64,000 nucleotides of DNA from Epiperipatus broadwayi (GCA_028023455.1 JAQFVV010000010.1:14074001-14138000), one strand, 5' to 3'. Counted from the stretch's first letter, positions 1 through 64,000 are shown. Notes: a model not told the origin generated them from the letters alone. Program-made: numbers and translations.

Positions 1-2335
1 AGTTTAGTTGGACATGAACCAACTACCTGAAAAAAAAAAAGGTATTTGAAATTTTTTTTAAAGTTGACCCAACCTGGAGTTAAAGGCAATGCAAATTATA
101 TTAGTATTAATTTACAAAGTACATTAATTTTAGATCACCAGTCAAAATTAAATTACACATCTACTGCCAATGGTTTTCCTACCAAAGCAGACTTCTCATG
201 TGTCATATAACACAACACAAAACATATTATTCTACTTTGCCATAATTATTTGTGGATTAATAGTGAATAAATAATGCAATTGAGTATAAAAGAATTTTAG
301 ATTGAGAATGAAACATTAACATTAGAGCACTGAATTACAGGCTGATTTTCACTAGATCTGTAGTGGTGTTCATTGAAATATTTGAGTATTGGAAAGTGAT
401 TATTTTAATGGCAATACAATGACACTGTTGCTGATGATGAACCACAGCTGCCAAAAAATACAAGTAAATCATAAATAATTTCACAAACTTCTTCTAACTT
501 CTTTTCAAAAATAAACTATATGAACATATATATAATCATTATTATACATTTCCAACTTTTCAACTGTTTTTCCCCCATTACAGTCATTTTCAAGGACCTA
601 TAATAAAAAAATACATATCTCTACATAATACTCTAAATACAAATTTCTTTCATATATTAAACATTAACACATCAAATTCACAATAATAAAACATATTAAC
701 TATACATCATTATATTTTACTTACATCTTCCTCACTTTTCTCCCTTTATTATAAAACTTCCTTTTTACATACTAAGTATAAATTTTCAAAAAAAATATTA
801 GAAACCATCTAAAACACCAGTAAATAAAATACTATTTAAATCCATTTAACCCATCCCCAATTATAAATTTATTCCTCTTTTAACTATTTTATCTAACTTC
901 CATATCAATTATCTACAATTCCTATCTATACTTTTAAATCTATTTAAAAACTAATGTAAATTATTTCTCTATCCTAACAGTTTACTCAAATACAGTTTAA
1001 ACATTCCATATTAATTACATTTTATTTTATATTCCTATCTAACATCATTAATCCTACTTAAAACAAGTTTATATCTTTTTATGTAAAAACATTCTTTTAT
1101 CATCTGTCTGAAGGTTTGTAGTGATGGTATATTATAAGATGTGATATGTTGGACTATTTCCATCATTTTTGAGTGTGTGTTGAATGTATAGAAAATTTTA
1201 AACTTTATTTAAACTTTCCAAATACAAACAATTGTCTATTTGTGTGTTATTACTAACAAGTTGTTTGTATTTGGAAAGTTTAAATAAAGTTTAAAATTTT
1301 CTATACATTCAACATACACTCATAAATGATGGAAATAGTTCAACATATCACATCTTATTCTTTTACCATCCTTTTTAACCTTTTCCAACATTCTAATATC
1401 AAAATTTTTATGTCCAAATTCTTTATAATATATATATATACATTGAAATTTCTATCATTTAAATGTTGTTTAAATCTTTTTAATCTATTTTTTGTTGTAC
1501 CAGAAAATAATAAAAAAAAAAGATTAAAAACTAGATTTAAACAACATTTAAATGATATATACATTATAAAGAATTTGGACATAACAATTTTGGTATTAGA
1601 ATGTTGGAAACGGTTAAAAACTATAGAGAAAGGACGGTAAAAGAATATTTTTACACAAAAAGATATAAACGTGTTTCAAATAGGATTAATGGTGTTAGAT
1701 AGTAATGTAAAATAAAATGTAATTAATATGGAATGTTTAAATTGTATTTAAGTAAACTGTTAAAGGATAGAGAAATAATTTACATTAGTTTTTAAATAGA
1801 TTTAAAAGTATAGATAGGAATTGTAGATAATTGATATGGAAGTTGGATAAAATAGTTAAAGGAGGAATAAATTTATAATTGAGGGTGGATTAAATGGATT
1901 TAAATAGTATTTTGTTTACTGGTGTTTTAGATAGTTTCTAATATTTTTTTGAAAATTTATACTTCCTATGTAAAAAGGAAGTTTTATAATAAAGGGAGAA
2001 GAGGGAGGAAGATGTAAGTAAAATATAATACAGTTAATATGTTTTATTATTGTGAATTTGATGTGTTAATGTTTAAATACAATGTAGAGATATGTATTTT
2101 TTGTTATAGGTCCTTGAAAATGACTGTAATGGAGGGAAAAAACAGTTGAAATGGTGGGAATGTAAAATATGTGATTATATAGTCAAAATAAGAGTCTTAG
2201 ATCACATAACCCAATTCTCTTAAGCTTGTAAGATATAATCAATGAGGATTGCCAATTTCTCAACAAGCTTTTGTGATAAATACTTAGCCAGAGCAAGCAT
2301 TTAAAAGATCTCTGTCAGGACCCCCCCCTCCAAAC

Positions 2336-2374
2336 CTCTGACCATGGTTTCGTGCTTTGGCACTCCTCAGAAGT
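2336..2374 (-). ncRNA. Minimal type I hammerhead ribozyme motif (family B, left arm)
   Basis: Minus strand reads CTGAGGA-GTGC-caaa-GCAC-GAAA-CCATGG-TC-AGAG. Core and stem II are intact, stem I is weak. Confidence 0.6.
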
Positions 2375-2420
2375 GCTATGGTAGGGTAGGGTAGATCTAG
2401 TGTCTGAACCTATCCTAGCA

Positions 2421-2461
2421 TCTCTCTGAAGAGTGCCAAAGCATGAAACCATGGTCAGAGG
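2421..2461 (+). ncRNA. Minimal type I hammerhead ribozyme (family B, right arm)
   Basis: tctct-CTGAAGA-GTGC-caaa-GCAT-GAAA-CCATGG-TC^AGAGG: 5-bp stem I, 4-bp stem II, palindromic stem III (ACCATGGT), GUC cleavage triplet. Confidence 0.8.
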
Positions 2462-2944
2462 TGGGGGGTGTGTGGTTTCCTGACAGATATTTTAAAGGCT
2501 TGCTCTGGCTAAGCATTTATCACAAAGCTTGTTGAGGAATTGGCAATCCTCATTGATTATGTGATTATATATGTATATATTCATATAGTTTATAAATGGA
2601 AATAAAGTTTTTGAAAAGAAGTTAGAAGTTTGTGAAGTTATTTATAATGTTGGAGAACATATATATTTTAAAGAAGAAAGTGATTGTTTAATTTGTTATT
2701 GTAATATATATTGAGCAAACCATAAAATATTTATAATCAAACTAAAAGATGTTCTTGATATAAAAAATATTTGAATTTCTTTGTTATTAGTAATACAAAG
2801 TTGAAAATAAATTTTTAATGTTTATATTTTAATCAAATATCCTTATTCAGTTGCAATTTGAACAATTTTTTATTGCTTGTTTGATTTTTTTTTTCTGATT
2901 GAACTTTATTTATATATAAATGCTAATGGTTTTATTGTTCATGA

Positions 2945-3040
2945 GTTCATAAGTAGTTTGAGCGCCAGAACTAGGAGTACCAGAATCAACCCTGGGAACT
3001 CTTCCCTGATTGCAAATCGGACACTCTAACAACCACGTCA
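2945..3040 (-). mobile_element. Possible degenerate tRNA-derived SINE head
   Basis: Minus strand reads gacgtggttgttagagtgtccgatttgcaatcagggaagagttcccagggttgattc, with A/B-box-like words and an anticodon-like arm. Heavily decayed. Confidence 0.3.
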
Positions 3041-3060
3041 AATCATGTAGAATTTTTTAT

Positions 3061-3260
3061 TAAAACAGGCAAAACTCTCCATACAGTAGTGCCACCCAGT
3101 GCCAAACAGAGTAATCACTGGATGCCAGAAAGGCTTGTGCATAAAATCCCTATCTAGTGCTTACTCATCCAATATCCCCAGATTAGTTTCTGTATGGAGA
3201 GTTTTGCCTGTTTTAATAACAGTAATATGCTAGTGTAAGAAATAGTGATTATGTGATGTT
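3061..3260. mobile_element. Family C retroelement fragment with inverted end
   Basis: Homologous to 50860-51000 and 55240-55570. 30-bp inverted repeat at 3057-3087/3190-3219. 13-bp TSD tagaattttttat (3048-3060, 3261-3273). Retains the 3' half of the HHR (GAAACTAATC^TGGGG on minus). Confidence 0.75.
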
Positions 3261-4636
3261 TAGAATTTTTTATATTAGAATATGCTATACTTTAAGTCAT
3301 AATCTAAATATTTGTTGCCTATTCTTAGAATTATTACTTTTATTTATTAATGTACATTGTTTAACAAATTGAAAAACTATTTGAAGTAATCATGAGTTGT
3401 TTATAAAATTTTTGCAATAGGAATGTTCTCATGATTCGATATTAAAACCATTGAAAAATTCAAATATCACAGGTTTTTGATGGCAAACCAACTTAATGTG
3501 ATTAACATTTTTAATTCATTATCTTAAATAGTATAAATCGATACAATTTTTGTTAGCCAGAAAAACATTTTCAGAAAATCATTTGTTGCCATCTAATATC
3601 CATTGGTTTTTAAGTGAATGGAAGAAAATCACTGCTATCTAATAAAGTGTAGATATTCTAATAATGGAAATGTAAAGCAAATGCATTAAAGTGGATTTTC
3701 ACTATTTAATTACAGTGCTTTTAAAAAAGTAATATGTAAATAGAAATGACATAATTCTTAATTTGTTAATAGTTGAATGAACATATAATTGATGGATTAA
3801 TTTAATAATAATTTTGATAGAAGAAAGATAGAACATAACTTCTTAATGATCAAAAAGATTTGAAAATGCCAGAGCCAATTTATTATGCTATAAATAATTA
3901 TTGTCATCAGGAGAAAGATGGAAAAAGTTGCATAATTAGAACTGTAGTTTATATCAATACTAAATGTAGTTAATGATGGATACATTAGGTTTACATTATG
4001 TTCTATATTTAAAAGAAATTGTTTATTGTAACAGAAATGTGTGTGAATATAGCTTGCAGGATGGGAAGTCAATATTCCATTTAATTAAGCTCAACGTAAA
4101 GATGTGAGGTCATGGAGGTCATGGTAACGTTTAATGTAATCAAGATTTGAAGTATGGAGAACAAAAAAAACAAACTAGGAAATTAAGAAAAGTAATATTT
4201 AATTAATTATCTAGCAAAAAAATAAAAATAAAAGGACTCAAAACAGTAATGGATTCATAAGTTGGCTATTTACAATTTATGAATATAGGGGAAAACATTA
4301 TATATAACTTTTAATAAAGAATGAGAATAATCAAATATTGATATAAGAACAAGGATGTGATTTCCAAACATGATTCTTTATGGGATAAATTTTAACCTAA
4401 AGTTATTATTAGAATTTTATTAATTAATTAAACGGGCTAGTAATTGTAATAATATTTGTATATAGCATTTATCACCAATCTAAAAAAGGTAATGCAGAAT
4501 AACATTTATAGTATATATCTTACCCAAAGTTTTTAAATTATGAGAAGTTTGTAATTGCAACAAATTTTAAAAAAATTATTTAATAGAAAATGAACAAATT
4601 TAGTTATTCAGTCTTGAAATCAAGGATAAAATCTAA

Positions 4637-5434
4637 AAATACCTACTGGCAAGTATATAAATATATGAACCCGGTCATTGCTGAACTACCCACAGAGCTC
4701 AAAATAACCCACAAAATTGCTAATTACAAAATCAAGACATTGGAGTATAGAGGTTAAGTATATAGATTTCATAATAAAGTTTAATCTAATGTCACTCACG
4801 ATGAACCATTTTTTGGTGAATAACAAGGGCATTTCAGGATTGTAGCAACATGCGGTCTGTGCAAAACCGAGGACGAGACCATCGGGCATATTTTCTCTCA
4901 TTGTTCTTTCTTGAAACTAGTGAGGCAGAATATCACAGATAGGGTGTTGTCTGCTGATAAGATTATCTTACCAATTAATAATGCTATAACGAGTGGCAAA
5001 TTTGCCAAAATAAGAATGGCAATCTTCTTACTCCATGCTGTATGGTTAACAAGAAATCATTTCATATTTAAACAGGATGGTGCTCACCCATGGACAGTAT
5101 GCAAGAACATTATTCGAGAATAAAGAACGGATCGTCTTCTGGTGCCTGAACGTCTCCATGGAAACACTTGGCGCATCTTATTCCGCTTGATGAAGAGCCT
5201 CTTGCTCAGAATAATCTAGTATAGCTATTACTTATTAGTTTACAAATGATACTCAAACATATATAATGTGTATAGACATTACTCGCAAGCTGAGCGGATC
5301 ACAAACATTGCCACTTAATGAGGAGTCTGTTACTCGGATTAGGACTAAACTAATTTAATTTACTTGTAAAAAACGATTTATCAAATGTATGGTAAAAAAG
5401 AATCATATATCTTCCTTAATAAAAAAAAAAAATT
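4637..5434 (+). mobile_element. 5'-truncated L1/Tx1-clade LINE (ORF2 C-terminal zf-RVT, 3' UTR, poly-A)
   Basis: Frameshifted translation W-SIEVKYIDFIIKFNLMSLTMNHFLVNNKGIS / CGLCKTEDETIGHIFSHC ... VWLTRNHFIFK gives the CCHC zinc finger and W-x-x-R-N-x-x-I-F motif. Poly-A at 5419-5432. 17-bp TSD tcaaggataaaatctaa (4620-4636, 5435-5451). Confidence 0.85.
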
Positions 5435-5949
5435 TCAAGGATAAAATCTAATTTAATGGCAAATATTTAATAATCCACTTAAAGAAAGTTTTTTAACTTT
5501 TAGTTCAAATTGTAGAGATGAATAATTTGGGGTGCTCTTTTAGTACACGATCTCCGCCATTTTGAATTTCAAAAACAACCAAAAACATCGTCTGACACAA
5601 ATAAGTGATAAAAAAGTACGCGAACATGGAAAAAATTTAGAACTTGTTATATCTCAGTTTTGTTCTTCTTGTTATTACATTTAATTAACAACAATTAAAG
5701 TTGTTTTTTTTTTTTTTATATGTAGAAAACTGTTTATGAAAAACATCTGTTAAATTTAATATAGTGCAAGTTCATATGTATTATTATTATATCATTGCAT
5801 TATTATATATGATCAAATCCTAAATTTAGTTATCATCATCACCACTTGAAATTAAATAGTGCCACAGTATCTACAACAATTTTTTAAAAAAATATATTAG
5901 TATGAATAAAATTAGATCAGCAGTCTAGTCAATTTTTTTTTGAGTATTA

Positions 5950-6312
5950 ATATTAAATGGATATGGTCCTATATGTGAGGGGTCAGAATGACTTTAGGTC
6001 AACATTTGGCAATAATATTGGTACTAGCATGAGATCTGGGCTTTCCATCATTAAATTTTCAATGGTATGGATAGCTGAAGAGTTGGAGTGGATTGAAGCC
6101 TGTCCATTAATGTATGAAGATTTGCTATCTTAATATAAACTAAGCACTGATTATATATATGTGTGGGAGATGATCTGGGTCAACTGATGAGTGCTGGTTT
6201 AGCACAGAATATGGTTATTGGTGATCATTTATTTTTTGTATACGTATGTGGTTATGTGTATCGGTGGATGGATAGTTGAAGGTTGCTTGAAAGTCTGAGT
6301 TCAAATCCCTTA
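5950..6312 (-). mobile_element. PLE GIY-YIG 3' remnant (family A)
   Basis: Reverse complement aligns with copies at 20150, 21827, 30192 and 42345 (shared aaccagca..catcagttg..cagat, agtgct.agtttatattaag, aatggacaggcttcaat). Confidence 0.75.
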
Positions 6313-7078
6313 TATTTATTAATACTCTATATATTTGGTTTTATATTTGTGTGTACATGTCTAATGAGTACACTATAAAGATGTAGATTGCAATACAACT
6401 AATTGATTTCACAAAAGATAATAGTAATTAATTTTTTCATTCCAGAAATAAATTAATCATTTCATCTTCACGTGTTTTCTATTATATTGATTGATTTGTA
6501 GAGACATTCTTTCAAACTTTTTAGAACAAGTGTTCTTTTTTTTTTTTTGCCACAATTCGTGATATGAATTGTAGGATTATGGACCTATATTACAAAAGCT
6601 GGACTACTGAGATGAGAAATTTGAACATTACTATGAAGCACTGCTTTACATCTAGTAAAGTATTGTTCACAAAATTTTACATGTCTTTTCCATTATATAA
6701 CTATTCATTATTACTTATTTTTATGTAAATTAATTTCACTGTCAATTATCAAGAATGTTGACAAAGGTATGCTTTCATGCAATGTTGACAAAGATATGGA
6801 TTCATTCTTAGAGTACTTTAAAGTCATAGCCTGGAGAAAAGTGATTTATTCCCTTTGTTTAGATATGCATTGAGCTATGCTTAGTTTTAAAAAAGTTTAT
6901 AATTAAATATTAAGAAAAGTGATTTTAATTAATTTTTAGTTATATCTCTATCATAAATTTATATTCATTTTTTAAATCCTATTTACTTCACTAATATATA
7001 CCTTTTTAATAATATGTCACATGGCTACATTTTGCACAAAAACTTTTTTTATTCCATGAACTAAATTATACTTTCAAT

Positions 7079-7263
7079 TGAAGAGTCACAAAGCACGAAA
7101 CCATGGTCAGAGGTTGGGGAGGAGGGTCCTGACAGAGATATTTTAAATGCTTTCTCTAGTTAAGCATTTATCACAAAGCTTGTTAAGGAATTGGCAATCC
7201 TCATTGTTTGTAACTTACAAGCTTAAGAGAATAGGGTCATGTGATCTATGACTTATTTTGACT
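7079..7263 (+). mobile_element. Family B copy, truncated within the hammerhead core
   Basis: tgaagagtcacaaagcacgaaaccatggtcagagg followed by the same downstream sequence as 2461-2555 and the reverse complement of 2182-2233. Confidence 0.75.
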
Positions 7264-7761
7264 ATTTTTATTATCCAATGTTTCAGTTATATTATATGTA
7301 TATGTATACCTATGTATGAAAAATTGAAATATATATTCACATGTGCTGTCACCACTATGTAAATCATACTTTCTACAAACGAAAGAACATTAAAACAAAA
7401 TTTAATAATGTATTATTATATGTGGATACATAAGATTTCATTTTAAACCACTAAACATCACATGATCACTTTCTTATGTTGGAATATATATATATTCAAA
7501 ATGTAAATTCTTGTTTGATTAGCAATATGATTGAAACATGAAAGTGATTTTATTCCTAGACTAAAACAAGCTTTTGAAGAAAGTGTAGTTTATGATGCAT
7601 TATTATAGCACAATTTATAGAAATTTTATAAATTCAAATTTAGGTAGAGTTAAAATTGTTTACTAAATATATAATAAAACAATAATTTTATACAAGAAAA
7701 GTTATTAATAAATAAAAAAAATTTATCTGGGAAAAATACATTTTTAAAATAGTTATTGCAC

Positions 7762-7846
7762 TTTTTTTTAATATGTCAAAGTGTTGTTGCCCGGGCCAGC
7801 TGCTTGGAAGGCAGCTATGCTAACCACTAGACCACCAACGCGTGAC
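7762..7846 (-). mobile_element. tRNA-Gly(TCC)-derived SINE copy, T-arm deleted
   Basis: Minus strand reads gtcac-GCGTTGGTGGTCTAGTGGTTAGCATAGCTGCCTTCCAAGCAGCTGGCCCGGG...tttgacatatt-A8, matching metazoan tRNA-Gly-TCC. Confidence 0.8.
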
Positions 7847-8916
7847 TAATTATTGTACTCTTAAAAAAAAAAATCCTATACTTGACAAAACATCTATTAT
7901 ATGAATATTTTGCATTCTTTTGGAATTGTATCAAGTATGATTTAAAATTTCATTTATCAATATTAAAACTGGACTATATTAAAGAAGTAAATTCCTATGA
8001 GAATAAGATAGAGCAAATATATTTTTGAGATATTCAGTATATATTTTTATGTTTGCTTAATTATTACATAAAAGATTAAAAATAAATCATGTTAGTGATA
8101 TATTGATCTATCAATTTGTTAGGCTTTGTTTTTTGTTCTTTAATTTTTAGTAATATTTATGAAAAATTATCATTATATCTCCAAAATAGAAGAAATTTGA
8201 AAACCACACTGATATTATGACATTCAAATGTATCTTTTATTGTTTAACATTGGTGTTTACTTACTGTTTTGATGTCTTAATTCTTGTAATAGAATGCAAA
8301 TAGCAGTTTGGTTTGAATTCTGTGCATTTTTTTTAACAAATGCATGCTTGGTATTTGCTATTTAAAAAGGAATATGGTGAAACATCTTTATTCAATTGAA
8401 TGATGTAGTAGCTTTAGTAGTTCAAAGCAAGGACTGTGACTAGATTAAAATAATGAAACTTAAAAGTAAATATTTAATTTTATGCATAATAGAGATATTA
8501 ATGTTTAATTGATGTTTAAAGTTTATATCTGGGCTAGAGACAATCTCTAATGGCATAAATGATTAGTCATAATCATTACTGTATTTATCCAGAGTGGATG
8601 GTGCCAAAGTTGTGGGTGGAGTAAATTTGACACTCGTAATTCAAACTGTAATAATGGAGATACTATTAAAACACCATTATGAGATCATATCATTCTAGTT
8701 TTGTACTCTGCTGAACTCACTTTTATTTTGTTTTATATAAATTGATTTTAGTGCAAGTGGTATTAAACTTATGTCTTAATGCTTTATTATATTATTTTTA
8801 ATGAAATTTAATGTGTTGATAGGTTTTAACATTTTTGAATTATTTAATTTCATTTTAATAATATAAATATTCTTTTTAAAGGTACTGATGTAGTTTTTTT
8901 CCTTGTGATTATCAAG

Positions 8917-8972
8917 TGGTGTCGCTGTCTTAAATAGCCTACTGCTTAATTACTTCAAATTGCCTTCAGGCA
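8917..8972 (+). CDS. Candidate small internal exon of an unidentified host gene (GVAVLNSLLLNYFKLPSG)
   Basis: Pyrimidine tract plus aag acceptor, one open frame, strong donor gtgagt at 8973. No homology recognised. Confidence 0.2.
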
Positions 8973-9865
8973 GTGAGTAATATTGATGTATATATTTTAA
9001 ATCATAACTCTCCAATAGCTTTAACTGTTTGTGGTATGAATATATATATATATCAATTATAAATACTTATTTTTGCATGACAGCACTAATCATTGAAGTT
9101 ATTGAGATATGTATATCAATTGTGTTATTCTCCTAATAATATTGTTTATATCAAATTACATAATTTGTGTGTTTGGTTACAGGAAGCTTGTAAATTGTCA
9201 TTTGATGGTTAAGTGGGGAGCGGTTTAATTGCTTTATATAAATCATATTATAATTTGATAATTTTTTAAAAGTACTTAATTAAATTGTTTGAGGAAGTTT
9301 TTTTTTTGAAAATGTGTAGAATTTAATGTTAATTTTTCTTAGTTCTTTTTTATTATTGACAATTGCTTCTGGTGTTAATTGTCCTATGAAATAGGTGTTA
9401 ATCTGATTTTAAAAAGTTTAATAGATTATGATAACTATCTGTTTACAATAAATATTTTAAATTCAAAATATTATGAAATAAATCCTTAGTGAATGTGTTC
9501 ATTCGTGAGAGCAGCCTTTGTTTGTGCAAACTATCAGTACATAGTATTTAGCAGAATTTGTATGTGTTGCGAACTGCCACCAACTTCTGATGATTTTATG
9601 TTAATACAAGACTTGATATTTTTTTTCCTTCTCATCCTTGCTTTTTTTTGACTTTATTCATAACCAAGCATCAATATTTTCCCCAATAAACTATCGTTTC
9701 GCTTAGCATATCCAAAACATGACAATTTCTGTATTAATAGTTTAATCTCCAGTAAACATTGAAACTTAATATATATATATATTTGATAATTAGAGAATTT
9801 TAAGCATTATTCAGCGCCACAATTTTAAATTATATAATTATTTGTACACATATTAGTCCTTACTA

Positions 9866-10207
9866 CAGGGGCCCCCAACCCTATGCACCATGTCGCCAGC
9901 AGACCATTTTATGTGTGCTCGCCGCTATCTATTTATCTGATACAAATAAATTAAATTTTTAAATTTTTTTATAAATTATTGTATTATATTGCAATCAAAT
10001 TGTAGGACAAACTATACTTTTACAGAGTAAAAATATAAACGTTAATTATATGTTAAAATTTTATTTTTGAAATAAATTTTTTTTGTACATTATGTGTATT
10101 ATTAACAATATCTAATTATAAATTTACATTGAAAAAATAAATGGTGCCCACCACCTAGCCGTTATTATAAAACGTGCTCTTAAGAGCAAAAACGTTGGGG
10201 ACCCCTA
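9866..10207. mobile_element. hAT-Charlie-type MITE
   Basis: TIRs CAGGGGCCCCCAAC / GTTGGGGACCCCTA. 8-bp TSD ccttacta (9858-9865, 10208-10215). Confidence 0.85.
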
Positions 10208-10549
10208 CCTTACTAGCACATACATTGCATTTTGCAGTCTGCCTTTTTTTCATACTTCTGATATATTTGCTTTTCAATGCAATCTGTTTTATCTTTTTAG
10301 TTTAAGAAATTAATTAACTTAGTCCAATTAATTTTAAGATTCAGTCAGTTATTTCCATTTCAGTTTTTTTTTTTACTTCTTGAAATGGTCACATGATTGT
10401 TTGAATTTTGTATTCATTCATTTTATATTGTATTTTTTTTAAAAACATTTTTTCTCATTCTTATGATTTAAATGCATATGTGTATGATGCTTTTATTTAT
10501 TAACTAAGTTTCAAATTAAGATCTTGTAAAATATTAATTTTTTTTTTAT

Positions 10550-10632
10550 CTTATATACACTTTAATGCAATCTTTTTTATATATAATTCCTTCTACAGTT
10601 TCGATTGTCCTGCAGTCTTCATCAGAGCACTC
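10550..10632 (-). mobile_element. Family D PLE-type fragment with hammerhead-like motif (10595-10630)
   Basis: Minus strand reads gct-CTGATGA-A-GACTG-cagga-CAATC-GAAA-CTGTA. Flank resembles 49044-49367. Confidence 0.6.
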
Positions 10633-12718
10633 TATAAGTTTCACTTATGTGGCATTGTTTTTTTAATTTTATTTGGGTATCAAGACCAAATATAATTCTT
10701 TAGTTATTTTTTCTATTTTATTTTCGTTGTTCACTGATCAAATCAATTAATTAATAAAAAAACAACAACCCTGGACTCAACTATCCAGAATTCACATTCA
10801 CATATGTTTAATCTTACCATATTTGAATCAATATATAAAAATCATTATGAAATCAGTTACGTAGTTTGATTTTTTATTGATTATTTAGGTGTATCTATTC
10901 ATGCATACTTCATGTTTTAATGTGGTCATGATTAAACAGTTGCACAGAGCATTATGGAAAAATTACTCATTGAGTCATAAAAATTAAAGCTTTATTGACC
11001 AGAAATTTACAAAATAAACTTTTCACAATGCAGAAGTTTAAGAAAATGTGCATGCCTATAAAAATAATGCACAACTAATTTAGAAATGTTTTGTATTTGT
11101 CTATATCCTTTTCTCAATAACATGAACTATAACAGATTCTGTATCTAGATATTATTGGGTGCTACATAATAATTTTTTTTATTAAGTATCTTTCCTTTTT
11201 TCATGGATTTTTGTGATAAGTTGGAACAACTTGAAATTCTGTTTTCTATTAGGGAAAATGGCAGAGAAAACAATAATGCTGGAAACGGCTTACAAGTAAA
11301 TTGGTATAGAGAAAACACAAGTTTATGATTGGTTTAATGATAGAGTTTAAATTTATCATGTCCCCAAAAAGCATAGCAAATGTCCAATGTCAAAACGATT
11401 CTGATTTTTTCTTGATGCAAATGGTACTTTATTTATAATAGTCAGGCAAATGTTAAAAAAGCTTTCTGCTTACTGCTTAAGTTTATAACTAAAACTTAAA
11501 ACAATAAATAAATAAGAATACCTGAATCTAATTATTAGGATTTATATGAGAAACAATGGGCAGTTTGAATCAAAAGCTATAACAAGTTATTGCTAAATAA
11601 CACCTGACTATTACATATCAATCGGTTTTATAATATTTTTGATTGAAAAATCTGGATTCAATTATCCAGTAGTGGTGATAGAAAAAAATCCTTTTGTCAT
11701 TCAACTATTAAATTAACATGGAAAACAAATGGGTCTTAAGATGCTAATGGAACAACATTTATGTGTTATGATTGAAGATGTTTATTAGCAACATATGCCT
11801 ATCAATTCATTACTTGTTAAAGCTAAAGTATTATCTCTGCATACAGATATTTGCAAGGAGCTTGATAAATAATATAACTGCTTTTAAAAGATTATCACAT
11901 CCTGGTTAAAGTACAACTGCCTATATAAATATCAGTAAAACTTGTGTCACGTTGATTGTGAGGAAGGCTACACATTAAACAATTTTTAACATTGTTGACA
12001 TGTTAAAAATTTTATACATATATTTCACACCACACATAAAATGAAACTTAGATTTAAAATATTGTTACTTCTTGATTAAAAAAAGAAGCCATGATTAATA
12101 AAAGATACGCTTTGAACTCTGATAAATATTTCAAATGTTTGACACCAATGGCTAGAACTTTTATTTCAAAAAGCTTAGATTATTAGATAGATTTTCACTA
12201 ACTGCTAGAAAAATACTGTTACAGTGAAAATTTAGAATTTAAGGTTACAATTCTGAACTTTGATCAATTGACAGGAGGGCCTGATTATTGTTTTCTTATC
12301 TCTAACATTTGGAAAAATTAATTAATGAAATGGACATGATAAATGAAAATAATGGCCAAGACAGTTGGAATAATTACCAATATTTTGATCTATATTAAAC
12401 TTGGGGTCAGGAGTTTCTCTATGTTTGTATGAATGACTACCAGAAAAACTTATATTCTAAACTTGTCTGTCACATAAAATTATTAATACTTCTTTTTATG
12501 AATTTACTAAGTTGCAACTCCTGCAAAAACCTCAGGATGTCATGAAGTGAACAAATTGAAATAATACGTGATAGTAAAGCCAAACCATTAAAGACCTGAA
12601 ATATTTAAACCATGAAATAATGATGATTCTGAATGCTACCAAGAACTTTTATTTCAAAAAAATATCTACAAAAAACAAACACACATAATTTTAATGAATA
12701 ATATTTTTATAGTGTAGT

Positions 12719-12937
12719 TTTCACTATACTACTCTCATGCAAGATAGGGATTGGTTTCTATCAGCTTATTAACACTGTGGAGGGATGTAATTGTAAACAT
12801 ATGGCCAAAGACGTGAAAAAGATATGTGATCTAGATGCAGGGTCATACATCTTTTTCATATGATTATACCCCTCCAATAGATGTTAAAAGCAGATAGAAA
12901 ACAGTCCCTGCTTTGCATGAGAGTGGTGTAGTGGAAA
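12719..12937. mobile_element. Fold-back MITE-like element of unknown family
   Basis: Imperfect inverted arms of ~100 bp (tttcactatactactctcatgcaag... / ...ttgcatgagagtggtgtagtggaaa). Confidence 0.65.
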
Positions 12938-13150
12938 TTCCATTACAGAAAATTAATAACCTCTATTCTAATGCATGACTAATAAAAATTGTCGAAATAG
13001 ATGACTTGAAATTTTTTTAAAAATAATAATAGCAAATCAAATGATTTTTAACATTGCATTCCTCATGAAGTTTTTAATTTGACATTATCCTAAATTTCAT
13101 TTTCAGTATTTTTTTTCCAGTGATTATTCATATTTTGTTTATAAATGGAT

Positions 13151-13255
13151 GTTTTTTTTTCATGTGTCATAGCATCGGCCGGGAAGCGAACCCGCTAACC
13201 TGGGACAACTGATTGTAAGGCAGCTGTGCTGATCTCTCGACTACAAACACTTGAC
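13151..13255 (-). mobile_element. tRNA-Gly-derived SINE, derived subfamily
   Basis: Minus strand reads gtcaa-GTGTTTGTAGTCGAGAGATCAGCACAGCTGCCTTACAATCAGTTGTCCCAGGTTAGCGGGTTCGCTTCCCGGCCGATGC-tatgacacatg-A9. Short TSD atggat. Confidence 0.8.
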
Positions 13256-14879
13256 ATGGATATGCTTTTGCACACTACAATACCATTTTTAGAGCTCTTA
13301 TTTTATTGTGTTAACAACATAGAGACAAACACTTCCTATGATAATATAATTATTATAAACAATCAATGCACATTATAATTAATTTTTTTTTGTTTTCATA
13401 ATAGATATTTGTAGAGTTCTGCATTCCATTTTTCCGAACTGACTAATAACAAAACACCGATTTTTGGCTATTTTTTATACTAATATCTTCTTGCTCTTTC
13501 ATTTTTTATCCTCCCTCCCCTTTCCAAAGATTTGTTTTCGATACTAGATCCTTTGTGGTCTTTCCAACTATTCCAGTTTTAATTAATGATAAAATAAACG
13601 AAAAATTTATTTAACCAATTATTTTTCCTTTCAAAATTACAGAATAATCATTAATTAATTAAAAATATTTATAGTTAAACCTATTTTAATTACTCATTAT
13701 AATTAATCATAAAAATCAAAAGTGTGTTCTTATTTTTTTAAAAAAGAAAACTGAATTCGACCATTTCGTAGTGTGCTAATTTCATAACAAAACTACAAAT
13801 ATTCTTTCTAATTGTAGAGGTTGATCTTTTGCTATACCACCCATTCTTTAATTCCAGTATCTTAGAGGAAAGTGGCAATGTATTGTGTTATGGGCGAATT
13901 ATGATATTATAATGAAATTCAAAATAAAGAAGAAAGTAGGGAAAAGAGCTAATAAAGTTGTGGAAGTCAAATAAATTATATTTCGAAATTGCTAATTATT
14001 ACTTACTGTCTACATGATTTTTTATATCATAAATTGATAGAAATGTTCCCTTCATTTGTGAAATTTGTGTTGGTGTTGAATTGAATTTAATTGCTAATCC
14101 AGATTGTGCTTTTGATATATATCAATTATCAACATGAGCTTGGAATGCATTTGGATCACTTGATAGATAAAGATTATTCATAAAAGCTCTGTATATTGGT
14201 GGAAGGTTGGGATATAAATTTGATATATGTTTTGGTTACATATATTTCCACAGTGTAATCATTAATATTTTCATAATTTTATGAAAACAGTCATATCATG
14301 TGCAATCCATTTTGTTTATGCATAAACTTTTATATATGAGTATATAATATATTCATACAGTAAAGTTTTTAAAACAATATGATGCGTATATATGTAACAG
14401 TTGGTAAATAGGCTCACTTTTACCAATTTTTTTCTCATTAAACGATTAGTTTGTGTATGAGTATGCATGTGAAATATTCGTTTATCATTAATTCCTCCTC
14501 CTCCCCTCCATTATGATTTTAATGATATGAGTTCATTAACGTTTATGTTAAGATACTAGAAAAAGAGTGGCAAAACAGTTGCAATCTACCAAGCTGTGAA
14601 AAATTACCATAATGATGATCGATTAGAAATTCTTAAGTTTGAGTGCCAGAATCATCCCAGATCGGTCACTCTATCACTGTTCAACAGTGCAGGGCATTTA
14701 AATATATGATTGTAATATAGGGATTGTACCAAATAGCTCAAACAGGTTATTTAATAAGTGTTGTAAGAGAAATACATAAGATCTCTATCTAGAATATTCC
14801 TACTCACGGACTACTTACATATTTGTAAATACAAGCTTTTTAAAAGCAACATCACGTTATATATGACTTGCTATGTTGA

Positions 14880-15165
14880 ATGTTAAACAGGTGTTACTGA
14901 CCTCATTAAAAAAATTAAAAGACTGAAGTGGAGTTGGACTGGACATATTGCTAGAGAGATGATAATAGATGAATAATTGAACTTTTAAACTGGATTCCAA
15001 GAGACGGTAAAAGACCCAAAAAGAAAACACATGTGAGATGGATGGATGAAATACGAAAATGTGCAGGGGTGATCTGGAGAAGAGAAGCTAAAGATCGGAG
15101 ATGAATTGAACTTGAGAGACCTTTCTGCAGTGGATTGATGATGGTTATTGATGATAATGATTGTG
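14880..15165 (+). mobile_element. RTE-clade LINE 3' end
   Basis: Frameshifted translation TGVTDLIKKIKRLKWSWTGHIAR / DNR..ELLNWIPRDGKRPKRK / VRWMDEIRKCAGVIWRREAKDRR, typical of the RTE ORF C-terminus. (TGA/TAA)-like repeat tail. Confidence 0.8.
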
Positions 15166-16498
15166 TAAATTATATATAAAAAGGTAATTTATTTGTAAAA
15201 AAGTTTTTTTTTTTGTTGAATAAAAATATGTAATTTATTTGTAACTGGAAGAGATTTGTTTCTTAACAAAAGAAACAAAAAGAGTATGGGAACTGAAAAA
15301 AAAAAATAATTATAGTCTCAGTAGGAAAATTGGACTGTCACCGCTGAAGATTTCAATGTTAGTGCCATTAACTAATGATGACCAGCTAAGGAGAGCGTGG
15401 TAGACTTGTGAATACTATTCCAGTGAACATCGCCAATGAAACATTCCAAAACGAACATATTAACCATTTTAAGGATCGTGTGCACCTTATATGACCCTTA
15501 TAATTGTATATATGTACTGTTAAATCTAGATGTATATTTCCTGCCTTTACTATGATGAAATAATTATAAATTGAGATGAAGACTAATCGCAAACTTTGAT
15601 CATTTCTAATACTCAATTGTTTAATTTACATAAAGCTGTCTTTTCTCTTACTAAATGAATTAGTAATCTATTGTACAATTATTTATTTCTAATTCTTTGG
15701 GTAAAGAATTTGACATTCATATATATTTTTAAATAAAATTTTAACAACTTTTCAAACGTAAATCTGCATTTCATTTTCTATTTTAATTTTATATCGTTTC
15801 ATACTTGTAGTCTGTGACCTTGAATAGTTTTCCGCATTGATTTATTGCAGTGGAGAAAGGAAAAATTTGTTCTCTAATTGAAACATTTATTCTTTTGATC
15901 AGGGAAACAATTTTTCTCTATTAATGTTTTCAAATTTAGCTGGAACTTTTGACCGTCCTATTTTTGTTATACAAACTTTGTGATTATCACCCGTGTTTCT
16001 GAAAATAGAATTATCATCTTTTATGTCTTAGTAATTGGGTCGAATCTTGACAGACTAGTTGACGGACAAAATGTAATTAAACATTTTGTTGGAACTAGCA
16101 TTGAATATTTTTCATTGTCAGACTAAAGCTTTACTGTAATCAATTCTTTATTAACAATAGACAACATTTCAGCCATAAAAAAAAACTATTATATAAATTA
16201 ATTCGTAAAAAAAGAAAATTGTAATTTATTTATTTACCTATTGAATGAGTTTTCTATTTACGATTTAAGGACCCAGTCTTACATTTCAAACATATTTACA
16301 GACATATGCAAAAAAGTGTTCGGCGATTCTCAAGTGTTTCCAAATAAATAATATGAAAATAACATATAGTTGTAAAATTTTTATAATTATAGAAAAGGAT
16401 CATTAGTATGAAAAGATTAGTTCATACTCCTTAAATGCTATTCTAAATAATGTGTACTGTAGCAAGTATATCTTATGCACAATAAGATAAAGTGAGTA

Positions 16499-16598
16499 GT
16501 CAAGCGTTGGTGGCATAGCTGCCTTACAAAACAGTTGTCTCGGGGTTCGCTTCCCCGGCCGACGCTTTGACGCATTAAAATAATAATAATAATAATAA
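16499..16598 (+). mobile_element. tRNA-Gly-derived SINE, D-arm deleted, (TAA)n tail
   Basis: gtcaa-GCGTTGGTGG-CATAGCTGCCTTACAAAACAGTTGTCTCGGGGTTCGCTTCCCCGGCCGACGC-tttgacgcat-taaaa(taa)n. Confidence 0.8.
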
Positions 16599-16714
16599 GA
16601 TAGAGCTTTTGCGATTTAGAATATTAAACATCATATGATCACCATTTCTTAATGCTTGCTCATAACTGTTATTAAAACGGGTCTGTTTTAATTTAGAATA
16701 TTACAATAAAAATT

Positions 16715-17150
16715 TTTGATATGGGCAACTAACTAACTATTTATTTATTTTTACACTTGGGGTGAGAAGGTAATTTTTGGTTTTCTCTATGCATTGATAG
16801 CTGCCTTCCAAGCCGGTCAACGCATTTGACATAAAAAAAACAAAACAAAAACAAACCTGATTATTTATTTACTTACAAATGTGTGGTGAGAAAGTAATTG
16901 TGGATTTTCTCTATGCATTGATATGGGTAACTATTTATTTACACACTTGTGATAAGATAATTTTTAGGTTTCTCTATGCGTATGGGTATCTAACTATTTA
17001 TTTATTTACAGACTGATGATGATAAGGTAATTGTTAGTTTTCTCTATGCATTGATATGGGTAACTAACTATTTATTTATTTACAGAAGGTAATTGTTGAT
17101 TTTTTCTATGCATTGATATGGGGGAACTAACTATTTATTTACACACTTGA
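16715..17150. repeat. Minisatellite, ~55-75 bp degenerate unit, about 6 copies
   Basis: Recurrent tatggg..aactaactatttatttattt...ggtaatt...ttttctctatgcattga. Interrupted at 16797-16860. Confidence 0.8.
16797..16840 (+). mobile_element. Internally deleted tRNA-Gly SINE fragment inside the minisatellite
   Basis: atagctgccttccaag-ccggtcaacgca-tttgacat-A8. Confidence 0.7.
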
Positions 17151-20149
17151 GTGTGTTTTGATGAAACAACTTTGTTTCTTAATAATAAATAAAACAAATT
17201 AAAATGATATAAGCAGCAATAAAAGTTCAGTGTTAAACAAAATGAAAGTTGAAAAAACAATTATGGAAAAGTAAAGAAAATAAGGGAAGCGCAAGTTAAT
17301 CATGTTCTTTGTTCAATTTTTTTTCCTGGCAGTAGTGTATGATCAGGTGGTAATATTTGTTTGTTGCTTGTAATTAATTAGCTCCCCCCCCCCCCAAATA
17401 ACAATTCACACATCAAATTTGGAGCTAAATTATTGAGATGCTGCAGTCAAATGATAACTAAGTAACCTGCTTTCTTGATAGTAATTTATCACTTTTTTCT
17501 TTTTTAGAAATACATAAATTAGACGGTTTCTACTTTTATTTAAATTTACAGGATGCTTCATTCTCATGTAAAAATCTTTGCTTATTAGAACCTATGGTCG
17601 TTTCTTTGGATAGAGCCATATATCCTATACTGATAACCAAAGAAAAAATTGATTAATGGAAAGGTTCATATTTTTCATTAAAAATATATATATAAAAATA
17701 AATCTGAAAATAATATCTGAATACAATCATTTTAATAAGCATAGTAATACAAAAAGTAATAATCTTTAATCCATAAGAAAGTAGTTGATGCCATTTATAG
17801 TTTACACTGTATTAAGTAAAATAATATATTAAAATTAGAAAATACAATCTTTATGAAAAAACAATCTGTTTATACCAAGAAATATATTAAGACTATGAAA
17901 ATGATGTTTTAGCAATGAAGCCAAGTGTAAATCCATAAAAAATTACAAAAACCAATATTTAAAATGAATACAAGTAACAAGCAATCCATAAATTAGGTTC
18001 CAAAAAACAATCCATTTTATGACAAAAATATTTATTAAAATTATAATGAAAATATGTAACAGTATTGAAGCTTTGTTATCCGGCATGATTGAGTATTGAG
18101 ATACAAGGTCTTATGTTATAGCATCATCCAGTGGCGTAGTGCGAATATAATGAAAGTTATGGCCTAGTCAAAATCTTAAAAAAAAATGTATGTCTTCATT
18201 TGTGTATATTTTATAGCATTTATGTTTTTCTTTTCTTTTTTTCTAAACAGATTGTTTTTGGGAATTTAAAATTATGAATTTGCATGGTATTTAATTTCAT
18301 GGTTTTATTTTATAGTTCTTGACTGAAATGCACATTTTGACCTGTGAATGCTTTATGGCAACCACATTTTATATTTTTCCCATAGCCAGATAGTTTTTTA
18401 GAATTTAATTTATGCTTTGTTTGACTCAAATTTATTACTATTGGTTCTTATGAATAACATGAACCACTTTTTGTAGTACTACTATAGTTATTAAAACCTT
18501 ACTTTTATTTATTTTGCAGATTGGTTTTTCAAATTTAATTACTATGAATTTGCATTTGGCATTTCATTTTTATATATATAAAATATGAAACTTATCATTA
18601 GTTTTGTCGTTGGTTATTGATATGTGGTTTCATCTAACAGGTAGACCATGGATTAGTAGTATCCTAAAACCTTTGTATTATTTTTTTCTCATACAAGTTT
18701 ATTAAATGATGAGTTACCACAAAGCACCATTACATAACGTACACTATCTCTACTTCATTATTTACATTACTGTTGTTTATAATTCTAAAGTCCCAAGAAT
18801 TTGTATTTAATTTACATATTTCTGACCATAGCTATAGTTTTTGTAATAAGTACTTATGAAAACACTGCAATGATAATGATAGTAATGACTCTAAGAAAAT
18901 GGAATAGGCAGAAAGTTTTGTAGTTGATTTCATTTAAGGATTAGTAAAATACCTTCATTACTGTATTATAAGAATGATGGGGTTTTTATTTGACAAAGAT
19001 TGAGACCAACGAAAAGGCTTTATCTAGATGCAGTCCTTAAAAATGAAAATCAGCACTTATTTTGTAAATACAATAAATAATAAATTTACATTTGATCAAC
19101 AATAATTCATTTTTGCCATTATTATTTTATGAGTTTTCTTTCTTTCTAATTTTTAAATACATGATAGTTTTTATATTATTCAGTATTAAATTTTACTGAT
19201 AAGTAAATTACAAATTTCTTTCTTTTTATTTATTAAACATAAGTGAAAATGGCCGTGAATAAAATCTAGTTATTTTGCATCTATGTATGTATATTTTGTG
19301 TTCATGAAGAATTAGTGTTATTATTTCTTTTATAAATATTAATATACTATACATATATATTACTATAAAAGTTTAAGCTTATATATAAACATATAAAAAC
19401 CAAATTAAGCACAGATTTTCATAATTTGTTTGAACACAATCCTATTATGTTAATTGGTTTATCATGTTATTTTTATTGTTTTTTAAGCTGTATTTTTAAA
19501 ACTGATTATTTTTTACATCCATTTTTTTAGAAATGTTTCTGTCGTGTAAAATGAGAACTATGTTTATTTGTTTTCTGGGTATAAAGTCAAATTCTAGCAA
19601 AGAATTCACAAACATATCCAAAATGATCTGTAAAAAAGAAACAAGCATTTAACCACACAGTCATTCATTTTTAAAAATTTACAACACAAATATTAAAGAT
19701 ATCATAAAACATGTAGAGGGTCTTACATTTTATTCACAATATTCTATAAAGTTCATTGACATTGGAGCTTTAATTTTTACAAAATAGTGTAAGGATTTTT
19801 TTTTTATGTGGCTCCTAAAAAAATGGGAGTGTGGAGCAATCATGTGGTCATGTTTATGATAGATAGCTATTCACCACCATTCAGAATTACTAATAAATTT
19901 CCACTTTGAATTTATACATGTATACTCATTTTATATTACTACAATTTTGTCCCGACTATAAGTTTGAATAATCAATAGATGCTACATAGTAATGCTTATT
20001 ATATACTATCTGCATCTATTGAACAATAGAACTAAAATATAAATAGTTCTTGATAAGCAGCTGGAGTCATGCTGTTTTTTTTGAATTTATTTTCTAAATG
20101 TATATATATATTAAATACAGATATATTGTCTATACTAAACTTAATGTAA

Positions 20150-20460
20150 AGGGATGGACTCATACTTTCAATCTCTCTATAGCTATTTACTCATGATTAT
20201 ATACATGTGAAAAAGATAAATGATTTTCCATATACGTATTTCATGCTGAACCAGCACTCAACAGTTGGTCCAGATCACCATCGACCACACATATATACAG
20301 CAGTATTCAGTTTATATTAAAGTAGCAAATCTTCATACCTTAATGGACAAGCTTCAATTGTCTCCACCCGCCAATTCTTCAGCCATCCATATCATTGAAA
20401 ATCCGACGATGAAAGATTCTAAGGCCTTGTTGATACCAATATTATCATACTCATGTTGTA
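20150..20460 (+). mobile_element. PLE GIY-YIG 3' remnant (family A)
   Basis: Aligns to the other family A copies. ORF 20265-20537 contains SVYIKVANLHTL, comparable to the PLE E-x-x-Y-I-K-x-x-x-P-x-L-N end motif. Confidence 0.7.
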
Positions 20461-21826
20461 TATTTGTAGAGTTGTGTATACCTATACATATTATTAAAAT
20501 ATTGCCATCCTTCCCAATTTTGAGTAATTTTAATTAAAAAAGCTAAATCGATGTACTTGTGATATGTATAGTGTTAATTGATTTTTGAATTAAAAGACAA
20601 ATTTATATTTGAGCTATAATGTTTTTTTTCTCCTTCCAATTATGCTTTGGTTTTATTTATTAAGAAATAACATATATTTTTATTATTATTTCAAAATGAA
20701 CTTTAATTTTTGGAGTGTTCTGTTAGCATAAGATAACATATTTCCTTATACTATTTAGGAAACAATTATCAAGGATTTGTTAGATTTTAATTAGTATTTT
20801 TTGTATTGGTTGATTACATATATCTTTTTGAATTTATATATATTGCTAATGTATTTTTTTTTTTTCAAATACAATAGTATATATGTGTATGAATTATAAA
20901 TAAAGTAAATTGTTGCTTTTGTTTTTTCTATTATAGTTTTATTGGCGGGAAAAGCTCAAATAAAAAAAAAAAAAGAAAATGAAAATTTTGAAAACCAATA
21001 AACAAATTATAATAAATTGCTCTTTTCATTTTGTCAATATAGATTGGAAATTATTTAAAAGCTCTCCTTTTATAATATAAAAGCTTAATAGGTTAACGGA
21101 AAATTATTCAAATGACAACTTTGCGTTCAACCATTCAAGCTAAAAACATTTTTTTTTTCAACATCGGCTGATATATATATAAACACTTATGAATGAAATG
21201 TTATTATTTCTTAATTTTCCAATCATCATATAAAACTCTGCTGGATATGTTTGTTTTGGACTCATCTAAACTATATTACTTATCAGTATTGTATCAACTG
21301 CATTCCAAAACCATTGTCATCAATTCACAGTACTGTATATATAATTTGAATGTTAGAAGCAGTGAAAGTTTTCATGGTGTAGTTATTAATTATTTTATCT
21401 GATACGAACTGGCATTAAAATCTGAATGCTTGTTTATTATTATTTTTTTTCTCATAGCCGATAATTTTTAGTAACCAGCAGACAGCCATTGATTTTAAAA
21501 TAATTTAGCAAGTGGAAATTGTAAATTATCTTTAAATCAAATTATTTTTAGTGTTTTGTAATTATTAAGACGTAATAAACTGTCAAGATGTGTAATACTA
21601 TAAATTCATGGAGGAATTGATGGGCCATTTATAAAGTGTAGTCATTAATTAAACCATTAGAAATTGGAAAGGATACAATATTAAGTTAAAAACTAAATGG
21701 ACCATAGAAGATAAAGATTTTTGGAACCAGTTAATATGTGATGCAATTTATTCTTCATTGTTCAGAGTTATAGCTTCTGTAATAATCTTTATAATATAAT
21801 ACTTTTAAACATAAACAATTTTCACA

Positions 21827-22600
21827 TGATATATAAGAGGATGTGTGGTTGTGCCAAAGCCAAAATGATTTGCTTACATAGGGATTTGAACTCAGGATTT
21901 TTCACTCTTTATCCTCCACTCCATCTCAACCAATTCACGTGACCACACACAATGATAAAGATACATAATCCCCAATATACATATCTCACGCAGAACCAGC
22001 AATCATCAGTTGGGAGAGATCATAATATCCCACACATATATACAATTAGTGCTCAGTTTATATTAATTATAGCAATTCCTTGAACTTTAATGAACATGCT
22101 TCAATTTTCTCATCCATCAAATTTTCAAATGTCCATTTCATTGAAAAACTGACAATGGAACTCTCAAAGCCCTTGTTGGATTTAAAATTGTAGTCATACC
22201 CGTGTAGACATTAGGTCAGTCCAATCTCTCATTATCGGACCATTACATACCCATAGTGTGAGGGGTTAGATTGACTTAGTGTTTACATGGGTATGACTAC
22301 AATATCAAATCCAAAAAGGGCTTTGATCGTTCCATCGTCAGTTTTTCAATGAAATAGACAGTTGAATAGTTGGGAGGATGAGAAGATTGAAGCTTGTCCA
22401 TTAAAGTTTGAATTGCTATCTTAATATAAACTGAGCACTGATTCTATATATATGTGGGAACCTATGATCTGGCCCAACTGATGTTTCTATACAAAATATG
22501 TTGGGGATTATGCATCTTTTTCACTGTGTGGTCATATGTATCAGTTGTTTGAGATGGAGTGAAGGATGAATAGACTGAAAAATTTTGAGTTCAAACTCTC
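21827..22600. mobile_element. Fold-back PLE remnant (family A, subfamily A2)
   Basis: Arms ~21880-22235 / ~22255-22600 are inverted. Left arm starts MIYKRMCGCAKA and, after a frameshift, AYIG (tac ata ggg at 21875-21883), i.e. the GIY and YIG halves. Confidence 0.8.
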
Positions 22601-23509
22601 TAATTACATATACAAGAAACATTCAGTATAAGAAATTACATACTACCTTAGAAGGATTATATTGGTTTTTTTTCTCCCTGGAAATTAATGGAAGGGGCTG
22701 CTTTAGGCTTGGGCAAGCTGTTGAACAAATAATAAATAAATTGATAAATAAATAAATAAATATATTTGAGTTATGGAAACTTATTTTCATACCTATTTAA
22801 TGCACATTGAAAGAATTTCTATTAACACACACACACAAATGTTTTAAAAAAATAATTGTAAATTTTTTTTTTTGTGTAAGATTTATGAAAAACAGAACAA
22901 AACCTTTAAATAATCATAAGAGTGAAAAGTAAATTAATATTTAAAATCAGATTGAAATAATCATATTTTAGTTGGTAATTTATTAATTTATGTACAGACA
23001 TGTATAATAATTAAGAATTGAATAAGTTGCTATGTAAATTATAAATTTTAATTTAAAACTTTGTAACAATTTTCTATGTAGTAATGATTTACAGATCACT
23101 GACAAAGAATGCATTGAAAGACATTAATAGAACTTAATATTTGATTTTTCCACATGATTTTAAATTAAAGAATTCATTTATTTGTATTATTTTCTAGAAA
23201 AATGTTAAATTATTTAATTAAGGGGATAGATGTGTTGGATCCCAATGGGAAAATTCTTGTCTCAAAATTTGAGATGATGGCTTTATACTTGTCGTTATAT
23301 GTTGAAACCCCCCCCCCCCATCATGTTTAGTTTAGAGGTTAATATATAATACACCATTTCAAGAGGTATTATTTTTCTCTCTTCTTCAGATATTGCTAAT
23401 GTGGCCAGTATTGTTAGTACTAACATGAGAATTGAACCAGATTCATTAATCAGAAATATTACCAAATTCACCACTTCCTTTATTTTGCTTTAATATCTTA
23501 TATTAATAT

Positions 23510-23740
23510 CTTATATTAATACTTTTCAGCAAAACCTTTTATTGTACATATATGCATACACTATCTTACGTTTCGACTATTCTGCAGTCTTATTCAGAGC
23601 CACTTTTAATTGAAGTAAAAGTGGCCCTGAAGAAGACTGCAGGACAGTCAAAATGTAAGATAGTGTATGCATATATGTGGTTTTTTGCTGAAAAGTGTTC
23701 AAAGTAGAGTGGATAAATTGCAGATTCATTAATATAAAGA
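23510..23740. mobile_element. Fold-back family D element with two hammerhead-like motifs (23568-23602 minus, 23623-23660 plus)
   Basis: Arms 23521-23607 / 23617-23697. Minus: CTGAATA-A-GACTG-cagaa-TAGTC-GAAA-CGTA. Plus: CTGAAGA-A-GACTG-cagga-CAGTC-AAAA-TGTA. Both cores carry one inactivating change. Confidence 0.75.
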
Positions 23741-25199
23741 TAATTATAATTAATTACTTGTTTATAGATTTTGCCATAATCTTATATAATTAACAATACC
23801 TTATTATAACTTGTAAAATTGCTCTAGACTTAATTTTGACTTGTCACCTGGGAATGTCTATTTCAATGTACCAACCTAAGGTAATATCTAATATTTTTAC
23901 TGTATTATGACTGAATTTAAAATCCGATTCTCTTTTTTGGAATATGATTAGCCAGCTCCTCATAGGATTCATTAATCATCTGCTTATGTAGTTTACAAAG
24001 TCCTTATAGTAGAATTATTTTTAGCTAAATTTATTCAGACTTCTTTCATGTAAAACATCCTACATAAAATCCTTTAATTAATCCATTACAGTATTTATTT
24101 CTGACTTTATATTAGATATATTAAAATATATTTTTTATACGCTTTATAAACACATTTAATCAAACAAATGCATGGTATTATTTTTTCCTCAGTTTTTCTC
24201 TGATGAAAGTATAAATTCAGTTAGCTGGATTTTTTGTATTTTCTATAAAATATTTTGAATTTCATTTAGCTCCAATTTGTTCTTTGTTGATTTCTATCTT
24301 TTAGTCTTTCTGCAGAAGAGAATCGGAAAATTGCTCATCTAGGAACTTTAAATAAATCTGTCTTCATCCTCACATAATTAATATACTTGCATATTTCTTG
24401 ATCATTCTTTGTCTAAACTACTACAGTTTGTCTTGGCATGATTTAATTTTTTAAAATTATTTGGTTGGGTTCAGTATTTGAATAATTTTTGAGTCAAACT
24501 TTTTCTCTGTTCATGAATTTACTTACTTTACTTGCTACTTTCCTTTTTGCCACTGTTACTAGGATATAATATATATAATTTATCTGTAACTTCCGGCCAA
24601 AAATACAATTTAACCAGAGATTTTATTGTATTGGCTGTTGATATTGTATGTTGATGCAGATGGTAATTATATCATCTTTATTCTTGTCTATATAATACCT
24701 TAAATCGGATGTTTGTCTGCTTCTTACATGAATTTATTGGATTCCAATTGATATGGAAGTGTGCAAATATGCTTTATTCTCTGTTTTATAATCTGTCAAA
24801 TCTATGTGAACACATTATTATCATTTTATTGCTTTTGGCCACATTTTTCAGTTTTTAATTGGCAATCTATCAGATTATAGACATTGGCAATCAATTGCCA
24901 TTAAAGTGTAGTCTTTGTAAATTGTAATTTTTTCCCATGCATTTCAAAAAGTCTTGAGCATGGCAAATTTCCTCATATCCATTCTATTAATATCCAATAG
25001 CCATTACTTCTTTGAGTTGTTTAGTTGTTATGTTATTATTCAGGTTTCTGGATTATAATACATGTACATAGTTCATTTATTTTTTTCTGTAAATCTGTCT
25101 TAATCAGATATATATATTGAATAAAGCATCAATATAGTTTATTTAACTACCTTTTTTAACAAGCTTTTCAGAATATCCCAAACCCCAGACTGGTTTCTG

Positions 25200-27700
25200 C
25201 TACTGGCGTCCTCAGTGAGGTGCTAGGATAACATTTGTAATACAAGCTTATTAAATTAGGTCATATGACATCTGACTTGATTTTTTTTATAACTACCTTT
25301 TTATATTCAATGGTTTATAATCATATTCCAATGAGTTTATCTTTGAGTATAATTTTTTTGATTGATTTTTTTTTATATTCAATGGTATATAGTCACATAA
25401 GGATGTAAGATGTTCAGAAATTTTCTTATTACTAATTAATATTTGTATTAATGATATGTGATCTGCCATAAATTTTAAAAAGGTTACCTGGGTAAGCGCT
25501 GGAGGAACTTATGAAGTCTGAACAATATAACTAGTGCCTCTTTGTTTTGATAACTGTAGTTAATTTCAGCTTTAGATAAAGTATGAGAAATAGGCATTCA
25601 TTTTTTTACCTGTATGGGTATGACAGGAGATAATGTTCCATTTAAATTACTGTTATAATAGACTAACAGCTTCTTAATGTTAGAAGTGATTTAGTTTGCA
25701 CGAACATTTGCCCTCACTTCTTTTTCCCAGTTTGGTGGGACTTTTTTAAGCATATCCTATAAAGGGTGGCCATATAAACCTTACAGTTTGAAAAAAATTA
25801 GAAAACTCTAGAAAAGCCTGGAATTTCTTTAACTTTCTTGACCTCAGGTTATTCATTATTGCTTTCACCTTTTCAGCAGTGTGGAATTTCTTTTTTTGAT
25901 ATTACACGTTCTAGGAATTTAAATATTTTAGTATGCAAAATTCATTTTGTTACTTAGTTCCCATCTCTTACAATTTGTGTCATGTTTTCAATTTCCAGTA
26001 TGTTGATTTCATCATATTCACTATTTGGTGAAATGTAATCTGATTTCGTAGATAGAAAGATCTCTAATGACATAAGTACTTTTTGTCATTAAAAATAAGA
26101 TACACATTAAAGGATTTTATTTCATCAAATCATCACACAAATAGAATTGGCCATTAGGCAGAGTAATAACTGACATTAGTATGACTCAATCCAACATTTC
26201 CTTAGATTCTAGTACACCCTTTTCAAGTGATTCATTTATAGCTCTCTCAACTATTTTCCTTTGCGTGAATGAGTTTCAAATTACAGATCTCAGAATTTAA
26301 TTAAGCTAACTGGAGGTATTATGATTTCATCTTGCTTTCCATTAGTCTGGAAATTTTTGTTTTATTTTATTTGGAATTTTGATTGTTTTTTTTTTAATTA
26401 TCATCCTTTTTAATTTCAATGAGTCTAAACTACTCTTCCAATTAATTGTTTACATTTGTATGTACAATATATGGAAATAGAATTTAAATTTTACTTTTTC
26501 TAGTTTATTTTAACAATCATGCTTTTAGTTTGATTAGATTACCATTTACTTAAAGCTCTTGATCCATTATCAACATCCATAGAAATCAGATTGCTTCATA
26601 ATTGTGAACTAATGCTTGATCATTTGTTCAAACTGAAATGTTTTTTATGCTTCAATATTTTTCTATTTTGTGCTTATATATGATCATTGCTTTGTTTTGG
26701 TTCATCTCTCTTTTTAGTACATAGCTTTAAACTGCTCTTTTTTTTTTGCAAATTTTGCAACATTCAAATCTTTTATTGTATGTCTGTATTGTATGATCTG
26801 CTTTATCATAATGATAACATATACATTCATCATTATTAAACTCTTTTTTTGATGTCTTTTTATTTGTACCTGATTTCTGAAGTTTTTATAGTTTGATGTG
26901 ATATCATCTGTTTTCCTTTCAGAGAGTGCTGTCATTGCTTATGAATATATTCATGCTCAATTCCACATTTTACAGGATCTTTTTACCCTAAGTCAATGCT
27001 GGCCAATAATTACCTCAAACTATAGCTTTATATCTTCCACCAAAATTGTTTGAGATTTTCTTCAAAAATGAACTACAATCATAATTTTTTGCCAAGATCA
27101 TGAAAAGCTACACTATAGTCTTTTATTTTCTTGTTTATGATTTCAGTGTGATTTCTGAAGTACATCTTAGTTATGTCACAAAGAAATTAAGGATTTTACT
27201 AGACACTCAGCAACTAATTCATATGATATATATATATTGATTTAATAGATATATTACATAGTCTCATATAATGAAGCTGCTTTTATTTGATTAACAATTT
27301 TATGTATGAGGAAAATATTTGTTTACATGTAAAGTATAACATCCAATTTCCTTCATTATCAATGCTTAGTTATTCCATTTTTCTAATTGCTATGTCCACT
27401 GATGGTATCCTTATTGGTAGGTACACAATGTTAAATTTAACTGTATAGACAGTAATAATGTATTACAAGTTTTTCAGTAAAACAATGATTCTGGCTTTTG
27501 ACTGATGTTAAATACAATTTTTTCTGGTGTATGATTGGTCAGTTCATCCATGATTTCATGAAATACAATACAATTACCTAGTTTACAAGTTCATATAGTT
27601 GGGTCATCTTCATCTAAATTTATTATGACTGTTGAAAAAAATTGTATATCCCGTTACTAGTATTGATTAATTAAATCCTTTAATAAGTTTTGATTATACA
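25200..27700 (-). mobile_element. Decayed Ty3/Gypsy LTR retrotransposon internal region (gag, protease, RT, RNase H remnants)
   Basis: Minus-strand fragments: degenerate gag knuckle ECICYHYDKADHT..FECCKICKK (~26760-26850), protease SMDVDNGS (~26560-26590), RT EKGVLES..LPNGQF.LC (~26140-26260), EKVKAI (~25860), RNase H ISHTLSKAEINYS (~25550-25595). Many stops and frameshifts; LTRs not found. Confidence 0.65.
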
Positions 27701-29120
27701 ACTTTATACAATTAATGTATTTTTAACATTATAATTTTTATATATGTAAACATTTTACAACTGGTTCATATACGGGTTATGTATTTAATCATATTCCTAC
27801 ATAATGCCCACTATAATCATAAATAGAAGTAAAGCTGTAATTTAAACATTTTATATTTATACCAAAATTTAAATAAACAAATCTTGCCACTGATATATTC
27901 ATTTTCTTTCAAAAGCAAGTAAGATAAATAGACAATAGGTTTTTTTGAGCAAATGATACTTGTTTATTATGAGTGTGATCGTTTACCATCGCTCTCCAGT
28001 CTATAAACAAAATTTATTCTAGTGTTATAATATTGAGAGCTTAATTATACTCTTTAATGAATTCCTTACATTATTAAGTTGTAAAATATATTATGTATAT
28101 TAATGGAAATATATTCCAAGTTTCTATTTTCAGAGATTATTGTTGTACAGTTGCACTTTCTATTTGCCTAAACTACTATAGTATCAGATAGTATGTTCCG
28201 TAAATATATAATCATAAAGCAAAATCAACTCCTTTTACTTTTTTTTTGTGATTACACTATATTTTTGAGTAATAAAGCATATTTAAATAATTCTTCTCAT
28301 ATGTAGTTCTTTATCTCCATACATATAGTTTTTTTTTTTGTAAACATGTGACCTGTATGTCATCAAAAAATGACAATTTTGAAAAATATTCAATACTTTT
28401 AGATTACTAGTGCTAGAATAACTGAACTTCAATTTGTTATTCTGTGGCAGTTTAAAACAACTAGCTATTCAATTACTTTTATATAATGACTTAAACAATG
28501 TTCACATTCTTTTCATATGTAATCACAACTATTTTTAACAAAAAATGAATTTATAGTTAGTAAAAAAAGTTATAAATTTAATATGATTCAAATAAACATT
28601 TAAAAAAAAACAAACTGTAATAGGATGTTTGGGACATTTTTCGATACTTGGGGACTCAATAGTGAAAACTACTAAAGATTCTAATCGATATATTTTATAT
28701 CTACTTTTGAAAGAAGATATTGATTTGTAGATTTTGGTTAAACAACAGTCAGGAAAGAATTTGATTGTTTATTTTCAATAAATTTGATGCATGTTTTTGT
28801 ATTAAGATGTTGTTTTGCAAATTTGGTAAAACGGCAGTTGGAAAGAAATTGATAGGTTTTCTCTGTCATTAATACCTTAAAAAGCAGTTGTTATTATTTG
28901 TTCATTAAAACTATTTTAAACTTTTTTTTAAGCTGTCTATGTAATATTATTTTGAGAACATACAAAAAGTGATTGTTTTGAGACTATTTTTTTTTGCAAA
29001 AAAACTACATCTAACACCTGCCTGTTACGTATTTCTTTTTGTTTCTTTATTTAGACAAGAAAAAGTCTTTTGTTATTTTAAAATTGTCAATAGTTTTTTG
29101 CCACTTCTCAATTGCTGTAT

Positions 29121-29217
29121 TTTTTTTTTTTATGTGTCAAATGTATTGACCGGGAAGCGAATCCCGGCGTACTGCTTGGAAGGCAGCTATGCTAACCACT
29201 AAGCCACCCATGCTTGA
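29121..29217 (-). mobile_element. tRNA-Gly(TCC)-derived SINE with poly-A and TSD
   Basis: Minus strand reads gtcaa-GCATGGGTGGCTTAGTGGTTAGCATAGCTGCCTTCCAAGCAGTACGCCGGGATTCGCTTCCCGGTCAATACA-tttgacacata-A11. 12-bp TSD caattgct(g/a)tat (29109-29120, 29218-29229). Confidence 0.85.
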
Positions 29218-29389
29218 CAATTGCTATATTGTTTTGACTGAAATACCCACAAAAATTATTTTTGCTTCACCTTTACCAAGAAATTATATAATCATTTTAC
29301 AGAAATATCCATAGATCAATTTTTATATTTGTCATCTATGTAAGACATGAAGCAGATGCTTGACTTGAAAATTGTGCTAAAGTCTTAAG

Positions 29390-30150
29390 AAGAAAACTTG
29401 TACAAATTAAACAAGCTGATTATTACAAAAATTACTTATTATATATCAATTATAGTCTTCACAAAATTCTTTACATCAAAGATTTATTCACTGCATAGAA
29501 AACTTTTATGGAGAAGAAAAATAGTGGCCACCGCACTCAGGCAAATGCAATATCATACCAACCTAAATGGATTAGGACTACATACATTCTATTAGTGTAT
29601 TTGCAATACAAAAAAACTTAATCTTACATCATCCATGACAAGAATATACCCACATTTAGAAGTCACTTTTAAAATAACACATACAAACTTCCCCCATACA
29701 CAAAATATCTGCATACAATTTTAGAACCTATTAAATTAATATCTAATCCTAACATAACTTTCCCATAAGACAAATGATGCTACTGGAATATGTATATACT
29801 TCTACACACAAACACAAATTATAACAGTCTTGCCAATGCAAGGCACTAATAATGAGCTAATATGTAGATTTAAATATTGGACACGAGCACAATTTTTTTG
29901 ATTTTCTATTCAAAATGAACATGTGATCATGCATTACCAACATTATATTTCATAAGCTATAAGAGAAACATATAACATTGACACTATATGAGTTATGCCA
30001 CAGATAAAAAGAGAACCAAAAAAACATGTATTTTTTTTTTAGTATAATAGCCTACAATACACTAGATCTTATATTACAAAAATTCAACAGAAAAAGAATG
30101 CCACTATAAGTTCAATTATAGAATCTTTTCCAAATGCCTGCTTCACAGAA
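29390..30150 (+). mobile_element. Decayed L1/Tx1-type LINE ORF2 fragment
   Basis: ORF 29398-29595 contains KLLWRRKIVATALRQMQYHTNLNGLGL, matching the post-RT F-x-W...GGLGL motif. The 3' extent is approximate. Confidence 0.55.
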
Positions 30151-30191
30151 ATAAGAAGTAAATCATTTATACTATATGCATTATGTGATAT

Positions 30192-30785
30192 ATAGAGTAT
30201 ATGAGCACAGACTTTCACATGACCCACCACTCTCCACACTATCTCAGAACACTGATACACTTGAACACACATATATTGAAAAGATAAATAATCACCAATA
30301 TATGTATTTCATGCTAAACCAGCAATCATCAGTTGGTCCAGATTACCATCTCTAAACATATATGCTATAAGTGCTCAGATATATATTAAGATAGCCAATC
30401 CTCCTACTTTAATGGACAGGCTTCAATCTACGCCACACTCCAACTCTTCAACCGTCCATCCAATTGAAAATCTGATGGCGGAATGCTCAAAGGCTATCCT
30501 GAGGCCGAGATTCTTGTCACACCCATGTTGAGCTAAGGTCAGTATATAATCCATTTAATACATAAACAAGGGATGGGCAGACATCTCTATTATGTAATAA
30601 CTGAAACACACAGGCTTATTATATACCTGTGTCTATATATGTAATGTATAGGGTATATGAGCACAGACTTTCACATGACCCATCACTCTCCACACTATCT
30701 CAGAACACTGATGCACATATATGTTGAAAATGGCTATATATTACATATATAGACACAAGTATATAATAAGCCTGTGTGTTTCAGT
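30192..30785. mobile_element. Family A (A1) PLE insertion: partial tandem plus terminal inversion
   Basis: Unit 30191-30646 is followed by a repeat of its start (30647-30730) and an inverted segment (30735-30785). GLLYTCVYICNV (GIY-like) precedes the YIG region. 19-bp TSD tatatgcattatgt(g/t)atat (30173-30191, 30786-30804). Confidence 0.8.
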
Positions 30786-31877
30786 TATATGCATTATGTT
30801 ATATTTATGCAAGAAATCTGAATACTTTTAAAAACAAATTAGAGACAATAAAACAAAGAGATAAAAAAATCATCTCATCTGACATTTTCGCAGCCAATTG
30901 TGCTTTAATCTCTAGTGAGATGTATTTTCTATTTCCTATTTTATTATAAATGTTTTTAACAATAGTTTTATTTCACTGAATGCTATTGAAAATAGTTATT
31001 GTGATATTCTTTGATCAGTTTTGTATTAATTTTTTAAAAATTTTAAACTGAAATATCTGTATATATTATTTCATTGAATAAAGTTTCTTCTAAAACTAAA
31101 CCAAAATTTATCGAAAAGAAAACAATCTATTTCTTTCTGACCGCCCTTTATCCAAAATCTGAAATACGGCTTTTTTCAAAATTTACGCATCGTAAAAGTA
31201 TCTTCAATAGTATTCGAGACAGACTGTTCGGCATCCTGCAAATATTTGACTATTTCCCAGAGCACCTACTAATGATTACCATAATACTATTCTTTTATAT
31301 CAATCAAAAAAGATGTTAGTTTTTCAAACATTTATTATCTTTGGGAGGTGGGGGGGGGGGCAGTATTTACGCGATTTAAAAAAAAAAGTAAACGTTTTTT
31401 GAAGAACAGGTATTTATTATGTACTACATCTGTCCTGTTTTTTTGAAAGATCCAATCACTAGATATTATGTGGTAGTGCTTTAATTTACATCCTTAGATT
31501 AATTTTCGATTCACCGACTTCTCAACTATTTTATGTAGATGGCAGTACTATCATCAGGTTACAATTGAATGAATATCTCTTCTTCAATACATGTGATATA
31601 TGTATACTGAGAAAGTCAATTTGATCAGTATTTAATGTCTTATGAAACTTTACAAAACAAAAAAGAAACCTATATATAATCTTCAATTGCATTATTTCCT
31701 TCATATCATTTTTGTAGGATAAACACAAACTGAAAATAATATAAACATTAAAAATAGATAAATTCGAAATTGATAATGTAAACATTAAATTCATATTAGT
31801 TTTAACCATAAAATTAATTATATTATTTTTGCTACTTTACTAAATTACCAGGTGTTTTTATTATTATTAAAGAAAAG

Positions 31878-32002
31878 CGCTAAGAACGCTAAATTAAAAA
31901 AGCTTCAATATAGACGTATAAGCAAGATGTCAAAAACGCTTAGCTCGATTTAAAATACGTCTACACTGAAGCTTGTTTTATATAGTGTTCCTAGCGTTTA
32001 GA
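31878..32002. repeat. Short imperfect fold-back (MITE-like)
   Basis: aagcgctaagaacgcta...aagcttcaatatagacgtat / atacgtctacactgaagctt...tagtgttcctagcgttt. Confidence 0.5.
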
Positions 32003-32575
32003 ATTTAATTACAATTCATTTAGGAAAAGTTGATCAATTTATATAATTAAAGAAAAGATGTATTTTTTTGAAAGCTGATTACCAATTTTGTGTTATTTTT
32101 TTAAAAAAATTCAGTTTATTTAAAAACTATTATGTTAATTTTACACTATCAATTCAATTCTTTATACCGTAGTTAGATTTTTTTTTATGTTTAAAAAAGT
32201 TTTTTTAGATAAAATTTTACCTTTTTAAATATAAATGTTATATTATTTCTTAAAAAAGCATTAAAAAAAAAGCTTATATATATCGAAACAAACTAGGATA
32301 GGAAGTATTTTGATGTTATTATTTTATTATTCAAATTTATATATGTGAAAGTAAAAGAATATTAAGTTTAAAAAGTAATCCCATCTCCTTTAATTTATGA
32401 TATATGTTGAATGAGCTTTTGACATAGCAGTAACTAATTAAAATGTCTTGCCTTTGAAAACAGTCCAAAAAAGGTGTCCTTTTAAAAAATCATTTTGATT
32501 TGAGAACATATTTTTTGCATCATTTACGTTTATCAAAGATTTTTTTTTTTTAAATTATTTTAAAAACTTTAATGA

Positions 32576-32602
32576 TTTTTCACCATTTTCCTGCAGGTGA
32601 GT
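32576..32602 (+). other. Candidate recursive splice site (polypyrimidine-CAG|GTGAGT)
   Basis: tttttcaccattttcctgcag is immediately followed by the consensus donor gtgagt (AG 32595-32596, GT 32597-32598). Confidence 0.4.
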
Positions 32603-32656
32603 ATAAATCTACTGTATAATTATTTTTTTCAATATCTATAAATTCTATTAAAATTG

Positions 32657-32865
32657 TGAAATAAATTGAGATACTGCAAGGTCTCAAGCGCTCGTTATAA
32701 AATTTATCTGACAGCCAATCAGATGACATGATAGCCGTCCAAACGAAATCCAAACGTAAACACACAACACAGATTTCGTTTGGAGGGCTATCATGTCATC
32801 TGATTGGCTGTCAGATAAGTTTTATAACGAGCGCCTAAGATCTTGCAGTATCTCAATTTATTTCA
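32657..32865. mobile_element. Fold-back MITE with ~95-bp inverted arms
   Basis: tgaaataaattgagatactgcaag...ctgacagccaatcagatgacatgatagc / gctatcatgtcatctgattggctgtcag...cttgcagtatctcaatttatttca. CpGs are retained. Confidence 0.75.
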
Positions 32866-33166
32866 GTTTTCAACTATCTGTGCTTCGCAAATTAAAATAT
32901 TATTTAAAAAAATTATGAACAATATGTTTTTGATATTTATATTCACTGATGTAACTGGTTGGTAGCTTGATATTATTCTGACTGCAAGTTGTTTTGAACT
33001 GTTGGCATTTAAAAACCCACATGCAAACAATTTGAACTTTTAGAATATTTTTAGTTGCTGAAAATTTAGGAAACATTCGATTATAGGAAATAGGAATATT
33101 AAATAATCGATCAAGCCAATTTATAAATTGGAGTTTGTATATTTTTTACAATATTATTCTCTAGCC

Positions 33167-33358
33167 CAGCAGTTTGGTTCTCAACCTGTGGGTTGCGACC
33201 CCTTTGAAGATCGAACAACCCTTTCACAGGGGTCGCCTAACCATTGGAAAACACATATTTTTGATTCACAACTGTAGCAAAATTACAGGGTTGGGGGTCA
33301 CCACAATATAAGGAACTGTATTAAAGGGTCACGGTATTAGGAAGGTTGAAAGCCATTG
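33167..33358 (+). mobile_element. SPIN/URR1-like hAT-Charlie MITE
   Basis: Ends ggttctcaacct / aggttgaaagccattg. 8-bp TSD ctctagcc (33159-33166, 33359-33366). Body gtgggttgcgacccctttg..cgaacaaccctttcacaggggtcgcctaa..gtagcaaaattacag..ggttgggggtcaccacaa..aggaactgtattaaagggtc matches the URR1/SPIN MITE as recalled from memory. Confidence 0.8.
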
Positions 33359-36300
33359 CTCTAGCCTATTTACAGATTTTTATTACTTGGTCTTTATCTC
33401 ATACAGTGCATGAAAGTTTTCATATAAGTGTCTTGATAATTTGGTAAATACTTATTTCATTACACTTGTTGAAGAGATTATCTTCATAGTCAAACTTCTA
33501 TCTAAAAGAATGATTATGATAATCTTTTATTGTGTGACATTCACATTTTTCTAAATTTTATTTTGCAGTATTTGATAATATAGTATTCTGCTATTATCTG
33601 AATATAATTTTTTAAGAAATGAATTACTATCGACTCATTCTTACATGGTTATAAATTTTATAAAAGTATATGAGTGGGCTATTTTTGCTTATGATTCTAG
33701 AAATATGAAATATCCTATTTTTATTTCTTTGTTTGTACTATACAAATACACATTTAATCAAAATTACCCCCAAATCCACAATTCAGACAGACTAGCCCCC
33801 AAAAAACTAACTAAAGTACAATCAATGATTTTACTGCTGCAAGCAGACTTCTCAAGTGTAAAGAAGTACAAAATAACATAAACTAAACATTACCCACAAT
33901 TCCACGTACCTTCCATACACTCTTAATATTAAAATAATTTTTAAATAAGTTAATTGCTTCAGAATCATAAATTTTTAATAATAAAGATTCTTTAATTCTT
34001 TTTATTTCATTTTTTTTCCAAAGAAGACAACCTTAGCTTCATCAAAATTAATAGTATAATCTGTATTTTTTTCTTGGATGTATAAAACAGAACTAAGATT
34101 TATTTTTAACTTTAATTTTATGTACCTTTATATATATGTTGTAATGTAGATATACATGGTACTTGCAAAATTGAATTATAATTATAAATTCAAAAAGATA
34201 AGAATCTTAGATTTTAAGCTACACTAAAAAAAAGATGGCATTACATATGTAATTGCATGGTTTATTGCGTAGAAGTTCACGAGAAATTCAATCATCAGAA
34301 ATGATAGAGGTGAAGACATGATCCTTAGACGTTAAACTCCTGTGCTTGTCACTGTACCACTACTCCAAACCACACTAAACTATATTGTTGATACATACCA
34401 TACCATTTAATACTAAATTGTTTCAGAAGCATTATTTGGATGCTGTTGGAAAATTTAACATTTGATGATATATTTATATTTATTATGATGCATATTCTAA
34501 TATATCATCATCATTATTTTCAATCATTATCAGTCCACTGCAGGATGATCTCTCCAACTTCAATTCATCTCCGATCTCTAGCCTCTCTTCTCCACATCAC
34601 CCCCGCATACTTCCTTATTTTATTCATTCATATCATATGTGGTCTCTTTCTAGGTCTTTTACAATCTCTTGGAATTCAGTTTAAGATTTCATCATTCTAA
34701 TATATACTGTACTGTTAAATAAATGATTAGTGAAATAGTTCTCTTGATAAACGAAATGAGGGGGGGTTATAAAGTACAATTTTGTATAAAATAATAAAAA
34801 ACCGATACCATGAGTAACTATAAAAACCCTTTTTGAAATCAAAAGTTTGCCTCTTAGTAGGTTATTGTATTACGGTACTAGATGCATCCAGACACCCATT
34901 AAAATGCTATTCTTAGAAACATTCTATAGTGTATAATACACGTACATCTATGAAAATAGCTAGATAGACAGTTGGCTGCGAAATGTAAGATTTTTTTATT
35001 ACTATAATTCTTTTAATTTTTGAGGTTTTTAAAAATGTCAAAGTAAATTAAAAATTGTTAATATTTTTTTAAAACTAATATTAAAAAAATAATATATTTT
35101 TTATGTGTGTGATTTAAATTTATATGTAGGATATATTTAACGAATAAAATGCTTTTAAATTTTTGGCATTGTTTAAACATTATGTAGGTCTTTCTTGTAA
35201 GAAATTAAAAAGCAAAAAAAAAAAAATTAAGAATTTAAAAGGTTTTTTTCTAATAATAATTAAAACAAGCTTTTTTTTTCCAAACTTGGTAATTAAAAAA
35301 AAAAGCTTTGCAAATTTTAAAAAAAAAAGTTTTTTTTTTTGTTTGTTTCCGATTAGTCATTTTAATTAAGTTATCAAAAAAAGAAAATTAGCCCAACGTT
35401 ACATATTATCAAAAGTAGATCTACTTTTAATTCTCGGTTTTGGAATTTTATGATTTTTTTTGTTCTGCTTTTAAAAGTTAGACTTTGACACACATACGCA
35501 CACGTTCGATTCTAATAAAACATTTATAGGGATGTGCATCTGTAAAAATTCTTAAATCGACCTTGTGAATCGCGCAGGTCACACGTGTCTTTTTAGATAG
35601 TCAAATGCAGTCCTCACAAAACTTTTCAAATAAAACTATAATACCTGCTTTATTTCTTTGCACGGCAATTTAATAATGATTGCTTGTGTCATCAACTTCT
35701 ATAATTTTATTGTTATCGTTTCCTGAAATTGTTCAAACTGGTCCGTTCAATTTTTGTTTGGACTTCATTCAGCGAGGTTGTTATTCTTCGTTCTGTTTTA
35801 ATTTAAAGTACTTTGACCTTTGAACCCCATCTTCTTCCAATAATTTAATCTCATGATACTGGTAATTATTTTTAATTTATATCAAGAAAAACGAAATACT
35901 TTCATAAGTATTCTCGTTTAAAAGAAGTTACTTGGGTCAATTTTTGGGACAATAAATTCTTGTGAATCCTTATACTCAACAATGAAGTTTGTAAAATCAG
36001 CTCATCTGGTGAATGAACGAACATCTTGTGGAACTATTAAATGCTTTCTTAACAAATTTAAAAAAAAATTTTCAATGTTCATTCTAATCAGATACAAACA
36101 CAGTGAATAATAAATATTTTTTATTGATTTTCTTAATTATTAATTTTGTTCTCTTGATTTTTTTGTACTGTTAATAAATCTAATTAATAAAAAAAATATT
36201 TGCTTGCACTGAATACATTTTTTGGGATTAGATTATCTCTCCCCCCCAGTTAGCCTATAACGAATTCAGTAGCCATCCAGAGTTAATTTTGTACATTAAT

Positions 36301-37246
36301 TATATAGATGCTTTTTGCATGAAGCAAAAATGTCAAAATTCTTATTAAATCTTTAAATGCATTTTCACTATAAAACACTCTTTTCAAAAGGTAAATGTTA
36401 GAATAATGATACTTTAGACATTTAATGCACTGAGGAAATAACAGTTTAAATTTGCTTGTGCATACTTCAAACTACTTTTTTGAACATTTAAATTTTTGGT
36501 TCACCATTAAGTCTCTTATTTTTTGTTTCTATTATTTTGTTCACTACAAACTATCTTATATTCTTGGACTAAAAAATATGACCTTTCTTTTAGATAAAAA
36601 AACATGGATGTTTTGTCTCTGATATGTAGATATATGTGCTGTTTTACTCTTGGTATTAATATTTGCTCTTAAATTTTTTATAATAAACTCATGGGCCACA
36701 TGGGTCTTCGCATTTAATCATGTACAATCTGTGAGTATTCTTTCAGACCAATTCTATTCTCACTGTTATTTATTGATATATTCAAAATAATCCGTAAGTT
36801 AAAACTAATATTAGATTCTTTTTCTGTACACTTTATTTATTTATTACTGAAAGTATACGATGAAGGGCCATCCAAGGTTTCTCAATATTTTCACTATTTC
36901 TTCTCTTTTTGTTATCATTAATTAATAAATATTTTTAAAATTTCCCTCCATACAAAAAGCATTTATATTAAGGCACACTATTATTACAGTCTAATCAGGG
37001 AGTACAATTTGTATTAACTAGACAATAAATGTGATGAGAAAGTTTTGTAAATAGCCATAGTTTTAGTTTTTTCATTCAGTATTTATAAAAATTAAAAAAA
37101 TAATCTTAGTATTTGCACAATTATTATAAGTTTGACTTCTATGTAAAATATACTCTTTTGATTCAAATACTGGTTTTAGAATAGAGAAATCTCATGTATG
37201 TTAACTTCTTTGCCTAGAGGCCAGTGAAGTAAACAAAACAATAGGG

Positions 37247-39427
37247 CAATGGTGTCCAAATCTTTAACTTAGCTTGAGCCAATTTAGAATTTAAATTTTT
37301 TAGGCAAGTCGCAAATTTTGCGTGTTTAATATTTCAATTTTAATCATATTTAGTGCACAAATAATAAAAAAATTGTAATATGATAAAGAAAATATAATTG
37401 TATACTCATATTTCTATTTTTTACAGATTTAATTGATACCTGACATTGCATGTCTTTCGCTAGCTGATTGTACTTTGGCACATACGATGTTATAGCTAAA
37501 GCCATGCAGTCATTCAAACATTCATTCTTTATCCTGGATCTGAACTTTGATTTTAGAAAAGTTGATTGTTGAAAAACCACTTTTGCAAAGTTAAATTGAT
37601 CCAAAGCAGATATTTAATCATTGAAAAATTTCCTTTAAGAGTAGATATTTTTTCTCACCTACAAATGCTCAAAATCCTGTTAGTGATACTCGTGTTTTTA
37701 ATTGTAGATCAGATTAAAAATCAATTATTTTCATTTCTAAATTAGTTGCATTTTTATTTATCACACCCACAATCTGTTGCATATTTCAGAAATATTAGTA
37801 TCATCAAATGAATTTAAAATGAATAAAGCAGTTTGTTGAATTTTACTAAAATCCGAAAATCTAAATTCAAATTTATTTTAAAGTTCTGTAAGATTTTCAG
37901 AATATTTTTCTGTTTCAACATAGTTCTCCAAATTTGGAAAGTAACTAAAGTTACATCCCTTTATTTAGGATAACCACAAATGTAATTTTGATTTAAATGC
38001 GTTTACACTTCCTATTAATTCAGAAGTGGTTTTTTTGTTTCATCTGAAGTTCAAGATTAAATATATTCATTTTTGTTGTTTCGTCAGTAAGAAAAGCAAA
38101 ATCAGATAACCAACTATGATCACTAAGTTTTTCATAAATTCCAGTTCTGGATTCTATAAATTGTTTTATCTCTAGAAGAAGCTTTAAAAATCATTGTAGC
38201 GCTTCTCCCTTGCTATGTTATCGAAGCCCAGAGTGCAATATTAAAGTTCCATACTCAGCATCAAGTTCATCAGTCAAAGCTACTCTGGAAATGATCTGCC
38301 ATGAATATAACTTATAATTTTTAGAACAACGTTCATGATGATTTCATAATGTACTATAATGCTTGTTGATGTATGATGTAGTGGTAGTGGAAAAAGTTTG
38401 GAAACTCAGTATTATTCTTATATAATATGATGAAGCCAATACCAGAAACGATCGTGGACAGAAGTTTTTGAAACTGGAGATTATTTTTTTAAATATGGTT
38501 TTTAATAACATGATGTATGTCCTCTCCACGCGTATTTCGTTTTAATGGCAAAACTGACAATATATTTCCTTTTACTGAACAAGACCAAGCCTTATAAAAA
38601 TATTTGTCTGAGCTATGCAGATTCATCATATTGTAAATTTAGAAAAACATTTTGTAATCCATTTTTTACTTAATCCTCTGATATTTTCAGATACTGCTTC
38701 TATTCTATGATTGAGTGAATTTCTGGATAATTGAACTTCTTGAACAGTTGACATAATTTCTTTTTTATTTTTAAATTCTTTAAATAATATCTTTTAGACA
38801 GTAAGTATTGGTTTTTTCATTATTTTACTGCCCTCAAAATATTTTTGTGCACTGAAAGGATATGTGCAACCTTAAATGATGCAATTATAGCACTTTCGCT
38901 TTATTCACAGTCTTGTAAACATCAATTGTTGGGGGCAACTAACACGATTTTAAATTCCTTCACTTTAGAGTCTCATAAAATGCTGTTAAAAGGATGATCA
39001 TTATATTTTTTATGAACTGTTGTAAAATATTCTATGTTGCACCCCCTCCCCCTCATACACACAAGCCACAAATCAAACTAATACATTTGCTCTTATTTCT
39101 GTTTCATTCCTCATGAAAATGATAATTGTATATACGTTTTTTTTTTTTTTTCTGGTTCACATGCAGGCATAAGTAGGGTAACTATAAAGTAATTATTAAT
39201 AATTAACATATATAAAAAAAGCATCAATTTTTATACTTGGATGTTAAATGCCATACAACTTTGAAAAACTGACTGCTCTCTTGGTAATTACAACTGGATT
39301 GTGTTTCAACGATACAAAAGTAAAGCCACTTTGAGCCACTGCTTTGAGTTCAAATTGTTCATAAAAACAAGCACAAAATATTGCTCAAGTCACATATGGC
39401 TCATGAGCTACAGGTTGGGCATCTCTG
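37247..39427 (-). mobile_element. Near full-length decayed hAT-Charlie transposon (2181 bp)
   Basis: TIR-like ends caatggtgtccaa / ttgggcatctctg. 8-bp TSD caataggg (37239-37246, 39428-39435). Internal transposase remnant. Confidence 0.85.
37400..39110 (-). pseudogene. hAT transposase pseudogene (GTF2IRD2/EPM2AIP1-like Charlie group)
   Basis: FKEFKNKKEIMSTVQEVQLSRNS..RIEAVSEN (~38690-38790) and C-terminal dimerisation region LKSKFRSRIKNECLNDCMALAITSYVPKYNQLAKDMQCQVS (ORF 37350-37604). Multiple stops and frameshifts. Confidence 0.8.
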
Positions 39428-40650
39428 CAATAGGGTATCTGTAATAATATAAAATCACTTGACTATCATTAGTATATTAGAAAGAATATTTTGCTGCTGT
39501 TTGCTACCCCTTAATAAAATTTATTTTTAGCATATTTATATGTAAAATTACATCTTAAAAATTTAATATGCTAACATCCAATCTTCTCGGGGATTTTTAC
39601 ATTAAAATGTTCATTTCGAGATTCTTTGGTTGTTATTTTTCAGAGGATAAACTTGTTGTTAATTTAACATTCCTTTTTTTAAATAAATGTTTGTTCTTAA
39701 AAATTATATTTATTTAATGCTTACAATTTTATTATTTTTTGTATATATTTTTATTGCTTGAATAAATGTATGACCTTTTTTAGTGAATGAAAGAATTGCT
39801 ATAAAACTAATCATCATTAGTTTACATATACATTTCATCATAATAAAATTTTAGCCTTAATACAAAAAAAAAAAGGGGGGGGGGTATGCATTCATTGTTG
39901 ACAAAAAAATAAACAAGTTTTATTTTAATAATGATTTTTTATATGAACAGTGATAAAATTTACAACTTTAAAATTATTTATTAATTGATTATATTAAGTG
40001 CATATTATTTCAGTTTAGTTTGGGTTCCATTTCTTCCAAGATCTTTGTTGTATAGTGTTTTTTAAAAAAAATCAATAGGTATTACTGAGTTCATTGTCTA
40101 CTATTCAAAATTTTAATCTTAATGAAATAGATTTGAAGATGTCTTGATCTTGATATTATTACCATCTACATGGTTTCCTGAATTTGATGAATTGTTTAAA
40201 ATTATTACTAGAAGGATGCATCTTTATTGTTTACTAATACATTATATTTGTACACATTGGTAATTTTGTTTATATAATCTAAAATGCACATCTTGAATTC
40301 AAAGAAGTATGTATTCTTGATTCCATTGTGACTATCCCACTGTACCAGCATGCATTTTTATTCGTATTAATGTTTGCTGTGAAGTCATTAATAGTAGATG
40401 GATACTCTGATTTAAAAAAATGACATGCATACTTGGTAAAAAGTTTTTGGGATGCGATTCATTGAATTATAATAGAAAAGTATTCAGTTCAACATTGCCA
40501 GTTTTTTAAAATTACAGTTTAATTTAAACAAGTTAGTATTCTTATTAAAAACTTTTATTTATTCAGTTATTATCACTGAGTTATAATACTTAAAGGAAAT
40601 AATGATTATATATTTATTTTTTTCTGATTGTAAATATAACTTTTTGATAG

Positions 40651-40702
40651 CTCGAATATAGGTGTAATAATGCACGTGCTGAAAACGCCCAACGAACTAT
40701 AT
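40651..40702 (+). CDS. Candidate small exon of an unidentified host gene
   Basis: tttttgatag acceptor (alternative at 40661), perfect gtaagt donor at 40703, CpG-containing, two open frames (LEYRCNNARAENAQRTI or SNIGVIMHVLKTPNELY). No homology recognised. Confidence 0.25.
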
Positions 40703-41655
40703 GTAAGTTAACTGTTTATAAATGCTGGGAATTTGCAATACTTCTCTTTATAACTATTAACTGAAGATTAATTCAATGTTTAGCGGTTGTTAAAGATGAA
40801 ACTCAGCCTTTCCCTCTGATTAGTTTTAGTGATTTCAGAAAAGCGTATAGTTGTCTTGAAATTATAGTAGTATATGTCATGACAATATATCTATAAATGA
40901 TAGATTTATATATGATTCAAGCTAAAGTATAGGTGGTCTTATTCTGTATTTGTATTTATAGATGGTTAGTTTACAGAGAGCTCATTTGGGGCTTTTCAGT
41001 GTTTTCTGATTGCTAAAAATAAATATTTTGAGAAAAAGCCATGCAAATATACATCACTCAGCAATGTTGAAAATGCTTTAAAAAATATTTCATTTCAGAT
41101 GATGTATATTATAAATATGCTAAAAAATACATTTAAAAAAAAAGAGCAAAGAAACACACTATTAGAATACAAGCTTGTTTTTTTAGATTGAAGAAAGCAT
41201 TGCTTGACAATTAGGAAAAGTTAATAATTTATTCAGTAAAATATTTACTAATAAATTATCACTGATTTTCAGTTTTAAATTATTTATCATAAGACACCAA
41301 GACACACCATTGTAATTGCTTAATTTTTTATATAAGGATTTAATTTATGATGAGTTTTGAGAAATGAGTTGCCTTCAGTATTCAGTGTAAAGATGTAGAT
41401 TTTAAGCCTTTTTCACATTTTAATTATTAAGTACGTGCATTCAAATATATGTATTGTATTCAGCAAATAAGCCATGGCAATAATTTTATATTAAAAATAT
41501 AATTAAGTATTTAAAGTTAAAGAAGGTATGCAGTAACCCAAAACTATAAAGAAAGCTGGAAGGAATTCTTCATACAAAATTTAATGTAGATAAATTTATT
41601 AATGTTTAATGTTCAGAGTTTTTTTAATTTAAAGTATTAAGTGCAGATATTATTT

Positions 41656-41767
41656 GTTTTTTTTCTATATGTCATGGCATCGGCCGGGATGCGAACCCAC
41701 ACCCGTCTGCAACCAACTACTTGCTTGCAAGACCGGTGCGATGATCTCTCGGCTAACAACGCTTGAC
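41656..41767 (-). mobile_element. tRNA-Gly-derived SINE, derived subfamily
   Basis: Minus strand reads gtcaa-GCGTTGTTAGCCGAGAGATC...GGGTGTGGGTTCGCATCCCGGCCGATGC-catgacatatag-A8. Confidence 0.75.
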
Positions 41768-42044
41768 ATATCATCTGTTTTTAATAATCATATGGACACT
41801 ATTTTGAGCTATTCTTAAAATATTTTATATTGCTTTAGATACGATTGTGACCAATCATCACACCATTTTATATTGCTATTGGCCAATTAAATATCAAATA
41901 AGAAGGTATTAAGAAACATATACAAAACAATACAAAAAAACAACAATTTGATAATAATGGTTAAAAAAACCCCACTCAGACCTTCATTTTAAGCTAAACT
42001 CCAATGCAAATTTGAAAAATGTAATTAACAAAAAAATTCATGAT

Positions 42045-42150
42045 TTGGCGCAGTGGTAAACTTTGAAGCTCATGGTTCATGATCATGTCCCACCCCTGAC
42101 ACTTCTGATGCTCAAACCTCTTACGAATTTTTGAGCAATAAATCATTTGA
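42045..42150 (+). mobile_element. Possible decayed tRNA-related SINE of a different family
   Basis: A-box tggcgcagtgg, B-box-like ggttcatgatc, 3' aataaatcatttgatt. Confidence 0.35.
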
Positions 42151-42344
42151 TTATTATTTATTTAACAGCTAAAAAGATGGCATCTGCTTATAACACTTAG
42201 GATTAATAGCTAGCTGATAAAGGCTTCTAAAATATAGCATTCATTTCCTAACTCTCTTAACTGCAGAAAAGAGACAGATGACTTTTATAATTCTGATATA
42301 AATCATTCTCTGAGCCACACTAATCCTTTAGTTAAAATGTGTAT

Positions 42345-43160
42345 TATATAGGGTATATGAGCACAGACTTTCACATGACCCACCACTCTCCACTCTATCT
42401 AATAATACTGATACACTTAAACACATATATGTTGAAAAGATAAATAATCACCAATATACATATTTCATGCTAAACCAGCAATCATCAGTTGGTCCAGATT
42501 ATCATCTCTACACATATATACTATAAGTGCTCAGCTATATATTAAGATAGACAATCCTCATACTTTAATGGACAGGCTTCAATTTACTCCACACTCCAAC
42601 TCTTCAACCGTCCATCCAATTGAAAATCTGGTGATGGAATGCTCAAAGGCCACCCTGAGGCGGAGAACCTTGTCACACCCATATTGACCTAAAGTCAATC
42701 TGAACCTCACATATAGAGGACATAATCCATTTAATACATATGCAAGGATGGGGTTCAGATTGATTTTAGGTTAACATGGGTGTGACAAGGATCGTGACCT
42801 CAGGGTGGCCTTTCAGCATTCCATCATCAGATTTTTAATTGGATGGATGGTTGAAGAGTTGGAGTGTGGAGTAGATTGAAGCCTGTCCATTAAAGTATGA
42901 GGATTGTCTATCTTAATATATAGCTGAGCACTTATAATATATATGTGTAGAGATGATAATTTGGACTAACTGATGATTGCTGGTTTATCATGAAATATGT
43001 ATATTGGTGATTATTTATCTTTTCAACATATATGTGTTTAAGTGTATCAGTGTTATTAGATAGAATGGAGAGTGGTGGATCATGTGAAAGTCTGTGCTCA
43101 TATACCCTATATATTACATATATTTAGACACAGATATATAATAAGCCTGTGTTTCAGTTA
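42345..43160. mobile_element. Fold-back family A (A1) PLE insertion
   Basis: Arms 42345-42710 / 42752-43110 are highly similar. YYIGYMS at the left start and FNGQASIYSTLQLFN C-terminus. 13-bp TSD ttaaaatgtgtat (42332-42344, 43161-43173). Confidence 0.85.
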
Positions 43161-45764
43161 TTAAAATGTGTATATAAATACTGTACTTACATGTTTGAAT
43201 TATCTTATAAAAATAATATCTAATGACCCAGGAATAGACAAATTCAAATGTCTATATATTATAAATACATTTTTTCATTAAAATTATTTGAAATTCCTTA
43301 TTTCCCATACTGTATTTATATTTTAGTATTATGAATTGATTGAGAATAGCTAAAATTAAAAGGCTGCTGTCTTTTAAATGCTTAACGACTGTTCAGAATA
43401 TATATAGTAAAAAAAAATTTAGCTGCTCCTTCGTCGTTCATGGTAACTATTCAGAATACAAGTATGCAATATCTTTTTTTTGTATATGGCTAGAGGCTGT
43501 TGGTATTTATAATTTTTTGAATGTTGTTTTCGCAATTAAATTTTTAGTATTATATTTATTCAAAATTAAACTTCTCAAGTTACTCTAATACGATTTAAAT
43601 GATAAAAAAAAAAACTATTGTTATTTTTGATATGAGGGAATGATTTGTTTTCTGTTCCAGATTATTAATGGATATCTCTTTTTTCATTTAAATACTTATC
43701 ATATTTACATGCATTTGCTGTATTTATTATAAGCCACAGGGTCATATTTATTTCAATATCTCAAAAATAGTTGCGAATTTTCAAGATATAAATCTGATTT
43801 ATGAAAGGTTAACAGCAATTTTCATAATGACCCAAGGGTTTAAATTTTGTTGATACCTGTGAAAGTAGTTGTATACGTTTTTAGTTTGGATATTTATCGG
43901 TCTTTTATATAAACAATATTTATGTGTGTGTATGTGAAAACAAACTAAAATTTTAATTGAAAAATATAATGCCACAGAAATGCTTTTAAAATAATCTTAA
44001 AAGTTTACAGATATACCTAGTATTCATATATCGATATAAATTCTGTTAATTTTAATAACCATGTAAATAAATACTGACTTTATATAAAAAAATTATTGAT
44101 TTTAAAAAAAATTTTTTAGATGGATATATTGTGACATTCTCATGGGTTTTATATTTGTACTTTTTAGAAATTGTATTTTGACAATTGCCATATAAAATGG
44201 AGACTATAATGAAAAATTTTAATAGCAATAGGCATTTTAAATGTGCATGCACCTCACAAGTATTCTTATCTTGGGATAGTGGTTAGTTATTGCATTGTTT
44301 GTGTCCATACATTTAAAATCTATTCGAAACCTAGGGATTTCCCTCAATAGCTGATAATTTTCAAACAAGCTTAAGCTTTATTTAGGTAGCCAACCTTTAG
44401 CCAACTACTAGATTAGTGATCTACTTATTTTTAGCGGGTAGAAAAGCAATCAAGACATGCCAGATGAACATCAGTGCATTAACTGTAGTGAAGTATTACA
44501 TTAGACATTTATATGGATTGTACTATGCCTTACATTCACCCACTCATACATATGCAGATATTTATAGTAATATATCTGGGTTTAGGTATATAAATCTAGT
44601 TAATTTTTTTATATAGTTTTTTTTTAGTGATTTTCACTCATTTATTTTATTAAAAATATGTAATTCTAGAATAATTTTTTTACCCAATTTTTCTGCAATA
44701 ATTATAATGGTTTAAAAAATGTTAAATCATTTTTAATAACAAAACAGGTTTGAATAAATATCTGTATAACCAGGTCAAGAAAAGCAATGAATAGTCTTTC
44801 ATTTTCTAGGATCATAATTTTGCAATCAGGCTATAACTTTGATCTCGCTACGGCTGACATTGTTTGTTCTGAGAGAGGTGACAGAAAGAGAAAGGTGAAG
44901 GAAGTGTGGTGAATAGCTAAAGGTCATCACCCTATTAATAAAAAGGACTGTAGCACCCCTCTTTTTAAAAAATGGCACTTGTGGCAACCACTTTCGTCAT
45001 TAGTATGTAAATCTACGCTTACAAATTCAATTTTATTATAATCTACTATTTACCATTCAAAAGTAACTTTAAAGCCAGATCTCAACTTCCTTTAGTCACA
45101 TAATGTTATGATTACGATACTATTCAGTATTGAAAGTGCTCAGCTTTAAATAAATTCCATTGACTACAAATTCAAACCCGTTTTTTTATTGAAAAGTATC
45201 AAAAATGGATTTGATATTTGCCCCCCCCCCAAAAAAAAAATATATTGTTAAAAATGTTTCTTAATTAATGTGTCACAGGTTTTCTTTTTAGGAATTTTCA
45301 GGTATAAGATAAAGATAAGTAATACTACCTTTAAATATTGTAACAATGGCTTTACGATATACTATAACATTTATACATATCAAAAATTTTTTTTAAAAAG
45401 AGCTTATATTTAAAATCATAATTTAATCCCTGTTAGTGGATTCCATGAAATAAATAATCTCTGTGGCCACATTGTAAATCTTTAATTTTTTTGGTAGGTA
45501 TTCTAAGTTTCTATAATACCACTTTCACCAATATTCATAATCTGTTGAACTGAATTGTCTTTTTGTTACCTATTTTGAAGAGGATCAAATTTGATCTTAG
45601 GTTATTAAAAAAACGGACAGTAATATGTAGAAAAGTTTCTTTTTTATCTGATCCATATAATTTGCAAATTGTATCAAAGAACTATTTATGAGTCTTGTAG
45701 AAAAATGTAGTTGAAAAATACTGTACAGAAAATTCATGTCTGTATGAGTTAATGATTTATCAAT

Positions 45765-45793
45765 AATATATTTCTAATACTTTATAGGTGAGT
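45765..45793 (+). other. Candidate recursive splice site (TAG|GTGAGT)
   Basis: tttctaatactttatag is immediately followed by gtgagt (AG 45786-45787). Branch-like ctaat upstream. Confidence 0.3.
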
Positions 45794-47102
45794 GGATTTC
45801 GAATTAGTACCAAGGCTAAATTTTGGAATATGTAATCATTGATAAATCATTGTCTGATTGCTTTTAAATATCTTCTGTTCTACATAGTGATACTTGGCAG
45901 ATTTGTCTATTACTGGTTGATAAGGGTTAAAATTTTCATTATTTGTTTATTCTCCAGCATAGCCATTTATTACATTATTTGAGATTCCTGGAAGGGGAGG
46001 GGGTAATATTGCCATTTATACATACACTTATAATGTAGATTGTCCCCTTCCTCCCCATTTACTGTGACTTTTTTATTCATTAATTAAAGAATAAAAATTA
46101 ATATTTGATTTTTAGATATTTAATTTTATTAGTGTTTACAAAACAAGATTTGCTATCTCATGACCATCAAATTCTTGATTGCTTGTCAAGACTTCCTTCT
46201 TTAAAAAAAAAATGTTTTAGGAATTAAGACATTAAAAATAGGTTTTTGTTAAGATTGTTTTAAATTTTTTATTTCGAATTATCCGCATCATTATTAATAC
46301 TGTTATAAACTAGTGTGACGATTTTAGTTCCGGAAAGAAAATAGATAGAAAGATAATGAATAAAATGTAAGAAAAGGAAAGAAAAAGGCTGAAACCACAA
46401 TTGCTAGGCCTATAATTAAAGGATAGAAATATAATTGCACAAGCATATAGTAGAAAGAAAGAAAAGACCATCAGTACGAGAGTATAGAGTTTCCTGACTA
46501 ATCCTAACTGAAGTAACTGAATACAGGAAGGGAAGGTAAAAGAAAATAGAAACAATGAAAGAATAATAATGCTTAATCTAATTACAAATATTAATAATTA
46601 TTATTAGTGAACTAGATCAAGATGTATATTATTGCACTGAGTACTAAATAATAATATAGATTTGGAGTCCCCCAAGGCCTTTTTGGAAGTGGACCTCATA
46701 GATAATTTTCTAATGAATGATAATCCCCCAAGAGCAAACTTTGAAAAAGAATTAAATAACTTATACTTATTTACTAATTATATATTACAATATATTAGAA
46801 AACAAAAATAATGCATGCCATTGAAACTTGTAATTAACAGCTTATCTTGTTACATATGTCTTTGAGCACTGTTGTGATTTCAAACTGTGAGACATTTATT
46901 GTTAAAAGAAATAGTTTAGAGACCAAAATTCATTAAATACTTGGTGCTTAGCATCCATTTTCTTTTTCCCTCTTCAATATCATATAAAATTTCTAGAATT
47001 AAAATTTATTCATCTATAAAATGTATCATGAAATACCTATGCATGAAAAGTGCAGGATTTACTTAAGTGTTATTAATAATTTGTAAAGCACATACTCATT
47101 AC

Positions 47103-47331
47103 GTAATATATATCAAGGCTATAACCTTAAGACTGTGCACCTAAAATGCGACAGTAGGGATCTCTACAAATCTAATCACAAGATTCACCTATATATTTAG
47201 AAATTAAGTCGAAGATAAGAGTGGCTGCTCTTGTCTTTTAAAATCATTAATCTTGTGTTTAGATTTGTAGAAGTCCTTACTGTCACATTTTAGGCGCATA
47301 GTCTTAAGGTTATAGCCTTAATATATATTAC
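47103..47331. mobile_element. Fold-back MITE with ~80-bp inverted arms
   Basis: gtaatatatatcaaggctataaccttaagactgtgcacctaaaatg / cattttaggcgcatagtcttaaggttatagccttaatatatattac. Confidence 0.75.
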
Positions 47332-48484
47332 TTAAGTGTTATAAGTTATTTTATTCAACTTGAAGAAAAATGCAAACAAGAAACTACAATGAAATTCATG
47401 GCTATTAGATAAAAAGATGAAGAATTTTAGTACAATAATTAGATGAAAATTTAGTTTCTAAATTGTTTTTGACAACCAAAATTAATGGCAAACAGAGGGG
47501 TGATTTTTAGAAAAACAAAATTCTAATTTATGTCAGACAAATATAGTAGTTGATAATTTTATTTATGGTAATAATAACTTCTTGTATTATAATTTTATTT
47601 ATGATAGTAATAACTTGTATTATTTTCCACAACAATTTGAAATATTGCATATTTAAAAAAGTGTAGGAAATAAATATTGAGAATATATTTATATTTGTTT
47701 ATATTTTCTAATTGTTATTCAGTTATTTCATTGTTCATATAAATCAAAACTTACTTTCAATAAGGAACTAATATATTATTGCTAATGATTAATAATTATC
47801 AAGATGTATTGATAAGAATATGCAGTGGAGTAAATAAATAACTGAATGACTATTGCTCATAATTCATAAAAAGTTTGAGCACCGGGAATGCCAAAACTGG
47901 AGTTGATCCAAGGATCTTCTGCACCACTGCGGTAAAACATGTAGGGCTGTGATGGAGTCATTTTCCTGTAGTAGAATGAATATTAAAGAAATTTGTGTGT
48001 AATAATAGAGCTGCATTTGATAATTAAGGCTTTAAGAATTTTTTTTATAGTTAGGTTATTAGGTATGGCCTTGCGATCTGTCTAGATTGGAAGGCTTTAT
48101 CACATCTAACTTATACTTATGATCCCTCCCCCCCAAACTTTGACATTAAATCAAGACATTTTAATAACTGAAATTAACACTTCTTTACAATGTGTGTGTG
48201 TATTTGCTTGCATGTGTTTGATTTTTCATTACATGGTAAATGGAGTAGCCAACAGTAGTATGCTAGTACTAACTAAAAATTGTTTTAAACAAAATTTATA
48301 ATTCTTATGACCACTTGCTTGACGATACAAGCACAATGATAATTATAATCAAATGGAAGAGTTCGTATTCACGCATTGGAAGTAATAATTGCACTAAGCC
48401 AGGGTGATAAATATTCACGCATTGGAAGTAATAATTATCTGTGATCTTTGAGTTCTAGTTTACCATTCTACCATTGCACTAAGC

Positions 48485-48945
48485 CAGGGGTGGGAAAATA
48501 GCAGCCCAAGGGCCACATACGGCCCGCCAAGACAATCAGAAAAATCTATCTTGAACTGAGATTTCCTTCTCATGTGTGATCAAAGATTCATCTCATATTT
48601 TCCACTAGGATGGCCACGTCAATACACATGCATAGTGTAGATACGATGTGCAGTTGATCAGATTAATTTCAATTTTGTCTTTGCATTAGCAAATATATAC
48701 ATTTCCAACTTTAGTAAAACCATGAACCCTCTGAAAAAATGTAAAATCGGTGATGAATGTCGTGTGTTTAATGAAGAATGGACAAATATATATTTCTTTG
48801 GTAATCCAGGAAATAAAGCAGTGTGTTTATTGTGTCATGAAAAAAAGGTACGGCCCTTCGCTAACCTTCACTTCCACAAAGTGGCCCCGATGTGGCACTC
48901 TGCCAACCTCTGCAGTCCCCGAGCCAAAACAATTGCCCACTCCTG
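48485..48945 (+). mobile_element. Internally deleted hAT-Charlie element retaining the transposase N-terminus
   Basis: TIRs CAGGGGTGGGAAAAT / AATTGCCCACTCCTG. TSD cact(a/t)agc (48477-48484, 48946-48953). ORF 48722: MNPLKKCKIGDECRVFNEEWTNIYFF...KAVCLLCHE (BED-like). Confidence 0.85.
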
Positions 48946-49043
48946 CACTTAGCCATGCAAAGTGAGCATAACAATTAAATTTAGTTACTAAAATTTGTAA
49001 TTAAAAAATTTTTTTTTTTGTTATATGTAATTATTATTAGAAT

Positions 49044-49367
49044 TTGCTTATAACACTTTTTTCCTATACACTTCAATGCAAACAAATTTTTTTAAAAGCT
49101 TCTTTATTTTCTTTACAGTTTCGACTGTTCAGCAGTCTTCATCGGAGCTCTAATCTTCTTCATTTTCCTTACAGTTTTGACTGTCCAACAGTCTTCATCA
49201 GAGCTCTAATCTTTTCTGCTTTAATTTAAAAAAAAAAAATTAAAGCAGAGAAGAAGATTAGAGCTCTGATGAAGACTGCTGGACAGTCGAAACTGTAAGG
49301 AAAATAAAGAAGTTTTTAAGAAAATTTGTTTGTATTGAAGTGTATATGAAAGAAGTGTTATAAGCAA
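49044..49367. mobile_element. Fold-back family D element carrying three hammerhead motifs
   Basis: Two tandem minus-strand motifs with 56-bp period (49113-49148, 49168-49207) and one plus-strand motif (49261-49300). Arms end ttgcttataacac / gtgttataagcaa. Confidence 0.8.
49261..49300 (+). ncRNA. Minimal hammerhead-ribozyme motif (family D)
   Basis: gagct-CTGATGA-A-GACTG-ctgga-CAGTC-GAAA-CTGTA^AG. Core and 5-bp stem II are intact; stem I is only 2 bp; stem III can form only in a dimer (ACUGU). Confidence 0.6.
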
Positions 49368-50694
49368 TATATATATGTATATGATTATATGAAGATATGC
49401 AAAGAAACTGAAAGAGAAGAATAAGAGAATATTAGAATTTGGATAAAACTAACAATAACATAGTGACCATTCTAATTCAAAAAATTCAAAACAAATGAAA
49501 TTAAATTTGTATTTGTGAAATCATATATTAAAAAGAATAATCTATAATTTATTAAAAAAAAACTTTTTTTTTTTTTAAAAACTATCATTTTCTTTTTCAA
49601 AATTAATTACAAGAGTTTAGGATATATATAAGGATAATGAGTTCAGATTAATAAGCCATGACAAATCATTGTTACTATTGCTTATTAATGAATAATCACA
49701 GAGAAGAGATGAATGGAATAAAATTATATTTTCTAATCATTTTGATAATCTAACTGTTATTGTGATATAAAGTTTAGCACATTGGTTCCTTTCTTACTAA
49801 ATGTTTAGTAATTAAAATTATTGAATTCTTTTTATTTTGTATTAAAAATAATTACTTATATTTTTATTAATTAAATTTAATTAAAAAATTGCAACCGTTC
49901 TAAGCAAAGACAAAACCTCAATTGTATAGTGTTTGAATATAGTATATAACATCATCAAATGAGACACTACCAAGTCTTATAGACAAAATGTATTTTGACA
50001 TGAGGTCACAGAATCTTCCAGATTACCTGAATATTTGAAAAGGATTTACCCTGACAAATCTTCAAGATAATGGTTTATCCTTTCAAATTCTTGGTGAAAA
50101 ATAATTATTATTATTGAATATACATTTTTCTGTATAGCGTACCAAAGTAATGATGATTTGCAAAGCTTTGTGTGATATTTCATTGTAAACCATTTACAGC
50201 GAGCGGATAATTTATTTGACTACAATTTTTCAAATGATCAGTTACGTTATTCAAAAATCATCATAATTGATTATGTAGCATTTATGAACATTAGAATTTG
50301 CATCTCAGATGTATGAAAATTGTCTGCCAGCCAATAAATCTTTGTTCTTTACATATGAATATTTTATATAAAATGAAAAATTGAACAGAGAGTTATTTTT
50401 TGAAGTTCTTAAAATCAATATAAAAGGAGAATCTACATTTTGCATCATTGAACTTTTTCTACTTTCAAATAGCAAATATAAATGACTACTTACTAATGAA
50501 ATTCTGCTACTGATTGGTTGCCATGGTTGCCATTGGGAAGCTTATTAATATTTGTTGCATCATTCACCACCAGAATTCAATTGCAAAAAATTCAATGTGG
50601 TTAATTGCTTGAGTTTTTAAAAATGTTATTATAAGTACTATTAATAAAACATCACATGATACCCATTTCCTAGGCTTACACAAACTATTTAAAC

Positions 50695-51000
50695 AATAGC
50701 AAACTCCATACAGTAATGCCACTCATTACATAAAAAGCTTGGTTTGAAAACATTATTGTATTTCCATCTTGGCCTCTTAGCTTTATAGTTAACTGAATAC
50801 GTAAAAACTGGAGGGTTTGCATTAGATCTTAAGATCTCGGTGCAGTGCTCTTACATTCAATGCTCCTCACTGATGAAAGCCACAAGCTAGAAACTATTCT
50901 GGGGATATTGGATGAGTAGGCACTAGATAGGGATTTTATGCATAAACCTTGCATCCATTGATTACTAAAGCTAGTACTAGATGGCACTACTTTATGGAGA
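50695..51000. mobile_element. Family C remnants with degenerate hammerhead (50865-50904, plus)
   Basis: cctca-CTGATGA-aagc-cacaa-gcta-GAAA-ctat-TC-tgggg followed by sequence homologous to 55402-55500. Inverted fragment at 50695-50728. Confidence 0.7.
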
Positions 51001-51312
51001 TATTCTTGATTTCGTTTAAGGAGAAGCCACAATACATCACATCACATCACATTACTATTATTAAACAAAATCAAATCTCATTCTTTTACTAGCTGTATAT
51101 TTTACTAACTCTATTAAAAATAATTACTTTGTTTCGTACTAAAGTTTAGTGGTTATCAATGTTAATGGAGATTATTTTATTAACTTTTTAATGCAATTAA
51201 ATTTTTTTTGAAGACACACATACACATATCAATAATCTAAAAAAATTAAAAAATTAAACATAATATTGCTATTTAGCATATTTATTTATAAAATTTTCTA
51301 AGATGAATTTAA

Positions 51313-51553
51313 TTAAGTGTACTGAATGTTTATTATAATTAATGGAGGGATTTGAATTTAGGATTTTCAGTCTATATTCAATCTCCACTCCATTTCAAAC
51401 ATGCAATATACATGTACCACACACATGTGAAAAAGATAAACGTCTCCAATATACGTATTTTTTTTTCCATGTGTGTGGTCATGTGTATTGGGTATTTGAG
51501 ATGGAGTGGAGGATGAATATAGACTGAAAGTCCTAAGTTCAAATTCCTTTATT
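51313..51553. mobile_element. Short fold-back of the family A2 5' part
   Basis: Arms ~51345-51430 / ~51465-51550 are homologous to 21880-21960. 14-bp flanking direct repeat taagatgaatttaa (51299-51312, 51554-51567). Confidence 0.7.
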
Positions 51554-52565
51554 TAAGATGAATTTAAGGATACAAGGAATTAGAATAGTGATCAATTAAT
51601 GAAGGGGCTCCATCAGTTGCCAATTAATTATATTTGCAAGTGAATTTTTTTTATCTTAAATAAATTATTCAATAATGCAAAACGTATAATATTTTATATT
51701 GATTTTTAAGAGCCTCAAAATTAATTCTTATTTCGATTTTTCATGTCCATGCAAAGAGGAAAGATTCTTGCTTCCAGTTTTTTTAAAACTAATGCTATTC
51801 ATACTTAATATAGGAAGACATGAATTGAAAAAATTCATAAGAAGGATGATTGATATCTGCTTCTTGGTTTTTTGCATTCACTTACAAGTGCTGTATTCTT
51901 CATTGTGATCAGTTGATAAAATGCTTTTAACATTGTTTCCAATATTATATTTGATAGAATCAAATTTCATTGTCAGTTTTTACAGTTTATTTAAATAAAG
52001 AATTGCCTATGAAAATTCTATTTCTACTTACAGTTTTGATTTAGACAATAACATTTTACTAATTATCCATTAAATTTAACATCACGTCAAATGTAAATAT
52101 TTTATTAGACTGAGAGTTATTTTCAATAATTTTAAAATATATATGTCTAATTGATTTTTCTGTTCAAAATGGATATCATAAAATTTTGTAATTCATTTCA
52201 CAGTAGAAGGCTCTTACATATAATCCTATAACCAGAAGCTTGCCAGTGTTTTTTTTTAAATTATCACTTTTCAGGAGTGTGGAAGTATTTGTTTATGTTT
52301 TTTCCTCAAAATTATTTTACTGGACATGTGTTACTTGTTAAATTTTAAAAAATATTAAGAAATCCATTATTCTGTTAAGTTAAATAAATATTAATAAATC
52401 TCTTATAAATTCCATTCACAAGCTCTAATTTATTTATATATAGATTATAAGATAGAAATGTTAACACGTTGCGAACATTATCATGTTATTTTTACGTTTG
52501 GCATAAGATTGTGGTGAGCACGTTTGTTATTTTTGTTGTAGCATTTTGCCAAAATGATTAAAATT

Positions 52566-52687
52566 TGGGATTTTCCATTGACAGAAGAATATGTACCAGG
52601 GAAGTGCGTAACAGCACGTGAATTCCTGGGATTTTCCATTGACAGAAGAATATGCACCTGGGAAGTGCGTGACAACACATGGATTCC
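52566..52687. repeat. Tandem duplication, 61 bp x2, in a CpG-containing island
   Basis: tgggattttccattgacagaagaatatg(t/c)acc(a/t)gggaagtgcgt... starts at 52566 and 52627. Confidence 0.85.
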
Positions 52688-54459
52688 TGTTTAGCAGAAT
52701 TTATGTATTGGTGACTGCACAAAGAATATACATGTGGGGCAATGTTGCAAGCTATTAGAGATTTTTGTCCACCAACATGAATAACCCACATTTGTTACTT
52801 TGTTTTCACATTATGTTTTGTTTACTGCACTTTAAATTATATTAAATTTATTTTAATTACAATCAATTTTCGTACTTTAGTGTAATTTCTTGTACTTTTA
52901 AAATAATATAAAAAAAATTATGGAAATATTAAATGTGAGAGCTTCTAGTCAGCCTTATTGGAGGCCCCTGAGAAGTGACAATTAAAAAGAAATCCTGGCA
53001 AGCTTCCAGGTTATGGGATTATCCATAAGTACTCAATAGAATTAATGAAAGCAAATAAATTTTCGTTAGTTTTCTCAGATAATTTCCAAAACTTTTTTTT
53101 TTTTTGCCATTTTTTTTTATAAACAGGGAAAGGGGGGCATTGAAAATGATATATAAGTAAAGGGGTAGTGGATCAAAAAATTTGAGGAACATAGTACTAT
53201 AGTTTCTTTGTTTTCAGAGATTACTTATAGTACATAATATATGTTAACATGGAAACTATGTTAACTAGATTTGTACAATTCAAAATTTGATTATAACATC
53301 AGGCACACAATAGATTCAAGCCCTGATTTAGCATGGTCAGTGAAAGTTGGTGTGTATATATATATGCATTCTAAACTTAAATGATTCACTTAAGTTTTTT
53401 AAAACTATTACTGATGTGTGAGTGCGAGGAGATTTATAATTTTTAAAATAATAGCGCATTTTCGGAATTCGACTTCCGATTTAAGAAATATACGGAAAAT
53501 AATTTTGGATTTCTTAGTTTTTTTATTTCTATATTTTTAAGATGTTAAGAATTGTAGAAAAGTTCAATGTAAAATACTATTGCATACTATGTAGAAAATT
53601 TTATTTATAATCGGAATGAAATTTATATGATAATATAAAGTCACCATAGCACGATTACTTGATAATAATTATAATTTCTTGAAATACTAATAATTTTTTT
53701 TTGAAAAACAAGTTTAATAACGCAAATATTTAAGCAAAAAATCACCAGCAGGAGTTAAGAAAATAAATAAATCATGAATTATTATCCTAAGTAAGATAAG
53801 TAATAGTAATTAATTTTCTATACTATTCAGCATAGTGACGGAATAGTGGACTGATAGTTGCTGGATTGAGGGCCAAATTATCATTTCTAGTGAGCCATCA
53901 TCATTCTCCCCAAAACAATTAATCATTTTTTACTGTTTACTAAATTAATAAACCAAAAAAATTTTTAAATTGAAAACAAGTTATACAGAAATATATCTCA
54001 TTAATTTATGGCAGGTTATTAATATTTGTTTTGCTTATAATAAAGTTTATCTATAAGCATTACTTTATATAGTAACTTGGCAATTTTCTTTTGATTAAAA
54101 GAGGGGAGGGTGTAGAGATGATAAAATGTATTAATTTGAAAAGCATTTACAATCTTTTAATTTTTTCGTTTTGTCATGGAGATTAGTTACAAATAAATTT
54201 GGTGAATATTTTAAAAGTCTCTTCTTCCCTCTTAAAAAATTCAGCTACGAAATGATTTAATCAATCAGCATCTTACTATGAACATTAAGTGAGAAAAATA
54301 TATTTTAAAGATCTTGACTAATTAAATTTATATATTTTCTTTAGCTTATTAGTATTCTTTTTTTCTTCTTAGTAATCTTCATCCAGTTACAGCTTTTCGC
54401 TGTTTATTAGATATTTTTTATATAACTTTACAACCGAGCTTTTAAAAACTGTGGCCATT

Positions 54460-54503
54460 TTTGGTAGTGATGTCGTATTGCAAAGTATGACGTCACTACC
54501 AAA
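54460..54503. repeat. 20-bp hairpin with a 4-nt loop
   Basis: tttggtagtgatgtcgtatt-gcaa-agtatgacgtcactaccaaa, with three G:U pairs. Confidence 0.8.
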
Positions 54504-55239
54504 CACAATATAAAAAGAAAGGGGGAAAGAGAGGTTGAGAGGGGGGGGGGCGTTCAATTGCACTAAAAATAATTATTAACATAAATATTAATTTTGTGAA
54601 ATTAAACTTGTCAAAATTTTTGACGTAGGATTTGAACATTTTCAAGATGCTTCCATTTTTTTAAGTTTAAAGAGTGTGTGCTAAGGATAAAAATAACTTA
54701 TTTTTACTTAGTGCTTATAAAAATGTATCTTTTACTCCTTATTTCAAAAGGTGCCGGGGCAAAATGATTTAACTTAGTCTTTTTTTTTTAAGTTTCTAGC
54801 AGTGAAGCTTGGATCGATTATTAATATTATTGCTATATTAGTTTTTAATTACTTTGAACTAGAATGATATTATAAAGACTGCTTTCTTCCTTTAATTAAG
54901 TATTGAGTGAAAAAGCTTGACATTGAAAAATTAATTAAATGATTAATATCAATTAATTTTATGTATGTATTATAGTATTATATCTAATTAGCCAGCAGAT
55001 ACTATAACAAAGAGATAACATTTGAGTATTATTAGTGATAGTTCGTCATTGCTGGCTAATCTCTTAATACGTTTAACAACTTGAATGAAAATTATTTTTC
55101 CCCATAATTTTCGTAAGTTAATGTTCAGCAGCAGTCCTATCCGCATTAGAAACCTTACCATACCTTATAACACTATGCAGTCTTGTTTCCCCCTAAATGT
55201 AGTAAATCTTATTTTGGTAAAAACTATCCATACAGTAGT

Positions 55240-55570
55240 GCCATTCAGTGCAAACCAGAGTAATCATTGGAAGCAAGAAGGTTTGTGCATAAAATCCCTA
55301 TCTAGTACCTACTCATCTAATATCCCCAGACTAGTTTCGAGCTTGTGGCTTTCATCAGTGAGGAGCCCTGGATCTGAGAACACCACATCTAGATTTTAGG
55401 CTGGGGATATTGGATGAGTAGGCACTAGATAGGGATTTTATGCACAAACCTTCTTGCATCCATTGATTTATCTGGCTTCCACTGAGTGGCACTACTGTAT
55501 GGAAAGTTTTTGCCTATGTTTGGACAACTTGAGCAAGCATAAGAAATAGTGATCATGTGATGTTTAGTGG
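55240..55570. mobile_element. Fold-back family C element
   Basis: Arms ~55240-55330 / 55401-55510 are inverted, with the HHR and upstream sequence present only on the left arm. Confidence 0.8.
55324..55363 (-). ncRNA. Minimal type I hammerhead ribozyme (family C)
   Basis: Minus strand reads cctca-CTGATGA-AAGC-cacaa-GCTC-GAAA-CTAG-TC^TGGGG: 5-bp stem I, palindromic ACTAGT stem III, GUC triplet. The stem II closing pair is A-C. Confidence 0.7.
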
Positions 55571-57103
55571 TTTAAATCCGTATTTCAGTGACAATAAATG
55601 CTTTTACAGGAATAGTACTTATCTCAGGAGTTTTAGTACAATTTCTTGACCATTTCACAGATGATTGATTCATTGATGCCATCATCTACCACTGCTTTTA
55701 ATTAATCCACTTTAGCAGAAGATTTTGTGTTTGTTCTGTGATGTTACATGGAACATTGTTCAATATGGAAATCCCTTCACTATCTGCACATTTTAAAAAT
55801 TAATTATTATTTTTAAAAAATAGTCTGAGTCCAGACTATTGATTTAGCCATATTGTATTCAGAACATAAAATGCCAACTGTTTTACAGCTCTTTTTATTA
55901 CTTGTGGACTTTTTTTTATTTATTTATTTCAATACTGATGAATGTTTTGACATTTTCTGGCTTATGATTAATATTAATATTTGTATGTTTATGAAAATAA
56001 TAATAAAAAAATAAAGATTAATAAATTGAAGAAGAAAAACTAAAGTGTTGAGTAGATGTCTGATTTTTTTTATTTTAAAGGGAAATGTTTTAAAAAATCT
56101 TAATTGCTTACTTGCTATATCAACCAATAGTACTCTTTACATTTGATATTTTAGCCAACAACATTCAGTGATTTAGCTGTTCCATGTTTAACACTTAGAG
56201 ATAGCAGCCCCCACCCCCATAAATTCATTACAATTTTTTCTTTGTTGACTTCAACACCAATCATCTTTCAAATTCTGTGTTTATGGTCACAGGTGGGGGT
56301 GGGGGGATAGGCAAAAGATAAGCAAACCAAATTGATAACTAAGCCTTATTGTAATTTTAAATGTTACAAAATATTTTTTTTGGTTCTGTCTTAAATGCCT
56401 AGATAGATTTTCGTTATAAAATGATGGTTTTTTTATTAAATGATTGTACAGCATTATAAATAAAACTTAAAAAAAAAAAAAACCTATTAAATTTGGGCAA
56501 GTCTAATTTATTTTTTGAATATAAATATTTAAAGAAAGATTCTCAAAATTCTCTCTCTATATATATCACTCTTCAAGTTAAATACATTTCTGATGGTTCA
56601 TGGTTACCTATTCAAAAGTTAGAAGAAATTAGATATTTTTGAACTCAGAATCATTCTATATAGTCACAATAATTAACATTGATAGAACTACAAATTCAGA
56701 AATAATTATTTTTAAGACATAGATACATAATTAAAAAATAATTTTATTAAATATAATTTATATAATCTACTAAGAGCTGATCAAATGAAATTTACAGTTT
56801 AAATCTAAATAATAACTAAGAGTCCGAGTAACAATCCAAAACTTCTACAAAAGTATGAAAATGAAATAATTTTAATTATAGTTACAAAAATTACTGTGAT
56901 AGAGTTATAAAGATTTAGTTACAGTCATTGTTTCTAATCACGTTTGTCAATAATGTTAATATCATGGTCAAATTTCCAAATATCCACCTCAAATTCATCT
57001 ATAGGTAAAGGCTAAAAAAGATGAGTACCGTTTACAGATTAATGAACTTGAGAAAATATAATGTTCTTTGCTCTCTGTTAAAAAGAAGAGTTTTGGAAGA
57101 TAT

Positions 57104-57302
57104 AGTATAAATCCAAGTTGTTCAAACTACTTTTAACACTTTTTAGCAAAAACCTTTATTGTACAATATACACACATCCATCTACATTTCGATTGTCCTG
57201 CAGTCTTCTTCAGAGTTGTAGGTGTGTGTATGTGTATATATTGTGCAATAAAAGGTTTTTGCTAAAAAGTGTCAAAGTGGTTTGAATAAATTGGATTTAT
57301 AT
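57104..57302. mobile_element. Fold-back family D element with a minus-strand hammerhead-like motif (57183-57215)
   Basis: Minus strand reads CTGAAGA-A-GACTG-cagga-CAATC-GAAA-TGTA. Arms share tails with 23521/23697. 7-bp flanking repeat aagatat. Confidence 0.75.
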
Positions 57303-57506
57303 AAGATATTACAGCAAAAATAAAGGAAAGTGTGATTTTTGTAATATTTCTGAAGATATCAATATCTTGACTATCCAGTCATATTTGATTAAATTATGTC
57401 AATTAATTATAATACAGTCATGAAAAACATCATTACTCAGCTGAGTTTCAGATATTCAAATAATATGCAGTGAAGGCATGATTACTTTTGTTATATGCTA
57501 TCCAAA

Positions 57507-57562
<56 letters not shown>

Positions 57563-57710
57563 ATAATAATAATAATAATAATAATACTAATACTAATACT
57601 ACTACTACTACTACTACTAATAATAATAATAATAATAATAATTCAATTCAATTCAATTCATTTAAGTGCTAAACAACAGCATAATAATAATAATAATAGT
57701 AGTAGTAGTA

Positions 57711-57760
<50 letters not shown>

Positions 57761-57772
57761 CATCATCATCTA
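57507..57772. repeat. Compound microsatellite (TAC)n(TAA)n(ATTCA)n(TAG)n(CAT)n
   Basis: Read directly from the sequence. Explains ORFs 57478 and 57488. Confidence 0.95.
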
Positions 57773-60030
57773 ATGATGTGACAGTTTTTTCGTGTGTGAT
57801 ATCATTCATTAATAATATTTCTTCAAGTTATATTTGAAAGTATGTACATTTTAATCCTGCGTTTTTTAATATCCATTATGATTTTTGATGTACCACATTT
57901 TATGTAATAAAATGTGTTTTTAAGTGTAAAGTGAAAGGTTTTAGGAAATTTAAGAAAATTCATAAAATATCTTTGCTAAGTGATCAAATGAAAGATATCA
58001 GTTTAATAGTAGCAGAGAACATTCGTGTATATAGCATCAGAAAGCTTATAGTTTGAAGAGTATAACCAAGAATTGGAGATGGGTACAGTAAGTGAAATTA
58101 ATTATAGATCCTGAAGTCAATACCGGCTTAAAAATATCAAAACAACTAGTCTGCAAATAATTTCTATAGATGCAAAAGAATAGTTATTGATTATAATGAG
58201 TATCATTCAGAACATGTTTAAATGCTATGAAAGCCTGACACTTTTCTATTCAATTTAATTAAAAAAAAATTAAAGATATGGTACAGTAAGTTTTTAATTA
58301 TTTTTATTTGTTGAATGAATAAACATGTACACAGTAAATATATATGTAAATGTGCTCCCTCAAATTTATTATTAATAACTATATTACTATATTTTTAGTT
58401 TTTTGTTTATAATGTTATATATGTACTATACATATAAAAAAGTGTGTATTATATATATGTGCTTGTTGAAAAGAACTGTACATTTAAAGTTGAGTAAACA
58501 ATATGTATCCTACTGTAATCAAAGCTTATCAACAAAACATGAACAGTTATATATGATGTATATGAGAGGAATGTAACTAAATGTAGCGAATTTCAGGACT
58601 CCACTATATTTTGATCTCAAAAATATCAAATTTGCATCAGAAAAAATAAATTTATTTAAATTGTGAAAATGAAATTTGAAGAAAAAAAAAAAAGAATGAG
58701 AAGAACCATATCATTAAATTTGGAAATAAGAAAGCAGAATATGAAATGTTTGTTTGTAATGTAGTAACAAACTAAAACAGGAAACAATTGTAAGGTTTGA
58801 AGATATGAAGTTTAAAAGAAAATAGAAATGGAAACTAAATGGAAGAAAATAGATGCATTGAAAACGGAAAAAAGCTTATTGATAAAGTTGAAGCAGGATC
58901 GAAAATAAGATGTAGAAAATGAACAAAAAAAAATGGCGATTATATATAATATAAAACATATTTAAGCTCAACTGACAAATTTTTACCATTTCAGAAAACT
59001 CTCTATGAAATTATTTTGCTCATTAAAAGCTAGAACCAACCAATCATGTAACTTTAATAAACTCAGGTGGAGAGAATTTTTTCATATTAAAAACATAAAA
59101 AAAAAAAAAAGAGAAGCAACCGTTTTGTTTTAATAGTAAAACAAAAACTGTATTGATTTTGTTTAAGTATATTTCATGTTTTAGTTTCTTTATGGAGGTG
59201 TTTTTTTTTAAAGGATGGAATGTTACTAGAATAGTATCAAATAACATATGTTTGATAAAAGAAATTACATTTTACAATTCAAAAGAAATGCAATATTTTT
59301 GTCTTTGTTTCTAAGAAATGGAGGGTGGGAGATAAAAAAAGTCTTTAGTACATATAAAAATATGATGTATCCACATTACAATTATGATGTCGTCTCAGTA
59401 AGTTAACTGAACTCATCTGACCAATGCTAGAGTAATCTGTAACTTTTATTTATTAAGTCATCTGATCCTTCATGTCAGCTGCTAGAGGCGGGATTTTTAG
59501 CTAAATTTCTAGAAATATGCCATTTCCGCGGTCGCACCCAAGCCTTTAAGCATTCTTTCTAAAATAAATCCTAGAAAGATTGTTAACTCAGAGTTAAGTC
59601 TTCTTTCTACGCTAAAAGGTAGACTGTTAACTTGGAGTTAAGTCTTCTTCCTACGATAAAATCTAGAAAGAATGTTAACTCGGCTTAGCGGCTAACGGTG
59701 TGGCTTTTTCCGATGCTAAAAGCAGAGGAAAATGCCATAGTTGTTTGTGTCACGCACTATGTCGGAATGCTGTGTTATGTATTTGATGTAACAATACTGT
59801 ACGAGGGTGTGTTAATTTGATCGTGTCAAAATTATTTAAATTTTCATCGGTGCCTTTTTTTTTTAAGATGAATTGATGGACTGTTACATTTTAACAATTT
59901 TAACAGTATCGTGATTGTTCCTCATAAATTTGTATTCCTCCTAAATTTTCGATTACGGTGGGTTAGCGTAATATTTTAAAGATCACGCTTTGAGTCACGT
60001 TTTAGCGAGAAATTTTCCGAGACAAAAAGT

Positions 60031-60374
60031 ATGGCAAATTCGAAAACAGAAAATATGAAAAGATGGGAATTGCCAGACACGGAAGCCGTCAGTGCTGTAA
60101 CATTTCTACAGCAGAAAAACATCCTGCTGAAAAGAAAAAAAGATGTTTGTGCGGCGAACGTATGAGACTTGAGGTCCATAAAGATCTTTGGACTTTCATT
60201 TGTAAGTCTCGTTCTTGCCGAAAGAAATGTGCACTTCGAAAAGGCAGCTGGTTTGAGGGATTTCAAATGCCGTTCGTCAAGTCTTTACGTTTGCTGCATT
60301 ACCAGAGCCGTGACGAATTGACCGTACAGTATGCCATTAATGATATTGAAATGTCTACCAGTAAATATTATTAA
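60031..60374 (+). pseudogene. Merlin/ISXO2-like transposase N-terminal fragment, frameshifted and truncated before the DDE domain
   Basis: MANSKTENMKRWELPDTEAVSAVTFLQQKNILLKRK, then after a frameshift in the A-run near 60135: RCLCGERMRL..WTFICKSRSCRKKCALRKGSWFEG. Confidence 0.75.
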
Positions 60375-60409
60375 CCAAATTGATAAATAAAGTAACATAA
60401 CATACACGC

Positions 60410-61500
60410 ACAATAATTGTTGTTAACCAAAAAATGTAAATTATTATTTAAAAATACACAAAAACACCCCTCCCACTAATTGTTATCAATCAAATGTAAA
60501 CAAATTAAAGTAATGAAAATTATTATTTAAAGATCCATACCCCCCCCCATTGTTTCTTTAATTTTGTCACTTAAATTTTTAAAAACAGTATTACTATTTA
60601 AACACAACCCAAATTACTATTTAAACGTACACCAAAAAAGATCCGTTCTTGTCAATAATAATGAAATTAAGAACTATTATTGTCCCATTGACAAAAATAT
60701 TAGGTTTTTGGGAAACCAAAACAATAATTTATAAATGAAAAAAAAGTCAATCGGTTGTCAATCAAATGTAATAAATAAAAGTAACTTCAATTTTGATTTA
60801 CCAAACACACACACAAAAAAAAAACAAACGCTTTCTCCAAATAATTGTTGTCGGCAATTAAATGTAAAATAAAAGGAAGGTAAATTAGTATTTAATCATC
60901 ATCCAAAAACACCCACCCCTCTCACTAATTATTGTCAGCAATCAAATGTACACCACCACTAAAAATAACGCAAACTACTATTCTTTAAATGGTTACACCC
61001 CTTTCCCCAATAATTGTTGTCTACAATCGTACATACAAAAAAACACCCTTCCCAATAATTAGTATCGGCAATCAAATGTAAACCAACCAATCAAAGTAAG
61101 ACCGTAACTTACAACTACTATTGTTTAAACGGTTAACCCAACTCCCCTTCACCCAATAATTGTTGTCTACAACCGTACACACAAAAAAACACCCCTCCCA
61201 ATAATTAGTATCAATCAAATGTAAAACAATCAAAGTAAGATGGTAACTTATTTAAACGTAACCCAAATTACTATTTGAAACTATACCGAAAAAAACAACA
61301 AAAAATTAAACAAACAACAACTATTATTGTCCCATTGTCAAAAATATTTATTCGTAGAAACAAAAATAATTTATAAACGAAAGGAAGTATCAATAAAAAT
61401 AAAAATAAAAAAAACTATTATTATACCGTCAAAAATATTATTTGGGAAAAATAATTCAGAAACGAAAGAAAGTAAACTTTGTAAACAAACAAAAAAAAGT
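60410..61500. repeat. Complex degenerate tandem repeats inside the Merlin element
   Basis: Recurrent aataattgttgtc..caatcaaatgtaaa and aaaacaccc(t)ccc words. Near-identical ~145-bp duplication at 61009-61154 / 61155-61260. Confidence 0.8.
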
Positions 61501-63412
61501 CAATATTAATAGAGAATTGCTGGCCCGGGAACGTTATATTAATGTGTTTTTGATTAGAAATCGTGCCTCTAGCAACTGACACGAAGGATCAGATGACAAC
61601 CAAGCAATCATACTAGGTATTCATTTAACAACCAAAACTGTATGGCTACTTAGGATTGATTATTGGTCAGCTATCTGAAGAATATATGTCCTGAAAAATT
61701 TTTCATGGTTTATTCAGGCCATGTTCAAGCATTTATAGCAATGCTTTAACGTTTTGATGTCAAAGTGATCTTTGAGGAAGTCAATATTGTTTAGATTATT
61801 ATCAAATTTATATCTTAACTATAAATATAATACTAAATTTAAACTGTTGTGAAATATGATTAATTAATTTTTTATTTGTGTTAATAATTATTTTAAAAAA
61901 TACCATGTGTCTCAGATTTTAAATAGCAGTTTTAACGAGCAAGATTAAATTGATATTAAAAGAGCTTTTGTATTTTGGTTTCTTTACTAAAAAAAAAAAT
62001 TAGTAATTATCATTGAATTTTGAAAAGTTATGACATCAAGTGAAATTAATCAATGTTTGGGTGAAGTATTAACTATGTCAGTTTCATTTTCTAATCAAAT
62101 ACAAGTGATAATAATAAGGTATCATTTCTAAAAGCTAATAATCTCTAGAAATCTTAAAGAGAATAAATAGGTGTTCATATTTTATTACAATATTGATAAT
62201 CTGACTAGAGATGTGAAGGTTATTTACTAGAAAATGATTTAATTAGAGCGGATTTGAACACTGAAATTGCATCTAAAGTTTAGTATATACATTATGCTTG
62301 TATTCAAATAGAAACTGATCTGGGAATCTATTTGGTTTTATCTGATAACCATTGGTTATTCATGCGTAATTCTTATAAATTAATTTGCAAGAAATTCCAT
62401 GAATTTTATCTTTTTCAGTATAAGCAGAACTACATAAGATGACAAGGCGGTGTAATCCAAGAGATTGTTAGTACTAAAATGGCAATGGTCTCTCTTCCTT
62501 GCTTATCACTTGGCAATAGAAACCTTTTAACATTTTGGTAGAAATGATATGAGTAATTGAAAGTATTACTTGCTAATTTAAAAGCACCGACATTATAGTA
62601 CTTTTCAGTGGTGCAGCATGAAATAGTAAAACTAGTCACAATTTGAACAAAATGGACGTTTTTGCCTTTTTGCACATTTTGTCAAACATATTATTTATTT
62701 CCCCATTCAATGGTATTAAATTTTCTCTAGATTTGTATTTGATCTCATCATTAAGATGTTATTCGCCTCTTTGGTTTTAACTTCACACATTGTTTGACCT
62801 AAATCTAACTGTTCATCTTTCTGCTTTTGCGATATCTGTTTGGATTTCAATTTTTTACTGCTATTAATTCCTACCTAAAGACTGAAAACTTTATAGATCT
62901 TAATTTTTTATGAATTTACTGCCGTCACTTATTTATTGAGGCCGATACCTTTTTGGATAATTTCTTGATTTATGGTCAATAACTTTATGGATTTCAATTT
63001 ATGAATTACATGGTTTACTTTTTGAATTCTTGTACTTGTTTGGTTTTGAAATTCATTTTATTATGGAATAATTAAAAAAAAAATTTTCTAAATAAATAAT
63101 ATATTTATGTTTTCAAGTACATTGTTTTTCAATCATTTCTATTTGCAAAAAATATTACTTTCAGGTTTGTTTTCTAAATTATAGTATTTTAATCTTTTCA
63201 CACATATTATTTACTTTTTTATTTAAAACAAAAAATAAAATAAAATTTTATTCTGTTCTACTTTGATATTTATACAGTGGCTCCACCAGTGGATAGAGCA
63301 TACCTGTAATAGATGCTAAAATCCTTTATTATAAAATTCATTCAGCAACTTTAAAATCTAGAAAGGACAAATTTAATTTAGGTTTATTAATTGGGACTTC
63401 TGTTTGCATTTG

Positions 63413-63509
63413 GATTTTTTTTTTCTCTCATGTGTCATAGCATCAGCCGGGAAGCGAACCCACTAACCCGGGACAACTGCTTGTAAAGCAGCTGTCGCTG
63501 ACCTCTCGA
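63413..63509 (-). mobile_element. 5'-truncated tRNA-Gly-derived SINE, derived subfamily
   Basis: Minus strand reads gtcgagaggtcagcgacagctgctttacaagcagttgtcccgggttagtgggttcgcttcccggctgatgc-tatgacacatg-agag-A10. TSD catttg (63407-63412, 63510-63515). Confidence 0.8.
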
Positions 63510-64000
63510 CATTTGCCATGCTTTTGATAATAGTAATTTTTTTTATGAAGTTAAAGCTCAAGATATAGCCACATAAAGAAAACATTTTGTTACATAGTTA
63601 AGCATACTTTTATAAGATCCTGGCTATACTGGCATTAATTATATTAAATAGGTCTATTTATAATTAAATTATTAGCCAACATGAAAATACAAATTCATGT
63701 TAACGATTTCCTTGTCAAGGCAGAATTTCAAATGCAAAAATTACACAAAGCAATATGAATATACTATAGTACCTTCCCACAAACATTCCAATCATTTTTA
63801 CTATAAAAAGTTTTGAATAAATTAATAGCTTCAGACCCTACAAATTTGATTAAAATATTCTTTAATGCTTCTCTTTTATTCGTTCTTATTGAAGACAATC
63901 TAGTTTATTTTTGTTATTGTCTGTTGCATGATAAAAAAGAAGAAAAAAACAGGTCCTGTTACATAAGTTTATCTAGGAATGTCCATATTTTAGATTGGAA

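What the first reader, a model, noticed from the sequence alone, without database searches (positions are those of the whole stretch)
33159..33366. SPIN/URR1-like MITE in an AT-rich, probably invertebrate genome: candidate horizontal transfer
Seen: a 192-bp hAT MITE with a perfect 8-bp TSD. Known: SPIN hAT elements spread horizontally among tetrapods and were also reported in the bug Rhodnius and the snail Lymnaea; URR1 is the murid SPIN MITE. From memory, this copy aligns to URR1 end to end, including the middle (gaaaacaca..gattca.aac.gtagcaaaattacag), apart from a ~29-bp deletion and small indels. A shared internal breakpoint would imply transfer of the MITE itself or a recurrent deletion.
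Basis: partly seen in the sequence, partly recalled or inferred. Interest (0 to 1): 0.75.

Follow-up and report, generated by a model that had tools for sequence, protein, structure and literature searches.

The report
SPIN jumping-gene miniature in velvet worm
This is a dead 192-base miniature copy of the "Space Invaders" (SPIN) jumping gene in the velvet worm Epiperipatus broadwayi, whose SPIN elements are about 90-96% identical to those of bats and so must have arrived by horizontal transfer, while the miniature itself formed inside the velvet worm lineage.

Summary
Observation confirmed. Window 33167-33358 is a 192-bp hAT MITE flanked by a perfect 8-bp duplication, CTCTAGCC, in single-copy host DNA.

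The genome is the published Epiperipatus broadwayi assembly: the scaffold count is the same (18,588) and the length differs by 179 bp.

The copy belongs to a 186-bp family with at least about 1,700 candidate copies. Thirty aligned copies differ from their consensus by about 6%.

The same genome holds 90 or more decayed 2.7-kb SPIN elements. A consensus of eight has a 615-codon transposase frame. It is 90-93.5% identical in DNA to single copies from bats, a toad, a scorpion and an unidentified sequencing run, non-coding parts included. It is 85-94% identical in protein to fragments from bats and Rhodnius. The inferred ancestor-to-ancestor distance is about 3-4%. Horizontal transfer is therefore supported.

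The shared-breakpoint idea is not supported. The velvet worm MITE joins its two arms at a CGA microhomology. A bat MITE copy and a URR1-like copy join them at two other points. An older 215-bp velvet worm subfamily has the same junction but keeps the 29 bases, so that deletion happened later, in this genome.

This is a new host phylum for a known family, and this scan already reported it on other DNA of this genome (s1-086625). Interest is moderate.

The parts
33159..33166 (.). Left target-site duplication, CTCTAGCC
   Evidence: an exact 8-bp direct repeat of 33359-33366. It fits the hAT/SPIN target pattern seen in 29 other copies.
33167..33358 (+). SPIN-derived MITE, a copy of the 186-bp subfamily that carries the 29-bp deletion; non-autonomous and decayed
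   Evidence: It is 94.5% identical to the family consensus and differs from it at 7.0% of aligned positions. The family has at least 1,698 candidates.
33167..33187 (+). 5' terminal inverted repeat, carrying about 5 extra bases compared with the family consensus, which starts CAGCGGTTCTCAACCT
   Evidence: Alignment of 30 copies. The published SPIN terminal motif is CAGYGGTTCTCAACCT (PMC3014272).
33167..33264 (+). 5' arm: SPIN positions 1 to about 95. It includes the 'middle' (33239-33264), which the long velvet worm copies have lost
   Evidence: MITE consensus positions 1-93 are 89.5% identical to the 5' end of a long bat copy, L110:1674-1766. The same stretch is contiguous in a long scorpion copy, L116. 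Genome hits to the bat 5' arm stop at this point.
33262..33264 (+). Internal deletion junction: TGA here, CGA in the family, shared by both arms (microhomology)
   Evidence: The 5' arm ends ...TATTTTCGA and the 3' arm reads ...ACATTACGA before TTCATAAC.
33265..33358 (+). 3' arm: the last ~125 bases of SPIN minus 29 bases
   Evidence: Alignment to the 3' ends of eight long velvet worm copies and of L112.
33288..33289 (+). Site of the secondary 29-bp deletion in the 3' arm
   Evidence: The missing stretch is present in the long copies L101-L108, in the older 215-bp velvet worm MITE copies L089, L092 and L099, in the bat MITE L113 and in L079.
33343..33358 (+). 3' terminal inverted repeat
33359..33366 (.). 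Right target-site duplication, CTCTAGCC

Best explanation
This is a fossil insertion of a non-autonomous SPIN (Space Invaders, hAT-Charlie group) transposon in the genome of the velvet worm Epiperipatus broadwayi.

Inferred history: an autonomous SPIN of about 2.8 kb entered the velvet worm lineage by horizontal transfer and multiplied. During its activity an internal deletion, joined at a 3-base CGA microhomology, left about 95 bases of the 5' end fused to about 125 bases of the 3' end, giving a 215-bp MITE. A derivative then lost a further 29 bases and 2 bases, and it became the abundant 186-bp family. SPIN transposase supplied by the long copies cut and pasted these MITEs into 8-bp targets of the form nTCTAGAn, duplicating the target each time. 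The copy in the window is one such insertion into single-copy DNA. All long copies examined are now broken, so the family is extinct and the copies decay neutrally, faster at CpG sites.

Shown here: the anatomy of the element, the family, the long partners, the similarity across phyla, and the three different junctions. Inferred: mobilisation in trans, the deletion mechanism, and the order of events. Unknown: the donor and the route of transfer.
For: Host: G000 has 5,601,407,764 bases in 18,588 contigs. Table 1 of PMC9985152 gives 5,601,407,943 bp in 18,588 scaffolds for E. broadwayi.

Family and duplications.

Long elements: L101-L108 are 2.65-2.7 kb with matching ends and 8-bp duplications. 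All have broken frames. There are about 90 transposase hits at 50% identity or more, with open frames of at most 311 aa. A consensus of eight copies gives 2,719 bp and a 615-codon frame, and the copies differ from it by 6-10%.

Similarity across phyla: the consensus is 93.5% identical over 2,273 bp to L111. It is 90-93% identical to a Hipposideros copy, 91% to Molossus, 88.6% to Pipistrellus, 90.8% to Bufo, 90% to Centruroides, 87.5% to Crotalus and 81% to Rhodnius. Against L111, non-coding DNA is 92-94% identical and third codon positions 91%. Protein identity is 91.6% to Myotis, 90% to Hipposideros and 84.7% to Rhodnius. In the tree, the velvet worm copies form a star-like clade with 100/100 support on a stem of 0.033.

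Terminal motif: it matches the published SPIN motif.

Junctions.

Origin in this genome: the older 215-bp subfamily has the same junction, and a few genomic copies continue past the junction.

Not contamination: the flanks are unique, 27% GC host DNA.
Against: No Repbase or Dfam consensus could be used, so filing under SPIN rests on three things: the published terminal motif, the element length, and best matches in published SPIN hosts.

The foreign comparison sequences are single decayed copies. The hosts of L079, L111 and L112 are unknown.

Only one URR1-like copy and one bat MITE copy were available, so a matching junction in an unsampled species cannot be excluded.

No other onychophoran genome could be searched, so patchy distribution within the phylum and the date of entry were not tested.

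The long velvet worm copies sampled lack about 76 bases of the 5' arm that the MITE retains, so they are sisters of the MITE's parent and not the parent itself.
Confidence: 0.9

Rival explanations
1. The MITE formed in another species and was carried into the velvet worm ready-made, together with or without the autonomous element. On this reading the junction, and possibly the 29-bp deletion, are inherited from a donor.
For: The junctions of three independent MITE lineages lie within about 20 bases of each other on each arm. From memory alone they therefore look like one breakpoint. The parent of the MITE kept a 76-base stretch that all eight sampled long velvet worm copies lack.
Against: The velvet worm junction (...TATTTTCGA|TTCATAAC...) differs from the Pipistrellus MITE junction (...AAAACACA|GATATTTAC...) and from the URR1-like junction (...GACCATC|CTGCATATC...). 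Reading it as the bat-type junction would need three extra deletions. Reading it as an independent junction needs none, once the 5' arm is taken from the scorpion and bat long copies. The 29-bp deletion is absent from the older velvet worm subfamily that has the same junction. Some genomic copies run past the junction.
Confidence: 0.07
2. This is an ancient hAT family inherited vertically since the common ancestor of velvet worms and vertebrates, with its ends conserved by function.
For: hAT elements are ancient and widespread. This genome holds thousands of other hAT copies.
Against: Non-coding DNA and third codon positions are 91-94% identical between the velvet worm consensus and L111, a copy from an unidentified sequencing run that groups with a bat copy in the tree. 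The stem distance is only about 0.033. That cannot be reconciled with more than 500 million years of neutral decay of dead copies. Within the genome the copies form a star-shaped burst.
Confidence: 0.01
3. Vertebrate DNA contaminated the assembly, or there is an assembly artefact.
For: The element is far richer in G+C than the 27% GC window around it.
Against: The copy lies inside a 64-kb, 27% GC window on a scaffold that reaches at least 14.1 Mb, with unique flanks and a target-site duplication. Thousands of copies lie on many scaffolds. The family carries deletions specific to the velvet worm, of 29, 2 and 76 bases. The genome paper screened for contaminants.
Confidence: 0.01

Closest known systems
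SPIN (Space Invaders) hAT transposons of tetrapods, Rhodnius and Lymnaea (Pace et al. 2008 and Gilbert et al. 2010, as cited in PMC3157835 and PMC11614815)
   Same: The terminal motif CAGYGGTTCTCAACCT and the 8-bp duplication NYYTARRN match. The autonomous length is about 2.7-2.8 kb. There is a ZBED5/FAM200-like hAT transposase. DNA identity to copies in bats, a snake, a toad and a scorpion is about 90% or more. The family is dominated by MITEs and is now extinct.
   Different: The host phylum, Onychophora, was not in any paper I could find. The velvet worm lineage sits on its own stem of about 3%. The sampled long copies lack about 76 bases of the 5' subterminal region. The main MITE family lacks 29 bases of the 3' arm.
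URR1, the murid SPIN MITE (known to me from memory only). L079 is a URR1-like copy on a metagenome contig of unknown host
   Same: Both are made of the SPIN 5' end plus the 3' end. The first ~75 and last ~125 bases are shared, including the stretch GATTCATAACAGTAGC.
   Different: In L079 the 5' arm stops about 17 bases earlier, the 3' arm starts about 24 bases earlier, and the 29 bases are present. The velvet worm element is therefore not a member of URR1.
Bat SPIN MITE copy in Pipistrellus kuhlii (L113:10899-11053)
   Same: It carries the GGAAAACACA motif of the 5' arm and the whole 3' arm.
   Different: The junction comes directly after ...AACACA and continues with GATATTTACATTA of the 3' arm. 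The 29 bases are present.
Internal-deletion derivatives of Ac/Ds, hobo and P elements, formed by interrupted gap repair (established knowledge)
   Same: All five deletions described here have short microhomology at the junction: CGA, CA, CATC, AG and GCC.
   Different: Nothing in principle. This is the mechanism I infer.

Membership tests
hAT superfamily | 8-bp target-site duplication and short terminal inverted repeats | tested here: met
   CTCTAGCC lies on both sides. In 22 of 29 other copies the duplication matches at 6 or more of 8 positions.
hAT superfamily | Partner element encoding a hAT transposase with the C-terminal dimerisation domain | tested here: met
   There are long 2.7-kb copies, and their consensus has a 615-codon frame. 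The decayed piece scores 19.5 bits against PF05699, which is below the 21.4 cut-off. Homologues at 65-82% identity to the query piece carry PF05699, and others carry PF27046, PF27073 or PF14291.
SPIN (Space Invaders) | Terminal motif CAGYGGTTCTCAACCT and target NYYTARRN (Table 1 of PMC3014272) | tested here: met
   The family consensus starts CAGCGGTTCTCAACCT. The window copy itself has a 5-base insertion in this motif.
SPIN (Space Invaders) | Nucleotide homology along the whole element to SPIN copies in published SPIN hosts | tested here: met
   Identity is 88-93% to copies in bats, 87.5% in Crotalus and 81% in Rhodnius. Tenrec and Myotis are among the best protein hits.
SPIN (Space Invaders) | Best match to the Repbase/Dfam SPIN consensus over other Charlie families | not testable with these tools
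   No repeat library is available, and the founding papers are not held.
URR1 (murid SPIN MITE) | Same internal deletion junction as URR1 | tested here: not met
   The junction differs from the one URR1-like copy available, L079. The URR1A/B consensus sequences themselves could not be compared.
Horizontally transferred transposon | Identity between distant hosts far above neutral expectation, non-coding sites included | tested here: met
   Non-coding DNA is 92-94% identical, third codon positions 91%, and the stem is 0.033.
Horizontally transferred transposon | Patchy distribution among relatives of the host | not testable with these tools
   G000 has no relatives in the searchable genomes, and no other onychophoran assembly could be reached.

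The most novel reading that the evidence does not exclude
Three independent SPIN MITE lineages (velvet worm, vespertilionid bat, and a URR1-like copy) cut the element at different points, yet all within about 20 bases of each other on each arm. They keep roughly 78-95 bases at the 5' end and 125-150 at the 3' end. This convergence would mark the minimal cis-acting ends that SPIN transposase needs, or a microhomology hotspot for deletion. A Neotropical velvet worm (Trinidad and Tobago) would also join the South American network of SPIN exchange proposed for opossums, bats, monkeys and Rhodnius.
Probability: 0.35. Interest if true: 0.5.

Novelty: new member of a known kind. Interest (0 to 1): 0.4.

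Why it matters
SPIN is the textbook case of a transposon that crosses between animal phyla. Onychophora would be a further host phylum, and I found no paper that reports SPIN in velvet worms. The host is a soil-dwelling predator from the Neotropics, the region where the proposed exchange between vertebrates and Rhodnius took place. The case also shows how to tell transfer of a MITE from independent birth of MITEs: here the junctions differ and the extra deletion is local. Finally, the data suggest which terminal stretches of SPIN are repeatedly kept. It is not a new kind of element, and this scan had already reported the velvet worm SPIN from another part of the genome.

Tried and rejected
- The top 30 loci for the hAT dimerisation domain PF05699 in the genome were checked for SPIN ends. 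None had them; they belong to other, more abundant hAT families.
- Exact scans for the SPIN 5' end in viral contigs and in bacterial and archaeal genome contigs gave nothing.
- The metagenome scan gave 20 contigs. Fourteen come from one sample (Ga0081606) and share only the 31-42 base terminal repeat, so they could not be used for the breakpoint question.
- The founding papers (Pace 2008, Gilbert 2010) are not held. What I say of them comes from papers that cite them.
- One paper search (SPIN, URR1, hAT) returned only physics and chemistry papers.
- An Rfam scan of L079, run to identify its host through SINEs, found nothing.
- A search for an empty-site paralogue failed because both flanks are single-copy.
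- The look-up of the snail protein P0101 failed because the machine did not answer.
- After no more DNA could be cut from the genome. For that reason the two copies that run past the junction were not read, and I did not try another route.
- A velvet worm SPIN consensus was computed in the sandbox for comparisons only. It could not be handed to the protein tools, so the searches used two unaltered fragments by reference.
- None of the fetched contigs was taken for human.

Full report
**The observation.** The window is uniformly AT-rich, 24-30% G+C, and has no open frame of 120 codons or more. At 33159-33166 and 33359-33366 lies the same octamer, CTCTAGCC. It brackets a 192-bp, much more G+C-rich element at 33167-33358 with imperfect terminal inverted repeats.

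**The host.** The window lies on contig 10 of an assembly of 5,601,407,764 bases in 18,588 contigs. I tested that against the genome paper. Its Table 1 lists 5,601,407,943 bp in 18,588 scaffolds (PMC9985152). The scaffold number is identical and the length differs by 179 bp, so I accept the identification. The animals came from Trinidad and Tobago. The paper reports 71% repeats but says nothing of hAT elements or transposon transfer.

**The family.**
- The 192-bp element finds 1,698 first-look candidates in the genome. All 40 scored hits are 87-92% identical.
- Thirty copies aligned with their flanks give a 186-bp consensus that starts CAGCGGTTCTCAACCT.
- The copies differ from that consensus by 6.3% on average, or 4.6% outside CpG positions. 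The sample is biased towards the best-preserved copies.
- Ten of 29 copies have perfect 8-bp duplications and 22 of 29 match at 6 or more of 8 positions, with the pattern nTnTAGAn.
- The window copy is 94.5% identical to the consensus. It has about five extra bases inside its 5' repeat and one extra G at the deletion site.
- Both of its 267-bp flanks are single-copy in the genome. The repeat therefore ends exactly at the inverted repeats, and the insertion sits in ordinary host DNA.

**The autonomous partner.**
- A 3' stretch taken from a metagenome copy (L079) found genomic copies that carry 29 bases more than the MITE.
- Their upstream 1.5 kb is mutually homologous.
- Eight such loci, once extended, proved to be elements of 2.65-2.7 kb with SPIN-like ends and 8-bp duplications.
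- Every one has a broken frame.
- About 90 genomic hits at 50% identity or more to a 170-residue transposase piece have open frames of at most 311 residues.
- A majority consensus of the eight, computed in the sandbox for comparison only, is 2,719 bp with a 615-codon frame. The copies differ from it by 6-10%.

The genome therefore once held active autonomous elements that are now all dead.

**Is it SPIN?** The published terminal motif of SPIN is CAGYGGTTCTCAACCT, with target NYYTARRN (Table 1 of PMC3014272). The family consensus matches both. The published length of SPIN_Og is 2,836 bp (PMC10162687).

Two unaltered transposase fragments were used as queries. Their closest relatives are protein fragments from:
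- bats (Myotis, Molossus, Hipposideros, Pipistrellus, Cnephaeus);
- tenrec;
- Rhodnius prolixus;
- rattlesnake and geckos;
- the toad Bufo bufo;
- Centruroides scorpions;
- the land snail Bradybaena.

Identity to these is 72-88%. Hydra and a myxozoan lie further off. Against the consensus translation the values rise to 91.6% for Myotis, 90% for Hipposideros and 84.7% for Rhodnius. Several of these hosts are the published SPIN hosts. I could not compare with Repbase or Dfam, and the founding papers are not held.

**Horizontal transfer.** The DNA around those proteins was fetched by reference. Identity of the velvet worm consensus to each single copy:

| Copy | Identity | Length compared |
|---|---|---|
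| Logan contig of SRR23263160 (L111) | 93.5% | 2,273 bp |
| Hipposideros | 90-93% | about 1,900 bp |
| Molossus | 91% | 1,035 bp |
| Pipistrellus | 88.6% | 1,107 bp |
| Bufo | 90.8% | 987 bp |
| Centruroides | 90% | 1,175 bp |
| Crotalus | 87.5% | 618 bp |
| Rhodnius | 81% | 938 bp |

Against L111, by class of site:

| Site class | Identity |
|---|---|
| 5' non-coding | 94.2% |
| Codon position 1 | 96.6% |
| Codon position 2 | 97.1% |
| Codon position 3 | 91.2% |
| 3' non-coding | 92.3% |

In a maximum-likelihood tree of 749 columns, the eight velvet worm copies and their consensus form a star-shaped clade with 100/100 support. Its stem is 0.033 substitutions per site from the group of bat, Rhodnius and unknown copies. 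Dead copies in lineages separated for more than half a billion years cannot stay this similar at silent and non-coding sites, so vertical descent is excluded.

Contamination is excluded on three grounds: the unique AT-rich flanks, the spread over many scaffolds, and deletions found only in the velvet worm copies. The donor, the direction and the date remain open. The 5-8% decay is of the same order as that reported for SPIN MITEs in a snake (about 6%, PMC3157835), but no neutral rate is known for velvet worms.

**The breakpoint question.** This is the part of the finding that goes beyond the earlier report of this scan.

The 5' arm:
- Long copies from a bat (L110:1674-1860) and a scorpion (L116) show the SPIN 5' arm running without a break through ...CCTAAGACCATCGGAAAACACATATTTTCGA and on into unrelated subterminal sequence.
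- MITE consensus positions 1-93 match this at 89.5%.
- Genomic hits to the bat 5' arm stop at exactly that point.

The 3' arm:
- In the long velvet worm copies and in L112 it reads ...CATATCAGATATTTACATTACGA and then TTCATAACAGTAGC....

The three junctions:
- Velvet worm MITE: 5' ...TATTTTCGA joined to TTCATAAC... 3', with CGA common to both arms.
- Pipistrellus MITE copy (L113:10899-11053): joins directly after ...AAAACACA to GATATTTAC....
- URR1-like copy L079: joins after ...GACCATC to CTGCATATC....

These are three different junctions, each at a short microhomology (CGA, CA, CATC). Reading the velvet worm junction as a decayed bat-type junction would need three extra deletions. Reading it as independent needs none.

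The order of events:
- An older, rarer velvet worm subfamily of about 215 bp (L089, L092, L099) has the velvet worm junction. It still carries the 29 bases and the two bases GA of CCTAAGACC.
- The order is therefore junction first, then the 29-bp and 2-bp losses, then the large expansion, all inside this lineage.
- The eight long copies share a different loss, of about 76 bases between two GCC motifs in the 5' arm, which the MITE does not have. They are sisters of the MITE's parent and not the parent itself.

**Mechanism.** Shown: the structure, the family, the partner elements, the similarity across phyla and the junctions. Inferred from what is established for hAT elements:
- The MITEs arose by interrupted gap repair or template switching at microhomologies.
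- They were moved in trans by SPIN transposase, which binds the terminal and subterminal sequences.
- Each insertion duplicated 8 bp of target.

The excess of changes at CpG positions (6.3% against 4.6%) suggests germline CpG methylation in this animal, but I did not follow that up.

**Limits.**
- The foreign sequences are single decayed copies.
- The hosts of L079, L111 and L112 are unknown.
- Calling L079 URR1-like rests on my memory of URR1.
- Only one bat MITE copy and one URR1-like copy were available.
- No other onychophoran could be searched, so patchy distribution within the phylum is untested.
- None of the fetched contigs was taken for human.

**Verdict.** The SPIN and horizontal-transfer reading is supported. 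The shared-breakpoint idea, and with it MITE transfer, is not. The element is a new host record for a well-known family. I found no paper linking velvet worms and SPIN. This scan had already reported it on other DNA of the same genome (s1-086625). Interest is moderate.

Noticed in passing
G000, many scaffolds, for example C6258:1887651-1888136 and C485:100770-101255; C73:5801812-5802048 and C190:1581087-1581323: There are two other hAT families with many copies that score identically and have long open frames. One has 636 residues and is about 40% identical to the SPIN transposase piece. The other has about 850 residues. They look young and possibly still active in this velvet worm.
   Followed up: no
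30 MITE copies, L001-L030: Divergence from the consensus is 6.3% over all sites but 4.6% outside the 12 CpG positions. CG alternates with TG or CA in the alignment. This suggests CpG hypermutability, and so germline methylation, in E. broadwayi.
   Followed up: partly
L061-L068, L070, L071, L074, L076, L078, L080 (JGI sample Ga0081606); for example L068:1100-1396: Fourteen contigs from one metagenome sample carry elements that share only the 31-42 base SPIN terminal repeat. L068 has it at both ends of a stretch of about 297 bp. This is probably another MITE family, in an unidentified eukaryote, that borrows the SPIN ends.
   Followed up: partly
L069:1080-1444 (Ga0056111_1001750): This is a 365-bp SPIN-derived MITE with an unrelated insert of about 170 bp between the arms and a near-perfect duplication (CACTACGT / CACTAGGT). 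It has a fourth, different internal structure. The host is unknown.
   Followed up: partly
Proteins P0089, P0116 (Centruroides scorpions), P0101, P0103, P0111 (Bradybaena similaris), P0084 (Bufo bufo), P0014 (Hydra vulgaris), P0028 (Thelohanellus kitauei); loci L116, L117: SPIN-type transposase fragments are annotated as ZBED5, ZBED8 or FAM200-like genes in scorpions, a land snail and a toad, with 76-77% protein identity to one decayed velvet worm copy. The scorpion and toad DNA is about 90% identical to the velvet worm consensus. More distant relatives occur in Hydra and a myxozoan. I did not check whether these hosts are already reported for SPIN.
   Followed up: partly
L077:13031-13063 (OFFG01001609.1): A 13-kb contig densely packed with long open frames, which looks bacterial, ends in a 33-base match to the SPIN terminal repeat. 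It could be a chimeric assembly or chance.
   Followed up: no
L109:3725-4827 (Rhodnius prolixus JBMIRN010000002.1): The Rhodnius copy is a deletion derivative of about 1.1 kb. It keeps only about 31 bases of the 5' end, followed by the C-terminal third of the transposase gene. This is yet another breakpoint.
   Followed up: partly
window 47545-47600: There is a weak match (77% over 60 bases, E 0.001) to positions 262-320 of the long velvet worm SPIN consensus. It is probably chance.
   Followed up: no
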